This document shows, piece by piece, positions 1-64,000 of a DNA stretch of 64,000 nucleotides. The position numbers and the translations under genes were made by a program. Source of the DNA: Acidobacteriota bacterium (GTDB lineage Bacteria; Acidobacteriota; UBA890; WLXD01); the NCBI GenBank assembly GCA_963666055.2, contig CAXWPH010000015.1, positions 640,001 through 704,000 on the forward strand. Reading direction: 5' to 3'. Below the pieces are notes generated by a model, which had not been told where the DNA came from, searched no databases, and saw only the letters and a list, made by a program, of their open reading frames with translations. Position 1 is the first letter of the stretch. Each line of letters starts with the position of its first letter.

Positions 1-334
1 TCATGCCCATCAGCCGGAAGTCGGCGCCCGCGGCGGTGGTGCGCGACGCCAAGTGCATCAAGTACTCGTGTGAGACATCGCTGTAGGCGAACACGGCCTC
101 GTCGATGTCGTGCTCGCGGATCAGCGCCTCGAACTCGTCCTCGGCGCGAATCGGAATCCCCTCGGGGTAAAGATCGCCAGCCAATTCGGCCGGGTAGGTG
201 CGGCCATCGATATCGGGGATCTGGGTGGCTGTGAACGCCACGACTTCGTAGCCGTCGTTGCCGCGAAAGTAGGTGTTGAAGTTGTGAAAATCGCGGCCGG
301 CGGCACCCAGAATGATGACGCGCTTGCGAGACAT
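1..334 (-). CDS. COG2403 P-loop protein (cyclic 2,3-diphosphoglycerate synthetase-like / arginine synthetase ArcE-like), 5' part; runs off the window
   Basis: Manual translation from ATG 334 (GAGGAG RBS upstream): MSRKRVIILGAAGRDFHNFNTYFRGNDGYEVVAFTATQIPDIDGRTYPAELAGDLYPEGIPI..., the characteristic N-terminus of this family. Not in the ORF track. Confidence 0.85.
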   Translation of the reverse strand, partial: MSRKRVIILGAAGRDFHNFNTYFRGNDGYEVVAFTATQIPDIDGRTYPAELAGDLYPEGIPIRAEDEFEALIREHDIDEAVFAYSDVSHEYLMHLASRTTAAGADFRLMGM

Positions 335-444
335 ACGGCTCTCCTCAGATGTCGTGCTTGGAAGACCGAAAGACGAAGAGCGGCAAGGCTATCCGGCCGA
401 CGTCGGGGAGGCAAATCCAACCCCGGCCCGTACCCGAGGCGGAG

Positions 445-1596
445 CTATCCAGTCACCAGGTCCATCGGCAGTCGGCCGAAACGCTCATTGCCAGCCTCGG
501 TTACCAGGAACGTCTCGCCCAGGGTCATCGCCTGCCCCTTGTCGCTGTCCATCAGGATCATGTGTATGAAGAACACCTGCCCCGGGGCGACCACCACCTG
601 ATTGCCGCGATACAACATCGGCCAGTCCATCCAGTTCGGCGCGAAAGTCGTACCCAACGAATACCCGCAGGCGTTGAGTCGTGCGTGCCCGTAGCCTCGT
701 TCGTCCATGACGCGAGCATGGGCATCGAACACTTCGCCGAGCGTGCTGCCCGGCACCAACACGTCGACACAGGCCGCTAGCGCCTCCGCGCACACGCCAT
801 GCATCGCCACATGCTGCGGCAGTGCCCTTCCGATCGGGATCGTGCGCATCAACGCCGAGTGGTAATGGCGGTACACGCCAGCGAACTCCAAGGTGAGCTG
901 ATCCTCGGAATCGAGCTTCCGCCGGCCTGAGAAATACCGACAGAGCAATGCATCCCGACCCGAGCCGATGATGAAGTCGTTGGCGGGATAGTCGCCGCCG
1001 CCGCGGAACACCGCCCCCTGCATGGCGGCGAGAATCTCCGCCTCATCGGCCCCGGGATGGGCCAGTTCCCATGCCGCTTCTAGTGCGTCGTCGGCTAGCG
1101 CGGCCGCCCTCCGGACGTGCTCGATCTCCGCCGGAGACTTCACGAGCCGCAGCTCCGACACGATCTCGGAACAGTCGTCCAGCGAGGCGAAGCCCTGCAG
1201 CGCCGAGTTGAGCCGCAGCGCGTTACGCCCGGTGAGCCCGTAGGCTTCGTACTCCACCCCGAGAAGAGTCCCGGCGAGGCCGAGCTCGTCTAGCAGGTCG
1301 CGCAGCGCATCCGCCGGGCTGGCCTCGTCACGATCCACCCAGATCCTGATGTCCTCGATGTTCGAGGTGTTCTGCGCCTGGCGAAGGTCGGGCGCTCGGG
1401 TGATCAACGCTACGCGGCCGTCAGCGGTGAGCGCGAGACATTGAAAGAACACGTAGCCGAACGTGTCGTAGCCGGTGAGCCAGAACATCGACTCCTGGCG
1501 GAACATCAGCAGCCCATCCAGGCCAACGTCCTGCATCCGCCCGGTCAACGCCGCGCGGCGGGTCTCGAGCTCCGCGGTCGTGAAGTGCAGTGCCAT
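445..1596 (-). CDS. M24 Xaa-Pro peptidase/creatinase family protein (ectoine hydrolase DoeA/EutD-like)
   Basis: Creatinase N-domain (QESMFWLTGYDTFGY), RLVKSPAEI, and a pita-bread domain (YHSALMRT, GYSLG, LGETFLVT). Confidence 0.8.
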   Translation of the reverse strand: MALHFTTAELETRRAALTGRMQDVGLDGLLMFRQESMFWLTGYDTFGYVFFQCLALTADGRVALITRAPDLRQAQNTSNIEDIRIWVDRDEASPADALRDLLDELGLAGTLLGVEYEAYGLTGRNALRLNSALQGFASLDDCSEIVSELRLVKSPAEIEHVRRAAALADDALEAAWELAHPGADEAEILAAMQGAVFRGGGDYPANDFIIGSGRDALLCRYFSGRRKLDSEDQLTLEFAGVYRHYHSALMRTIPIGRALPQHVAMHGVCAEALAACVDVLVPGSTLGEVFDAHARVMDERGYGHARLNACGYSLGTTFAPNWMDWPMLYRGNQVVVAPGQVFFIHMILMDSDKGQAMTLGETFLVTEAGNERFGRLPMDLVTG

Positions 1597-1643
1597 GATC
1601 AGTCAGTCGGCAGCTGCGCGGCGTGTCGCCAACAAGGCAACCA

Positions 1644-4067
1644 CTACGACTGCGGCCGCCGGATCTCGAATCCCCCCGGCGGCTCCTGGCCCAGCAAGTG
1701 CTCCACGAAATAATCCCAGGTGCGCCGAATCACGTAAGGCTCGCTGGCATAGCCGTGATTGCGGTTCGGCATCACCAGCATGTCGAAGTCCTTGTTGTGC
1801 TTGATGAGCTCATCTACCAGCAGCAACGTCGCGTTGGGGTGCACGTTGTCGTCGAGAGAGCCATAGGTGAGCAGCAGCTTGCCTTCCAGCTTCTCGGCCA
1901 TCAGGTGGTTGGCCTGAGCGTCGAAATTGTCGCCGCCGCCGGGAAGCTCCTCCAGCAGGCCGTGATACTTCTCTCCCCAACCCCAGGAGTAGCTTCGCTG
2001 GTCGTGGTTGCCGGCACCCGAAACCGCAACCTTGTAGAAGTCGGGGAATCGCAGGATGGCGTCGGTAGAGGAGAATCCGCCGCCGGAGTGACCATAGATG
2101 CCCACCCGGTCGAGATCGATCTGTGGGTGCCGCACGGCGAGCTGTTTGATCGCTTCTATGTGGTCGGGCAGCCCATTGTCGCGCATGTCGCCGTAGTAGG
2201 CATCGTGGAACGACTTGGAGCGGAACGGTGTGCCAGTGGCGTCGATCTGAAAGACGATGAATCCGACTTCGGCGAGAGCTTGGGCGAAGCCGCGCGGATT
2301 GGCGGTGAAGCCGCGCTCTCCGACGGCGCCAATCTGCGGGCCCGGATAGATGTAGTCGATGAGCGCGTAGCTCGCCTCGGCGTCGAAGTCGGAAGGAAAG
2401 TAGAGAAAGCCGTACAGGTCGGTCACGTTGTCGCGTGCTTTCACTTTGAAGGGCACCGCCGGGTGCCAGCCGGTTGCTTCGAGCGCCGTTATATCTGCCT
2501 CTTCCAGGGTACGCAGGACCTGCCCGTCGGCACGCCGCAGCACGGTTACCGGCGCAGTGTTGCGCATCGAGTAGGTGTCGACCACGAAGTTGCCCGACTT
2601 TGGCATGCCGATGGCGTGGTGCGCGTCCTCGGCGGTGATGCGCTGTAGCTGCGACCCGTCGATCTGGGCTCGGTACAGCTGCGCAGCGTACGGGTAGAGA
2701 CCTGGCTCTTTGCCGTAGGCTTCGAAGTACAGCCACCCGTCGTCGGCCAGGTGGTGGATTCGCGCCGCTACCCAAGCACCGCTAGTGACCTGGTTGATCA
2801 GCCCTTCACCGGAGCCATCGAACCGGTACATATGACCCCAACCGCTTCGCTGCGACCACCACACCACCTGCTCGCCGTTGCCCACCACGCGCCAATCGCC
2901 GCCGTCGGGACTGAACGAGATATTGAGGTCGACGAACGTATCGGCGGTCTCCTCGAGCACCACGCGGCTGGCCCCCGTTGCCGGATCGGCGCCATACAGC
3001 GTGATTCGCTGATGGCCGCGGTGCTCGCGCGGGAAGAAGACCTTGCTGCTATCCGCCGCCCAGCGCATCTCCACCTCACGGGGCCAGTGCTCCTCGATGG
3101 GTGGGCTTTCCAGCTCCACGCCAATACGCGAGACCACATCAAATACCCATGCTCGGTAGGTCGGGACAATCTCGTCTCCAGGAAGCGCGTAGCGATAACT
3201 GTGCAGGATGGGTCGCCCCAGATGCGTCTCGATCAGGTGCATCTGACCGACATCGCGCTCGTCGAGTCGCGTGGTGGCGATCCTGGTGGAGTCAGGCGAC
3301 CAAAACACCACCGGAGGTAGCTTCGTCGCGCGTCGACGGGAGGTGATCTCCGAGCAACAGCCCTCGGCAATCTGACCATAGCCGTAGTGCGGTTCGCCGT
3401 CCTCGCTGAGCTGGGTCTCCGCGCCCGACTCCAGCTCGCGCACCCACAGGTTCTCGTCGCGCGTGAAGGCGGCCCAGCGTTTGTCGGGCGAACGAACCTC
3501 GTCTTCGGGGTCGGCCGCAACGTCCTCCGGGCCGGAACACTCGTAGCTCGTCAGGTCACAGGTCCAGCGGCGCTCCGGAGGACTCGTGTCGGCACCCTCC
3601 GCGGTCGCCTCGTCGCCGATCCCGCTATCGGACGCTTCTTCCCCTTCCGGCCGCTCGAGCACCTCCCAGAAGCGCAGCATCCGGGCGTCGTCGAGCAGCT
3701 CGATGCTTTCGAACGGCAGTTGATAGGGATCGTACGCGTGTCCGGAGTTCGCCGAGAGGGTGGCGGCCAACCGCACATGGTCAAAGGCGGAGCGCTGTTG
3801 GTTGGCCCCTGGATCGACGTAGACAAACTGGTCGCCGCTCGGTATCTGTTTGCGGTACCAGAAGCGGTCGGTGTCGTCGATCCACTGGGGCGACACCGGG
3901 TAGTTGTAGACGAGCTTCGTGGCGTTCCAGCCCAGCATACGCTCGGCGCGCGCATAGTCCGCACGGGTGACCGAGTCGGCGGCTCCCTGTCCGGCACCCA
4001 GAAGCACGGCCAGCATGACCAGGGCGATTGCCTTCCGACCTGCGCCCTCCGCGCATCGTGGGCTCAT
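1644..4067 (-). CDS. Exported S9 dipeptidyl peptidase IV family protein
   Basis: Signal peptide, DPPIV-N propeller (WSPDS, SGWGHMY), catalytic GHSGGG / DDNVH / NRNHGY. Start moved to ATG 4067 (GGAGG RBS). Confidence 0.9.
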   Translation of the reverse strand: MSPRCAEGAGRKAIALVMLAVLLGAGQGAADSVTRADYARAERMLGWNATKLVYNYPVSPQWIDDTDRFWYRKQIPSGDQFVYVDPGANQQRSAFDHVRLAATLSANSGHAYDPYQLPFESIELLDDARMLRFWEVLERPEGEEASDSGIGDEATAEGADTSPPERRWTCDLTSYECSGPEDVAADPEDEVRSPDKRWAAFTRDENLWVRELESGAETQLSEDGEPHYGYGQIAEGCCSEITSRRRATKLPPVVFWSPDSTRIATTRLDERDVGQMHLIETHLGRPILHSYRYALPGDEIVPTYRAWVFDVVSRIGVELESPPIEEHWPREVEMRWAADSSKVFFPREHRGHQRITLYGADPATGASRVVLEETADTFVDLNISFSPDGGDWRVVGNGEQVVWWSQRSGWGHMYRFDGSGEGLINQVTSGAWVAARIHHLADDGWLYFEAYGKEPGLYPYAAQLYRAQIDGSQLQRITAEDAHHAIGMPKSGNFVVDTYSMRNTAPVTVLRRADGQVLRTLEEADITALEATGWHPAVPFKVKARDNVTDLYGFLYFPSDFDAEASYALIDYIYPGPQIGAVGERGFTANPRGFAQALAEVGFIVFQIDATGTPFRSKSFHDAYYGDMRDNGLPDHIEAIKQLAVRHPQIDLDRVGIYGHSGGGFSSTDAILRFPDFYKVAVSGAGNHDQRSYSWGWGEKYHGLLEELPGGGDNFDAQANHLMAEKLEGKLLLTYGSLDDNVHPNATLLLVDELIKHNKDFDMLVMPNRNHGYASEPYVIRRTWDYFVEHLLGQEPPGGFEIRRPQS

Positions 4068-4186
4068 CACCGCCTCCAGGTTGGTTGCCAGACGGGGTCT
4101 GGGTGATCGGGGCGCTCGCCGCGGGCGCGGCAGGAGCATCCGGGTGCGTGGTGCCGTACTTTATGTGAATGGCATGGTGCGCGCCA

Positions 4187-4213
4187 TGTCCTATTCAGCC
4201 GGCGCTAACCGTC
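4187..4213 (+). promoter_or_regulatory. Putative ECF42-type promoter
   Basis: TGTC-N19-CGTC about 50 bp upstream of the YCII/DGPF-family gene, resembling the TGTCGA...CGTC ECF42 promoter. A cognate-type sigma factor lies next door. Confidence 0.45.
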
Positions 4214-4264
4214 ATCCAAGTATGAGATCAGATCCCACCGGATCGACACCGAAGGAGGTCAGGA

Positions 4265-4630
4265 ATGGCTGACTACTTGTTGCTCTACCAAGGCGGCGAC
4301 CCCAACTGGCGGGACCAGCGAACAGCGGAGCAGATGCAGGCGGTGATGCAGGAATGGGGCGCCTGGTTCAAGGAGCTGGAGGCCTCTGGGCAGCTGCGTA
4401 ATCCGGGGGCGCCGCTGCTGCCGGAAGGCATCGCCCTGAGGCGCGACGGCGATGGGTTCGCCACCGACACCACGATGGCCGAGGTGAAGGAGCTGATCGG
4501 CGGCTACTCGGTCATCACCGCCAACTCCCTCGAGGAGGCCTCCTCGTTGGCCCAGGGCTGCCCGTTCCTCAACTACCATCCCGAAGGCGCCGTGCTGGTC
4601 AGGCCGGTAATGTCGATACCCGAGGGCTAG
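4265..4630 (+). CDS. YCII-related (DGPF-like) protein
   Basis: YLLLY...W.AWF..L...G.L...GAPL and KELIGGYSVITANSLEEA...AQGCP...VLVRPV. The TAG stop lies within the CTAG of a repeat element. Confidence 0.85.
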   Translation: MADYLLLYQGGDPNWRDQRTAEQMQAVMQEWGAWFKELEASGQLRNPGAPLLPEGIALRRDGDGFATDTTMAEVKELIGGYSVITANSLEEASSLAQGCPFLNYHPEGAVLVRPVMSIPEG

Positions 4631-4899
4631 CAGGCCGTAGTGTGGCGGGCCTGGATACGGCGAGCTGGGGCCGGATACAAGGCGGCCTGACACAGGCGAT
4701 GCCCTAGCCATCGTCGAAGAAGGCCAACGCCGCAGATGGCCCCAAATCGCCGTAACCCTTCGGGCGACAGGGGGTTGCGCGCCTATGCTGCGTCGTTCCT
4801 CGTCAACGATGGGGGTTCCATCGCCTTCTCCTCTCTCCTTGCCTCCCCCTCGCAAGACCCTGTCGCCAGACCCACCATACTTTCACCACGGCCTGCTAG
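4627..4899. mobile_element. CTAG-flanked MITE-like element, copy 1 (273 bp)
   Basis: CTAG at both ends, TIRs CTAGCAGGCCGT.../...ACGGCCTGCTAG (left TIR has a 6-bp deletion). Homologous to 40348-40625 and 42748-43160. Confidence 0.9.
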
Positions 4900-6179
4900 T
4901 CTCCACTGCCGGCGCGTCGCACCTGCTGGGCGATGAACTCGCGCTCGTGCTCGGTGCGCGCCTGCGACAACGCCTGGTCCAAGAACGCGTCGGCCGGCTG
5001 CTGGTAGCCGGCTCGCGCGTACAGGTTGGCGAGAACGGCGGCAACCGCATGGCTATGCGTCAACTTGCCTTCCTCGCGAATAGAGTCGACCAGCGGAATC
5101 GCTGCCTCTGGCCCGTCTCGGTACGAGATCGCCACCGCCCGGTTCAGCTCCACCACCGGCGATGGCGCAGCCTCCCGCAACCGGTCGTACAAACGACAGA
5201 TCGACTTCCAGTCGGTCTCTGCGAACGTTGGCGCCGAGCAATGGCGTGCCGCGACCGCCGCTTCGAGATGAAAGCGGCTGGCAGCAACCGCTTCCATGGC
5301 CGAGGCTCGGGCGAGATCGTCATATCCGAGGCGAATCAACTCCTGGTCCCACAGCGATCGGTCCTGCTGATCCAGTGGAACCAGGCGTCCAGCCTCATCG
5401 AGCCGCGATCGCAGCCGAGCCGTGTTGAACCGCATGATCGCAAGAAGAGCGATTGTGTCGCTGCTGGCGAGCCCAGGAGTCTCCGCTAGCAGGAGCGTCA
5501 GCTCCAGCGCGTCGTGACAAAGCTCCTTGAGAATCGGCTGATCGCTGGTCGACAGGTACCCCTCGTTGAACAGCAGATACAGCGAGGTGTGGACGGTGGC
5601 CAGCGCCCCTGCCCGGTCTTTCTCTGTTGGAATGACGAACTCCAGGCTTCGTACCTGACGCCGCGTTCGGTACAGACGCTTGTTGATGGTCGACTCGGTG
5701 GTGAGCGGGGCGCGCGCGATCGCCGGGACGCTCAGCCCGCACAGAGTCTTGAGGATGAGCGTGGTGCGGTTCTCGGGGGTTAGCGACTGATGACAGCACA
5801 TGAAGATCATGCGCAGCTGGTCATCGCGAATGCCTTGCTCTTCGAAGGCCTCGTCGACCGTTGGCGACAGCGTCCACTCGCTGTCGAGGTAGACGGCCAG
5901 GTCGTTGGCGAAGGTGCGCCGCGTGCGCTCGCGTCGAATCACGTCGATGGCGCGATTACGAGCGGTCGTCAACAACCAGGCACTCGGGTTGTCCGGAATT
6001 CCCTTGCGCGCCCAGCTGTCCATGGCGCGCACGAACGACTCCTGAACGACATCCTCTGCCAGATCGAGGTTGTGCGAGCCGAGGATGCGCGTCAGCACCG
6101 AAATCAGGCGGCGCGACTCGCGCCGGAACAGCATCTCGATCTCGTCATTCGGTGCCGCGCTAGTATCTGGTGCTTCCAT
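4896..6179 (-). CDS. ECF sigma-70 factor with C-terminal TPR-like extension (ECF42-like)
   Basis: AEDVVQESF...PDNPSAWLLTTARNRAID, DDQLRMIFMCCH, YLLFNEGY, QDRSLWD, ELNRAVA motifs. Confidence 0.9.
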   Translation of the reverse strand: MEAPDTSAAPNDEIEMLFRRESRRLISVLTRILGSHNLDLAEDVVQESFVRAMDSWARKGIPDNPSAWLLTTARNRAIDVIRRERTRRTFANDLAVYLDSEWTLSPTVDEAFEEQGIRDDQLRMIFMCCHQSLTPENRTTLILKTLCGLSVPAIARAPLTTESTINKRLYRTRRQVRSLEFVIPTEKDRAGALATVHTSLYLLFNEGYLSTSDQPILKELCHDALELTLLLAETPGLASSDTIALLAIMRFNTARLRSRLDEAGRLVPLDQQDRSLWDQELIRLGYDDLARASAMEAVAASRFHLEAAVAARHCSAPTFAETDWKSICRLYDRLREAAPSPVVELNRAVAISYRDGPEAAIPLVDSIREEGKLTHSHAVAAVLANLYARAGYQQPADAFLDQALSQARTEHEREFIAQQVRRAGSGD

Positions 6180-6281
6180 AACCTCTCAGACTCTGCGATC
6201 GGCACGCGCGTGTCTAACGAGCCGACATGGAGTTGATGCTGTGAAACACACTCGACCGGGCGCGCCAGGGTACGGCCTTCA

Positions 6282-6935
6282 ATGACCAGTGGCCTTCCGC
6301 TGCACGAGTCACTGTGGCAGCAGAACCTCGACCTCGCTCGAGCGTGTCGCAGCCATCCGTTCATTCGCGGCCTCGCCGATGGCACGCTCGACCCCCAAGT
6401 CTTCCGGCGCTACGTTGCCCAGGACGCGTTCTTTCTGCGCGCCTTCATGGGTGCCTACGCACTCGCGGCCGCCAAGTGCTCACACCAGCTCGAGCTCGTG
6501 CGCCGCTTCCATCGCCTCATGGGCGGGGTCCTCGACGAGCTAGAGTTGCACGCCAGCTTCGCCGAGGCACTCAGCATCGACCTTGATGCTGTGGAGCCAT
6601 CGCCCGCGGCCTCAGCGTACACGGATTTTCTGACGCGCACCGCATGGACCGACGCGGTGGACGAGATCGTCGCCGCGATGACGCCCTGCATGCGCCTCTA
6701 CCGCTACCTGGGTCAGGAGATGGCAGGCGCCGACCACGCCAACAACCCGTATCGAGATTGGGTGGAGACCTACTCCAGCACCGGGTTCGGCGAGCTGGTC
6801 AAAGACCTGGAGGCGATCGTCGACGAGCTCGGCGTCGACAACAACGCGGTCCGACGCAACTATCGGTACGCGATGAGGTGCGAGCTGGATTTCTTTTCCG
6901 ACCCGCTCCGGGCCGCCACCGACGAGGGCACCTGA
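6282..6935 (+). CDS. TenA/THI-4 family protein (thiaminase II-like)
   Basis: HPFIRGLADGTL, FRRYVAQDAFFL, AMTPCMRLY (catalytic Cys), YRDWVETYSS, ELDFF. Confidence 0.9.
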   Translation: MTSGLPLHESLWQQNLDLARACRSHPFIRGLADGTLDPQVFRRYVAQDAFFLRAFMGAYALAAAKCSHQLELVRRFHRLMGGVLDELELHASFAEALSIDLDAVEPSPAASAYTDFLTRTAWTDAVDEIVAAMTPCMRLYRYLGQEMAGADHANNPYRDWVETYSSTGFGELVKDLEAIVDELGVDNNAVRRNYRYAMRCELDFFSDPLRAATDEGT

Positions 6936-6970
6936 CAGCAACATACCTGCTGGGGCCATCGCTCGTGCGG

Positions 6971-8152
6971 CTATTCTTCGACAGGCTCCAACCGGTACAC
7001 CGGAGTCAGGTCGTCCCTTTCCTCGCCGTCGATGGCGACGTAAATATAGCCATCCGGCCCCTGGCGAACGTCGCGGACGCGACCCATCCCGAACATCAGC
7101 GTCTCCTCGAGATCGATGCTCTGGCCGTTCAGTGTCAACCGTGCCAGTTGCTCCCCCGACAGACCGCCGGCGAACATGCTGCCGCGCCAGTCCGGAAACC
7201 GGTCACCGGTGTAGATCATCTGGCCTGACGCCCCGATCGACGGAACCCAGACATGCGCCGGGTGTTGTACCCCTTCTCGCATCGTCCCCTCGTGGATCGC
7301 CAGGCCGCTCCCGTAGTTCACGCCGTAGCCGACCACCGGCCATCCGTAGTTCTCTCCCGGAAGCACGAGGTTGACCTCGTCGCCACCCTGCGGTCCGTGC
7401 TCAGTGATCCACACGTCGCCGGTGTCCGGGTCGATCACCAGGCCCTGGGGGTTGCGATGCCCGTAGCTCCAGATCTCCGGCCTCGCCCCCTCCTGGCCGA
7501 CGAACGGGTTGTTGTCGGGCACGCGGCCATCGTCGTGGAGCCGGTTCGTCGTCCCATGGTTGTTGGAGATGTCCTGGGCGGGGTGAGCCTCGAGGTCGCC
7601 GGTCGATGGAACCTGGCGATCGCCGACGGTGATGAAGAGGTAGCCGCCCGCATCGAATGCCAGGCGGCAACCATAATGGCCCCGGCCTCTGGTGTCGGCC
7701 TCGAAGATCTCCTCGACGTCGGTGAGGCGGTCGTTCTCGAAGCGGCCGCGAACCACGGCGCTGGTGGCCTCCGAGCCATCACCGATCGGCTTGGAGTAAC
7801 TCAAGTACAGCAGTCGGTTGGAGGCGAAGTCGGGATGCGGCACGACGTCCATTAGGCCGCCCTGCCCCTCGTAGTGGACCTCCGGGACACCGGCTACCGG
7901 GTCGGCGACGAGCGCTCCATCGCGGACGATGCGCAGGCGGCCAGCCTGCTCGGTGACCAGCATGTCGCCACCGGGGAGGAAGGCAATCGACCAGGGGTGC
8001 TCGAGCGCCTCGACTACGGTCACCACTCGGTAATCGTGGTAGGCGGACCGCATTACCGGCGACTCACCGGATGCCTGCGGTGGATTGGCGACAAGCGGCC
8101 CCCAAACCGAAAGCACCAACGCGGCGGCTACCGCGACGCGAATACGGACCAT
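6971..8152 (-). CDS. PQQ-dependent soluble aldose sugar dehydrogenase (YliI/GSDH family), exported
   Basis: LEHPWSIAFLPGG, GQGGLMDV..HPDF, HYGCRLAF, SYGHRNPQG, EHGPQGGDEVN, GRVRDVRQGPDG. Confidence 0.92.
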   Translation of the reverse strand: MVRIRVAVAAALVLSVWGPLVANPPQASGESPVMRSAYHDYRVVTVVEALEHPWSIAFLPGGDMLVTEQAGRLRIVRDGALVADPVAGVPEVHYEGQGGLMDVVPHPDFASNRLLYLSYSKPIGDGSEATSAVVRGRFENDRLTDVEEIFEADTRGRGHYGCRLAFDAGGYLFITVGDRQVPSTGDLEAHPAQDISNNHGTTNRLHDDGRVPDNNPFVGQEGARPEIWSYGHRNPQGLVIDPDTGDVWITEHGPQGGDEVNLVLPGENYGWPVVGYGVNYGSGLAIHEGTMREGVQHPAHVWVPSIGASGQMIYTGDRFPDWRGSMFAGGLSGEQLARLTLNGQSIDLEETLMFGMGRVRDVRQGPDGYIYVAIDGEERDDLTPVYRLEPVEE

Positions 8153-8378
8153 CTCAGTTCTCCTCAATCGAGAGTGTCATGCTGCGATACCGAAAGGACC
8201 GTCGCGGCGAGTCGGCTCGACTCACCCAGAGGGTTGCCTGTCTCTTCTAACCCTAGAGGGTTCCGTAGAAGCCTGCTGCCTTCTATGGGAGATTCTCGTA
8301 GTCGCATCGGAAAATCGAGACAATCGGAGTTTGCATGTTGCACGAGACAAGGGTGATCTGATCTCCGGGAGCGTGGTC

Positions 8379-8640
8379 ATGAGCAAACCGGTACGGCAGT
8401 TCAACGGCAGGCGCACACACCCGCGCGTTGCAGCCGCGATCCGAATCGAGGTGGTTCCGGACCGCTCTTCAGAGATCATTCGCGGCGTTACCCTGAACCT
8501 AGCAGGCCGCAAGGGCGTTCGCTTAGGATCCCCGGTCAGACGGTGCACGGGCGCGTGACGCGTGTGTTGGAGCGGCTCACCGCGGCGGTAGAGTTCGCCA
8601 GCTTGCTCATCGTCATCGACCAGTCGCGCGAGCCCCTGCC
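8379..8640 (+). pseudogene. Probable disrupted PilZ-domain gene
   Basis: MSKPVRQFNGRRTHPR...GVTLNL (RxxxR plus a partial NxSxxG), then VHGRVTRV...AAVEF in a different frame. The break coincides with CTAGCAGGCCG. The 3' boundary is approximate. Confidence 0.45.
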
Positions 8641-8662
8641 GCGCCGACCCTCGCGGACACGC

Positions 8663-9745
8663 TCAGACCTTGGCCGCTGGCGGCCAGTAGGTGCGAAACT
8701 CGGCGCCGTGGCCCGGCCCCGCGGAACGTCCCTGTACGCGTCCCCCGGACGACAGCATCAGAGCGCGCACGATGTGGAGTCCGAGACCGGCCCCGCGTCC
8801 GGAGCGGCGCAGCTCGTCGCCCGGCCGGTAGAACTTGTCGAACAAACGTTCGGTGGCGCTCGGTTCAAATCCACGACCGTTGTCGACGACCTCCACGACA
8901 ACCTCGCCGGCTGCGGTGGTCGCCGACAGGCTCACCCTCGCGTCCACCGGTGTATCGCGAACCGCTTCGAAGGCGTTCTCGAGCAGGTTACGAACTACCG
9001 TCCGCAGCGCCGTCTCATCCGCCAAGATGGCGAGCGACTCTGGAATCTGCACCGCGAACGCGATCCCGCGGGCGGCAGCTCTCTCGGCGAACCCCGGCAG
9101 GAGCGGATCGAGAGCGAGCCTGACCGACAGCTGGGTCCGGTAGAACGTCAGTGCCCCCTCTTCGATTCGGGCACTCTCGAGCAGGTTGTCGACCATCGCC
9201 TGCAGTCGTTCCAATCCTCGTAGGACGCGCTCGACATGCCGCTGGCGGCCCTGGTGATCCAGGTCACGAAGTGCCAGTGTGTCGGCCGCCACCCTCGCGG
9301 CCGCAAGCGGGCTCTTGAACTCGTGGCTGACCGCGGCCAGAAAGTTGTCCTGTCGGCGGCGCAGCCGGGCTTCCTGGCGCAGCACCCGCGCGATCATCGA
9401 CAGCGCCGCCAGCAGAACCGCGAGGAAGAACCCGCCCTCCCAGAGGTAACGATTCAGGCGGCTTCGGCGCTGCGTCTCCAGGCGCGGCAGGACGGTCGCG
9501 TCGAGCTCCGCAACACCATCACGAACACCAACGTCATCGATCAGGCGCTCGACCTCGGCGGCAGGAACGCCGGCCTCGAGCAGGGCTTCGGCGATCGCCA
9601 GCCGCTCCTCATACAACCTGGAAAGCTGCGCGCGCACCTCGTCGGTGAACCACACCTGGTCCAGCATCCACCAGCCCAGCTGCGCGACGCTGATCACCAA
9701 CAACGCGGCGAATCCCCAGCGCACGAACAGCAGTCGCCGATCCAC
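8663..9745 (-). CDS. Membrane sensor histidine kinase (orphan in this window)
   Basis: Two TM segments, NFLAAVSHEFKSPL (H-box), NLLENA, DNGRG, FDKFYR, GAGLGL. Confidence 0.93.
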   Translation of the reverse strand: MDRRLLFVRWGFAALLVISVAQLGWWMLDQVWFTDEVRAQLSRLYEERLAIAEALLEAGVPAAEVERLIDDVGVRDGVAELDATVLPRLETQRRSRLNRYLWEGGFFLAVLLAALSMIARVLRQEARLRRRQDNFLAAVSHEFKSPLAAARVAADTLALRDLDHQGRQRHVERVLRGLERLQAMVDNLLESARIEEGALTFYRTQLSVRLALDPLLPGFAERAAARGIAFAVQIPESLAILADETALRTVVRNLLENAFEAVRDTPVDARVSLSATTAAGEVVVEVVDNGRGFEPSATERLFDKFYRPGDELRRSGRGAGLGLHIVRALMLSSGGRVQGRSAGPGHGAEFRTYWPPAAKV

Positions 9746-9862
9746 CTCGCCTCCCCGATTCACGGGCCGGCGCACAGGCACGGCCCGAAACGGTCATTCT
9801 AGCGACCCAATGCTGGAATCGGTTGCATCGCCCGCCGAGCCGGCCCGTACGAGTAACGAGGA

Positions 9863-10624
9863 TCAGGCGGCTGATGCCGTCCGTCGGTACCGGAGGGACG
9901 CGTAGGTCAACCAAGCGAGTGGCATGGCCACCAGCATGTATGTGATGTACCGACCGTAGCGCCCGTCAGGGCCGTAGGGCTCGGTCGCCCAGTGCAACGG
10001 CTCGCTGTAAGGCAGGACGTTGGCTTCCGTGAGCTCATGGAACCCGTAGATCAACAGCTGCGCGACGAACACCAGCAGGAAGACGGCGGTAACCTGGAAG
10101 AAGAGCGCCAGGTTGACTCGATGACCGTAGCGCGACCACAGCCAGGCGATGCTCGCAGCAGTCAGGATGCCGCCGATGGCTCCAACGATGAGCGGGATCG
10201 ATTGGATCTGACGGAACAGCACGTTCATCAACAGCGCCGTCTCCATGCCCTCGCGCGTGATCATGAACAGCGTGAAGATGAACACGCCGAAGAGCGCTCC
10301 GCGCCCGTGGCTGCGCGCTGCGTCGCTCAGGTGCTGCTCGATGTTGCCCTTCAGATGCTTCGCCGCGCGCCACATGTGGACCGTCAACGAGCCCACCATG
10401 ACGGCCGCCACCAGCGCCAGGATTCCTTCCCAGAGTGCCTGGTTCGCCGCCCGGGCGAAGAACACGCCGGCGATGATGCTTACCACCACCGACACAGCAA
10501 CGCCCCAGTAGATCGCCGGCACCAACTGCGCGCGACCGCTCTTGCGGAGGTACGCAAGGCTGATGGCGATGATGAGGAAAGCCTCGAGACCCTCCCTCAG
10601 TGTGATGATGTAGGAACTCAGCAT
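9863..10624 (-). CDS. FTR1/EfeU family iron permease
   Basis: Two RExxE motifs (LREGLEA, TREGMET) and about 7 TM helices. Start moved to ATG 10624. Confidence 0.92.
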   Translation of the reverse strand: MLSSYIITLREGLEAFLIIAISLAYLRKSGRAQLVPAIYWGVAVSVVVSIIAGVFFARAANQALWEGILALVAAVMVGSLTVHMWRAAKHLKGNIEQHLSDAARSHGRGALFGVFIFTLFMITREGMETALLMNVLFRQIQSIPLIVGAIGGILTAASIAWLWSRYGHRVNLALFFQVTAVFLLVFVAQLLIYGFHELTEANVLPYSEPLHWATEPYGPDGRYGRYITYMLVAMPLAWLTYASLRYRRTASAA

Positions 10625-10711
10625 CCGATTGCCGCCCCAAGCCGCGGCTACGCGGCCACTAAAATCTGCCCGAGCATTGGGTGATGAAGACAGTGCCAGC
10701 GAGATCAACTC

Positions 10712-10736
10712 GCTATTGAGATCGCGTCTCAGTAGC
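10712..10736. promoter_or_regulatory. Fur-box-like operator
   Basis: GCTATTGAGA-TCGCG-TCTCAGTAGC, a near-perfect palindrome (TGAGA-N5-TCTCA core) about 90 bp upstream of the iron permease. Confidence 0.65.
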
Positions 10737-10866
10737 AGAGTACGGCCGGCAATCCCTGCCCGTCAAGACCCCGCCAGCGGCGACTCGCCCGACGGTCTTG
10801 TGTATGGTCAACCCCGACGCTCCCCCGAGCCATATCGTGCTGCCGGTGATGCCGCGCTAGGGCCTT

Positions 10867-10894
10867 CTAGCAGAGTTCTTCAGCACCCTGCTAG
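10867..10894. mobile_element. Collapsed CTAG-flanked mini-element (20-bp body)
   Basis: Reverse complement is CTAG-CAGGGTGCTGAAGAACTCTG-CTAG, matching the TIR at 42842 (CTAGCAGGGTGCTGAAAAACTCTG) with one mismatch. Confidence 0.75.
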
Positions 10895-12621
10895 AAGGCG
10901 CTGTCGGCCAGCGTGATGACGCGGCCAGGAAGCGCCCCGGTCAGGCGGCCTTCCTCGACGACAGCCTCGCCCCCGACCAGCACCCACTCGACGCCCTCGG
11001 CAAACTGGTGCGGCTCGCTGAACGTCGCCCGGTCGCGAATCCTCTCGAGATCGAAGACCACGAGGTCCGCCACCAGGCCCTCACGTACCAGGCCCCGGTC
11101 GTTGAGCCGTAGCACCTGCGCCGGTAGCGATGTCGACGTGCGCACCGCCTGTGCGACGCTGAGCGCCCCCAGCTCGATCGCGTAGCGCCGAATCTTGCGT
11201 GGAAAAGTCCCGTAGTAGCGAGCGTGAACCGGAAGCTCATCCTCGACTACCGCGACGCCGGCGTCGGAAGCGGTCAGCGTGTAAGGCTCGGCCGCCAGAG
11301 CCTCGACGTCGACCTCGGCGAGCGAGAATCCGCGCAGGCGAGCGCCACCCGGGCGCGTCGTGAACCCCTCGAGCTGAAGAAGGATCGCCGCCTCGATGGG
11401 TTCGACCCCACGATCGCGGGCGAGCTGAGCGAGCGACTTGCCGACTTGTGTCGGGTCCGAGTACTCGAAGATGAAGATCTGCTCGGCCCCACCGCGGCGA
11501 TCGATCTCACGGCGGACGTCGCGCCCCAGGTCGGCACGGAGGGCGTCGTCGTCGAGGACATGGCGCAAAGTGGCGGCGTAATCGGGGTCGGCGGCTTCCT
11601 CGTCGCCACTCTCGCCCCAACGATCGTAGCCCAGCGCCCATGGCGGGATCAGCACTGTGTTGCCGTCGCTTCCCGTAGTCGTGTACGGGTACTGGTCTAA
11701 CCAGATCTCGACGCCGCGGGCGCGCGCCGTCCGCATCAAGTTGATGATGGCGCCGCTAGAGCCCCAGTAGTCGGCACCTTTCACCTTGATGTGGGTGGCC
11801 ACCGTGGGGACACGCGTGGACTCGGCGATAAGAATCGTCTCGACGATGTTGTCGAGCATTGTCGGCGGCCCGGGCTCATGCCGGCTCGGCAGATACCACA
11901 TGGGGTCGGCGCCCGAGGCACGCTCGTGCACGATGTACACGCCACCGGTATCGGTGAGCGTCGATACCAAACTGAGCACCTCGGAGGTATCGCTCCATCG
12001 CCCCGGTACGTATTCGAGCCCCGCGGACAGGCCGTAGGCGCCCTCGGCGATGCCCTGGCGCACCATGGCGGCCATGCGCCGCACCTCATCGTCGGTCGCC
12101 AGACGTCGAAAGTCGGGCCCGAGCACCTCGCGGCGAATGCTGTTGTGGCCCACCAGCAGAATGGTGTTGGGGCCGGTACCGAGGTCTTCCAGGGTGGCCC
12201 GTTGCCGGGCGATCGACAGCGGGCTGCCGCCGTCCTGATTGACCACCACCGTGGTGATGCCCTGGCTGACCAGGTTCGGTGCGCTGCGCTTGTGTGGATC
12301 CGGTGCACGCAGCCCGCTGCGTTCTCCGTCGGGACCATCGGCGTGCGAGTGCATGTCGATGAAGCCGGGGGCGACGATCTTACCAGCGACGTCGATCACG
12401 CGGTCGGCGGGCGCCCCACTCAGCCGCCCGACGGCAGCGATGCGCCCGTCCTTGATGCCAACGTCGGCGTAGCGCCATGGATTGCCCGTGCCGTCGAGTA
12501 CCCGGCCGCCGACGAGCAACAGGTCGTAGCCGTCGGCCGCGAGGGTCGAGCCACCGGTGGCGACGGCGAGCAACATCGTCAGTGCCAGCGCCCCGCCGTG
12601 GCCAACAATTCGCTCGTTCAT
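10891..12621 (-). CDS. Exported N-acyl-D-amino-acid deacylase-like amidohydrolase
   Basis: Signal peptide, GGRVLDGTGNP, PGFIDMHSH, GLSAGLEY, DQYPYT, YGTFPR, ADLVVFD. ATGA overlap with the upstream gene. Confidence 0.88.
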   Translation of the reverse strand: MNERIVGHGGALALTMLLAVATGGSTLAADGYDLLLVGGRVLDGTGNPWRYADVGIKDGRIAAVGRLSGAPADRVIDVAGKIVAPGFIDMHSHADGPDGERSGLRAPDPHKRSAPNLVSQGITTVVVNQDGGSPLSIARQRATLEDLGTGPNTILLVGHNSIRREVLGPDFRRLATDDEVRRMAAMVRQGIAEGAYGLSAGLEYVPGRWSDTSEVLSLVSTLTDTGGVYIVHERASGADPMWYLPSRHEPGPPTMLDNIVETILIAESTRVPTVATHIKVKGADYWGSSGAIINLMRTARARGVEIWLDQYPYTTTGSDGNTVLIPPWALGYDRWGESGDEEAADPDYAATLRHVLDDDALRADLGRDVRREIDRRGGAEQIFIFEYSDPTQVGKSLAQLARDRGVEPIEAAILLQLEGFTTRPGGARLRGFSLAEVDVEALAAEPYTLTASDAGVAVVEDELPVHARYYGTFPRKIRRYAIELGALSVAQAVRTSTSLPAQVLRLNDRGLVREGLVADLVVFDLERIRDRATFSEPHQFAEGVEWVLVGGEAVVEEGRLTGALPGRVITLADSAF

Positions 12622-15119
12622 GAGCCGCTCGTCAGCCTCTTGATCTCGTCGTCGTAACCGGTCATCTCCCAGCGCGTCAACGAGATCGGGATGAGACCCG
12701 CGGCCAGGAACTCGTCGATGAACTCGCGCAGATTGAATTCCGTCCCCAGCTGCATGGCGCGATCGCGGAACAGCTTCATGAAGTGCGCCTTGCCGAGGAC
12801 CACACCCGTGTGGAACGCCGGGAACCGCAGGTTGGACTCCATCTCGAACCAGACCATGGGTTCGTCTTCGTGCGACCAGCCATACGGCATGATCTCGGCA
12901 CAATAACGTCGCGCCTCGGCGAGCGTCATCTCGTTGCTGTGCATCTTGAAGTCCGGTAGCGACAGGCTCATGTGCGAGGCATTCATCAGATACTCGATCT
13001 CACGACCTCGCTGCGGTCGCTCGTCGAGCACGCCGGCCACCATCAGCAGCTCTTCGAGCGCCACTGCCCAGCCCTCGGTGCGCACCCAGTCCATGTTGTA
13101 TTGGCGCTCGACGCCACGAATCGGACGGTTGTCGAGCTCGGCTCGCTGGTAGTCGAACATGTGGCCGATGAACTCGTGTGTCTCGCCCGGCAGCACCTCA
13201 CGCTCGCGCGCCTTGTGGTCGATGCTGGGATTCTCCGGCAGCGGACCTCGCTCCTCGGATGGATCGCTGTAGTCGGTGGGGTCGAGCCAGTCCGGTACCG
13301 TGAGGATCTCTTCGTCGCGAAGAAACTCGACGACGTACGCGAGCGCCTCATCCAGCCGCTGATAGTACTTCTCTGCCGTGTCGGCGACCTCGAGAGGCGG
13401 TAGCTTGCGGTTGCGGTGCTCTTCGAGCTTCAGGAACGTGATGATGCGACTGTATTCGTGCTGCACGATGCCTTGCGCCTCTTCCCAGGTGTACGGGACC
13501 AGGTGCACGTTCTTCAGCCACCAGTTGTAGTTGTCGATCCCGATACCGGCTGGGCCGGTCATGCGGCTCTTGTTCAGCTCGATCCAGTGCCCGTATTCCT
13601 CGACCGCGTTGCGGGCGCGCTCGGCATCCTCGACCAGGTCTGGATGGTGCTCTCGCAAGCCAGCCGCGAGCCTCCCGTAGACCGACGCCTCGCGCTCGTA
13701 ATAGTGCAGCGCCAGCAACGCCAGATCCTCGGGCACGTCGACGAGGTTGCCCTGCGCTTGTTCGTACAGGCGCGGTACCGCACGCAACGAGGCGGTGAAC
13801 TCGGCCAGCCGATCAGTCGACAACGGAAACCGGGCTCGCCGCAACGCCGTGAACCCCGCCATCGCCGGTCCGCCACCGCCTTGCGTGGGCAGGTAGAAGA
13901 CCGGATCTCGCGACCAGGGCCGTAGCACGCGGTGATAGAAGTCCAGCCCGTTCATCTCCCCCCGCACCAGGTGGTAGTCGACCTTCTGCGAGACCGGCCA
14001 GGAGGCGATATCGAGCGCCGCCAACCGACGCTGGTACTCGCCGAGCTGGCGATGCTGGCGCGACATCGTCGCGGCGGTGTAGTCGGGCATGCCATCGATC
14101 ATCTCGGGCCCCTGAGAGGCACGGAACTCTTCGAACAGCGCCACCAGGTCCTCGTAGCGGCTGCCCACCGATGCCGTCTCGCCGCCGACGGCGAAGGGCG
14201 CGAAGTGCTCCTGCAGCAATTCGTTGAGCGCCTCTGCGGCCTGTTCCGGCACCCAGTGGCCCACCCCCTCGAGAATCTCGAATCGGTACGGCCCCTCGAC
14301 GAAGCTTGCGGTGAGCTCGGCACCCTCACGCCCCAACGCGACGTCGTCGGTGCTCCATACGTACATGGTCGGCATGGCGATGGGCGTGACCTGGCCGGCG
14401 CCGGTCTGCAGATTCATGGCCCGATACCAGTTCAACGCCGCACCGAGAGCTTCGCGGGTGCCGAGCAAGTCGACGTATTCCTGTATCTCGCTCGGGCTCA
14501 GCCCGGCGCCGCCGTAAATCCCCCGCAGCATCGCCGCATCGTTGGCCAGGAAGAGATCCTCCGACCCGTCTGCGCGGAATACGTCCATGTACCCGGACAT
14601 CTGCGCCTGCTGTCCTTCCGGGTCGGCTAGCGCCTGGCCGAACGCGTACGGGTGCGGAACGGAGATCGGCACCAGCGAGAGCACGCGATCCGGGTGCATG
14701 AGACCCACGAACCACGCCACGGCCGCGCCCCAGTCATGACCGACGATGTGGAAGGTGTCTGCACCCACCGCGTCGGCCATGCCGATGATGTCCGCGACCA
14801 GGTTAGGAATGGTGTAGGCCTCGACACCTTGTGGACGCGCCCCGGGCGAGTAGCCACGCTGGTTGGGTGCTATCACCCGGAAACCCATCGAGGCGAGCTT
14901 GGGAAGCTGATGGCGCCACTCGAAGGAGGCCTGAGGAAAGCCATGCAGCATGAACACCACCGGCCCGTCTTCCGGCCCGGCTACCAAGGCATCGAAGACG
15001 AGCTCGCCGACTTCGATTTTCACTTTGTCGGCCATCGAGAACCCGGCCGTTGGAGACACCACGGTCAGCAACAACGCCACGATCGTTAACACCGCAGCAC
15101 GACAAGCAACTCTGTTCAT
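12618..15119 (-). CDS. Exported alpha/beta hydrolase (epoxide hydrolase-like) fused to a DUF885-like domain
   Basis: N-half: LHGFPQ, NQRGYS, GHDWGA, GHWVPEQ. C-half: KVDYHLVRGEMNGLDF.HRVLRPWSRDP, HEFIGH, EGWA. Start ATG 15119; the longer track ORF is an antisense extension over the next gene. Confidence 0.8.
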   Translation of the reverse strand: MNRVACRAAVLTIVALLLTVVSPTAGFSMADKVKIEVGELVFDALVAGPEDGPVVFMLHGFPQASFEWRHQLPKLASMGFRVIAPNQRGYSPGARPQGVEAYTIPNLVADIIGMADAVGADTFHIVGHDWGAAVAWFVGLMHPDRVLSLVPISVPHPYAFGQALADPEGQQAQMSGYMDVFRADGSEDLFLANDAAMLRGIYGGAGLSPSEIQEYVDLLGTREALGAALNWYRAMNLQTGAGQVTPIAMPTMYVWSTDDVALGREGAELTASFVEGPYRFEILEGVGHWVPEQAAEALNELLQEHFAPFAVGGETASVGSRYEDLVALFEEFRASQGPEMIDGMPDYTAATMSRQHRQLGEYQRRLAALDIASWPVSQKVDYHLVRGEMNGLDFYHRVLRPWSRDPVFYLPTQGGGGPAMAGFTALRRARFPLSTDRLAEFTASLRAVPRLYEQAQGNLVDVPEDLALLALHYYEREASVYGRLAAGLREHHPDLVEDAERARNAVEEYGHWIELNKSRMTGPAGIGIDNYNWWLKNVHLVPYTWEEAQGIVQHEYSRIITFLKLEEHRNRKLPPLEVADTAEKYYQRLDEALAYVVEFLRDEEILTVPDWLDPTDYSDPSEERGPLPENPSIDHKAREREVLPGETHEFIGHMFDYQRAELDNRPIRGVERQYNMDWVRTEGWAVALEELLMVAGVLDERPQRGREIEYLMNASHMSLSLPDFKMHSNEMTLAEARRYCAEIMPYGWSHEDEPMVWFEMESNLRFPAFHTGVVLGKAHFMKLFRDRAMQLGTEFNLREFIDEFLAAGLIPISLTRWEMTGYDDEIKRLTSGS

Positions 15120-15323
15120 GGGTTCGTCCTCGAGTAGCGGAGCATCGCTCACAACCGAGTCTGCCAGAATTCGGCGCGGACGGCGAAGGTGGTCGCTGGA
15201 CGCGGCGCGGACCGACGTCACGCTCTCGGGCCGGTGACTTTCTTGCTCCGCGCGGGTAGCCTTTCGTCGCGAAACGGGTTGCAGGCAGCGGCCCTCCGAC
15301 AAGACAACCGATGAGGAACCTCG

Positions 15324-16664
15324 ATGACAGCAGCGATCGGCCGGATTCGGCGGTCCTCGGCGTTGCGCCTTGGCGTTGCCTGCGGCGCGTCTATGCTGGG
15401 GCTCGTGTCCGCTTCCGCACAATGGACGCCGCTGGCCCGTGGCAGCGACAACATCCAAGTCGTGTCGCACCTGCCGCTCGGGCCACGGATCAGCGTCGCC
15501 GACATCGAGCTCGAGCAGGAGCTGTCGCGCCCGTACGTATATGTGGCCCGCATGGTGTACGGCGACGTCGGCGAGAAGGGCACCGACATCATCAGCATCG
15601 AGGACCCGGAGCACCCGAGGGTCATCTACCGCTGGCGAATTGAGGACCAGGACCTGCACCTGGATACCGGCGGCATGGACGTGAAGTACTTCAAATGGAG
15701 CGACCGCTACTACGTCGTGCAGTCGTTGCAGTTCGGCCAGGGCGGCCCCAACACGGACCTCGGTGCCGTTGTCCTCGACGTAACCGAGCTTCCCGATGCC
15801 GACGCGGTCAGCGAGGTGGCGCGTATCCGGGCGCCCGACCAGCCGCGCGGCTTCCACAACATCTTCATCTACAAGCACTCCAACGGTCGGGTGTTGCTGT
15901 TCGCCACCACCGAGGGCTCGTCGGTGCATGTGTACGACCTCGGCCACGTGGTCGAGGGCAAGATGAACGACGCGTTGGTGGCCAAGGTGCAGGCTGGGCC
16001 GTCGCCGGGTCCCTTTTCCAGCTATCACGACATGTACGTCGGCTACCACGTCGACAGCCAGCAGGATCGCTTCTACGGCGCCGGTACCGGTGGCTACTAC
16101 GTGTACGACGTCACCGATCTGGAGAACCCCGCACTCCTGGTATCGCTCTCTGGAATCGAGGGGGTGACCGCCGGCCACACCTTCACGCCCACCCCTGACG
16201 GTCGCTACGTGGTCGCCGAGAGCGAGTACCGCTACGCGCCCTTACGCATCTTCGACCTCAAGCCGGGGCTGGACGGCGACGTTGCCAACATCTCGGTGCC
16301 GATCTCGGCATGGACCGCCAACTGGCAGTACCTGGTGCACAACCACGAAATTCGCTGGCCGTTCGTCTTCGTCTCCGGCTACATGGACGGGCTGCAAGTG
16401 TTCAGCATCATGGATCCGTCCAACCCGGTCACCGTCGGTTACTACGCCACCTATGTCGGGCCGGAAAATCCCGATGTGTATCCGACCGACAATGGTGCGT
16501 TCGGGGTCGATGTTCGCAACGCCGACGGGCTGATCGTGATCAGCGACATGACCACCGGCTTCTGGGCCTTCCGCATGGAGGGTTTCCAAGGCTGGAACGG
16601 CGCCGACTGGGGCATGCCCAACATCTCGAGCGTGCAGGACTGGAGCGCCGGTCCGCAGCCATAG
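15324..16664 (+). CDS. Exported LVIVD-repeat beta-propeller protein
   Basis: Signal peptide, repeated (V/I)(L/Y)DVT/S..P units, His motifs GFHN, YHD, GHTF, VHNH. Confidence 0.75.
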   Translation: MTAAIGRIRRSSALRLGVACGASMLGLVSASAQWTPLARGSDNIQVVSHLPLGPRISVADIELEQELSRPYVYVARMVYGDVGEKGTDIISIEDPEHPRVIYRWRIEDQDLHLDTGGMDVKYFKWSDRYYVVQSLQFGQGGPNTDLGAVVLDVTELPDADAVSEVARIRAPDQPRGFHNIFIYKHSNGRVLLFATTEGSSVHVYDLGHVVEGKMNDALVAKVQAGPSPGPFSSYHDMYVGYHVDSQQDRFYGAGTGGYYVYDVTDLENPALLVSLSGIEGVTAGHTFTPTPDGRYVVAESEYRYAPLRIFDLKPGLDGDVANISVPISAWTANWQYLVHNHEIRWPFVFVSGYMDGLQVFSIMDPSNPVTVGYYATYVGPENPDVYPTDNGAFGVDVRNADGLIVISDMTTGFWAFRMEGFQGWNGADWGMPNISSVQDWSAGPQP

Positions 16665-16672
16665 GCTCCCTC

Positions 16673-17056
16673 ATGCAAAATACACGGCTCTACCGTCTCG
16701 GCCTCGGGGTAATGGCAACAGTGTTCGTGTTATCAGCAGCAGTGCAATACAACGATCCGGATCCTCTCGCCTGGGTGGCGATCTATCTGGCGGCAGCGGC
16801 CGTGTCGATGGCCGCGCTCGGCGCCATCCCGGTCGCTCGTGTGGCGATGGCCGTGGGCGCCGCGGCGACAATTTGGGCCGCCACATTGCTGCCGGTCGTC
16901 GCACGCTCTTCGCTTCCCGCCTTGTTCGAGTCGTGGGAAATGATGAGCGCCGACGTTGAAGAGGGGCGGGAGATCGGTGGCCTCCTGTTGGTTGGCGGGT
17001 GGATGGCGTTCGTTGCCTACCGTGGCTACGGGCGACCCGGGAGCACCAAATCGTGA
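16673..17056 (+). CDS. Transmembrane 220 (TMEM220) family protein
   Basis: AAVQYNDPDPLAWVAIY and VEEGREIGGLL signatures. Start ATG 16673. Confidence 0.85.
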   Translation: MQNTRLYRLGLGVMATVFVLSAAVQYNDPDPLAWVAIYLAAAAVSMAALGAIPVARVAMAVGAAATIWAATLLPVVARSSLPALFESWEMMSADVEEGREIGGLLLVGGWMAFVAYRGYGRPGSTKS

Positions 17057-18492
17057 GCTTGGGAGTCGTCGATCTGGCCATCCTATTGCTGTACTTCGTG
17101 GTCGTTATCGCCCTGGGCTACACGGCGATGCGCAAGACGAAACGGTTCGACGACTACGCCGTTGCCGGCCGACGCCTGCCGGTGGTGTTCCTGTTCGCCA
17201 CCATGGCAGCAACCGCGACCGGCGGCGCGGCGACCGTGGGCCGAGCCTCTCAGGCGTATCAGGCCGGCATCGTGATCTTTGCCGCCACCATGGGATTCGT
17301 CCTGAATCAGCTGTTGTCGGGCCTGTTTCTGGCGCCGCGCATTCGCGCAATCGGCAAGCTCTATACGGTCGGCGACGTCATGGGCTTCTATTACGGTCGC
17401 GCCGCGCGGGCGCTTACCGGCCTCTTATCGTTCCTCTACAGCGTCACCCTGTTCGGCGTTCAACTGCTGGCGATGGGACGGATCCTGCAAACCATCACCG
17501 GTCTCCCGCTGGTGCCGTTGACGATTGCGGGGTCGATCGTCACCGTGATCTACACCGGACTCGGCGGCATCTGGGCGGTGATTTACACGGATCTGCTGCA
17601 GTTTCTCGTCCTCGCCTTCGGCATCACGACGGCAGCGGTGGTCGCGGTTCACGCGGCGGGCGGCGTCGATGCGCTGGTGAGTGGACTCGACCCGGTGTTG
17701 TTGAGCCCAGCGGGCACCTGGCCAACCTCGCAGATCGTGGCAGTCTTCGTGGCATTTCTGCTCGGCGAAGCGCTCGCCCCGTACTTCGTGCAGCGTTACG
17801 CGGCTACCAAGAGCCCGTCGGACACTCGCTGGGGGGTGACGCTCTTCGGCGCCTACTACGGCTTCTACACCATCGTCGTGATCGCCCTGGGCTTGGCCGG
17901 CGCGATGCTTCTGAGCGACACCGAGCCCGATCTGGTGCTGACCACCATCGTGCGCGATTTCCTGCCGCTCGGTCTCAAGGGCCTGGTATTCGCGGCGCTG
18001 CTTGCCGCCGTGATGTCGACCGGGGACTCGATCCTCAACAACGCCTCGGTGATCTTCACGCGCGACATCTACCGGATGTTTCTCCGCCACGAGGCCAGCG
18101 ACGCACGCATGCTCCTTTGGGCTCGTATCAGCACCTTGGCCATTGGCGCCGCCGGGGTGGCCGCTGCGCTGAGCCTGCCGGACGTGTTTCAGCTACTCAT
18201 TTACACGTACACGTTGTGGGCACCGTCGATTGTTCCACCTCTCGTGGTGGCACTGCTCTGGGGTGGGGCCCGGCAGCGACGCGTGGCGCCGCGCGCGGCG
18301 GTACCGGCGATCGTAGCGGGGATGACGACGACGTTTCTCTGGGGAACGCCTTTGCTCGGCGAGCCACTGGGCATCCCACCCGTCGTCGCAGGAGTGTTCG
18401 CCAACCTGCTGGTGCTCTACCTGGCACACACGGCGACGCGCAACATGGCGCCGACCGGGATCTTCCGCGCCGAGGAGGTTGAAGCAGGATGA
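17053..18492 (+). CDS. Sodium:solute symporter (SSS) family transporter
   Basis: DYAVAGRRLP, YTGLGGIWAVIYTDLLQF, AAVMSTGDS, about 13 TMs. GTGA overlap with the TMEM220 gene. Confidence 0.93.
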   Translation: MSLGVVDLAILLLYFVVVIALGYTAMRKTKRFDDYAVAGRRLPVVFLFATMAATATGGAATVGRASQAYQAGIVIFAATMGFVLNQLLSGLFLAPRIRAIGKLYTVGDVMGFYYGRAARALTGLLSFLYSVTLFGVQLLAMGRILQTITGLPLVPLTIAGSIVTVIYTGLGGIWAVIYTDLLQFLVLAFGITTAAVVAVHAAGGVDALVSGLDPVLLSPAGTWPTSQIVAVFVAFLLGEALAPYFVQRYAATKSPSDTRWGVTLFGAYYGFYTIVVIALGLAGAMLLSDTEPDLVLTTIVRDFLPLGLKGLVFAALLAAVMSTGDSILNNASVIFTRDIYRMFLRHEASDARMLLWARISTLAIGAAGVAAALSLPDVFQLLIYTYTLWAPSIVPPLVVALLWGGARQRRVAPRAAVPAIVAGMTTTFLWGTPLLGEPLGIPPVVAGVFANLLVLYLAHTATRNMAPTGIFRAEEVEAG

Positions 18493-18602
18493 GCTTCTGG
18501 GGGCTCCTGTTCTACGTCTCGACAGCGGTCGTCTACATTGCGGTCGGAGCGACTGTCGTGGGCTGGATCCGGTCGCTACGCTCCGACCCGCCGCACCGCT
18601 AG
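18489..18602 (+). CDS. 37-aa single-TM small protein coupled to the SSS transporter
   Basis: ATGA overlap with the SSS stop, GGAGG about 10 nt upstream; translation MSFWGLLFYVSTAVVYIAVGATVVGWIRSLRSDPPHR*. Confidence 0.65.
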   Translation: MSFWGLLFYVSTAVVYIAVGATVVGWIRSLRSDPPHR

Positions 18603-18615
18603 CAGGCCGTTGCTA
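18599..18615. repeat. Remnant of the CTAG element end
   Basis: CTAGCAGGCCGTTGCTA: 12-bp match to the family TIR, located on a TAG stop between convergent genes. Confidence 0.5.
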
Positions 18616-18628
18616 CGCGACGCGCAGG

Positions 18629-20275
18629 TCATCTTCGCTCGTAGACGACCTTGCCATCCACGATCGTGATGTCTGCCTTGATCGACATGAGCTGATCGGG
18701 CGGCACGCTCAGCGGATCATCGCTCAGCACCACCATGTCGGCGAGCTTCCCTACTTCGAGGCTGCCCTTGATGTCTTCCTCGAACCCCGAGTACGCCGCC
18801 CAGATGGTGTGCATCTTGATGGCATCCATTACCGAGATCGCCTCGTCCGGATCGACCTCGGTACCGAACTTGCTGGTGCGCAGTACAGCACGCGTGAACG
18901 AGAACATCGGGTTAATCGAGAACGGCTGGGTACCAACCGAATCGGCGTTGCCAGGTGGGCGGAAGCCTCGATCGATGAGCGTCTTGAGAACGTAGAGGCG
19001 CGGCCGCCCCGGCTGCTGCAACAGTTCGTTGGTGGTGCGCCAGATGAAGGATGCTTGTGGCACCGGAATGACGTTGAGCTGCTCCATGCGGTCGAGAATC
19101 TTGTCGTCGACCAGGAAATTTCCGAAGTGCTCGATGCGGTGGCGGTGGTCCTCGCGTGGGTATTTTTCGAGAGCTGCCTCGAAAGCGTCGAGGGCGAGAT
19201 TCTGGGCCCGGTCGCCGTTGCAGTGGATCCAGACCTGCCAGCCGGCGGCGTGCGCTTTCTCCACTTCCTCGCGTAGCTGCTCAGGCGAGCGGCTCAGGTT
19301 GCCGAAGTTGTCGGTGGTTCCATAAGCCGGTGCGGAGGTGGCCGCGGTGGTTCCCCAGACGCCATCGAGCAGGATCTTGATGCCACCGATCTTCAGCCAG
19401 TCATCGCCGAAGCCGGTGCGCAGCCCGGTGCTAAGAAGGGCGTCGAGGTCAAAGCTGCGTAGGAAAAACGAGATCGACAGCCTGACGGGTGGCAGCTCGC
19501 CAGCGTCACGAAGTTCCTGGTAGGCACGTATCCCGTCGAGGCTGTCCATCGTGTACACGCTGGTCACGCCCTGCTCGAGCCACAGCTTCGTCAGTGTCGG
19601 CGGAATCACTCGCAGCGTGTCCTCGTAGGTCGGGATCGGAGTGTGGAGCAACTGCCGCGCGTCGCGGAAGATCCCGGTGGGCTCTCCGTCTGCGTCCCTC
19701 TCGATCACGCCGCCAGGTGGGGCGACCGTGTTGCGCGTTATGCCCGAGACCTCCATCGCCATGCGATTGGCGACCACATCGTGGGCGCTCCAGCGAATCA
19801 CCACAGGGTGATCGGGAACCGCCACATCGAGCTGTTCGCGGCTGGGCATCGGCTGGTAGTAGGTACCCTGCCCCTCGATCCAGGCGCCCGGCGGCAGCTC
19901 GGCCGCCCGCGCTTTCACCGCCTCGAGCACGTCTTGTGCGGTCTCGAGCGGCGGGATCGCAACCGGCAGGCGAAACGCGTCGCCCTGGGAGCTGCCCTCG
20001 ACATGGTTGTGAGCGTCGATGAACCCGGGAAGCAAGACGCGGCCACCCAGCTCGATGACCTGCGTGTGCGCGCCTACCAACGCGTCGATCGCCACATTAG
20101 ATCCGACCGCAACGATTCGGTTCCCCGCGACCGCCACCGCCTCGGCGATCGTCCCCGCTTCATCGACGGCGACGACCTTGCCGCCGCGCAGAATCAGGTC
20201 GGCCGAAGTCTGAGAGGCTGGCTGGGTGAACCCCAACCCGGCGACGAGGATCAACAGCAGCGCGACGTTCTGCAC
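18629..20275 (-). CDS. Exported amidohydrolase 3 (YtcJ-like)
   Basis: PGFIDAHNH, GIKILLDG, IHCNGDRA, RHRIEH, KGSLEVGKLADMVVLS. Confidence 0.9.
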   Translation of the reverse strand: MQNVALLLILVAGLGFTQPASQTSADLILRGGKVVAVDEAGTIAEAVAVAGNRIVAVGSNVAIDALVGAHTQVIELGGRVLLPGFIDAHNHVEGSSQGDAFRLPVAIPPLETAQDVLEAVKARAAELPPGAWIEGQGTYYQPMPSREQLDVAVPDHPVVIRWSAHDVVANRMAMEVSGITRNTVAPPGGVIERDADGEPTGIFRDARQLLHTPIPTYEDTLRVIPPTLTKLWLEQGVTSVYTMDSLDGIRAYQELRDAGELPPVRLSISFFLRSFDLDALLSTGLRTGFGDDWLKIGGIKILLDGVWGTTAATSAPAYGTTDNFGNLSRSPEQLREEVEKAHAAGWQVWIHCNGDRAQNLALDAFEAALEKYPREDHRHRIEHFGNFLVDDKILDRMEQLNVIPVPQASFIWRTTNELLQQPGRPRLYVLKTLIDRGFRPPGNADSVGTQPFSINPMFSFTRAVLRTSKFGTEVDPDEAISVMDAIKMHTIWAAYSGFEEDIKGSLEVGKLADMVVLSDDPLSVPPDQLMSIKADITIVDGKVVYERR

Positions 20276-20363
20276 GTGGTTCGCACCCGGTCAGTGGGCG
20301 GCTGGCAGGCTGCCGATCCGCCCGTAATGGAGGAATAGGTTCCGGGATCGGCGACAACGAGCG

Positions 20364-20950
20364 TCACGGCCCCCGACATTGGGCTCGTTGTACCCCCGGG
20401 ACGTCGAGCAACGCAACCTCCGCGACGCTAGTTGGCGCGTAGGCTGCGGACAGGATCCTGCGCCGTGGCGCGGCGAGCGGGAACCAGGCAAGCGACTCAT
20501 CCACGGGGATCTCCGGAGCGACGGCCCAGACCGCCTGACGAACCTCGGCAGCGACTTGCAATCCCGGCTCGACCCGCACGGCGAAGTAGTAGCGGCCAAA
20601 GTAAACGCTCCACTCATCCAACAGAATGTAGACCAGGGGGCCCGGCTCCTCACTTTGCCCCCAATGATGGACGTCCTCGAGCACCCCGCCGATCTCGACG
20701 TCAATGTCGGGCGACAGGTCGCCCGTGATAACAAACGGCAGGGTCGTTCCCAGGCCCGCCTGGCGAACGCCCGGTATGGCGCGCAGGCGCTGCAACATGT
20801 TGCGGACCGCGACCGTGCGCGCCTCGCCGTCGTACCGCTCGACGGGAACGCGGAAGGTGATCAAGTCCTCGGTATCGAAGCCGGGCTCGACCGCAGTAAG
20901 ACGCAAGCAGCTGTGAAACAGCAGCCCGGCGCCGACCAACAGCACGACGC
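20364..20950 (-). pseudogene. Remnant of an ADOP/MacB-type ABC permease
   Basis: VLLVGAGLL.HS..RL.AVEPGFD, LQRLRAIPGV..AGL.T.LP, EIGGV..DVHH, VRQAVW.V.PEIPV: an internal fragment lacking both termini and part of the periplasmic domain. Confidence 0.75.
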
Positions 20951-20967
20951 CTTGATCTTGCGGCCCG

Positions 20968-22677
20968 CTAGCGAGGGCGCTGCCGCTCCAGCACCACGCC
21001 CGGGAGCTCCATGGTCGGTTCTCCCCCGTCGACCACGAAGCTACCGTTCGCCAGCACCCAGGTCATCCCTTCCTGGTAGACGTAGGGGTTCAGGTAGGTA
21101 GCCTCGCTGCGCACCGTGTCGGGGTTAAACACTACGAGGTCGGCCTTCTGGCCAACCGCAACCCGACCGCGATCGGTGAGGCCCAGGATCTGCGCCGACA
21201 GGCCGGTCATCGAGCGGATCGCATGCGGCAGCGTGATCGTGCCGCGATTGAAGACGAACTCGCGCAGCAGCCGCCCCGAGGTGCCGTACTCCCCCGGGTG
21301 GGTCGACTTGCTGGTGCGGCTGCCGTCGTCGGACCCGCGGTCGAGCGACACGGCGGTGTAGTCCTGCCGCATCCATTCCTCGATGTCGATCATGCCGACG
21401 GCCTTGGCCATCCAGAGCACCCCGCCGGGCTGATCCAGACCGTTCATTTGTAGCCAGATAATGGTGCCGAAGAGGTCGCCGCCACGCTCATCCACCACTT
21501 CAGCGAGCGTTTTGCCCACCAAGGCCGGATCAGGAAAGTCGACGATGATCAGGTTGTCGGCGCCGCCCTGACGGATCATCTCGTACTCGGCGTCGGTGCG
21601 AATCATCTCGCGCAGCTCGGGATCGAGCAGTCGTTCCTCGAGGTTGCCCAGCATGTCGGTGTAGTCGGCCGGCGGAAAGTCGTCGGAGGCACTCTGGCCT
21701 GGCACCTCCTCGCGCACCAGCGCCCAGCGCGGCACCAGCGTCACGTAGGCGGAGTAGCCCTCGTAGGAGTGCATGTTGATGTAGACCTGGTGACCGTCCC
21801 GCCACGCCCCGTCGATCAGCTGCGTCGTCGCCCTGCTGAGCCCCCACTCGCGCGGCCCCTTGGGGTGGATGTGGTCGAGCATGACCGGCAGTCCCGCCAC
21901 CCTCCCCACGTTGATTACTTCCATGATGGCGTCGAGCCAGTCCACGTGTCGCTGGGTCGGATGATCCATGTGGCTCGGGAGCAGCCACTTCGAGTAGCGC
22001 CCCTGGCTGCGCATGTGGGCCTGGAAGTGCCCGCCGTACTCGGCCACGACCTTGGCCAGCTCCTGCAGCTCCTCCTCGGCGCTGTAGCGCATCGGGTTGT
22101 ACTCCAGCCCGGTGCTGAGGCCAAAGGCGCCGTCTTCCATACCTTCTCGAACCAGCGCCCTCATGCGCTCGATCTCCTCGTCGGTAGCATGGCGCATGAC
22201 CTCGTGGGGCTCCTCGCCCATCACCAGCCGGCGCACAACACCATGCCCCACCAACGGCACCAGGTTGGGCGCGTGTCCGATCCTCTCGAACGCCTCGCGT
22301 TGCTCACGCAGTGGCCAGATACCGCCGAACAGGCCGTCCGCGTTGATCACCAACGTGGTGAACCCTTGTGTCGTGTAGTTGGTTACCCGATTGTGGCCTG
22401 CCAAGATGTCGCGATCGACGTGCTCGTGCAGGCCGATGAAGCCAGGCGTCACGTAGTGACCGGCAGCATTGACGACGCGCGTGGCGGTGGCCCCATCGAG
22501 GTCCCCCAGCGCCACGATCTCGTCGCCGCGAATGCCAACGTCAGCATAAAAGAACGGATTGCCCGACCCGTCGAGAACCCGACCGTTGCGGATGATCGTG
22601 TCGAACTCCTGCGCCGGCGCCGCGCCCCAAGCCGCGGCGAGCGCCAGGGCGACAACGGGTACGCCGAATCTCTTCAT
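20968..22677 (-). CDS. Exported N-acyl-D-amino-acid deacylase-like amidohydrolase
   Basis: Signal peptide MKRFGVPVVALALAAAWGA, NGRVLDGSGNP, LHEH, GLSTGLEY, HMRSQ, KADLVVF. Start ATG 22677. Confidence 0.88.
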   Translation of the reverse strand: MKRFGVPVVALALAAAWGAAPAQEFDTIIRNGRVLDGSGNPFFYADVGIRGDEIVALGDLDGATATRVVNAAGHYVTPGFIGLHEHVDRDILAGHNRVTNYTTQGFTTLVINADGLFGGIWPLREQREAFERIGHAPNLVPLVGHGVVRRLVMGEEPHEVMRHATDEEIERMRALVREGMEDGAFGLSTGLEYNPMRYSAEEELQELAKVVAEYGGHFQAHMRSQGRYSKWLLPSHMDHPTQRHVDWLDAIMEVINVGRVAGLPVMLDHIHPKGPREWGLSRATTQLIDGAWRDGHQVYINMHSYEGYSAYVTLVPRWALVREEVPGQSASDDFPPADYTDMLGNLEERLLDPELREMIRTDAEYEMIRQGGADNLIIVDFPDPALVGKTLAEVVDERGGDLFGTIIWLQMNGLDQPGGVLWMAKAVGMIDIEEWMRQDYTAVSLDRGSDDGSRTSKSTHPGEYGTSGRLLREFVFNRGTITLPHAIRSMTGLSAQILGLTDRGRVAVGQKADLVVFNPDTVRSEATYLNPYVYQEGMTWVLANGSFVVDGGEPTMELPGVVLERQRPR

Positions 22678-22682
22678 TATCG

Positions 22683-24551
22683 TCACTCCAGAGATGCTCT
22701 TCGGGTGGCTGGTACGACGGGCAACAGCAGGTAGGAAGGCCGCCGCACATCGTGGAACACGCTCTGCTCCGCCGTCCGCAGCTCTGCATCGACGCCGAAC
22801 GTGGCTCCGGTATTGAGATTGCGGTCGAAGCGCGGGAAGTTGCTGCTGGAGATCTCCAGGCGGATCCGATGGCCCTTCTGGAACACGTTGCTGGTGGCTA
22901 GAAGATCGATCCTCAGCTCCACCGGCACGCCCGGTGCGAGCAGCTCGGGGCTCATCTTTCCGTTGCGGTAGCGGGTCCGCAAGATCCCGTCGGTGAGCGT
23001 GCGGGCGGAACCGTCCGATGCGACATCGATGAGCTTGCCGGTGAAGTCGGTGTCCGGCGCCGAGGACGCTACCCACAAGACCAGCTCGATATAGCCCGTG
23101 ACCTCGAGGTCGGCGGGCATCGCCTCGCTGCTGTAGACGAGTACATCGGAGCGCGTCTCGACGTGCGAGGGATCCGCTGGCGCGCGTGAGTAGCCGCTCA
23201 TGGCGCCGGTGGCGACCGGATCCGCAGGGTCGTAGATATAGCGATCCGGCGCTTCGTGGGCCGGAGCCACGACACTCAGGAATCCATCGCCGCCCACAGT
23301 GTTGGCGTGGCCGCCGCTGTGCAGGTAGTAGCGTACCGGCTGCGCGCGCGACAGCGGCCACTGGCGCTCGTCGCGCCACCGGTTCGCGCCCATCACGAAT
23401 ATCCGCACGGGCGCGGAATCCATCACCGACGCGTCACCACCGCGAAGCCAGAAGTCGTACCAACGGAGGAGCAAGTCCTCGTAATCGAGTCCGGCGTCCG
23501 GACCGAAATCGATGTCACCGATGCTCGTGCTCGCCAGCGTAGGGCCGGAATGCGTCCATGGGCCGACGATGAGCCGCTGCCCCCGGCGAGCTTCCCCCGT
23601 GCCGGCACCGGCTCGCAGGCCGCTGAAGTTCTCCAGAGTGCCCCGCAGCAGGGTGTCGTACCAACCGGTGACGTGCAGCGCTGGGGTCTCGAAGCTACCG
23701 TGGCGACTGGCGATGTCGAAAGTCTGCCAGAACTCGTCGTCGCTCGGGTGAGCCAGCATCTGGAAGTAACCGGGCGCAAGGCTGCGTATGTCGAGCGTAT
23801 CCATCGCCGTCAGCGGCAACTGCCAGAGCAGCTCGTCACGTACCAGAACGCGCTGCGCAGGGGTAAGCCCGATGGGGCCATCGCGATCCTCGAAGGGTGT
23901 CCCTGCCCGCCGCCGACGGACGTCGGCCGCTTGCCCCAGGTTCCAGTACAACCCGTCCGACAGGTAGAAGACACCACCTTGGAAGACCATGTCGTAGCGG
24001 CTCGAGTACGACGAGCTCGGGGCGATTGCCACCAGGTGCGGTGGCGCCAGTGATGCCGCCATGAGCTGCGTGGTGGCGAGGTAGCTGCCGCCGTACATGC
24101 CGACCTTGCCGTCGACGTAGGGGAGCGACGCCACCCACTCGACCGTGTCGAATCCGTCCGACGCCTCGTCGTGCGGCACCGCCATACCGTCGGAGGTATA
24201 GCGACCGCGGGTATCCTGCACCACGACCACGTAGCCATGTGAGCTCAGCCGGCGAAATCGCTCCGCAGAGTTGCCGCTGCTCTTGGAGTACGGCGTGCGG
24301 CGCAACAACGCTGGATAGCGCCCCGGAGCGTCTGGCCGGTAAACATCGGCGCGCAGCACGACACCGTCTCGCATGCTGGCGGCGACGTTCTTGTCGACCA
24401 CGACCTCGTACGGCTGCGACGCGTGGGTGGAACCCGCCACCGCGCCGACGACGACGCATGCCATCACCGATATGAAGCGGTTGCCTCGAAGCCGCCGGGG
24501 GGGCCGCAAGGCGTCGACTGGCAACATTGGCGCTGGTCTCCGTTGGCTCAT
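22683..24551 (-). CDS. CocE/NonD family serine hydrolase
   Basis: MRDGVVLRADVYRP, RTPYSK, QDTRGRY.SDG, GGSYLA, GWYD, GPWTH, ISSSNFPRFDRN. Exact start uncertain. Confidence 0.92.
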   Translation of the reverse strand: MSQRRPAPMLPVDALRPPRRLRGNRFISVMACVVVGAVAGSTHASQPYEVVVDKNVAASMRDGVVLRADVYRPDAPGRYPALLRRTPYSKSSGNSAERFRRLSSHGYVVVVQDTRGRYTSDGMAVPHDEASDGFDTVEWVASLPYVDGKVGMYGGSYLATTQLMAASLAPPHLVAIAPSSSYSSRYDMVFQGGVFYLSDGLYWNLGQAADVRRRRAGTPFEDRDGPIGLTPAQRVLVRDELLWQLPLTAMDTLDIRSLAPGYFQMLAHPSDDEFWQTFDIASRHGSFETPALHVTGWYDTLLRGTLENFSGLRAGAGTGEARRGQRLIVGPWTHSGPTLASTSIGDIDFGPDAGLDYEDLLLRWYDFWLRGGDASVMDSAPVRIFVMGANRWRDERQWPLSRAQPVRYYLHSGGHANTVGGDGFLSVVAPAHEAPDRYIYDPADPVATGAMSGYSRAPADPSHVETRSDVLVYSSEAMPADLEVTGYIELVLWVASSAPDTDFTGKLIDVASDGSARTLTDGILRTRYRNGKMSPELLAPGVPVELRIDLLATSNVFQKGHRIRLEISSSNFPRFDRNLNTGATFGVDAELRTAEQSVFHDVRRPSYLLLPVVPATRRASLE

Positions 24552-24663
24552 ACGATAGGCTCGCCGGAGTTGACGCTACCATCCCTCCCCGCAGTCATCG
24601 GTGGCCGGGCCGTAGCGCGCGCGCCGACCGGCAACATGGGACCGCAGCAAGGGAGACATTCGC

Positions 24664-25572
24664 GTGAGTGAGCCGATCGAGTACATAACACGCATCGGAG
24701 AAAAATACGCGTCGCTCGGCTACGGCATCTACCAATGGGCCCACGTCGAGGAGCCGCCACCCTGGCTGCCGCTGCAGAAACCGCTGTCGGAGTGTCGCCT
24801 CGGATTGATCGCCTCCGGCGGCGTCTACATCGCCGGGCAGCAGGCATTCCACTACAAGGACGACACCTCGCTGCGCGTCATTCCGAGGGACGTCAACACC
24901 GCGGATCTCCGCGCTACTCACTTCGCCTACGACCTCACCGACGCCCGCCATGATCCGAACGTGGTGTTCCCGATCGATACGCTGCGTGGCCTACAGCGCG
25001 ACGGCGTCATCGGATCGCTCGCCGAACACGCCTACACGTTCATGGGCGGGATCTACTCGTCGCGCCGCGCCCGTGAGGAGCTGGCGCCCGAGCTGGCGCG
25101 ACGGCTGTTGGCGGATCAGGTTGACGTGGCGTTGCTGGTGCCAGTTTGACCCATTTGCCATCAGTCCGTCGGACTGATCGCCAGGGACCTGGAGGAAGCG
25201 GGGATCTCCACGTTCTGCATGGCAAGCGCGCTGGACATCATGCAGGCGGCCAACCCGCCACGCATCGCTTTCCTCGACTACCCGCTCGGGCACACGGCGG
25301 GGAAACCGGATGAACCCGAGCTTCAGCGCGACATTCTCGAGCGCGTGTTCGACGGCCTGACGGCGCTGACCGCGCCCGGCACGGTCATGTTGCCGTTCAA
25401 GTGGACCGAAGACGAGGCCTGGAAGGAAACCGCCGAGCGCGGAGCGGACAAGCGGCTGCCCCGCCACGACTCACCGCAATACCAGAGCGAGGAAGATCGC
25501 CTTCTCGCCGAGGCCAATGATCCGTCATGCGCCGAATACACCCAGCAGCCGACGGCACCAACCTCGGGCTAA
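24664..25572 (+). CDS. Selenoprotein of the glycine/sarcosine/betaine/D-proline reductase B family (PrdB-like); Sec at TGA 25147-25149
   Basis: Track ORFs 24664-25149 and 25219-25572 are in one frame. Read-through gives LLVPV-U-PICHQSVGLIARDLEEAGIST (UxxC). PrdB-like motifs KPLSECRLGLIASGG and DPNVVFPID.L. SECIS-like hairpin follows. Confidence 0.9.
25160..25178 (+). promoter_or_regulatory. Bacterial SECIS-like hairpin
   Basis: ATCAGTCC-GTC-GGACTGAT: perfect 8-bp stem, small loop starting with G, with the loop G 19 nt after the UGA. Confidence 0.8.
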
Positions 25573-25580
25573 TGCGAGCG

Positions 25581-26768
25581 TTAGGCCGGTATTTCCGGAA
25601 TGCTCTGATCCAGGCCGCGCGGAATCTGCTTGTCGCCGTCGTAGAAGGGCAACGACACGATCTCGCCGGCGTGGGTCATGCCCTCGGGATCCTGCACCTC
25701 GACCTGCTTGCCTAGCCACTCACCAGGCCCGTCGAACAGCGCGAATCCAATGCCGTGTTGCAGGTACGGCGACCAGGCGCCGACCGTGACCCGGCCGACC
25801 CGTTGGCCATCGAGCATCACCTGCCCGTACGGCGCCGCCTTCAGGCTCTTGATGCCGTACAGCCGCACCCGCCTATCGGCGCTCTCGAGCGCCTGCTTGC
25901 CGATGAAGTCGGCCTTATCCATGTCGACGAACTTACCCAGGCCGGCCTGGAAGGGATTCTCCGCCGGCGTCATGTCGTTGCCGTTGCTGAGGATGCCGGC
26001 CTCGATGCGACGGCTCTCCATCGAGTCCATCGCTGTACCGACCATATCGAACGTACTCCCAGCCTCGAGAATGTGATTCCACAGCGCCGGACCATCGACG
26101 TCTTTTTGCGTCGTGTACACCTCGAAGCCAAGCTCCCCCGTCCAGCCGGTGCGCGACAGCACCAGGGGCTGCCCACCCATCGTGCACTCGGTGACGGCGA
26201 AGAAGGAGAACGGGTCGGGTGCGCCGCCGTCACAGGCGGCATCGAGAACCTCAAACGATCGTGGGCCTTGCACCTGCAACACCCACGAGTCCGGGTCGCT
26301 GACGATCACCTCCATCTCGAGACCTAGCGCCATCACCCAGCTGAAAAACTCGCCGCTCGCCAGCACATACCAGAAGCGGTCGTGGGCGAGCCGCATGAGC
26401 ACGCCGTCCATCATGATGCCGCCATCGGGGTAGCAGGCGATGGCGTATTGGGCGCGCCCGGGCTTCAGCTTCGATATGTCACGCACAAACACACGGTTCA
26501 GCAGACGCTCTGCGTCGGGTCCCGAGATCTCGATCGGGTGCTCCGGCACGTCGTAGAGCACTGCCTCGCGCCGCAGCTTCCAATAGTTGGCAACCGGGTC
26601 GTCGCCCATCGCCTCGACGGCGACCCGCCCCGCATACACGCTGTACACGGTCTCCGGCGTATATGTGCACGGAAAGAACGGCGTCCGGGCGAACCCCCAT
26701 TCCATCAGCTTGATATCGGCGTCGAGATGCTGCGGATTCGCTGGCGTGACGCGGTCTTGGGTACTCAT
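25581..26768 (-). CDS. GcvT-like aminomethyltransferase / THF-dependent demethylase (DmdA-like)
   Basis: YWKLRREAVLYDV, EISGPDA, SRTGWTGELGFEVY, RRIEAGILS.G.D, DFIGKQAL, LPFYD. Start ATG 26768. Confidence 0.85.
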   Translation of the reverse strand: MSTQDRVTPANPQHLDADIKLMEWGFARTPFFPCTYTPETVYSVYAGRVAVEAMGDDPVANYWKLRREAVLYDVPEHPIEISGPDAERLLNRVFVRDISKLKPGRAQYAIACYPDGGIMMDGVLMRLAHDRFWYVLASGEFFSWVMALGLEMEVIVSDPDSWVLQVQGPRSFEVLDAACDGGAPDPFSFFAVTECTMGGQPLVLSRTGWTGELGFEVYTTQKDVDGPALWNHILEAGSTFDMVGTAMDSMESRRIEAGILSNGNDMTPAENPFQAGLGKFVDMDKADFIGKQALESADRRVRLYGIKSLKAAPYGQVMLDGQRVGRVTVGAWSPYLQHGIGFALFDGPGEWLGKQVEVQDPEGMTHAGEIVSLPFYDGDKQIPRGLDQSIPEIPA

Positions 26769-26918
26769 GATCCCTCGGTGTGTGCGAGGCCCGAGGCGTT
26801 CGGACGGCTGATGCGTGCGCCGTTCGACACGGCGGGCATTCTTATCATGGGGTGACCGTGGCGAGAGACGATACACGCCTTCGTCGGTTGCAGTGACCCG
26901 GCGCCGATCAAGCCGACG

Positions 26919-27989
26919 TCAGCCGCCGATCGCCACCAGGTGGCGATCGGTACGGATGAAGATCCGGCCGTTCGAGATAGCCGGGGAAGCGATAACGCGC
27001 TCGTCCAGCGGGTTGCGAGACAGCACACGCGGCGAATCACCCGCCGCCACCACGACGGTCTCGCCAGTCTCGCTCACGAAGTAGACCTTGCCGTCGCCCG
27101 CCACCGGCGAGGCGGAAAAGACCCCGCCGACGCGCTCCTGCCAGACGCGCTCGCCAGTCACTGCCTTCACCGCGCTGATGATGCCGCTGCCGTTGGACAT
27201 GTAGATGTTTCCTCGATACAGCACCACCGATGAGACATACGGAGCACCGGTAGGGACGCGCCAGAGAACGTGGCTATCGGTGACGTCACCGCGGCCACCC
27301 ATACGGATCGCCATGTAGGGGCCACTCCGATGCCCACGGCTGGTGTACAGCACGCCCGCCTCATAGGTCGGTACCCCGATCGGGAATTGGTTGTTCTCGC
27401 CGGTGTGCCAGAGAAGCTCGCCGGTGCCTGGGTCGTAGGCTTCGAGTCGCTGGCTGGCGTTGACGATCAGCTCATCGCCGCCCGGCCCCGGCACGACGGT
27501 CGGCGTGCTGTACGAGGTCGTCGAGCTCGGGCGGTCGACGCGCCGCTGTTCCTCGCCGGTGCGCGCGTCAAGCCACAGAAGGTACGCGCCGGGGCCATGA
27601 TCGCACTGTAGGATGAGCGCGTCGCCGTAAAGCGTCGGCGAGCTCGCGTGCCCCCACGCGATGTTGAAGCTCTTCTCGCCCTCATCGAGCTGCCGCTGCC
27701 ATACGGCTTCGCCGCCCATGTCGACAGCGATGACCTGCCCGGTTCCGAACCACGCGTACACTCGCTCGCCGTCGGTCACCGGGCTCGGGCTGGCGAGGTT
27801 GTGCTTGTCGTGGACCGGGAACAGCCGGCCGGCGGCCTCGATCTCATGTTCCCAAAGCAGTCGCCCATCCTGCCGATCAAACGATGCTACGACGAACGCG
27901 ACACTACGATCGGTCGCTCCGGACGCATCGCCTAGCAGCCGCTCGCCCGAGTCCTTCGGGCTCGCGAAGCTCCTGGCCCCCGACGAACC
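26919..27989 (-). pseudogene. 5'-truncated PQQ-like (BamB-type) beta-propeller protein
   Basis: Frame stays open to a TGA at 27990-27992 (…FDRQDGRLLWE…KHNLASPSPVTDGERVYAWFG…, ASPAISNGRIFIRT). No start codon, signal peptide or usual N-terminal WPxWRG segment is present. Confidence 0.7.
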
Positions 27990-28073
27990 TCAGCAGGCTA
28001 CGTAGATGCTGACAGGTGCGATCACCAGCGAGGGCACGGCCTTCGTTCAACCGCCGTATGCGGATCTCCACCG

Positions 28074-28883
28074 GTGAACTCGGACGACGGCGTGAGGTCG
28101 CTTGAAGCGGCCAGGTCGGAAGGCGTCAGAGATGACCCTAGTCCGCTTGTCACAATCATTGTGCCCGTCTACAACGAGGTGGGAACGATTCAGGAGATTC
28201 TTCGACGAATTCTCCGATCGCCGATAAGAAAAGAAGTTGTCGTTGTTGATGACGGATCGACAGACGGAACACGCGAGCTGCTGATCGATCTACAGTCGAG
28301 GCAGGACAGCAACACGAGTGATTCACCGCCCGACGGCAGTTGCTCCTTATCGAACGAGAACATCCAGATCTTGTTTCACGAGCACAACAGGGGGAAAGGT
28401 GCCGCCCTACGTACTGGGTTCGGTGCGGCAGTCGGAGACATCATTCTCATTCAGGAGGCCGACCTGGAATACGATCCGAGTGACTACCCTGTTCTATTGG
28501 CTCCAATAAGGGCCGGCTTGGCGGACGTTGTATACGGATCGAGATTTCTGGGTGGCCCGCACCGGGTTCTCTATTTCTGGCATTCTGTGGCCAACGGGAT
28601 GCTTACATTGCTTTCGAACATTCTGACGGACCTCAATCTGACGGATGCGTGGACTTGCTACAAGGCCTTCCGAAGAGAGGTTCTACAGAAGATTCGACTC
28701 GAGGAGGATCGCTTCGGCTTCGAAGTAGAGTTCACAGCTGAAGTGGCGCGCGCCGGACTCTCGATCTACGAGGTGCCGGTTTCCTACCATGGAAGAACCT
28801 ATGCTGAGGGCAAGAAGATCACCTGGCGAGACGGCCTGAAGGGATTGTGGCAGACCGTAAGACACGGTCTATTCAAGCGATAG
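28074..28883 (+). CDS. Glycosyltransferase family 2 (polyprenol-phosphate glycosyltransferase/DPM1-like)
   Basis: IIVPVYNE, VVDDGSTDGT, NRGKGAAL, QEADLEYDP, VYGSRF, RFGFEVE, EVPVSY.GR...EGKKI.W.DG. Visibly lower GC than the flanks. Confidence 0.92.
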   Translation: MNSDDGVRSLEAARSEGVRDDPSPLVTIIVPVYNEVGTIQEILRRILRSPIRKEVVVVDDGSTDGTRELLIDLQSRQDSNTSDSPPDGSCSLSNENIQILFHEHNRGKGAALRTGFGAAVGDIILIQEADLEYDPSDYPVLLAPIRAGLADVVYGSRFLGGPHRVLYFWHSVANGMLTLLSNILTDLNLTDAWTCYKAFRREVLQKIRLEEDRFGFEVEFTAEVARAGLSIYEVPVSYHGRTYAEGKKITWRDGLKGLWQTVRHGLFKR

Positions 28884-28950
28884 CAAAGACCCTCAGCGGT
28901 GAGGGTCGTCACCGTTTCCGGAGTCGTTCGCGCTAGTACGAGAGCTGGGA

Positions 28951-29472
28951 TCAACGTGCCCGCAGCGCCAGGACGAGAGCCTCTCGGCCGGACGGCACGG
29001 CGACGCGCGTCGGAGGCCCGGCCAGCTTAGCCGGCACCGACAGTTGCTGCAGGGCCGCGCCGGTTTCGACATCGAGAAACTCCCCCGTCATCGACCGGGG
29101 CAACTTCAGTAAGAGCTCTGAAGCCAGCGTGGTTTCTTCCATATACACGATGACCTGGTCTCGGCCGAACAGGCCGAATGTCGGTCCGGGTGACCTGGCT
29201 CCACGGAAGTACTCGGAGCCGGGCGGCATTCGGATGAAGATGACATCCTCCCACGCCAGGTTGCCCAACAGTGCGCTGAGCCTTCCCGGTGTCGCCTGGA
29301 GGATCCGATACAGGTGGTCTAGCAGGCCGTGGTGAAAGTGTGGTGGTTCTGGATGATAGAGGATCGCGATGTCTAGCGGCCCGCCCTCTCCGGCGATCAC
29401 CCAGTAGCGTGTCCGCGGCGGTATCGTCAGCAGAAAATCGGCGTCGACGCAGTGCACTGCGTTGTCCGGCAA
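28951..29472 (-). CDS. Hypothetical protein (probably a fragment) carrying an in-frame repeat-derived segment
   Basis: Open 173-aa frame with a TTG start; residues PPHFHHGLL are encoded by the element TIR at 29319-29352. Confidence 0.4.
   Translation of the reverse strand: MPDNAVHCVDADFLLTIPPRTRYWVIAGEGGPLDIAILYHPEPPHFHHGLLDHLYRILQATPGRLSALLGNLAWEDVIFIRMPPGSEYFRGARSPGPTFGLFGRDQVIVYMEETTLASELLLKLPRSMTGEFLDVETGAALQQLSVPAKLAGPPTRVAVPSGREALVLALRAR
29319..29376. mobile_element. One-ended remnant of the CTAG element
   Basis: CTAGCAGGCCGTGGTGAAAGTGTGGTGGTTCTGG (33/34 match to the family TIR), with a second CTAG exactly 54 bp later. Confidence 0.75.
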
Positions 29473-29509
29473 CGCCTACCGAGTCAGCCGGACGTCCGCC
29501 CGCGCCGGT

Positions 29510-32296
29510 TCACTCGCGTGGCTTGCGCCCGATCAGTCGTATGTGTCGTAGCGATACCTGCCGGCGATGGCCGGCCTCACCTACGAGCACGTCGGCCCGT
29601 CCGTGGCCGACGTGCTCCGCGGCGGTACCTGGTGTGAGGCCTGGCGCCCCGATCAAAGCGTACCTCCGCACCGTCTCCCCGGCCCGCAGCGACGCGCCCA
29701 AACGACGCAGCGCCGCTGCCACCGGTGGTGACACTCGCAGCCCTTCCGGGTAGCGAATGCCGAGTGCCACCACGTCGGTTTCGGGCACCGAGTCGAGGAA
29801 GGCGATGAGCTCGCCTTGCTGAAATCCGTCCGCAGGAAACATCGCCTGATAGCGGATGCGATCGCCGCGGCGTCCGAGGTTGTACACCTGGATGCCGAAG
29901 TTGTTCATGGCGTCGCGCCATGCGTCGTTGATTGCCAGCAACACCCCGATTCCCTGCGCGTCGATCAAGAGATCAACTCCCAGATGCCGCCCGCTCGAGC
30001 CTATCTCGGGGCCAGGGACGGAAGCGTCGAGAACGTAGCCGCTGTTCAACGACAGGGTCGCCGTGCCGTCCGGGTCGAATGCGCCCGCCTCCGGGACCGG
30101 CACTTCGAACCGACGCCAATCAAGCCCCAACTCGAGATCCTCGGGCGGCGCACCGCCCCACGCGACCTTCAGCACCGGCCGCCGGGCCGTGGATGTCGCT
30201 GCCACACGTGCTTGAAAGACAACGCCGCTTGCCGCCCGTAGCTGTGACCCGGTGAACCGGCGTGACATGTCAAGGCCGGAGTCGAGGTCGCGTCGCACTT
30301 CGAACACCAGCACGTCGCCGAGACGCTTCACCAGCGACAGCCTGCGCCGATCGGCAAGCAGTTGTCGTGAGAGCACGCGATCGAAGTCGTCCCCGTACTC
30401 ACTGCCGTGAACGATCAGGTAGTCCACCGGAAAGCGCCGCCGCAGCGTGTCCAGGAACTCGTCGCCGAGATCTCGCGTCCTCAGCAACGCTAGCCAGGAG
30501 CTCGGGACGAAACCACTGTAACCGTTCACCAGCGGCAGGAAGTGTAGGGTCGAGCCGAGCATGTAACGCACGTTTCCGCGGATCACATCGCCACCCGGCG
30601 CCAATGGCGTGTGCACGATCGAGGTGTGCTTCGGCTGCTCCGCCAACCACACGTCGACCTCTGATTCCGATGGCGAGACCCCTACTGCGGGGAGCGGCCA
30701 TACTCGGTACTCGAACAGCAGCGTCGCCGCGAGCAGGGCGACGGCGGCGACGCGCACGCGACGCCAGCCGACGGCAGCCAGCCGGGTGCGCGCCAGCTGC
30801 CGTACCGCCGCCACACTGAAGCCCACCATGGCAGCAAAGAACAGCATCCAGAAGAGGCCGAAACGCCCCACTGCGCGCATGCTCCGGTACGGCTGCACGA
30901 GCTCGTGCAGGACGCGGAATGGCCCCACGCCCAGATCGGTGCCCGAACCCACGACACCCGGCCCGAAGGCCAGCAGGTAGCTGATCAACAGCATGAGCCC
31001 GAGGATCGCGTAGTGGGCGGCCCGGGTTGGCAGAGCTCGCCGCGACCGCAACCATAGCCACATCGCCAGTGTAGCGGCTACGCCGAGCCATAACGATGGG
31101 TGAATCGTCTGACAGAGCGCGATCAGTGGCTCGACAACTGGCGGGCGTCCTGCCCACCCCGCCACCAGGAAGCCGGCCACATGTAGCAGCCCAAACAGCA
31201 CGCTGGCGGCGATCGATGCCCGCAATACCCAAAGCTCGCGCCCCTTCCTCGGACCGACCGTGGCATCCACGCGAACCGCGGCGGCCCCAGGCCAGCGCTG
31301 ACCCACCAGCGCCGGCAGCAACACGACGGCACCGGCGATGAACAACAGCCAGGGCAGGACGCCGGGAAAGAAATTGGACTCGGATCGGTAGTAGGCTGCG
31401 GCAAGCAGGCGCATGTGGGGCGCCTTGTTGAGCAAACTCGGCGACACGTAAGCTTGTAATTGTGCCCCGCCGACATCACGCAGGCCGCGTTCGAACCCCT
31501 CGGCTTCATTCACCCACATATACGGCAGGCTGATCGGCACGACGAGGACCGCCGCGACAACCACGGCAACGGCGGCATCGCCCACCAGACGGCGGCCGGC
31601 GACCACCTGCCCCGCGGCCCGATGGTGAACGAGCAGCAACCCCGTGTAGATCAACACGAACGGCAAGAACATGAGCCCGAGGTAAATCCCCGACAGGTAC
31701 TGCAGACCGAACAGGCCGCCGGCCGCTACGGCGTAGCGTCGTTGGCCGCTGTCGAAGTACAGCGCGATGGCGAGAAGCGTGAAGGGGATCCACTGGCCTG
31801 TGAGCAGCTGCAGGTGCGCCAGGTGGTCGAACTTTACCGGCGCGAAGGCCCAGATGAAGCCAGCCACGAGCCCGCCGAACAGGCTGCCCGAGATCACCCG
31901 AACCCATAGGGCCGTCGCCATGCCGGAGAGCACGAACGACGCGAACAGCACGACGTTGTAGGCCAGCACCGGCTCGCCCCACCAGTTCAGCGGCGCCACG
32001 GGAATGGCGGAACCGAGTAGGTTCTCCGAGAACGCCAGCGTGCGCTGCTGCGGGAAAAAGATGTTGGCGTTGAACAACTCCAGCGGCTTGTTCAGTATGG
32101 CGTGCGCATCCCAGGCCAAGATCCAGGTGTTCAGCGCCGTATCCCTCACCTCGTTGAGCATCGAGGCCGGCCGGGTCCAGATCGGATACGTAAAGAGCAG
32201 CGACAGCAGGAAGAACAGCAGGCCGATCAGTAGAACGTGCCCGTGATTACCTGGCTTGCGCACGTCGCGTAGCTCTCGGTCGCGGAGCACCAGCAC
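29510..32296 (-). CDS. Polytopic membrane protein (GT-C/YfhO-like) with a C-terminal ILEI/GG-like domain
   Basis: DTALNTWILAWDAHA...FNANIFFP...LAFSE, many TMs, LVNGYSGF; C-terminal ELIAFLDSVP..DVVALG...ALRRLGA...YALIG.PG. Start uncertain. Confidence 0.7.
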   Translation of the reverse strand: MLVLRDRELRDVRKPGNHGHVLLIGLLFFLLSLLFTYPIWTRPASMLNEVRDTALNTWILAWDAHAILNKPLELFNANIFFPQQRTLAFSENLLGSAIPVAPLNWWGEPVLAYNVVLFASFVLSGMATALWVRVISGSLFGGLVAGFIWAFAPVKFDHLAHLQLLTGQWIPFTLLAIALYFDSGQRRYAVAAGGLFGLQYLSGIYLGLMFLPFVLIYTGLLLVHHRAAGQVVAGRRLVGDAAVAVVVAAVLVVPISLPYMWVNEAEGFERGLRDVGGAQLQAYVSPSLLNKAPHMRLLAAAYYRSESNFFPGVLPWLLFIAGAVVLLPALVGQRWPGAAAVRVDATVGPRKGRELWVLRASIAASVLFGLLHVAGFLVAGWAGRPPVVEPLIALCQTIHPSLWLGVAATLAMWLWLRSRRALPTRAAHYAILGLMLLISYLLAFGPGVVGSGTDLGVGPFRVLHELVQPYRSMRAVGRFGLFWMLFFAAMVGFSVAAVRQLARTRLAAVGWRRVRVAAVALLAATLLFEYRVWPLPAVGVSPSESEVDVWLAEQPKHTSIVHTPLAPGGDVIRGNVRYMLGSTLHFLPLVNGYSGFVPSSWLALLRTRDLGDEFLDTLRRRFPVDYLIVHGSEYGDDFDRVLSRQLLADRRRLSLVKRLGDVLVFEVRRDLDSGLDMSRRFTGSQLRAASGVVFQARVAATSTARRPVLKVAWGGAPPEDLELGLDWRRFEVPVPEAGAFDPDGTATLSLNSGYVLDASVPGPEIGSSGRHLGVDLLIDAQGIGVLLAINDAWRDAMNNFGIQVYNLGRRGDRIRYQAMFPADGFQQGELIAFLDSVPETDVVALGIRYPEGLRVSPPVAAALRRLGASLRAGETVRRYALIGAPGLTPGTAAEHVGHGRADVLVGEAGHRRQVSLRHIRLIGRKPRE

Positions 32297-32496
32297 CCCC
32301 TGTCAGGGATCGCCGGCGAAGGTGCGGTGGCACAGTACCTCGGCATCGCCGCAGGCACCACTCTTGCCGCCTTCGCGATCCGGTCGCTAAGGAAGTGGGT
32401 GCTGAGCCTGCTATCCGACTGAAGCGATGAGCCTCCCGGCCAATCGGCCGGCTGTGCAAGTGTGCCAGGAGCATGCGTAGCACGCTGCTGGCTCGC

Positions 32497-33864
32497 TTAC
32501 CGCTTCTCCGGCTCCGGCAGCATCCCGGCCAGCGATACCTCGTGACCCGGCCGCTTGATGACCCGACCGCCCAGCATCACGAACGAAACCCTCTCCAGCG
32601 CGCTCATATCCTCGAGCGGGTTGCCCGGCACGGCGATGATATCCGCCAGCTTGCCCGGCTCGATCGTGCCGAGACGCTCCTCCCATCCCAACACCTCGGC
32701 ACCGACGCGCGTGCCGGCCTGAATCGCCTCCATCGGCGTCATCCCTGCTTCGACCAGCACTGCGAACTCCCGCGCGAAGACGTGGGCCGGCACAGCGATC
32801 CCGCCGAGGTCAACGCCGACGGCAACCTTGACGCCGGCCGCATGTGCGCGGCCGACGGCGGCCAGGAATTCCGGGCGATCGTTGGCTATGTAGTCGTCGT
32901 TTTCTTCCTGCGCCAGCAGTAGGTCGGTCCCAGCGTAGTAGTCGCCGATGTAGATCGTCGGCACCAGGAACGTGCCGTGCTCGACCATGAGATCGATCGC
33001 CTCTTGGTCGAGGAAGGTACCGTGCTCGATCGAGCGTACACCGGCGCGCACCGCCTGCTTGATGCCCTCGGTAGCGTGCGCGTGAGCCGCCACCGGGACG
33101 CTCAGACGAGCTGCCTCCTCGACCGCGGCGCGCAGCTCCTCGGGGCTGAAGGCAACGTTCCGCGGGTTGTCACCCACCGACTGGTAGGCGCCCGTAACCA
33201 GCAGCTTGATCCAGTCGGAGCCGTACTTCACCTCCCGGCGGACCGCCTTGCGGATCTCCTCCGGCCCGTCGGCCACGAGGCCATCGGCGATCACCGGCTG
33301 CTCGGGCGACAGGAAGTTGACGTCGCCGCCACCGCCGGTGATCGAGATGTAATGCCCCGCACCGGCGATTCGTGGCCCGACGAAGATCCCCTGTTCGATT
33401 ACCCGCCGGATGTCCTGATTGGCATAGAAGACGTCGGCGTCGCCCATGACCCGAATACCGGTCCAACCAGCAAGCAGAAAGCGCTGCAGCGCCGCCAGCC
33501 CGACAAGGGCCTTGTATGCCGACGAGCCCTGCAGGTGGGCGTTCTGATAGTCGTCGCCGTACATCAGGGGATGCTCGTGGTTGTTGATCATCCCCGGCAT
33601 GAGCGTGGTGCCGGGCAGCTCGACGACCCGAGCATCGGCAGGAATGATCTGGCGCCCTCCGACCGCGACAATCCGCTCGCCTTCGATCAGCACCACGACG
33701 CCGGTGCGCGCCTCAGACGCCCTCCCGTCAATCAGGCGGTCGGCAATCAAGGCCATCGACGGCTGCTGCGCCTGTGCCCCGACGGGCGCGGCAAGGATCG
33801 CCAGCACCAGTGCTCCCCCGACCAACCGCAAGCGAGGAATCGAAAACGCGTCGACCGCGGTCAT
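32497..33864 (-). CDS. Exported metal-dependent amidohydrolase (Xaa-Pro dipeptidase-like, Amidohydro_1)
   Basis: PGMINNHEH, GSDWIKL, VAAHAHA, SIEHGT, GTIEPGKLADIIAV.GNPLED. Confidence 0.9.
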   Translation of the reverse strand: MTAVDAFSIPRLRLVGGALVLAILAAPVGAQAQQPSMALIADRLIDGRASEARTGVVVLIEGERIVAVGGRQIIPADARVVELPGTTLMPGMINNHEHPLMYGDDYQNAHLQGSSAYKALVGLAALQRFLLAGWTGIRVMGDADVFYANQDIRRVIEQGIFVGPRIAGAGHYISITGGGGDVNFLSPEQPVIADGLVADGPEEIRKAVRREVKYGSDWIKLLVTGAYQSVGDNPRNVAFSPEELRAAVEEAARLSVPVAAHAHATEGIKQAVRAGVRSIEHGTFLDQEAIDLMVEHGTFLVPTIYIGDYYAGTDLLLAQEENDDYIANDRPEFLAAVGRAHAAGVKVAVGVDLGGIAVPAHVFAREFAVLVEAGMTPMEAIQAGTRVGAEVLGWEERLGTIEPGKLADIIAVPGNPLEDMSALERVSFVMLGGRVIKRPGHEVSLAGMLPEPEKR

Positions 33865-33969
33865 GGGCTCACTCCGATAGCAGATACCGCAAATGGCGAA
33901 AGACGATGATATGCCGAGCCACGAGCCGAGAATGCGTGGCGACACACGGCGCTCGCGACGGCTGCCGTG

Positions 33970-36285
33970 TCAGAAGCCGAACGCAAAGGTCAGCTTGCCC
34001 ACCACGGACTGATCCAGGGGTCCCACGAAGCCACCGTCGTACCGGCGCCCCTGACGGTACACCAGGTAGAAGTTGTCGCCGATGCGGTAGATGTATCGCA
34101 GCCGCGCGAACATCTCGAACTCCTGGGTGACGCTGTTGTACTGGGCCAGTGCGTCGGTCAGGACGCGGTCAGACAACGAGACCTCGGCCCGCAATCGCGC
34201 AATGTTGCTGGTGAAGGAGCCCGACGGCAGGTCCACCTTGTTGTAGCTGAACTCGGGGCGCAGGGTGAAGTTCTCGCTGAAACGGATTGCCACCTGTGGG
34301 GTAGCCGAGAAACGATCGCCATCGTAGAACTCGCCGAACTCGACAAAGGTGCTCAGGCTGACCTTGCGAGCCGCGTTGGTGAACATGCCCAGAAAAAGCT
34401 GGCCGAAGTTGTACTCGCCCGGGGGGATGGCAACGTCCGGGTGAACGTGGAACGGCAGGTCGAGGCGCTCGAACTTCCATTCGTAGCTGAAAATGAAGCT
34501 GTCGCCTGACTCCAACTCCGGTCGTATATCGACGAAGTTCCGCTGCGAGATCAGGCGGCCATCGAGATCGTGAAACGTCTGATGGTGGCCCACGAATCGG
34601 GCCTGCCGTAGCCAGGGGAGTCCCGCCGGCCGCGGTTTGAACTGTGCGTCGTAGCGCTGATAAAGGACGTCGCGACGCAGGATGAACCCGAGATCATTAC
34701 GAAATTCCGGCTCGATGCGAATCACATCAGCGGTCAGCTCTATCAGGTCGCTGTTGTAGTCGGCGCGGGCCCGCCCGGCCCACGAACGCCCTTCGGACCG
34801 ACCGTCCTCCGACTGCGCCGCGAAGCCGGAGAGGTTGAAGTTGTCGAACTGGAAGCTCGCGTCGGCCCCGTACACGCGATTGTAGTCGGCGCCCTGACCC
34901 TCGACGTTGATACCGATCACGCCGATGCTCGAGCGCTCCAGCACGTCCTGCCGCCAGCGCACCACGGAGTAATTGTTTCCCTCCCCGAATGCCGAGTCGC
35001 TTGTCTTGACGTTCAGTAGCCCGACGTTGGCGCCGCCGATCTTGCCGGTGATCTTCGCGCCGTAGTCGATCGGAAGCGGCCGGCCGGCATCGTCCAAACC
35101 GATGTTGCGTGAGTGATACATGCGGATGACCGGCGGCCCGAAAGCCCCGCGGCGCTCGGGGCCGAAGGCGAAGTTGTTGGCCGCCTCCAGAAAGAACTCC
35201 CGTTTCTCGGCGAAAAAGAGCGCATCGCGCGTCAGGTTGACACGCTGGTCGTCAACCTCGACCTGAGCAAAGTCGGTGTTGTAGGTGAACTGCGACGTCA
35301 AGTTCGAGGTCAGCTTGATCTTGAAATCCTCGATCCCCCAGTCAGCGCGCGTGTCCTCGAACGGTACAGGCCGACGGGCGAACGAATCCCAGGTACCGGT
35401 GACGTAAGGCTTGACGCGGAAGCGCTCCTTGAGGCGAAGATTTTCCAGGCCGGTGAGCTGACCCGCCTGCGAGACGGCGATGAACTCGTAGTCACGTGAG
35501 TAGTTGGCCCATAGCACCTCCTCGTTCTTGCGCCGGATATCGCGGCGCAGGTCCATCCCCCAAACAGTACCGTCGGTGTCATAGCGCAGGATCGCCCACG
35601 GAATGGCGATCTCCGCCTCCCAGCCGCGCTCGGTAATCTGTGCCGCGGCGTCCCAGCGCTCGTCCCAGTTGGTGTTGACCAGCGATTCGCCACGAACCGT
35701 GGCATCGAGCTTGGTACCCAATGGGTTGACCGCGAACAGAAATGCGTTGCGCCGGTCGTTGAAGGTGTCCAGCACCACGGCGATGGTGTCGTCCGATTGA
35801 TCAGTGTCGATCAGCCGCGATCCGAAGCTGCCGACGCTGATGCTGTCGCGACGGAGTTGAGTGGCACGAATTCCACTCGGATCGCTGTCGTAGAGCACGA
35901 ACGCCAGATATAGATGGTCGTCGTCGTAGAGGATCCGCGCTTCGGTGCGCTCCGATGGCTCGCCGCCCTCCTGGGGCTCACGCTGGCGGAAGTCGCTGAC
36001 CACGGTCGCCGTCTCCCAGATGGCCTCGTCGACGCGCCCGTCGAGCATCGGTGCCTCATCGGTCCAGGTGGCCGTCGCCACCTTGCCATTCAAGGGCTGT
36101 TCAGTCGCTGCCTGTCCACCGATCATCCGCACCGGGATCTGACGTTGCTGGGATGTCGAGCGCACCGACGAGCCGGGACCCTCGGGAGTCGATGCGATGG
36201 CGCCGTTGGCGACCAATATCGCCGCGCATCCGACAACAAGGATCGGCGCACAGGTCAGGCGCTCGCGCCGGGTGGGATGGCTCAC
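33970..36285 (-). CDS. CBM9-like + DUF5916 outer-membrane protein
   Basis: DGRVDE..W, ERTEARILYDDDHLY, FAVNPLG, YNTDFAQVEVD...NLTR..LFFAEKREFFLE; ends in a C-terminal Phe beta-strand. Confidence 0.85.
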   Translation of the reverse strand: MSHPTRRERLTCAPILVVGCAAILVANGAIASTPEGPGSSVRSTSQQRQIPVRMIGGQAATEQPLNGKVATATWTDEAPMLDGRVDEAIWETATVVSDFRQREPQEGGEPSERTEARILYDDDHLYLAFVLYDSDPSGIRATQLRRDSISVGSFGSRLIDTDQSDDTIAVVLDTFNDRRNAFLFAVNPLGTKLDATVRGESLVNTNWDERWDAAAQITERGWEAEIAIPWAILRYDTDGTVWGMDLRRDIRRKNEEVLWANYSRDYEFIAVSQAGQLTGLENLRLKERFRVKPYVTGTWDSFARRPVPFEDTRADWGIEDFKIKLTSNLTSQFTYNTDFAQVEVDDQRVNLTRDALFFAEKREFFLEAANNFAFGPERRGAFGPPVIRMYHSRNIGLDDAGRPLPIDYGAKITGKIGGANVGLLNVKTSDSAFGEGNNYSVVRWRQDVLERSSIGVIGINVEGQGADYNRVYGADASFQFDNFNLSGFAAQSEDGRSEGRSWAGRARADYNSDLIELTADVIRIEPEFRNDLGFILRRDVLYQRYDAQFKPRPAGLPWLRQARFVGHHQTFHDLDGRLISQRNFVDIRPELESGDSFIFSYEWKFERLDLPFHVHPDVAIPPGEYNFGQLFLGMFTNAARKVSLSTFVEFGEFYDGDRFSATPQVAIRFSENFTLRPEFSYNKVDLPSGSFTSNIARLRAEVSLSDRVLTDALAQYNSVTQEFEMFARLRYIYRIGDNFYLVYRQGRRYDGGFVGPLDQSVVGKLTFAFGF

Positions 36286-36442
36286 AGCTGGATTCCGCTA
36301 GAAGGATTTGCCACGCGCCCCTTGCGCGCTTCGGCCACGCCAGGTGGCCTCATCGGATTGAAACACGCGCCGTTGCGTGCGGTGCCGAGGCCGGGCCGCA
36401 GTTGACCCCCCGTTGCTGGTAGTCTCAGCCTCGGAGGTCGAG

Positions 36443-37258
36443 ATGACCGAAACAACCAACCAACATCGGATCGCCGTCATCGGGCTCGGCAAGCTCGGAG
36501 GGATCCTGCTGCGCGCCTTCCTGGACCAAGGGCTGGTGCTCGCGGAAAACGTGCGCGCCACCGTGCACCGTGAGGAGAACGCCGACCTGCGCGCCGCTCT
36601 CTTCGGTGTGCAGGTGTCAACCGATAACCTGAGCGCGGTAGAAGATGCCGACCTCGTCCTGCTGTGCGTCAAGCCGGCGGCAGTACGCGCCGTATGTGAG
36701 CAGATCGCACCGGTCATCGACCACAAGCTGCTGATCTCCATCGCCGCATCGGTGCCGACGAGCCTGATCGAGGAGTCCTTCGACGGGGTACCGGTAGTGC
36801 GTGCCATGCCTGGAACACCGGCGGCCATCGGAGCCGCGATGACCGGCCTGTGCGCTGGGACCAGCGCGACAGACGAGCATCTGGCGCTGGCGCGGGCTCT
36901 CTTCGACGCCGTTGGCCGCACCGTTATCCTCGACGAGAAACACATGGACGCGGTTACCGGGTTATCGGCCAGCGGCCCGGCGTTCATCTACGTCGTTATC
37001 GAATCGCTCGCCGAGGCAGGCGTCAAGGTCGGATTGCCGCGAGACGTTGCCACGACGCTAGCCGCCCAGGCAACGTTTGGCGCGGCCCGGATGGTGCTGG
37101 ACTCCGGCAGCCACCCGGCGCTGCTCAAGGACGAGGTCACTACGCCGGCCGGCTGCACCATCGACGGCCTGCTGGAGCTCGAGGAGGGCGGCCTGCGCGT
37201 GACCCTAATCAAGGCGGTAGTCAAGGCGACCGAGCGCGCCGGCGAGCTCAAAGACTAG
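36443..37258 (+). CDS. proC: Pyrroline-5-carboxylate reductase
   Basis: IGLGKLG, LCVKP, ISIAASV, VRAMP, DAVTGLSASGPAF, HPALLKDEVTTPAGCTIDGL..LE. Confidence 0.96.
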   Translation: MTETTNQHRIAVIGLGKLGGILLRAFLDQGLVLAENVRATVHREENADLRAALFGVQVSTDNLSAVEDADLVLLCVKPAAVRAVCEQIAPVIDHKLLISIAASVPTSLIEESFDGVPVVRAMPGTPAAIGAAMTGLCAGTSATDEHLALARALFDAVGRTVILDEKHMDAVTGLSASGPAFIYVVIESLAEAGVKVGLPRDVATTLAAQATFGAARMVLDSGSHPALLKDEVTTPAGCTIDGLLELEEGGLRVTLIKAVVKATERAGELKD

Positions 37259-37275
37259 GAAGAGGACTAGTATCC

Positions 37276-40152
37276 ATGACATCGAGACGATCCCCGCTCG
37301 CAGCTCGCGGCCTACGCGCCGTCGGGATCATGGTCACCGCGGTCGCCTTGTTGGGCAGCGCTGCGTGGGCACCACAGGCCACCCCCAACGTCGTCCAATC
37401 CGCTGCGGATCAGCACCCCTCGGACCTCGCGAACCTGCGCTGGCGTCCGATCGGCCCCGCCACCATGGGTGGCCGCATCGCCGATTTCGCCGCCGTGAAT
37501 GCCGACACGTTCTACGTTGGTGTCGCCTCCGGCAACCTGTGGAAGACGACAAACCGCGGCACCACCTGGGAATCGTTGTTCGAGGACGAGGAGGTCAACT
37601 CGATCGGCGCCGTGGCCGTGGCACCGTCCAACCCGGACGTCGTGTGGATCGGCACCGGCGAGGCCAACAACCGTCAGAGCTCCCCATGGGGCGCCGGCGT
37701 GTACCGGTCGACCGACGGCGGCGCCAACTGGACCCACCGCGGGCTCACCAACACGCGGCACATCGGTCGCATCGTGGTTCATCCGAACGATCCTGATACC
37801 GCGTTCGTGGCGGCAGCGGGTAGCCTTTGGGGTCCTAGCCCGGAGCGCGGCGTGTTCCGCACGCGCGACGGCGGAACGTCGTGGGACAAGGTGCTTTATG
37901 TCGACGCCGACACCGGGGTGACCGACCTGGTGATGGATCCAGACGACCCCGACACGGTTCTGGCGGCGACCTACCAGCGCCGCCGCACCGCTTGCTGCTT
38001 CGTCGGCGGCGGTCCCGGCAGCGGCATCTACCGAACCGGCAACGGCGGCGATTCCTGGACGAAGCTGACAGCGGGCCTGCCAGGCGGCGACATGGGCCGC
38101 ATCGGGCTCGATATCTATCAGCGTAACGGCAGCCTGATCATCGCCACCGTGGAGGCGGCTGCGCCCGACAGTGGTGTCTATCGGTCATCGGACGGCGGTG
38201 ATTCGTGGGACAAGATCAACGATCAGAACCCGCGGCCGATGTATTTCAGCCAGATCCGTATCGACCCTGATGACGCACAGCGAGTCTACGTGCTGGCCGG
38301 CGTCCTGCTTATCTCCGACGACGGCGGCGTGACCTTCAGGCGGAGCGATGCCGTCGGTATCCATCCCGATCTGCACGCCATGTGGATCGACCCAAACAAT
38401 ACCGATACCGTTCTGCTCGGCCACGATGGCGGGGTCTTGATGAGCGCCGATCGCGCCGAGACTTGGCGGTTCCTGGACAACCTGCCAATCGGCCAGTTCT
38501 ACGAGATCGGCGTCGACATGCGTGACCCGTACTGGGTATATGGCGGCCTGCAGGACAACGTGATCATCACCGAGACGCAGAACGGAGCGCTGATGCGCTT
38601 CAACTTGGCGACGATGGAGCGTCAGTCGATTCGGCTCCAGACACCGCAGCAGAGCGGCGAGGACGGCACCAGCGAACCCTATCGCTGGAACTGGGACAGC
38701 CCGCTGATCATTTCCGAGCACGACCCCGACACGCTCTATGCGGCTGGCAACGTCCTATTCCGATCCCGCGACCAGGGAAACGCCTGGGAGGCGATCAGCC
38801 CTGACCTCAGCAAGAACATAGACCGCCAGACCACGACCATCATGGGGGCACATCCGGTCGAGGGTGTGCTGTCGCTCAACGACGGCGTCTCGTCGTACGG
38901 CAACATCACCACCGTTTCCGAGTCGCTGGCGAACGCCGACGTCATCTTCGTAGGCACCGACGACGGTAATGTGCAGCGTACGATCGACGGCGGAGCGAGC
39001 TGGACTGATCTTACCGAGACCTTTCCTGGCCTACCGGAGCTCACTACCAGCAGCCGACTGCAGGCCTCGCGCTTCGACGAGCGCAGGGTTTACGCCACCT
39101 TCGACGGCCACCAGCAAGACGACATGAAGCCCTACGTCTATGTCAGCGACGACGCGGGCGACAGCTGGCGGGCAATCACCGCCGGGCTACCCGACTGGTC
39201 GGTCAACGTGATCGCCGAGCACCACCGCAACCCCGACCTGCTGTTTCTCGGCAACGAGCTCGGCGTCTACTTCTCGCCCGATCGCGGCGCCACCTGGCAG
39301 CGGCTGAAGAACAACTTGCCCAGCGTGCCGGTCGACGACATTGTCGTGCATCCGCGCGACAACGATCTGATCATCGGCACCCACGGTCGCAGTATCTGGA
39401 TCCTCGACGACATCACGCCGCTGGAGAAACTGGCCGAGGCGCGTGCGTCGCGAGGCCCGTATCTGTTTCCAGTGCGCCGCGCCGAGTTGTTCAACGACCT
39501 GCCGCGCAACACCTATGCGGGCGCCGCCGAGTTCTGGGCTCCGAATCCGCCCGCCGGGGCGATCATCCGTTACCGCTTGAACGACGAGGCGACAGCAACG
39601 GGCAACGAGCCCACGGTGCTGCTGAACATTCTTGACACCGATGGCGCGACCCTTCGGACCTTGTCAGGCGCGGGTACCATTGGATCGCACCAGCTCGAAT
39701 GGGATCTGCGGGTCAATTCGCCGTTCGCGGCCGACGACGCCAGCCAGCTCGGTCTGCCGGCGCCACCCGACGGACCGCGTGTGCTCCCGGGCGACTACGA
39801 GGTCCAGCTGCTCGCCGGGAACGCGAGCGTCTCGGTGCCGGTAACGGTAGCGTTGGCATCCGGCCTGGACGCCTCGCGAGCTGATCTCGAAGCACGACAA
39901 GGGGCGCTGATGCGGGCCCACGAGCTAACGCGATCTCTCTACCGGGCAAGGCGAACGATCCGTCAGCTCCCCGAGCTGACGGCCAAAGCAGAAGCCATCG
40001 ACGAACGCGTCGAGCGCGCACAGGGCCAGCTGTCATCGCTGGCCCAGCGCATCGACGGCTCGACGACACGCCCGACCGTGGATCAATTGCGGGCACTCGA
40101 TGTCGCCGAAGCGGCGGCGCTTTCGCTGTTGGCGAGCCTCGACGATCTGTAG
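37276..40152 (+). CDS. Exported VPS10/BNR-repeat (sortilin-like) glycosyl hydrolase-like protein
   Basis: WRPIGPATMGGRI, repeated S/TxDGGxxW Asp-boxes, NDLIIGTHGRSIWILDDI, C-terminal coiled coil. Start ATG 37276. Confidence 0.88.
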   Translation: MTSRRSPLAARGLRAVGIMVTAVALLGSAAWAPQATPNVVQSAADQHPSDLANLRWRPIGPATMGGRIADFAAVNADTFYVGVASGNLWKTTNRGTTWESLFEDEEVNSIGAVAVAPSNPDVVWIGTGEANNRQSSPWGAGVYRSTDGGANWTHRGLTNTRHIGRIVVHPNDPDTAFVAAAGSLWGPSPERGVFRTRDGGTSWDKVLYVDADTGVTDLVMDPDDPDTVLAATYQRRRTACCFVGGGPGSGIYRTGNGGDSWTKLTAGLPGGDMGRIGLDIYQRNGSLIIATVEAAAPDSGVYRSSDGGDSWDKINDQNPRPMYFSQIRIDPDDAQRVYVLAGVLLISDDGGVTFRRSDAVGIHPDLHAMWIDPNNTDTVLLGHDGGVLMSADRAETWRFLDNLPIGQFYEIGVDMRDPYWVYGGLQDNVIITETQNGALMRFNLATMERQSIRLQTPQQSGEDGTSEPYRWNWDSPLIISEHDPDTLYAAGNVLFRSRDQGNAWEAISPDLSKNIDRQTTTIMGAHPVEGVLSLNDGVSSYGNITTVSESLANADVIFVGTDDGNVQRTIDGGASWTDLTETFPGLPELTTSSRLQASRFDERRVYATFDGHQQDDMKPYVYVSDDAGDSWRAITAGLPDWSVNVIAEHHRNPDLLFLGNELGVYFSPDRGATWQRLKNNLPSVPVDDIVVHPRDNDLIIGTHGRSIWILDDITPLEKLAEARASRGPYLFPVRRAELFNDLPRNTYAGAAEFWAPNPPAGAIIRYRLNDEATATGNEPTVLLNILDTDGATLRTLSGAGTIGSHQLEWDLRVNSPFAADDASQLGLPAPPDGPRVLPGDYEVQLLAGNASVSVPVTVALASGLDASRADLEARQGALMRAHELTRSLYRARRTIRQLPELTAKAEAIDERVERAQGQLSSLAQRIDGSTTRPTVDQLRALDVAEAAALSLLASLDDL

Positions 40153-40347
40153 CTACTCGGCGCAGCCATGGCAGCCGCTACGGCACGTCGCCTCGAAGGC
40201 TCCCTGAAGCGAGCGCTCGTCGATGCCCAGCCGAATCGAGCGGGCTGCGTGGGGGCCCACGGGGTATCCATTTCGGGCCTACGTCTGGCAGCCGTGCGCC
40301 GGGTGCACTCGTTGCCGTGGGCGCCGCCGGAAGATAGCGTGAGCGCA

Positions 40348-40625
40348 CTAGCAGGCCGTGGCGAAAGTGTGGTGGGTCTGGCGACAGGGTCTTGCGAAGT
40401 GGAGGCAAGAAGAGAGGAGGAGGCGATGGTTACCCCATCGTGGACGAGGAACGACGCAGCATGCGCGCGCAACCCCCTGTCCCCGAAGGGTTACGGCGAG
40501 TTGGGGCCATTTGCGGCGTTGGCCTTCCTGGACGATGGCTAGGGCATCGCCTGTGTCAGGCCGCCTTGCATCTGGCCCCAACTCGCCCTAACCAGACCCA
40601 CCACACTTTCACCACGGCCTGCTAG
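40348..40625. mobile_element. CTAG-flanked MITE-like element, copy 2 (278 bp, opposite orientation)
   Basis: 34-bp TIRs CTAGCAGGCCGTGGYGAAAGTGTGGTGGGTCTGG (1 mismatch); reverse-complement homology to copy 1. Confidence 0.92.
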
Positions 40626-40636
40626 GAGGCCCGACC

Positions 40637-41641
40637 GTGCGAACTCGACGGGAATTCTGCTTTGACGCGGGAGCAAAACTGATGGCACTGAGCGCAGTAA
40701 CCAGCGGCAACTCGCTCGCCAACCGGGCCCAAGGCACAGGCCTGGTCTACGACGCCCGCTACCTGGACCACGTCCTCGACAGTCGGGTCGGGGATCCGCA
40801 TCCTGAGCGGCCGCTGCGTCTCGAGAAGATCATGGCGATGCTGGAGACGCGTGGGCTGCGCGACCGGCTCGTGCCGGTGGCGCTGCATGATGATCCGATG
40901 CCTCACATTCGTGACCACCACACCGCCGAGCACGTCGGCGCGGTGGGTCAGATCGATGTCACCGGGCCTGTGGCAGAGCTGGCGGTAGCGGGGGCGCTGG
41001 CTGCGGTGGATGCCGTGGCAACCGGCACGCTGCGCAACGTCTTCTGCGCCGCCCGCCCCCCCGGACACCACGCCAACAACACCGGCATGGAAGAGGGGTT
41101 CTGTTTCTACAGCAACGCTGCGATCGCGGCGAAATACGCCCAGCAGGTGCACGGCTACGAGAAGCTCCTCATCGTCGACTGGGACTACCACCATGGCAAC
41201 GGTACCCAGAACGCTTTCTACGACGACCCCACGGTGCTGTTCTTCTCCACCCACGACTGGCAGGCGTACCCGGGAACCGGCGATCCGTCGCTCTTGGGAG
41301 CGGGCGATGGCACCGAGCTCAACATCAACGTGCACCTGGATTGCGGCTGCAGCGACCGGGACATGCTCGGCAGCTGGGACCGCAAGCTCATGCCCAAGGT
41401 CGAGGCCTTCAAGCCCGACTTCATCATCGTGTCAGCGGGATTTGACAGCCGCATGGACGATCTACTTGGCTGCTTCAACGTTACCGACGACGCGTTCCGC
41501 CGTATGACTCGCACCGTCATGGACATGGCCGATCATTATTGCGATGGACGCGTCGTTTCGTTGTTGGAGGGCGGCTACAACGTCGACGGGCTGGCGCTGG
41601 CAACAGCGGCGCACCTGGAGACACTGCTCGATCACGGCTAG
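40637..41641 (+). CDS. Histone deacetylase/acetylpolyamine amidohydrolase family protein with a Tat-like signal
   Basis: TRREF N-terminus; HPERPLR, RPPGHHA, GFCFYSN, DWDYHHGNGTQ, SAGFD, LEGGY. Confidence 0.92.
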   Translation: MRTRREFCFDAGAKLMALSAVTSGNSLANRAQGTGLVYDARYLDHVLDSRVGDPHPERPLRLEKIMAMLETRGLRDRLVPVALHDDPMPHIRDHHTAEHVGAVGQIDVTGPVAELAVAGALAAVDAVATGTLRNVFCAARPPGHHANNTGMEEGFCFYSNAAIAAKYAQQVHGYEKLLIVDWDYHHGNGTQNAFYDDPTVLFFSTHDWQAYPGTGDPSLLGAGDGTELNINVHLDCGCSDRDMLGSWDRKLMPKVEAFKPDFIIVSAGFDSRMDDLLGCFNVTDDAFRRMTRTVMDMADHYCDGRVVSLLEGGYNVDGLALATAAHLETLLDHG

Positions 41642-41667
41642 CGTCGTGCCCCGAGTCGTGACGCGGC

Positions 41668-42639
41668 TCAAGGCAGCGCGACGACTTTCCCGAGAACCTT
41701 GCGATCGAGCATGTCGCGCATTGCCTGCGGCACTTCCTCGAGAGAGCAGCGTCGTGAGATCAGCGGCCGGAGATCGCCCGCCGCGGCGTACTCCCCGAGC
41801 TCCCGCGACATCGTCTGGAAGATCTCGGGCTCCTTCGCCCTCGCGGCCCCCCAAGAGACCCCGACGATGGAAGAACCCTTGAGAAGGGAGAGGTTGAGCG
41901 GAATGCGCGGGATGCCTGCAGTGAAGCCGACGACCAGGAATCGGCCCCGCCAGTTCGTGGCACGAAACGCAGCCTCGGCGTAATCACCACCCACCGCGTC
42001 GAAGACAACGTCCACGCCTTCTCCACTCGTAAGCTCCTTGGCGCGATTCTTCAGATCCTCCTGCTCATAGTTGATCGTCTCGTCTGCGCCACGCTCGCGA
42101 CACAGGGCCAGCTTCTCGGGCGTGGAGGCGGCGGCAATGACCTTGGCGCCAAGCAGCTTCCCCAACTCGATCGTCGCCAGCCCGAGGCTCCCCGCGGCTC
42201 CGAGAACGAGCAGAGTCTCGCCCGGCTGCAGATCGCCGCGGTACTTCAGCGCGTACAAGCTAGTGCCGTAGGCGTATCCGAACCCCGTCGCCTCGGCGTA
42301 TTCCAGTCCCTGAGGCAAACGTCGCAAGTCGGCCGCCGGAATCGCCACCCGTTCAGCAAAACCGCCCGTGGCGCGCCCGCCGACAACATCGTCGCCCGTC
42401 GCAAGCTCCGTCACGTCCGCGCCCACGGCGCTCACCACGCCCGCCACATCACTACCCGGAATGAAGGGCGGCGTCGCCTTGACCTGATAGCGATCCTCGA
42501 TGATCAAGGTGTCGGGAAAGGTGATCGCCACGGCGCGAACATCCACGACCACCTCGCCCTCGCCGGGGCTTGGGTCGTCGACAGTCTCGACCGCCAGACT
42601 CTCAGGCGAGCCAAACGCCTTGCAGACAATGGCTCTCAC
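41668..42639 (-). CDS. NADPH:quinone oxidoreductase (zeta-crystallin/MDR family)
   Basis: PFIPG, GETLLVLGAAGSLG, GVDVVFDAVGG, GRFLVVGF, GKVV. Confidence 0.93.
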   Translation of the reverse strand: MRAIVCKAFGSPESLAVETVDDPSPGEGEVVVDVRAVAITFPDTLIIEDRYQVKATPPFIPGSDVAGVVSAVGADVTELATGDDVVGGRATGGFAERVAIPAADLRRLPQGLEYAEATGFGYAYGTSLYALKYRGDLQPGETLLVLGAAGSLGLATIELGKLLGAKVIAAASTPEKLALCRERGADETINYEQEDLKNRAKELTSGEGVDVVFDAVGGDYAEAAFRATNWRGRFLVVGFTAGIPRIPLNLSLLKGSSIVGVSWGAARAKEPEIFQTMSRELGEYAAAGDLRPLISRRCSLEEVPQAMRDMLDRKVLGKVVALP

Positions 42640-42747
42640 ATTCGCACCTCGTTTGTTAGAACCGGAAGGGCGCGCGTCTCGTCGTCGCGCCTGGCATCCG
42701 CACCCATTTCGCCACCACGATATGCAAGGATCATCTGTTACAGGCTG

Positions 42748-43160
42748 CTAGCAGGCCGTGGTGGAAGTGTGGCGGGCCTGGTTACGGCGAGTTGGGGCCA
42801 GATGCAAGGCGGCCTGACACTGGCGATGCCCCGGCCATCGTCTAGCAGGGTGCTGAAAAACTCTGATGGGTCTGGCGGGTGGGTCTTGCTGGCGAGATCA
42901 AGGAAGAGCGACGAGGGCGATGCCAGGGTCATCGTCGAGGAGCTCTGACGCTGAGATCGCCAGCAAGACCCACCCGCCCAACGGGTTACGCCGCAGACGG
43001 CCCCAAATCGCCGTAACCCTTCGGGCGATAGGGGGTTGCGCGCGTATGCTACGTCGTTCCTCGTCAACGATGGGGTAACCATCGCCTCCTCCTCTCTCCT
43101 TGCCTCCGCCCCGCAAGACCCTGTCGCCAGGCCCGCCACACTTCCACCACGGCCTGCTAG
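42748..43160. mobile_element. CTAG-flanked MITE-like element, copy 3, containing a nested element
   Basis: Perfect 34-bp TIRs CTAGCAGGCCGTGGTGGAAGTGTGGCGGGCCTGG; colinear with copy 1 except for an insertion of about 145 bp. Confidence 0.92.
42842..42987. mobile_element. Nested, one-ended related element
   Basis: Begins CTAGCAGGGTGCTGAAAAACTC; 22-bp perfect stem GGCGGGTGGGTCTTGCTGGCGA / TCGCCAGCAAGACCCACCCGCC encloses the same core module. Confidence 0.8.
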
Positions 43161-45235
43161 ACGAGATCCCGCGGGATCGTGTCGGCCCACTCCTTCTCGT
43201 ACTGCAGCTCGCCGTCGACTCGCAGCTCACGCCGGACGCTGATCTCGAAAGTCTTCTCGTCGCTCTCGAGGGTCATCCAGGAGTTGCAGGTGATCACGCG
43301 GCCGTCCTTCCGCACCTCGTCGCGGCCCTCGGCGACGATGGTGGCGTGCGCCGGATCCCGGTCGCTAGCGGTGGACCAGCGTCGCTCCATGCTGCCGTAT
43401 GCCGGCTGGATCGTTTCCCGAAACACCGTCACGGTCTGCTTCATCTCGTCGCGAATGACCTCCCACTGGTCGATGGGTCCAGGCCCGGCCAAACCCTGGA
43501 CTTCGACGATCTCGGGAGGCTCGTAGGGCCGCGACCGGGCGCTCGCCGACATGACCGGCAGGACGATGCGGGAGGGGTGATCGGCGTCGACGTGCAGTTT
43601 GGTCGTCATCCGATACGGCGTCGGCCACAGGTTGGGGAAATCGGCGTTGGCGATCGCCACGCGCACCCTATGCCCCTTGGGAAACACCCAGGAGATGACC
43701 TTGAGGTTGAACTTCAGCTCGTAGATCTCACCCGGGGTCAACGGCTCGGGATCGACGTGCGAGTCACGATGGGCACCGTTGATAATGCCCTTGGTCACCA
43801 ACGTAGAGGTTCCGTCGGGGGCAACGTCACACAGGCGGACGATCCAGTTCGCTACCGGCGCGCTGGCGGATACGTGCAGAATCGCCTGTGGGAAGCCGAG
43901 GATTTCGAAGCTGGCTTCCAGCGGCACGGTATCGAAGGTCATCGCGTAGGCGTCGTCGGCGCGCTGGTCGATCGGTAACTCGGCCGCGTTGTGCGGGCAG
44001 CGGTAGCGGTTGGTCATCCCGACGGTGGGCTTGTACTCGAGCTCCGACTCATGGTCGAACGTCCGCTCGCGCCCCAGGACTCCCTCTGGCTGCGGATACC
44101 AGGTCACTGCGTCGATGCCCTCCGGTGGCCAATCGGTGTAGCGCCACTCCCCCGGAATGTTCTCGAGCTCCAGGCTGGGCTTGTACGAGTTGTTGACGTA
44201 CATCGCCAGCCGTGGCTCCTGCATCAGCCCGGTGTCGTTGTCCTTGAGCCAATGATCCCACCAGCGCAACATCTCGGGTTTGGGGTTATACGGTGGCCCC
44301 GGCTTGCCGATCGAGTGCGTCCACTGGCCAATGATGGCGCGCGTCGGGACCGACATCCTCTCGAGCATGCGCGGGATGCTGTCGGTATAGGCATCGATCC
44401 AGCCGCCGATCATCATCGTCGGGATCTTGATGGCGGCGTAGTCGGGACGCAGTGACATGCGCTGCCAGAACTCGTCGTTGCGCTGGTGGCGCAGCATGTC
44501 GAAGACCCAGGGCTGGTGCTCTACCCGGTAGCGCGCCTCCTCGGTGTCCGGGTCGTAATCGGGCCAGGCCGGCAATCCCATGTTGGAGATCATCGAGAAC
44601 GGCCAGCGGCCAAGCGACTCGAACTGTAGCGCCCCGTCGTAGTAGACGATGTCGTCGGTGAACACATCGTCGGTAGCGTGCATGGGCACGATCGCCTTCA
44701 GCGCCGGCGGCTGCATCATCGCGACCTGCGTGGCGTTGAAGCCGCCGTAGGATGAGCCGAACATGCCGACGTTGCCGTTGCTCCATGCCTGGGTCGCCAA
44801 CCACTCGATGACATCGAGGGCGTCTTCACGCTCCTGAACCGAGTACTCGTTGGGCGTCGTCCAGCCGGCGCTCGTGCCAGTGCCGCGTACGTCCACCTGG
44901 GCGACCACGTAGCCGCGCTCGGCGTAGTACCCGAAGCTGCCGAGTTGATCGGATTCGGTGCGTCGGTACGGGTCGTAGCTGAACAGAGCGGGGAAATTAT
45001 CGTCCGGGCCGGCGCCCTCGGGCATCACCAGCCGGGCGGCCAGACGCACACCGTCGCGCATGGGGATGAAAGCGAGCACCGAGCGCGCCCCGAAGCGCGG
45101 TTGGCTGACCTTCTCGGTCCATGGAGCAGCGCTGGCTACCCCGCCGAGAAGTTGCGCCGCGCCAGCCCGAGCACTCAGCAAGCTAGCCCCGGCGATCGAA
45201 CCGGCCTTGCCGAGAAAATCCCGTCGCGTGTCCAT
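43157..45235 (-). CDS. Tat-exported CocE/NonD family hydrolase
   Basis: TRRDFL signal, MRDGVRLAA, DPYRR, GSSYGG, GGWID.Y, GQWTH, ADFPNLWP. Confidence 0.92.
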   Translation of the reverse strand: MDTRRDFLGKAGSIAGASLLSARAGAAQLLGGVASAAPWTEKVSQPRFGARSVLAFIPMRDGVRLAARLVMPEGAGPDDNFPALFSYDPYRRTESDQLGSFGYYAERGYVVAQVDVRGTGTSAGWTTPNEYSVQEREDALDVIEWLATQAWSNGNVGMFGSSYGGFNATQVAMMQPPALKAIVPMHATDDVFTDDIVYYDGALQFESLGRWPFSMISNMGLPAWPDYDPDTEEARYRVEHQPWVFDMLRHQRNDEFWQRMSLRPDYAAIKIPTMMIGGWIDAYTDSIPRMLERMSVPTRAIIGQWTHSIGKPGPPYNPKPEMLRWWDHWLKDNDTGLMQEPRLAMYVNNSYKPSLELENIPGEWRYTDWPPEGIDAVTWYPQPEGVLGRERTFDHESELEYKPTVGMTNRYRCPHNAAELPIDQRADDAYAMTFDTVPLEASFEILGFPQAILHVSASAPVANWIVRLCDVAPDGTSTLVTKGIINGAHRDSHVDPEPLTPGEIYELKFNLKVISWVFPKGHRVRVAIANADFPNLWPTPYRMTTKLHVDADHPSRIVLPVMSASARSRPYEPPEIVEVQGLAGPGPIDQWEVIRDEMKQTVTVFRETIQPAYGSMERRWSTASDRDPAHATIVAEGRDEVRKDGRVITCNSWMTLESDEKTFEISVRRELRVDGELQYEKEWADTIPRDLV

Positions 45236-45407
45236 GGTGCACTCTCCTCCACTACCGGCAGAGCGGATTCAGAAATCCCCGGAGGTCTTCGGCTGGCATT
45301 CTTCGAGACCTCGTGGCCGCAGTCAACCGCGAGCACGTTGCGCCCTGCAGCGCCGCATCTACGCGTCTGCGCCGAGGCCCCGGCCGAGGTCCGTGACCGG
45401 TCCGCCG

Positions 45408-46760
45408 TCAGCGTCGAGCGAGCCGGGGGCCGAAGATCACCACCACCCAGAACAACATCGCCGCCACGCAGATCCCCAGTACCGGCAACCCGCCGAGCAC
45501 CGCAATGAGCGGGATCGCGGCGCCGGTCCATAGTCCGCCTCCCATGATCGGCTCGTGCAGCAGCTGCTTGCCGGCAAACGCCTTCGCCGCCGACGACTCG
45601 TAGTCGGGATCGACCACCCGCAGCAACAGCAGGCCGGTGGCGGTGACGCCCATCGACTGACCCATCTCGGCGATGCTGCGCTCGAACCACGCATCGTGGA
45701 AGACGCGTCGGGCGAGGAACATGACGCAGAACACGTTCCACAGGATGCCGGCAACGATGAGGATCATCAGCGGCGCCAGCCCGGTGGCGACCACGTCGAG
45801 ACGAATCGTGGCAATCGCCGCGATGACCAGAAAGTCGAGCGCCGCGTTCTGGATTCTCCGCATCAGCCCGAGATCGATCAGCTTGTGGCGGTCGTACTTG
45901 TCCTCCCACCACTAGATTAGCACCCCGCCGATCATGCACAGCGGGAACAGCGGAAAGCTCGCCAGCAGCCGATACTGCGCCAGGCCGGGAATTGCAGCCT
46001 CGACGAGCAACAGGCCCTCCTTGAGGAGGATCCCGAAGAAAATCGCCAGCCCCACGACTACCACATGCAGGCTGAGCGATTCGACGGCGTCGGTGTTGAC
46101 CGTCAGGTGTCCGGCGACCGGCCGCCCCTTGACCGGGAGAAACCCGGCAGACTCGTCGGCACTCAAATCGGCCGCCGGGCGCTTGACTTCGGTGTAACCG
46201 TGCCGCACAGCCCAGTTGACCAATGCCATGCCGACGATGATCGCCCCGAGGATGCCGCCAGTTGCCGCCGCTAACGCGAAGTCCCTACCCTCATCCCAGC
46301 CCAGATCGGTGAACACCGGCCCCAGGCCGGCGGCAGTGCCGTGCCCGCCCTCGAAGCCGACCGGCAGGATACCGCCGAACAAGTCGGACAGGCCGAACAT
46401 GGGTCCGAGAAACGCCAAAACGAGCCCGATGCCGACCACGTACTGACCCCAGGCAACTAGCTGGCCGTAGGCGAGCTGCAGGCCGGCGATTCCCCACAGC
46501 TCGGACAGCTTGGGCAGGGTCACGCCGAGAAACAGGCAGGCGAAGACCACGTTGATCAACAGCCCCGGCAGCGCGCTCCATCCGGCCGTCCAAACGGCGG
46601 GCAGCGGGTACCCGGCAACGCGGCCTACTTGCAGAACGACCAGCCCCAGCAGCCCACCGATGACGCACGAGGGCAGATAGAGCATCTGCAGGGTGCGCAG
46701 CTTGGTACGCACCCAGTGGCCGAGACCAAGCAGAATGCACAGACCGACGAACGATTGCAT
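45408..46760 (-). pseudogene. Sodium/glutamate symporter (GltS family) interrupted by an in-frame TAG at 45912-45914
   Basis: LYLPSCVIGG, GFEGGHGTAAG, FPLFPLCMIGG-VLI*WWEDKYD...ALDFLVIAAIAT, GQSMGVTATGLLLLRVVDP; both halves are in one frame. Confidence 0.8.
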
Positions 46761-46790
46761 GGGAGTCGTTAACTCCGGTTGGGGCGGTGC

Positions 46791-48797
46791 TTAATCCGGC
46801 TTCAGGCGCACCGCCCACAGGCCAGAGTAGAAGTCCGAGAAGAAAATGGTGCCCTTGTGGTACTGCGGACCCCAGCTGAAGACGGCGTTCGGGAAGTAGC
46901 CGTCCGGGTCGAACGGCAGGAAATAGGCAATCTCACGACCCTGCCGATACAGATCACCCATGAGCTCGCCGGATATGTCGACAACCCGAAGACCGTACTG
47001 GATATAGGCGATATAGAGAATCTCGTCGTGCACCCACAGGTTGTGGCTGCCACCCTCCGGGACCTTGTAACGCGCCACTTCATGAGGCGTATCCCACTCG
47101 TCCCACTCGACGAAATGCACCCAGCCGGCCTGACGTTCGGGCTCGTCCGGACTACCCGGCTGGCCACCGCGCATCACGGTTTCGTCGCCGGCGATCAGGT
47201 AAAACCGATTCGCGGACTCGCTGTGGAACGGCAGCGCCGCATGGTTCCAGCCACTCGGGTGGGTGTAGCTGCCGAGCATCACCGGGTTGCGCGGTGAACC
47301 TCCCTGACCCCCTCCACCGACATCGACCGCTACCACCCCGTCGGACCAGTTGGACGAATAGGCGATGCCGTCCTCGACCCAGACGTCGTGAATCGCGTGG
47401 CCTGGCGTTTCGAGCTCGAAGCGCGCCACGCGATACGGGTTGCGCGGGTCCTCGATGTTGATGATCTCGTAGTATTGGCCTGCGCCTACAGCATAGACGT
47501 GGTTGTCATAGACGAACGCGTTGTGAACGCCACCGGTGAGATTCTGGTCGTAGCTCGACAGGATGCGCATGCCGTCCTGCGGGCTGGAGACGTCGAGAAT
47601 GACGATTCCATTGCGCCGGTTGGAGGCGCCTTCGCGAGTCAGCACGGCGATACGACCGTCCTCGGAGATCTTGATGTCGTTGACCGTGCGCGCGTCGATG
47701 CGGATTGAATCGATCATCGCGATGGCGCTCGGGTCGGTGACGTCCCACATGAACGCCTGGCCGTCGGCGCCCCAGGTACCGGTTATGGCGTAGTCGCGGC
47801 CGTCGGTTCCCTCCCAGACCCACAGGTCCGAGGTACCGCGATCGCTGACACGGCCCTGGCCGACGAGCTCGATCTCGCGCTTGGCGTTGCGCGGCCGGAT
47901 GGTGACCCGTTGCTGTGCATGGTGCACCCCCGAGATCGCCACGATGGTGTACTCGCCGGGCAGATCAGCAACAAACCGTCCGTCGCGCCCCATGACACCG
48001 GATCCGGGCTCGCCGCGCTCGTGCTCGGTCGTACGCGCGCTGAAGGCGTACTCGACGGGAGCTCCACCTACGGGTCCCCCGGCAGCGTCCAGTGGCGTGG
48101 CCTCGAAGTGAATGACCTCGCCCGTCCGAGCCTCGGTGGTCGAGGCGGTGAGACGCAGCGACGCGGTCGGATTGGGTTCCACGACGACAGACAGTGCGGC
48201 GGCGGCCTCGCCCACCCCGCGGTCCACTCGGGCGGTGATCGTTGCGCTGCCCGTCGCCATCAGCTTGACGCGTCCGAATCGACCCACCTCGGCGATGTGC
48301 GCATCGCTGCTGCTCAGCTGCACCTCATCATCGCGGCTCGCCTCTGCCACATCGGTCACCGCCGTCTTCAATCGCACTGTCGTCCCTTGGTAAAAGCGTC
48401 GGGGCGGATCGACGAAGACGATGCTGGCGATGGCCGGCTTGGGCACCACGACGCGAACCCGTGCCTCCAGGGCGGGTGGCTCCTCGCCCCCGGCGTCCGC
48501 TAGCTCTCGTGCGACGCGGACGAGGATCGTATGGCTGCCCGGTCGGATCGCCGTCACCAGACCATCGCTGCTGACGCTGACGCTACGCGCGGCCAGCGAC
48601 AGGAAGATCACCTCGGCGTCGTGCACCGGGTCGCCGGCCGCGTCGGTCACCATAGCGTGCAGAGGTCGGCTCTCGCCGACCTCGAGCCGCAGCTCCGTGG
48701 GCCCCACGGCGAGGTTGTCGGCAACACCAGACTGGCCCGCTCCTGCCTGAGCCATGAGCGCCAGAGCTGCTGTGGCGATCAGCGCATAGCGCGTCAC
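46791..48797 (-). CDS. Exported Ig-like (Big_2) + LVIVD-repeat protein
   Basis: Signal peptide, three Ig-like repeats, propeller with SDLWVWEG.DGRDYA, GVHN, IHDVWV, WNHAA, SHNLWV; paralog of 57443-59485. Confidence 0.8.
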   Translation of the reverse strand: MTRYALIATAALALMAQAGAGQSGVADNLAVGPTELRLEVGESRPLHAMVTDAAGDPVHDAEVIFLSLAARSVSVSSDGLVTAIRPGSHTILVRVARELADAGGEEPPALEARVRVVVPKPAIASIVFVDPPRRFYQGTTVRLKTAVTDVAEASRDDEVQLSSSDAHIAEVGRFGRVKLMATGSATITARVDRGVGEAAAALSVVVEPNPTASLRLTASTTEARTGEVIHFEATPLDAAGGPVGGAPVEYAFSARTTEHERGEPGSGVMGRDGRFVADLPGEYTIVAISGVHHAQQRVTIRPRNAKREIELVGQGRVSDRGTSDLWVWEGTDGRDYAITGTWGADGQAFMWDVTDPSAIAMIDSIRIDARTVNDIKISEDGRIAVLTREGASNRRNGIVILDVSSPQDGMRILSSYDQNLTGGVHNAFVYDNHVYAVGAGQYYEIINIEDPRNPYRVARFELETPGHAIHDVWVEDGIAYSSNWSDGVVAVDVGGGGQGGSPRNPVMLGSYTHPSGWNHAALPFHSESANRFYLIAGDETVMRGGQPGSPDEPERQAGWVHFVEWDEWDTPHEVARYKVPEGGSHNLWVHDEILYIAYIQYGLRVVDISGELMGDLYRQGREIAYFLPFDPDGYFPNAVFSWGPQYHKGTIFFSDFYSGLWAVRLKPD

Positions 48798-48800
48798 GGG

Positions 48801-50798
48801 TCAGGTGCGCTCGGCCCAGGGGTACTGAAACTCCGGGCGCAGGACGTCGCCGAGCAACTCCTGCACCGCCCGGTGCCCCTGATCGAACGCCGCGTGCGTC
48901 AGACAGGTCGCCGCCGCGTCGGAGTTGGCAACCGTGATGCGCCCGAAGCGCTGTCGCCCGACCACCCACGGCACCTCGTCGTACCCCCAATCTGGATCGT
49001 AGAGGTCGTTGGCACCCCCGGCGTAGCCGTGTGGCCAGCGGTTCACGGTGATCGCCTCGATGTCGCGCGCCGAGTCGAAGCCGCCGTCGGCGAGCGCCCT
49101 GCCAAGGTCATCGCGGATGCGGCGCTCGAAGACCTCGAACGGGGTGGACTGGAGGTCCTCTCGCCCGGCGCGGAACTGATCACGCGCCGGCAGGCCCGGC
49201 TGGATCGGCACCCGCTTGAGGTGCAGCACCATCGGCTCCCCCGGGGTGCGCGCACACACGTAGTCGCCGAGGCTGATCGAATAATCAAGGCTCGTGTTGG
49301 TGTGGTACCCACCCGGCGCGTAGAAGCTCTGCATACCCAGCTCCGCCCATGCCTCCCAGTTGCGGAGCAGCACGTTCGTGTAGACGAGCGGCTGTCGGAC
49401 CGCCATCTTGAGCGCCGATTTCTGCGTCTCCGGGAGCTCGGGGCAGAGATACGGGATCACGGCGTTGTAGCACGCCATGACGCATGTGCTGCCACGTACG
49501 CTATAGGCCTTGCCATCGCGGACGTAGGTAACCTCCACCTCCTCGGCGGTGCGGCGCTCGCCGACGTGCCTGGCGTTCACTACCGTGCTGTTGAGACGGA
49601 TGCGCACCGCGCTGCCCGGCTCGTCGATTCGGTCGTACCGGATAGGCTGAGTAACCGAGTCCTCCATTGTCGTCCCCGGCAGCGTTGCGGGGTTGAGCCA
49701 GCGGACGATCAGGCGGGCGACGCTGGCATTGCCATCCGGGAAGTGGATGCTCTCGCCGAAATCATCGTCGGGAAGCCAGCTTCTGAGCGGCCGCTCCAGC
49801 CCGAGTCCATCGAGCGCCGGGTAACGACCAGCGCGCAGCGCGCCCCAGGCGCTGTACGAGTCGATGCCGGCGGCGCCGTTCGATCCACCGAGGGAAAGGC
49901 TCAAGAAGTAGGGAATGACACCCGGGTCCGCTTTCACGACCTGCAGCAGATAGTCCTGATAGCTGATCTTGCGCAACCGCTGCTTCTTCTCCTCGAGCGA
50001 CAAGCCCGGCAGGTAGTCGCGCTTGTCCTCGTAGAGCCGCAGCATGTCCTTCTTGACGGTGTCGGACATCGGCGTCTTGGCGAGGAACTCCTCCCAGGTG
50101 AGCGACCCGGCGCCCGCCGGCTCGGAGCTCCGCCGCGGCCTCCCGACCACCAGGCGATCCTCTCCGAACGTCTCGCGGTCGAAGAACGTGCCCGAGCTCA
50201 GCCCCATGCGTCCGTAAAGGCTACGATCGGACTCGGTCTTGCGCAGGAAGCGCGGGCCGTCGATGCCGATGTCTTCAAGCAGCGCCTTGCCCTCGTAGGT
50301 ATAGCTGTTCTTGCCGTGAATCATCATCGTGCCGCCGTAGCCGATGATCCGCCGGTCGCCGATGGTGAACTCGTTGCGCTTGGCGTGGCCGCCGAAGTCG
50401 TCGTGGTTGTCGAGGATGAGAATCCTCGCCTCCGGCAACGCCTTGCGGAAGAAATACGCCGAGGCCAATCCGCTGAGGCCGCCGCCGACGACGATCAGGT
50501 CGTAGCTTTCGCCGGTGCCTTCGGCGTTGTCCCAGGTCTTGCCGTCGCGCATCTCATGCGCCACCTCGAAGGATCCCTCGTGGCTGCCGCGCATACCGGT
50601 GAGACGAGGCGGATAGTAGTCGCCGGGCTCTTCTCCACGCCGCTTACCGGATGGCACGACGGCTGGCTCGGAAGCGTCCGCGCTCGATGGGGAGAGACCG
50701 ATCGCGCTGGCGCCGCCGATCGCCACACTGGTGCCGTTGAGGAAATCGCGCCGGGTGATTTCCCGGCCCATCCCAAGCTCACGATCTGTCTTCGCCAT
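48801..50798 (-). CDS. Tat-exported FAD-dependent oxidoreductase, spermidine dehydrogenase (SpdH)-like
   Basis: DRELGM.REITRRDFLNG, YYPPRLTGMRGSH.GSFEVAH, VVGGGLSG, DNHDDFGGHAKRNEF, HFPDGNAS, TVNRWPHGYA. Confidence 0.85.
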   Translation of the reverse strand: MAKTDRELGMGREITRRDFLNGTSVAIGGASAIGLSPSSADASEPAVVPSGKRRGEEPGDYYPPRLTGMRGSHEGSFEVAHEMRDGKTWDNAEGTGESYDLIVVGGGLSGLASAYFFRKALPEARILILDNHDDFGGHAKRNEFTIGDRRIIGYGGTMMIHGKNSYTYEGKALLEDIGIDGPRFLRKTESDRSLYGRMGLSSGTFFDRETFGEDRLVVGRPRRSSEPAGAGSLTWEEFLAKTPMSDTVKKDMLRLYEDKRDYLPGLSLEEKKQRLRKISYQDYLLQVVKADPGVIPYFLSLSLGGSNGAAGIDSYSAWGALRAGRYPALDGLGLERPLRSWLPDDDFGESIHFPDGNASVARLIVRWLNPATLPGTTMEDSVTQPIRYDRIDEPGSAVRIRLNSTVVNARHVGERRTAEEVEVTYVRDGKAYSVRGSTCVMACYNAVIPYLCPELPETQKSALKMAVRQPLVYTNVLLRNWEAWAELGMQSFYAPGGYHTNTSLDYSISLGDYVCARTPGEPMVLHLKRVPIQPGLPARDQFRAGREDLQSTPFEVFERRIRDDLGRALADGGFDSARDIEAITVNRWPHGYAGGANDLYDPDWGYDEVPWVVGRQRFGRITVANSDAAATCLTHAAFDQGHRAVQELLGDVLRPEFQYPWAERT

Positions 50799-50921
50799 CA
50801 ATGTCTCCCGTTTTGCTCTTCGATCAGGCCCGCGAAGATGCTTTGGCCACGACCATAGACCATCTGCATGCCGCGGTAGTTAGTTGGGCGGAAATACCGT
50901 CATGGGGTCCACCCCTCTGGC

Positions 50922-52319
50922 TCAGCTACTGAAACGCTTGAGCAAGCGGTACCAGAACTCGATTGAATCGTGGAACGCGTCAACACGAACGCGCTCGTCG
51001 AGCCCGTGGGCGCGACTGTCGCCGAAATCACCGAACAGCCCGGAGACGCCATACACGGGGATACCGGCGTTACGAACGAACAGGCCGTCGGTAGCATAGG
51101 TTGCCTGCTCGGGCATCACGGCTGCGCCCGGCCAGATTTCGTCGACGAGCTCGCGAATCGGCTGCACGACGTCGTCTTGCAACGGTGACGGTGGGCTGGC
51201 TACCGTGCCACCGCTCTGCAACGGGCGAATCTCGATCGACTCGTTGGCGACCACCTCGCGCAGCGTCGCCATGACGTGGCTCGGCTCCACGCCGGGCAGG
51301 ATGCGGCAGTTCACCGTCGCCTTGGCTACGCGCGGCAGGGCATTCTCGGCCACCCCCGACTCCAGCATGGTCGCAACGCAGGTCGTGCGCATGGTCGAGT
51401 TGGCCCACGGATCGCCGGCAGCGAGACGGCGTAGCGCGTCAGGGTCCGGGTTCGCCTCGCCCGCGGCACGCAGCAGCGCGCCCTCCTCGCCAGCGGTGCG
51501 TTCCCCGCTGACCCGGAAGCCCTCGCGAACGATCGCACTGACGTCGATCGGGAACTGGTATTGCTGCAGCTTGACCAGTGCATGCGCGAGATCGTAGATG
51601 GCATTGTCGGGACGCGGCAACGAGCTGTGCCCGCCGGGGTTCACGGCCACCAGTTCGTACGACTGATAGCGTTTCTCGGCCATCTGAATCATGAAGATCG
51701 AGGGCTCCCCGTTGGCGTCGAACACGCCGCCACCAGAGTCGGTGTTGAGGGCCAGTTCCGCGTCGATGAGCTCAAGACGCTGCTGAGCCAGGTGAGAGAT
51801 CCCACCCATGGTGGTCTCTTCGTTCCCGGTAAGCACCAGGATGATGTCGCGATCGGGCTCGTAGCCCTCCTGGCGTAGCCGGATGAAATTGGCAACCAGC
51901 GCCGCGACGCCGGCCTTGTTGTCGGTCGTCCCGCGGCCGTAGTAGTAGCCGTCGATCTCGGCGAGGGTGAACGGATCGGCCTGCCAGGACTCCGGGTCGG
52001 CGTCGACCACGTCCACGTGGGCCATCGTCAGTAGAGGCTGGCGGACGCCGGAGCCCCTGTATCGCACCAGCAGGTTCGCTCGGCCCGCGTCGACGAACGT
52101 GATGTCGTCCTCAGCGAAGCCGGCAGCAGTGAGGCGCTGCGCCAGCCCCTCGAGGATCCGCCGCGTGTTCTCCGGAAACGCCTCGCTCGACCGTATCTCG
52201 ACGAGCTCGCGCAGCAGCTCCAGTGCGAGCGGCTCTTGCCCCGCGTGCGACCAGGCGATCGAGCCGGCAGTCAGTAGGCCGGCGAGAGAGACGGCGAGGG
52301 CAACGCGCGTTCGAGCCAT
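50922..52319 (-). CDS. Exported M20/M25/M40 family metallopeptidase
   Basis: AHVDVV, GRGTTDNK, GNEE, GGHSS.P, ENALP, NCRILPG, TDG, AHGLDER. Confidence 0.92.
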   Translation of the reverse strand: MARTRVALAVSLAGLLTAGSIAWSHAGQEPLALELLRELVEIRSSEAFPENTRRILEGLAQRLTAAGFAEDDITFVDAGRANLLVRYRGSGVRQPLLTMAHVDVVDADPESWQADPFTLAEIDGYYYGRGTTDNKAGVAALVANFIRLRQEGYEPDRDIILVLTGNEETTMGGISHLAQQRLELIDAELALNTDSGGGVFDANGEPSIFMIQMAEKRYQSYELVAVNPGGHSSLPRPDNAIYDLAHALVKLQQYQFPIDVSAIVREGFRVSGERTAGEEGALLRAAGEANPDPDALRRLAAGDPWANSTMRTTCVATMLESGVAENALPRVAKATVNCRILPGVEPSHVMATLREVVANESIEIRPLQSGGTVASPPSPLQDDVVQPIRELVDEIWPGAAVMPEQATYATDGLFVRNAGIPVYGVSGLFGDFGDSRAHGLDERVRVDAFHDSIEFWYRLLKRFSS

Positions 52320-53479
52320 CAGGAAATCATCACGGTGCGTGCGAATTGAGCGTTGTTCTCCCAGCTCGTTCGTTTTTCGGCCAGGTCCTCCAGCACTGGT
52401 TGCATCGTGCCGTTAGCGTCGGTGGCTCGCGAAACGATGGTGTGCTCACCAGGCGCTGCCCCTTCCCAACGATGAGAGAAGAGCTTCCACGAGTACTTCG
52501 TGTTTCGCGGATCGAGCGTCGCCCGCTCCCACGGCCCGTCGTCGATCCGCACCTCGACCGAGCGTAGTGGCGTGCCGTCGGTCAGCGCGAACCCGTGGAT
52601 GGTGTGCTGGTCGCCAGCACGGGTCACCCGAGCGATGGCCGACTTGAGCCGGATGCGCGTGATCGAAGTTTCCGTGTGCTTGAGGCTGCCACCTACCTGC
52701 TCGGCCGTCAGGGTGACGTACTCGCGGGCCATGAACTTGCCCATGAAACGGCTCTCTTGCACGTGGATCTGATTCAGCCACTTGACCTGCGCGACCCCGT
52801 ACCAGCCTGGGACGATCAGTCGTAGGGGCGCCCCCTGGTTCAGGCTCAGGGGCTCGCCATTGAGCTCGTACGCCAACATGGTGTCGTCGCGCATGGCGTC
52901 TTCGAGCGACAGGCTGCGGGCGAACTGTTGGTCGACCAGCCACGAGTTGCCGCGACTCTCGATGGTCTCGGTACCCTCGTCGGCGCCGAAGAACACCACC
53001 TCTTTGCCTAGGGGCTCCACGCCGATTTCCTGCAGCAGCGCCCGCAGGCTGGTGCCACCCCAGAGGCCGTTGCTCACCAGCCCGTTGAAGCGACGACGGC
53101 TATTGCCGGAGCACTCGAACGCGCAGGCCAGCTCGGTGCGCGGCCGGCGGCGAATTTCCGCCACGGAGAGTAGCTGCGGCCGTGATACCAGACCGCTGAC
53201 CTCAAGCGCGTGCGTCGCCGGGTCGATCTGCGGCTGGCCGTAGTGCTGGATGGTGAAGAATTCATCGGCGGGAGTGAAAAAATCGTTGATCTCGCGGATG
53301 TCGACAAAGCGAACGATCGGCGTCGGGTCGGTCTCGAACCCGTCGGGCATGTCGGTGAAAGCGACCAGCTCCTCTTGCGATATCGCCGCGAGCGCCCAAT
53401 CAGGCACACCGACTACGATCGAGCCCGCCACCAGCGCCCCCGCCTTGGCCGCCTCACGGCGCGTCATGTCCCTGGACAT
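52319..53479 (-). CDS. Sulfite oxidase-like molybdopterin oxidoreductase with a twin-arginine leader
   Basis: MTRREA leader, FECSGN (Mo-ligating Cys), FARSLS, GAPLRLIVPGWYGVAQVKWL, Ig-like dimerisation domain. Start ATG 53479 (TGATG overlap). Confidence 0.9.
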   Translation of the reverse strand: MSRDMTRREAAKAGALVAGSIVVGVPDWALAAISQEELVAFTDMPDGFETDPTPIVRFVDIREINDFFTPADEFFTIQHYGQPQIDPATHALEVSGLVSRPQLLSVAEIRRRPRTELACAFECSGNSRRRFNGLVSNGLWGGTSLRALLQEIGVEPLGKEVVFFGADEGTETIESRGNSWLVDQQFARSLSLEDAMRDDTMLAYELNGEPLSLNQGAPLRLIVPGWYGVAQVKWLNQIHVQESRFMGKFMAREYVTLTAEQVGGSLKHTETSITRIRLKSAIARVTRAGDQHTIHGFALTDGTPLRSVEVRIDDGPWERATLDPRNTKYSWKLFSHRWEGAAPGEHTIVSRATDANGTMQPVLEDLAEKRTSWENNAQFARTVMIS

Positions 53480-55035
53480 CACTGTCCTCCCTGAGTTATT
53501 CGACGAATCGGCATTCCCGGCCGACTTTCCGTGGTCTCTCCGTTCTCGTAGACGATCTCGCCGTTTACCCACACCGTGTGGATTCCAACCGACGTCAGAT
53601 GCGGCTCCAGAACCGTCGAGCGATCGATGACGGTCTCCGGGTCGAACAACACCAGATCGGCGTAGGCGCCCGGCTCGATCGTGCCGCGTTCGAAGATCCC
53701 CACGTGAGCAGCCGGCAGAGCCGTGATCCTGTGGACGCCTTCCTCGAGGCTCATGACCCCTCGGTCGCGCACGTAGTGACCCAGAAACCTTGTGAACGTT
53801 CCGTAGCCCCGCGGATGAGCGCCTGCCAGCCCCCCATCGCTGGAGATCACGGTCAGTGGCCACGCCATGATCGACTCGATGTCGGGCTCGTTCATGGCGA
53901 ACCCGAGCATCGACGAGCGCGCCGAGTCGCCGCCCTGCTCGGCGAACTCGACATCGGCCTTGAGCAGGCTCATCAGGGTGGTTGTCGCGTCGACGCCACG
54001 CTGCTCGGCAACCTCGGCCACCGTCAACCCGTTGTATTCCGGCTGCGCCGGGTAGTTCGCCAGCAGCACGCCCTCCGGCGACAGCATCTCCTGGAGCACG
54101 TACTCGGCTCCGTCACGACGATCGGGATCGCGGTCTGGAAACAGCGTCAGCAGCCAGCGGAAACCGGTTTGCCAGGCGGCGTAGGGGTAGATGTCCACAG
54201 TGATGTCGACGCCCGAGGCACGCGCCTCGTCGAGGACGCCGATCAGCCGGTCCGACTGTCCCCACCAGCGCGGCATGGCCAGCTTGATATGCGACACCTG
54301 CACCGGCACACCGGCCTCGCGCCCGATGTTGATGATCTCGTCGAGCGCCTCCCAGAAATACTGGTCCTCGCTGCGGAAGTGGCTGATGTAGCGCCCACCG
54401 TATTCGGCCGCCACCTTGGCCAGCGCCACCATCTCCTCGGGTGTCGAGAAGCTGCCGGGGTCATACTCGAGTCCGGACCCGAGCCCCAGCGCCCCGGCTT
54501 CCATCTCGGTGCGCAGCAGCGCCCCCATCTGCTGCAGCTCGACATCCGTCGATGGGCGCTGGTAGTCCTCGCCCATGACCATGCGCCGGATCGTACCGTG
54601 GCCTGCATACGAGGCGACGTTGATCGCCGCTGGCGTCTCCTCGAGCCGGTCGAAAAACTCGGCCAGCGGGTGCCGCTGCCCGCCATCCTGCCCAGCGACG
54701 ATCGTCGTCGCACCCTGGCTGACGACAGCGCGCGCGTCGGGCATCTCTCCGAGCAGCCCACGGTCGTGGTGGCTATGCGTGTCGATGAAGCCGGGAGCCA
54801 GAACCAGGCCGGCGGCGTCGACAACAGTGTCCTCGTCGCGCGGCCTCAAACCCCCTGTCGCCGTGATCCTCTGGCCCTCGATGCGCACGTCGATCTGCTG
54901 CGACGGCCCACCGGTGCCGTCGACAACCCGGGCGTTGACGATGAAGGTTCGACCACTGGCTGGCGGGGCTGAGTCACATCCGATCCCCAGAGCCATCAAT
55001 GCGACGGGTACGATCGCGGGCAAAAAGCGTCTCAT
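53479..55035 (-). CDS. Lipoprotein N-acyl-D-amino-acid deacylase-like amidohydrolase
   Basis: Lipobox-like LGIGC, PGFIDTHSH, GLGSGLEY, SHFRSE, DIYPY, HPRGYGTF, YADLVLFD. Confidence 0.9.
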   Translation of the reverse strand: MRRFLPAIVPVALMALGIGCDSAPPASGRTFIVNARVVDGTGGPSQQIDVRIEGQRITATGGLRPRDEDTVVDAAGLVLAPGFIDTHSHHDRGLLGEMPDARAVVSQGATTIVAGQDGGQRHPLAEFFDRLEETPAAINVASYAGHGTIRRMVMGEDYQRPSTDVELQQMGALLRTEMEAGALGLGSGLEYDPGSFSTPEEMVALAKVAAEYGGRYISHFRSEDQYFWEALDEIINIGREAGVPVQVSHIKLAMPRWWGQSDRLIGVLDEARASGVDITVDIYPYAAWQTGFRWLLTLFPDRDPDRRDGAEYVLQEMLSPEGVLLANYPAQPEYNGLTVAEVAEQRGVDATTTLMSLLKADVEFAEQGGDSARSSMLGFAMNEPDIESIMAWPLTVISSDGGLAGAHPRGYGTFTRFLGHYVRDRGVMSLEEGVHRITALPAAHVGIFERGTIEPGAYADLVLFDPETVIDRSTVLEPHLTSVGIHTVWVNGEIVYENGETTESRPGMPIRRITQGGQ

Positions 55036-55112
55036 CCGATCTCCTTTCATGCGCGGCGCACGCGTCGCCGGTGCGTGGCGAGAAAAACACGACGCCGTAG
55101 CCTCGACGGTGG

Positions 55113-57218
55113 TCATTTCTCGATCGCGCCGATGTCGCATCCTGCGCCGTTGATGCCATCGCCATCCCGGGGCCGCTCGGTCCCGTTCTGGTCGTGGTCG
55201 GTGCAAACTCCGTCGTCCCCCCCGTCGATGACCGGAGAGCCAGCCGTAGGCTGCAGTGCCAACGGCACGACAGTCGCTTCTCGAGGTTCCTCAGGCGCCG
55301 ACTCTCCGGATCCTGGTTCCTCGAATATCGAGTCGTCGACTGGAGGCCTTTCGATGTCCATCACCTCAGCGACTCCCAGTGCTTCGAGGAGTGGGTCGAG
55401 GGAGAAATCCGAGCTGCAGGAAGCGTCGCTGTCCAAGTTGCGGCCGCTCACCGTCAAGGTACCTCGAACCTCGCAGTCGCCGACCGTTGTTCCGGAGTCG
55501 TAGATAATCGTGTTCGACAACCCGACCACGGTTCCGGAATCTACGAACAGGCCGCTGGCTAGTATCCCGGCCTTGTTGCCGTACAGGGTGGTGTTGCGAA
55601 GAGACGCATCGCCGGAGCGGCGCATGTAGACGCCACCGCCGATCTGATCGGCGCCGTTCAAGGCGAACGTAGAGTTCTCGATTACCACCGAGGCATCGCT
55701 GAGCAGCATTGCCCCGCCCTCTCTATCGGCGTAGTTGCCCGAGAAAGCACTGCGCTTGATGGTGCTGCTACCGCCGCTGAGATACGCTCCACCGCCCTGC
55801 AAGGCGGTGTTGAGAATCACCGTTGACCGATAAACCTGGACGAGCGCGGCCTCGATGATACGAATCCCGCCGCCGGCCATCCGAGCGTGATTGTCCTTCA
55901 CCGTCGAATCTTCGAGAGTGAGGCTGGCAGGCTGAACGTTGGCGAACAGTGCTCCTCCCGAGTGTCCCGCCTTGTTGCCCTCAAACCATCCGGCGGTCGC
56001 GAGCAGCGATCCCCCCTGCATCATGAGCGCCCCGCCATTGCCATTGGTGGTCTCGCCAGCGACGTTTCCGAGCAAGCTAGACCCCGCCAGCGTCAGGTCG
56101 CATCGATCGGCATAAATCCCGCCGCCACCTGCTGCTCGATTGGTCCTGATCTCGCCGTCGTTAATCGTTAGCTCTCGGCCGAAACAGGCAATCGCGCCAC
56201 CGTAGTCGTCCGCCCGGTTCGATTCGAATGTTGCGCCATCAACGAACGCCGGGGCGCCGCCCCTGATGAAGGCGACCGCGCCACCGTGCCCCCCCGCCCG
56301 GTTGGCGACGAAGCTGCCTCCGGTGATGCCGTCGGCGATCCCGGACGTACTAACGGCCCCTCCGGAGCCGTGCGCCACGTTCCTGGTGAAGTCGGTGTCC
56401 TGCAACGTCAAGCTCCCCTCGTTGCCACTGACGATCGCGCCACCAGCGCCGGCCGCGGCACGGTTGGAGCGGAAGATCGACGAGATCGCGGAGAACCGAG
56501 CAGCTCCGGCGTTGTAAACAGCACCGCCGCTCCGCGCAGCGAAGCAGTCGACGACCAGGACATTGTCCAGGCTCGTGCGGCCGGAATTGTAAATGCAGCC
56601 ACCGCGCGGATTCGGATCCGGCACCACGATCTTCTCCTCGGAGGGCTCCGGCAACTCGTTGCTGCTCGGTTCGTCTGCTGCCCCGGTGATCTCGTCGCCC
56701 GCACGCGGTTCATCCACGGTCTCGCTGACCTCGCCGCCGGCACTTGGCTCATCCACGGTGTCGTCGATCTCGCCGCCGGCACTTGGCTCATCCACGGTGT
56801 CGCCGATCTCGCCGCCAGCACTTGGCTCATCCACGGTGTCGCCGATCTCGCCGCCGCCACTTGGCTCATCCACGGTGTCGCCGATCTCACCGCCGCTACC
56901 CCGCAGCGTTACACGCGACAGGTGCAAGTCACCCTCGGAGTGCACCGTGATCACCGGACCGCCGTTCGCCGTGATCACGGCGGCGAGCGGATTGGCAGTC
57001 TCGGACGCCCCGGTGATGCTGACTGCGCGGTCGACGGTGAGCCGCTCACTGTAGGTGCCCGCACCCAAGGCGATCCGCGTGCAGCCACCGCCAATCGCCT
57101 CAGCGATGCTGTCGCCGTCGACCAACGCGCACGACTGCGAAGCCGCCTCGCCCGGCACGACGCCACCCAGCCCGCCGAGCAGGCACGCAGACATCGCCAA
57201 ACGGAAGAATCCGCGCAT
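55113..57218 (-). CDS. Exported parallel beta-helix protein (Pmp-like GGA(I/V)/FxxN repeats, choice-of-anchor Q-like C-terminus)
   Basis: Signal peptide from ATG 57218, many FxxNxA..GGA repeats, C-terminal GSPVIDGG...DQNG..RP.DGDG...CDIGAIE. Confidence 0.85.
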   Translation of the reverse strand: MRGFFRLAMSACLLGGLGGVVPGEAASQSCALVDGDSIAEAIGGGCTRIALGAGTYSERLTVDRAVSITGASETANPLAAVITANGGPVITVHSEGDLHLSRVTLRGSGGEIGDTVDEPSGGGEIGDTVDEPSAGGEIGDTVDEPSAGGEIDDTVDEPSAGGEVSETVDEPRAGDEITGAADEPSSNELPEPSEEKIVVPDPNPRGGCIYNSGRTSLDNVLVVDCFAARSGGAVYNAGAARFSAISSIFRSNRAAAGAGGAIVSGNEGSLTLQDTDFTRNVAHGSGGAVSTSGIADGITGGSFVANRAGGHGGAVAFIRGGAPAFVDGATFESNRADDYGGAIACFGRELTINDGEIRTNRAAGGGGIYADRCDLTLAGSSLLGNVAGETTNGNGGALMMQGGSLLATAGWFEGNKAGHSGGALFANVQPASLTLEDSTVKDNHARMAGGGIRIIEAALVQVYRSTVILNTALQGGGAYLSGGSSTIKRSAFSGNYADREGGAMLLSDASVVIENSTFALNGADQIGGGVYMRRSGDASLRNTTLYGNKAGILASGLFVDSGTVVGLSNTIIYDSGTTVGDCEVRGTLTVSGRNLDSDASCSSDFSLDPLLEALGVAEVMDIERPPVDDSIFEEPGSGESAPEEPREATVVPLALQPTAGSPVIDGGDDGVCTDHDQNGTERPRDGDGINGAGCDIGAIEK
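56664..56895. repeat. Intragenic 39-bp tandem repeat (5 clear units plus 1 degenerate)
   Basis: CATCCACGGT recurs at 56711, 56750, 56789, 56828 and 56867; encodes (GGEIGDTVDEPSA)n. Boundaries approximate. Confidence 0.92.
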
Positions 57219-57442
57219 CGTCTCCTCTTGGATCACCGGCGCTACGCGGCGTTCGTTCGGTGCCGGCGCCTCCTGCTCGGAGGGCACCGGTAGCGCGAGA
57301 AACCGCAGCGCTCCTGGCCCGGTGTCGAAATATACAGCGCTCATGGACCCAGTCAACGATTGCTCCTCCGGCAGGGCCCCTCGGGGCTCCGAATCGATAG
57401 AATCCAGACATCCGACCGAAACCCGATGCAAGGAGAGCTCCG

Positions 57443-59485
57443 ATGAAGGCACGATCGTTGATTCTGGCTGCGGCTCTGTTGTCATCGTCCGTGGGGATCG
57501 CGGCCGAGACACAGCAAGCGACCCCGGCCGAGCTGCGAGTACAACCCACCGAGCTGCGACTCGACGTAGGTGACACGGCGCAGATCCTCGCGACGGTGGT
57601 AGATGCCGAGGGCAATGCGGTGAGCGCACCGGTGGTCTACCTCTCGCTGTCACGCCGCGACCTGTGGGTCGGCCAGGACGGGCGCGTCGAGGCCAGAAGA
57701 CCGGGCGAGTTCAGCATCGTCGTACGGGTCCCGACCGAGCCCCAGGCCGCCAACTCGAGGGCCGATGCGATTCTGGAGGCGCGAGTTCGCGTCACCATAG
57801 CGCCGTCGGCGATCAGCGAGGTCACATTCGTCGACGCACCAACTCGCTTCTACGCCGATTCGGTCGTCCAACTGGACGTCCGCGCAGCCACCGCCGACGG
57901 TGCCTTCCGCAGCAACCCGGAGGCGCGTTACTCCACGGAAGACAGTGCCGTGGCCAGCGTCGATGACCGCGGTTATCTGAGGCTCTTGAGCGCCGGCCGA
58001 ACGCAAGTAGTTGCGCGCGTCGACGAGGTCAGCGCGGTGCTCCCCATCACCGTCGAGGCGAACCCCATTGCTTCGGTGACGCTCGACGCCAACATGACCG
58101 AAGCACGCACCGGTGACGTGATCCGATTTACGGCCACGCCGCGCGATGCACAGGGCGCCGCCGTACCCGGGGCACCGGTTCTCTACACGTTCCGGGCAGA
58201 TACCGTCGAGCAAGGTGCGGGCGAGCCGCCGTCGGGCATGATCGCCGACGACGGGCGGTTCGTGGCCGATCTTCCGGGCACATACAGCATCGTCGCAGTC
58301 TCCGGCGGCCAGTCAGCAGTGCGTACCGTGCACATCGAGCCGCGCGGCGCTCGCCGGGATATCGAGCTCGTCGGACAGGGTCCAGTGCGTGACCGGTTCG
58401 GCTCCGACCTGTGGGTCTGGGAGGCAACGGACGGCCGCGACTACGCGATCACTGGAACCTGGGGTGCCGAGGGTCACGCGTACTTCTGGGACGTCACCGA
58501 CCCGGCGAACATGAAGATCGTCGACGTCGTGCTCGTCGACGCGCGCACGGTCAACGACGTGAAGGTCTCCGAAGACGGCCGTATTGCCGTGATAAGTCGC
58601 GAGGGAGCATCGAACCGGCGCAACGGCCTGGTGATTCTGGACGTGTCGAACCCCTCCGAGGGGGTGCGCGTGCTGTCGCGCTATGACGACCAGCTCACCG
58701 GTGGGGTCCACAACGTCTTTATCTACGACAACCACGTGTACGCGCTATCGGCTGGACGCAGATACGACATCATCAACATCGAGGATCCAGGCAATCCACA
58801 TCGGGTCGGCAGCTTCGAGCTCGACACCCCGGGGCACGCCATCCACGACGTCTGGGTCGTGGACGGCGTGGCGTACTCATCGAACTGGGTCGACGGAGTG
58901 GTCGCAGTCGATGTCGGCGGCGGCGGCAAGGGCGGCTCGCCGCGCAACCCGGTGATGCTGGGGAGCTATACCTATCCGAGCGGCTGGAACCATGCCGCGG
59001 TCCCCTACCGCAGCAAATCGACCGGCAGGCGGTACGTGTTTGCGGGCGATGAGGCAGCGCGAGGCCGTCCTGGACGTCCGGAGTTCAGTGAGGGGACGCC
59101 CGGCTACGAGAACGAGCCCGAGCGCTTCAAGGGCTGGATCCACATCATCGAGTGGGACGACTGGGACAACCCGAAGGAGGTAGCCCGCTACGAGGTGCCG
59201 GAGGCGGGGACCCACAACATCTGGGTCGAGGACGACATTCTCTATGTCGGCTACTATGCGGGCGGTCTGCGCGTCGTGGACGTTTCCGGCGAGCTCATGG
59301 GCGACCTGTACCGCCAGGGGCGCGAGATCGCCTACTTCAAGTCGCTCGACCCGGAGGGCTTCGTGCCAAACGCTCCGCTAGTGTGGGGCGCTCAGCCGTA
59401 CAAGGGCAACATCTTTTTTGTCGACGGCCACTCTGGTCTCTGGGCCGTCCGACTTGTCGACTCCGGAACAGCATCCGACGAATAG
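57443..59485 (+). CDS. Exported Ig-like (Big_2) + LVIVD-repeat protein
   Basis: Same architecture as 46791-48797, with long identical peptides (DGRDYAITGTWGA, REGASNRRNG, DQ/NLTGGVHN). Confidence 0.82.
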   Translation: MKARSLILAAALLSSSVGIAAETQQATPAELRVQPTELRLDVGDTAQILATVVDAEGNAVSAPVVYLSLSRRDLWVGQDGRVEARRPGEFSIVVRVPTEPQAANSRADAILEARVRVTIAPSAISEVTFVDAPTRFYADSVVQLDVRAATADGAFRSNPEARYSTEDSAVASVDDRGYLRLLSAGRTQVVARVDEVSAVLPITVEANPIASVTLDANMTEARTGDVIRFTATPRDAQGAAVPGAPVLYTFRADTVEQGAGEPPSGMIADDGRFVADLPGTYSIVAVSGGQSAVRTVHIEPRGARRDIELVGQGPVRDRFGSDLWVWEATDGRDYAITGTWGAEGHAYFWDVTDPANMKIVDVVLVDARTVNDVKVSEDGRIAVISREGASNRRNGLVILDVSNPSEGVRVLSRYDDQLTGGVHNVFIYDNHVYALSAGRRYDIINIEDPGNPHRVGSFELDTPGHAIHDVWVVDGVAYSSNWVDGVVAVDVGGGGKGGSPRNPVMLGSYTYPSGWNHAAVPYRSKSTGRRYVFAGDEAARGRPGRPEFSEGTPGYENEPERFKGWIHIIEWDDWDNPKEVARYEVPEAGTHNIWVEDDILYVGYYAGGLRVVDVSGELMGDLYRQGREIAYFKSLDPEGFVPNAPLVWGAQPYKGNIFFVDGHSGLWAVRLVDSGTASDE

Positions 59486-59541
59486 CCTCACGCTGATCTG
59501 ATCGGCGTCCGGAACGCTCCCCAGTGCGGAACACCTGTGGG

Positions 59542-62223
59542 TCAGTGAGCCGGGCCGAAGAACACGGCGTTCAGGAACAACAGGTTCAGTCCATCGGTGT
59601 AGGCACGGAAGTTCGGCTCTTCGGCAAATGCGACCACGTGGCCGCTGCCGTGGGGTTGGTGCATCAGATAGGCGGTGTCGGCGAATGTGGCGGCGGAGTC
59701 AGGCCAAACGAAACCGCTCAGCACGAGATCATCCTCGCCAGAGTAGAGCGCGACGTTGGTGCCGTCGGTGATCTCGAGCGGGCGAAACACGTTACCGGTG
59801 TCGACCATCACGTTGGCGTCGCCGTCATAGCCTGCCGACAGCCAATGGTCGGGATCGAGCTGCACTCGGAAGATCGCCCCCGGTACACGGTACGGCAGTC
59901 GCGTCTCCTGCCCCTCGGTGCCTTCCGGCCGGCCGTCGCGTAGCTGGCGAGCGGTAGACAGCAGCCCGACGCCCTCGGTAGTGAGCCATGACGTGGCGTC
60001 GCGGAAGGTGATCAGGGTGCCGCCGGCACGCACCCAACGGCGGATGCGCTCGGCTCCCGATCGCCCTAGCGCCTCGTCGTAGCCGCCGCGCCGCGGATGG
60101 GGCAGCACCAACACGTTGAAGTCATCGAGCCCGTCAGCCACCAGTCGTCGCGTCGGGATGACCGTCACCGGATAGTCGTAGGACTGCTCGAGTAAATAGC
60201 GCGTCCACCCGGCTGACGAGGGATCGGTGGGTATGTCGTAGGCGATCGCCACCTTGATCGGCGGAATGAACCGCACGTCGGGGCTGCCAAAGTTGATGCC
60301 CTCTTCGACCCACGATGAATCGACAGCGTAGATCTGAGCACCGGTATCAGCCGCAACGCGCTCGAGCGTCGCGTGCAGAGTCTCGGGATTCTCCCTCACG
60401 TCGACGATCAGTGAGCCACGCGGAAAATGTACGCCGTCCGCCTGCATCGTCGCGTTGGCTGTCCGCACCCGTAGTCCCTCGCGCAACATGCGCGCCAACG
60501 CCCGAGCGGTGTCGTTGTGCCCCCATGGCAGCAGGTAGGCGAGCTGCGCGACGCCACCGTGCACACGGCCGATAGGAGCGGGAGGCTCGCTGAGCAGGAG
60601 AAACTCGCCTGTCGACGGCGTCTCCGCCTGGTAGGCGTCGAGATCGTGGATCAGGGGGAGCGACCAGGCGCTGATGTCGTAGATCTGATGATCGAGTCCG
60701 GCAGCGTAGCGACGCAATTGCTCGTCGACGAACGGCTGGTCCATCGGCAGATCCTCGACCATCAGCATTTTCACCAGGTGCTTGGTCGGCTGCGCTAGCG
60801 AGACGACGTACGTTCCGGCCTCGAACTGTTGCGCGCCGACGGGCCCGCCGTAATAGTCGCGCACCCGCTGGTTGGTGAACGGTGCTGTTGCCCGCCTCAC
60901 TTCGATACCCTGTGCCATGAGCAGCGCAGCCGTACGGTCGCGCCGACCAGGATCACGACCGGGCGGCAAGATGTACTCCTTGACGGTCTCCGCAGCACCC
61001 TCGGCAATAGCGTCGCGGCGGAATTCGTAGAAGCCTCGCAGCACCGCCTGACGATTCGTCGCCGTGGTCTCCGCCGTTGCCAGGGAGGCGGTGAAGTGAC
61101 GCTGCACGCTGTCACGGTAACGCCACACACTGTCGTCGTTCCGCTGCACGACCAAGCCCCCGACCCCGGCGACCTCGTAGGTCATGCCTATGGAGCCCTG
61201 TGCCAGCGGCCAGCCATCCCCATAGCCTGGATAGAACGAGTCGAACACCTGCCGGGTGTAGTAGGCGAATCCCATGCGATCGAACCAGCGGGCGTTGTTC
61301 TCACCGTACAGAGCGAGTCCATCGAGTTGTGCCGGAGTCCACTCCGGGTTAATGGGCGGCGCCGGCGGCGCGAAGTAGTACGACCCGTTCGTTCCCATCT
61401 CGTGCAGGTCCGGATGCACCTGCGGGAACCAATCGAGGAACGCCTTCGTGCGGCCGCGCGACTCGATCTGCGTCTGCGCGAACCAGTCGCGGTTGATATC
61501 GAACAGGTAGTGGCTGTACCGACCGCCCGGCCACGCCTGATCGCGCTCGTTGGCCAACGGGTGCGCATCAGGCGTTCGGCCGCGAGTCTGCCTATAGTGC
61601 TGAACCACGCGGGCGCGGCCGTCGGGGTTCTGCATCGCATCGATGATCACGATGCTGTTGTCGAGCACGGTACGCACCACCGGGTCATCGACCACTGCCA
61701 CCAGGTGGTAAGCAGTGAGCATCGCGGCGACGCTGCTCGAAATCTCGTCGCCATGCACGCCGTAGGCGAGCCAGGTGATCGAGGGCAGCGATGCAATCAG
61801 CTCCTCGGCAGCCGCATCACCGAGCGACCGCGGATCAGCCAGCTGCTGCATACCGGCCTGAACCTCATCCAGGCGAGCCATGTTCGCCTCGGAGGCCACG
61901 ACCATATAGTGCAAAGGGCGGCCCTCCCAACTGCTTCCGTACTGGACGAGCTTGGTGCGTGGTGAGGCCGTGTCGAGGGCGCGGAGATACTGGGTGACTT
62001 CCTCGGGCGAGGTAATGCGCTCGGCCCAGGCATGGCCGACGATCTCCTCGAGCGTCGGCACCGAAGGCTCATACTCGGCGCCCGGATAGAGCGGCAACGA
62101 AACGGCAGAGTCTCCGCTATCGGTGATCGGCGCGAGTTGCTGCCCGGTGGGCGACGCCAGCGCGGTTGCATGCAGCGCTGCGACCAGGAAGACCAACCCA
62201 TATCTGCGTGCTGCACGGTGCAT
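59542..62223 (-). CDS. Exported M14 zinc carboxypeptidase-like protein with a C-terminal glutamine amidotransferase-like domain
   Basis: VHGDE, QNPDG, DINRDW, DLHEMG, FDSFYPGYG, YDISAWSLP. Start ATG 62223. Confidence 0.9.
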   Translation of the reverse strand: MHRAARRYGLVFLVAALHATALASPTGQQLAPITDSGDSAVSLPLYPGAEYEPSVPTLEEIVGHAWAERITSPEEVTQYLRALDTASPRTKLVQYGSSWEGRPLHYMVVASEANMARLDEVQAGMQQLADPRSLGDAAAEELIASLPSITWLAYGVHGDEISSSVAAMLTAYHLVAVVDDPVVRTVLDNSIVIIDAMQNPDGRARVVQHYRQTRGRTPDAHPLANERDQAWPGGRYSHYLFDINRDWFAQTQIESRGRTKAFLDWFPQVHPDLHEMGTNGSYYFAPPAPPINPEWTPAQLDGLALYGENNARWFDRMGFAYYTRQVFDSFYPGYGDGWPLAQGSIGMTYEVAGVGGLVVQRNDDSVWRYRDSVQRHFTASLATAETTATNRQAVLRGFYEFRRDAIAEGAAETVKEYILPPGRDPGRRDRTAALLMAQGIEVRRATAPFTNQRVRDYYGGPVGAQQFEAGTYVVSLAQPTKHLVKMLMVEDLPMDQPFVDEQLRRYAAGLDHQIYDISAWSLPLIHDLDAYQAETPSTGEFLLLSEPPAPIGRVHGGVAQLAYLLPWGHNDTARALARMLREGLRVRTANATMQADGVHFPRGSLIVDVRENPETLHATLERVAADTGAQIYAVDSSWVEEGINFGSPDVRFIPPIKVAIAYDIPTDPSSAGWTRYLLEQSYDYPVTVIPTRRLVADGLDDFNVLVLPHPRRGGYDEALGRSGAERIRRWVRAGGTLITFRDATSWLTTEGVGLLSTARQLRDGRPEGTEGQETRLPYRVPGAIFRVQLDPDHWLSAGYDGDANVMVDTGNVFRPLEITDGTNVALYSGEDDLVLSGFVWPDSAATFADTAYLMHQPHGSGHVVAFAEEPNFRAYTDGLNLLFLNAVFFGPAH

Positions 62224-62344
62224 GATGCCTCCGGAGTCGTCTCTCATGTTCGGGCTAGTATCTCGTTGCCCGGCGCCGCTTCTCAAGCAAGCGCGTGGTA
62301 ACAGTGGGCGCAGCTGGCTACCTGCATTCCTCCTGGAGGTATCG

Positions 62345-64000
62345 ATGCGACTCGGTCGTGTTCTCGTATTCGCAGGATTGAGTGTCACCATATTAGCTTT
62401 GACGGTGGCAGCCCAGGATCGAAATCCACACGGAATGCCCATTGTCGGCTACGCCGATCGAATGACCGTGCAGCCGGGCGAGACCATCCGGTTCATGGTG
62501 AGCAGCCTCGCGTCGCAGTATCGCGCCGAAATCGTGCGGCTGATCCACAGCGACCCTAATCCCAACGGCCCGGGAATCAAGGAGGAGCCCGTCGAATCCA
62601 CCGTCAGCGGGCCATACCCGGGACAGTTTCAGCCGCTTCCGAACGGCTCCTACGTCACAGTGCCCGACGATCCGAGGCTGCGACCGAGCACCAGCTTCAC
62701 CATCCAGGCATGGATCTACGCCACCACACCGGACAAAGGACAGCAGGGGATCGTCACCAAATGGTCGGCGGCCGACGGCGCCGGCTACGGTCTCGGGCTC
62801 GACGAGTCCGGGCAGCTGGCGCTTTGGATGAGCGACGGAGCCGGGCAGCTGGCCGCGGTGAACAGCGGAGCGCCGCTGGCACAGTCGTATCCGCGCTCCG
62901 ATCCCCCCGGCTACAACCTCACCACGCTGCCGCCGCGCGCCACCACCTGGTACTTCGTCGCCGCCTCGTTCGACGCTGATGCCGGCAAGATCACGCTCTA
63001 CCAAGAGCCGGCCAGCTGGTGGCCTGGCGACGCCTCGCGGAAAATCGTGGAGCACGCCACGGACGTTCGATCCGTTCATCACACCGAGGCTCCCCTGCTC
63101 ATCGCCGCAGGGTGGAATCGCTGGACCGCGGAGGACCCCACACCAGGCGGGTTCTTCAACGGCAAGATCGACAGCCCACGTCTGTTCGACCGTGCCTTGA
63201 GCGCTGATGAGATTGCGGCGCTCAGGCAGGGCTCGGCTCCCGTGCGGCCGACTGCCGCATGGAATTTCGCCGCCGATATGTCGTCACGCCGGATTGCCGA
63301 CGGCTCGTCCAACGGCGTCCATGGCACGACCGTGAACATGCCCACACGAGCTGTTACCGGCCATAACTGGAGCGGCGACGAGGTCGACTTCAAGCGTGCT
63401 CCCGAGCAATACGCCGCCATCCACTTCCATGATGACGACATGGACGACGCCAAGTGGGACGTCGCCTTCGAATACACCGTGCCCGAGGGACTACGCAGCG
63501 GCGTCTATGCGGCCCGTCTACGCGCCGGCGACGCCGAAGACTCGGTACCGTTCTTCGTGCGACCCAAGAAGGGCACCCACAACGCCGCGATCGCGCTGCT
63601 GATTCCGACCTTCAGCTACCTGGCGTATGCGAACAGCTTTGACCCCACTACGCCAGAGCTACGCGGCCAATACGACCACCACTCCGACGGCAGCGGCGTG
63701 GCCTACTCCTCGGTGCTTCGACCGAAGCTCGACATTCGCCCGAACGTCCCTTCGAACAACCCGTGGGAGTTCATCGCCGACATGCATCTGGTTGACTGGC
63801 TCGAGGCGAAGGAATTCGCATACGACGTCATCACCGACCATGCGCTGCACGCCGAAGGCCGCGAGCTGTTAGACCCGTATCGGGTGGTGGTCACCGGAAC
63901 GCACCCGGAGTACTACTCGCTGCAGATGCTCGACGCCGTGGACGAGTATCTGCAGGCCGGTGGACGCATCATGTACATGGGCGGCAACGGCTTCTACTGG
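62345..64000 (+). CDS. N,N-dimethylformamidase large (beta) subunit-like protein with signal peptide and LamG-like insert; runs off the window
   Basis: Manual translation: MRLGRVLVFAGLSVTILALTVAA-QDRNPHGMPIVGYADRMTVQPGETIRFMVS...VRLIHSDPNPNGPG, FNGKIDSP, IHFHDDD, PTFSYLAYAN, YDHHSDGSG, HPEYYS, GGNGFYW. GGAGG RBS. Not in the ORF track. Confidence 0.9.
   Translation, partial: MRLGRVLVFAGLSVTILALTVAAQDRNPHGMPIVGYADRMTVQPGETIRFMVSSLASQYRAEIVRLIHSDPNPNGPGIKEEPVESTVSGPYPGQFQPLPNGSYVTVPDDPRLRPSTSFTIQAWIYATTPDKGQQGIVTKWSAADGAGYGLGLDESGQLALWMSDGAGQLAAVNSGAPLAQSYPRSDPPGYNLTTLPPRATTWYFVAASFDADAGKITLYQEPASWWPGDASRKIVEHATDVRSVHHTEAPLLIAAGWNRWTAEDPTPGGFFNGKIDSPRLFDRALSADEIAALRQGSAPVRPTAAWNFAADMSSRRIADGSSNGVHGTTVNMPTRAVTGHNWSGDEVDFKRAPEQYAAIHFHDDDMDDAKWDVAFEYTVPEGLRSGVYAARLRAGDAEDSVPFFVRPKKGTHNAAIALLIPTFSYLAYANSFDPTTPELRGQYDHHSDGSGVAYSSVLRPKLDIRPNVPSNNPWEFIADMHLVDWLEAKEFAYDVITDHALHAEGRELLDPYRVVVTGTHPEYYSLQMLDAVDEYLQAGGRIMYMGGNGFYW

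Follow-up and report, generated by a model that had tools for sequence, protein, structure and literature searches.

A covarying hairpin core common to MITEs with unrelated ends in an Acidobacteriota genome and in other bacterial phyla

The window, a 64,000-nt stretch of the source genome G000 (an Acidobacteriota bacterium; G000:C15:640001-704000), carries three elements, E1, E2, and E3, built from terminal inverted repeats and hairpin arms. The arms are named A, B, C, and D2, and the MITE ends are classed as types T1 to T4; the features are as follows.

4628..4898, unstranded: element E1, a T1 MITE with two arms, its left end shortened by a small deletion
4664..4747, plus strand: complete module, arm A, core at 4695 (module model, fold)
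4774..4855, minus strand: complete module, arm B, core at 4806 (module model)
40349..40624, unstranded: element E2, a complete two-arm T1 MITE
40392..40473, plus strand: complete module, arm B, core at 40422 (module model)
40499..40582, minus strand: complete module, arm A, core at 40532 (module model, fold)
42675..42750, minus strand: T3-type MITE relic (IS630-like end plus half a D2 arm) adjoining E3 (94% over 78 nt)
42749..43159, unstranded: composite element E3, from TA to TA, a T1-type MITE interrupted by a T2-type MITE
42749..42782, plus strand: left terminal inverted repeat of E3, type T1
42783..42842, plus strand: truncated arm A, with CAAGG at 42805 and core at 42822, cut at the nested insertion so that the 3' half is missing
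42843..42993, plus strand: nested T2-type MITE fragment that combines an IS5-type left end with arm C (97% over 152 nt against a T2 copy)
42885..42968, plus strand: complete module, arm C, core at 42916 (77.7 bits with the module model, for which this arm was itself a training sequence; fold z -8.9)
43017..43025, plus strand: junction mini-hairpin CCC-TTC-GGG (CCC-GAA-GGG on the other strand)
43034..43116, minus strand: complete module, arm B, core at 43067, with a degenerate inner helix (module model)
43126..43159, minus strand: right terminal inverted repeat of E3, type T1

The nested fragment in E3 comprises 151 nt of a T2 element, and the T1 element resumes at ~42988-42993. The right end of E3 provides the TAG stop of a peptidase gene, 43157-45235(-), and each end of E1 provides the TAG stop of one of two convergent genes, 4265-4630(+) and 4896-6179(-). 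Smaller traces also lie in the window: a ~27-nt mini-element at 10868-10894, formed by a single T2 end with a CTAG site on either side and located at the stop codon of gene 10891-12903(-), and a solo, armless T1 end repeat at 29320-29345.

Seven GGCGATG-N7-CATCG cores (4695+, 4807-, 40422+, 40533-, 42822+, 42916+, and 43068-) are present where a first-pass annotation of this DNA had placed them, with the five distinct loop sequences it had listed (CCCTAGC, GAACCCC, GTTACCC, CCCCGGC, and CCAGGGT); a one-mismatch pattern search of the window returned 13 core matches, against 1.31 expected. The covariation of the inner helix (GGCCT/AGGCC versus AGAGC/GCTCT) was also borne out, as were the two arms in opposite orientation joined by CCC-TTC-GGG and the consequence that two-arm elements hold one sense module on each strand. 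The layout ascribed to every arm holds for the six complete modules recognized by the module model, but not for core 42822, which has no 3' half because a second element starts at CTAG 42842-42845. The commonest arm type, B (4806, 40422, and 43067), has no Watson-Crick inner helix and folds no better than shuffled sequences (z -0.8, +0.4, and -0.3), whereas arms A and C fold far better (z -4.7 to -8.9). Two further details needed revision. The span originally marked, 42781..43140, leaves out the terminal inverted repeats of an element that runs from 42749 to 43159, and the loop described as an invariant 7 nt has that length in 219 of the 230 complete cores of G000, but is 6 nt in a further arm type and 2-12 nt across phyla. 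Genome-wide in G000, 217 cores have a 7-nt loop, and each other loop length from 3 to 12 accounts for 2-14 cores. The hairpin module is real, and it sits inside gene-less, TA-flanked MITEs.

There are 137 inverted-repeat pair calls in G000, falling into four end types (with partial overlap between the T3 and T4 calls) and mostly 160-280 bp long; the usual lengths are ~170 bp for one arm and 270-280 bp for two. Of the 137, 124 have CTA as their left flank and 125 have TAG as their right, and in the 24 elements without CTAG flanks the bases outside the TA vary independently on both sides, which fits TA target-site duplication. None of the 136 elements with gene context lies inside a predicted gene; by our own rough gene calls, 63 of the 136 are at a TAG stop codon, and 36 lie between convergent genes, compared with 569 of 3349 intergenic gaps. 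TAG ends 1701 of the 4736 predicted genes, which helps explain insertion at stop codons; CTAG itself occurs in G000 at ~0.29 of its expected frequency. Insertions are polymorphic among relatives: E2 is absent at the matching site in G017 and G019, the E3 region is absent in G018 and G020, and G019 carries an element where the window has a bare CTAG (41638-41641). Four DNA sequencing runs yielded no clean same-strain empty allele. The elements are thus short, non-coding, and bounded by inverted repeats, with TA duplications, IS-like ends, and insertion polymorphism, as is characteristic of MITEs.

The loop of arm A contains a CTAG in at least 60 of 88 cases, and 13 nested junctions fall at that loop CTAG, providing a route by which ends and arms could be exchanged. 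Related arrangements elsewhere in G000 include four tandem T1 left halves, each joined at the arm-A loop CTAG (G000:C11:160026-160413), an IS630 copy abutting a degenerate T1 end (G000:C6 near 346000), and, at several element ends, T1, T2, and T3 elements sharing one CTAG site, as they frequently do.

The ends resemble those of autonomous IS elements of different families. The first 20 nt of the T1 consensus have no mismatch to the ends of an IS1182-like element of 1.5 kb in G006 (its transposase is best matched by the IS1182 model, at a score below the cut-off); T2 ends have 1/20 mismatches to IS5-family elements in G016 and G021, the G021 transposase being above the IS5-family cut-off; and T4 and T3 ends have 4/20 and 6/20 mismatches, respectively, to the resident IS630 of G000. 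A tblastn search of G000 with the T1 and T2 partner transposases gave no match at 1e-4, and these partners are known from relatives. The end-matching IS elements do not contain the module, as searched with the module model; among 18 IS loci searched in this way, there were one separate MITE (L251) and a weak 16-bit match (L245:2805-2863) near the end of an IS-like element. Judged from sequence, the core is not what deletions in the matching IS elements left behind, and it is common to elements with at least three transposase types. Another candidate end donor, the eight-copy IS5 of G000, was rejected, having ends unlike T1-T4, and G000 has no match to PF13751. We also note that module-bearing elements at L110 and L166 have ends that by eye are like those of an IS1380 in L097, a possible fourth transposase family, and that the 5.1-Mb genome of G016 has 146 DUF772 transposase matches, a very large IS expansion.

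Across arms, the consensus reads outer helix, CAAG-G-M, a 5-bp helix, GA-S-RN-(N), a GGCG stem-loop CGY, N-GA-S'-GA, helix, R-ACG-C-N-G, and outer helix; conservation resides in the long, irregular helix, which contains tandem G·A pairs, and in the outer internal loop CAAGG-M / R-ACGC-N-G. Among 107 distinct matches across phyla, the M and R positions, which the pattern leaves free to vary separately, are CA in 68, AG in 36, and something else in three, and S/S' is CG in 67, GC in 33, and otherwise in seven. Loop length, expected from the first-pass annotation to be constant, is 7 nt in just 14 of these 107 matches. For covariation analysis we aligned 88 arms (alignment A2: six G000 arms plus 82 chosen among 123 distinct candidates by removing near-duplicates, apparent chance matches, and L055 by eye). 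Predicted pairs are formed in 84.2% of cells against 57.9% in shuffled alignments, and the covariation score is 0.60, against 0.17 when shuffled and at most 0.14 when slid. Under a rough tree-aware null, 17 column pairs exceed the maximum, of which 13 are predicted partners and four are cross-pairs from one stem swap. The 13 include S/S', a lone pair between two G·A tandems, and the non-canonical M/R (CA 52, AG 35, and AA 1 in the 88 arms), and the A·G/C·A swap occurred ~16 times on the tree. About one-third of arms have a tandem GA/GA in place of two Watson-Crick pairs of the middle helix. The covariation is strong, and it upholds the earlier proposal that the module preserves its structure rather than its sequence, to a far greater degree than a passive MITE core would require. 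PMC8450098 lists AG and AC among isosteric sheared-type pairs, which GC never forms; the corresponding edge assignment of M/R is putative.

Of 26 genomes from the order, 17 contain the module pattern, for which controls gave no match; a second pattern occurs in 21 of 251 genomes of the phylum (one being the unpublished G071). Reading three of 64 parts of a GTDB scan gave 114 loci, from which we estimate ~2700 stretches overall, with ~5 of the scan matches looking like chance. According to the titles of the scan records, the module is present in at least 10 phyla, its holders including Acidobacteriota, Planctomycetota, Myxococcota, Streptomyces, Omnitrophota, Nitrospirae, and Bdellovibrio, and also Sulfurimonadaceae, Spirochaetaceae, Krumholzibacteriia, Eisenbacteria, Gammaproteobacteria, and Bacteroidota. 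One Acidobacteriota record (L107) carries the same end repeat as the G000 elements. A TA-ended inverted repeat surrounds 42 of the 107 distinct matches, with many others at contig ends, and many unrelated ends have 55-57 nt between the terminal TA and the CAAG of the module. A pattern restricted to the outer loop matches 143 of 301 genomes of the Gammaproteobacteria class, many of them singly and by chance (two of the single matches being in the unpublished G407 and G562); in 13 of these genomes there are 20-46 matches, and the reversed control never gives more than three. The inner hairpins listed in the gammaproteobacterial matches are wholly different, so the outer loop is the constant part and the 7-nt hairpin a lineage trait. 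Viral contigs gave no match to the strict module pattern, and a looser motif pattern matched at control level. In one Planctomycetota genome, module elements form head-to-tail arrays with 245-bp and 165-bp spacing (L104 and L142).

Elements of this kind invite comparison with known families of small repeats. For ERIC and Correia elements, the module model was used, which was built without enterobacterial or neisserial sequence. With filters on, it has no match in the whole E. coli K-12 chromosome. With filters off, it matches the ERIC position in seven of nine loci, which had been chosen with a pattern containing part of the motif, and the best four E. coli matches are ERIC copies (20, 17, 13, and 12 bits; rough E 7e-4 at 20 bits and 5e-3 at 17 bits), with the outer loop alone aligning. 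Three ERIC copies fold the outer loop in the same register, and the E. coli K-12 ERIC has a GCG/CGT-type inner hairpin flanked by GA; like the module elements, ERIC (also IRU or RU-1) of enterobacteria is an intergenic TA-ended hairpin MITE (PMC2229807). It differs in being 127 bp with one arm, a longer middle helix, and different ends, in having no GA-S-GA double tandem, and in placing the loop ~26 nt from the end rather than 55-57. For Correia, 23 loci were collected by the published end pattern and 16 were searched with the module model, which matched two on the motif (19.4 and 14.9 bits); the better match also aligns the GA-C-GA tandem, and the motif letters are visible in other copies. 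Minimum-energy folds of five Correia copies, two of them cut short, do not form the outer loop. Correia elements (CREE, NEMIS) of Neisseria are likewise TA-ended MITEs, and copies collected by the published end pattern have CAAGGCG...GCAACG directly inside the end repeat; they have one arm and no 5-bp middle helix, and the long form has an IHF site and promoters (PMC2649163). The model scores are weak (19-20 bits at best); the outer-loop link to ERIC appears good and that to Correia suggestive. By their ends and dimensions, the elements here belong neither to ERIC nor to Correia: the 127-bp single hairpin, consensus, and ends of ERIC are not found in the window elements, nor are the 26-bp end repeat and 105-157-bp length of Correia/NEMIS, and the window-element ends are unrelated to Correia ends.

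Another parallel is given by MITEs that IS5, IS1182, and IS630 transposases mobilise in trans, with RUP and IS630-Spn1 as the type case, which are gene-less, have IS-matching ends and TA flanks, reach high copy number, cluster, and insert into one another (PMC2229807); the core here differs in not being a leftover of the matching IS and in spanning at least three transposase types. In the Bacillus cereus group, bcr1 is a mobile ~155-bp repeat with two cruciform-like stem-loops kept by compensatory changes, according to PMC3184786, and it has 5-bp direct repeats, in contrast to the TA here. The module elements of Streptomyces deviate from the 55-57 nt spacing, as do ERIC and Correia. REP sequences, IS200-IS605 ends, and attC sites are imperfect hairpins read on one single strand; the elements here differ from these in their IS-type end repeats and in having no associated Y1/RAYT gene or integrase.

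The window and 18 loci have no Rfam match at the gathering threshold, and the remaining Rfam matches are at chance level. A consistently flanking transposase, HUH/RAYT, or tyrosine recombinase gene, which the first-pass annotation had suggested looking for, did not emerge: in the 133 frames scanned out of 138 neighbouring ones (those dropped were one very short frame and four that overlapped or lay next to apparent chance matches; many of the rest may be shadow frames), no family recurs at more than three loci, and there is no RAYT, tyrosine recombinase, or reverse transcriptase. Three neighbours are transposon related: an IS1380 inserted at a MITE's CTAG (L097), an adjacent IS91 (L070), and an IstB-like frame (L131). 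In L070 (621-1776) the module lies just upstream of the IS91-family (Y2) transposase on the opposite strand, probably by adjacency. The Y1 (RAYT) transposase profile PF01797 has no match in G000, which is 95.7% complete. A kink-turn reading was rejected because the register does not fit, and likenesses to IS91 targets and primosome sites are unsupported. From three metatranscriptome runs we obtained four short contigs belonging to related elements; they say nothing about expression.

Among 72 two-arm copies that are 96% identical to the consensus, private mutations are about equally frequent in all parts: 17 at 54 motif sites, 56 at 155 other internal sites, and 26 at 68 end sites. A tree-based version of this comparison did not find motif sites spared on internal branches (Fisher p 0.88), and the private-mutation test has low power; resident copies appear to drift about neutrally. 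Orientation is far from random. Arm B is on the gene strand at 36 of 42 co-directional sites (p 3e-6), comprising 23 of 25 leading and 10 of 13 lagging sites with four unassigned, and it is on the leading strand at 14 of 17 convergent and five of nine divergent sites. Elements with a single arm have no sense bias (B only 4:5; A only 2:4; there are 17 B-only elements in G000), and Rho-loading as the cause of the bias fails on the B-only elements. In G006, assessed by eye in 20 regions, one arm type is on the leading strand in ~11 of 14 elements and on the gene strand in four of seven co-directional cases, and the favoured arm is the other positional type than in G000. Of 70 junction loops, eight fit only DNA-type stable triloops and two only RNA-type tetraloops, a weak lean. 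The orientation data fit single-strand exposure, and also RNA effects.

The explanation that we tentatively prefer, while holding it open to real doubt, is that the module may be a docking site specific to one strand, probably of single-stranded DNA, where a general host protein would bind and aid copying of the element. Only one strand is predicted to adopt this fold, an irregular long helix in which Watson-Crick and tandem G·A pairs are combined with the outer CAAGG-M / R-ACGC-N-G loop, since the complementary strand has T·C mismatches at those places, and the fold would form when that strand is exposed, in a lagging-strand template or a transcription bubble. The reader would be a host factor rather than a transposase, the simpler choice because the transposases differ, and selection would act at the mobilisation step and not on each resident copy; since resident copies drift, long-term conservation is more simply explained in this way. 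Consistent with such a docking site are the MITE anatomy, the IS-like ends, the presence and absence in relatives, the helix covariation, the sense module on each strand, the spread across phyla, and the module-free IS elements, together with the leading-strand bias in convergent pairs (14/17) and the lean to triloops (8 to 2), although the latter may be plain G-to-A drift. DDE transposases act on double-stranded ends, so a single-strand step is not required. Further evidence also pulls away from docking: the commonest arm, B, is degenerate, yet 17 B-only elements exist; G006 favours the other arm type; and the 55-57 nt spacing fails for ERIC, Correia, and Streptomyces elements.

Some of these observations point instead to RNA, and a role at that level is a close rival, if somewhat less likely: read-through transcripts would fold the module, and a host RNA-binding protein or nuclease would dock on it, tuning the processing or stability of the neighbouring mRNA or lowering the cost of insertion, with two arms giving a sense copy either way. 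Orientation follows the gene strand (36/42, p 3e-6) even on lagging-strand genes (10/13), 63 of 136 elements are at stop codons, the junction is of UUCG type on one strand, and RNA isostericity accommodates both the tandem G·A pairs and the A·G/C·A swap, the swap being typical of RNA motifs (PMC8450098). ERIC reportedly destabilises upstream mRNA in an orientation-dependent manner and Correia stems bind RNase III (PMC2229807, PMC10969869, and PMC2649163), precedents that count against the docking site on DNA. An RNA role fits less well with the absence of depletion of private mutations at motif sites, with single-arm elements that have no sense bias (4:5 and 2:4), and with G006, where arms are on the gene strand in only four of seven co-directional cases; insertion sites are lineage-specific, so no host gene depends on the module. 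The drift of resident copies would suit passive inheritance, in which one ancient hairpin was ancestral to all and fold-back repair or gene conversion keeps a functionless structure paired, and nesting (the 13 junctions at the arm-A loop CTAG) and chimeras such as E3 can move a core to new ends unselected. We consider this quite unlikely: fold-back repair gives perfect Watson-Crick palindromes, not G·A tandems, a fixed G·T wobble, and an A·G/C·A swap made ~16 times, and the outer loop stayed fixed even though the inner hairpin was wholly replaced.

More improbable still is an RNA intermediate, with the motif as a self-processing structure or one that recruits reverse transcriptase. A fixed, 3D-like motif common to mobile elements with unrelated ends is known from non-autonomous retro-elements, and no autonomous IS examined carries the module; however, the ends match those of DDE transposons, the flanks fit TA duplication, no reverse transcriptase is found among the 133 neighbouring frames, and no Rfam ribozyme matches. 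The first-pass annotation had also raised a recombinase-like site with inverted 6-7-bp arms and a 7-bp spacer. Such a duplex site for a recombinase or repressor, or a REP- or attC-type site for an HUH enzyme or integrase, accords with the 7-nt spacer in 219 of 230 complete cores of G000, but we regard it as highly improbable. Spacer length varies between 2 and 12 nt across phyla, where the arm letters also covary, the G·T wobble and same-strand G·A pairs exist solely in a folded single strand, and G000 (95.7% complete) and the 133 frames have no Y1 transposase and no tyrosine recombinase, respectively; a fixed spacer with a recombinase or a cassette array, as in attC systems, is not seen.

What the first-pass annotation had put forward as an undescribed system survives in part. 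The carriers are ordinary MITEs of a known kind, and the apparently new part is the core shared among MITE families, which none of the titles and abstracts listed by full-text literature searches describes. In two reviews (PMC2229807 and PMC11602168), the cores of bacterial MITEs are either particular to one family or what IS deletion leaves behind, and the way these elements move is described as unresolved. A broader version of the docking-site explanation, which we offer as somewhat doubtful speculation, is that a single folded signal of ancient origin is common to ERIC, Correia, and thousands of MITEs yet to be catalogued, and is read by a conserved host protein on single-stranded nucleic acid; this would be a transposase-independent mobility enhancer, passed between IS5-, IS1182-, IS630-, and IS1380-type ends, and would explain their high copy numbers. 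If true, a core spanning phyla and transposase families would bring ERIC, Correia, and many repeats without names together in one superfamily and would point to an unrecognised host factor. The shared core defines exact test mutations, in the A·G/C·A pair and in the lone pair between the G·A tandems, and as E. coli K-12 carries ERIC, the question is experimentally approachable.

Finally, in a lone long hairpin elsewhere in G000 (L016; G000:C14:532880-533130; fold z -10; 28 bits), the outer loop is present, the middle helix is extended, and the inner hairpin is GGCGTA/TACGT; L016 has no recognised end repeats and is in form between the local module and ERIC.
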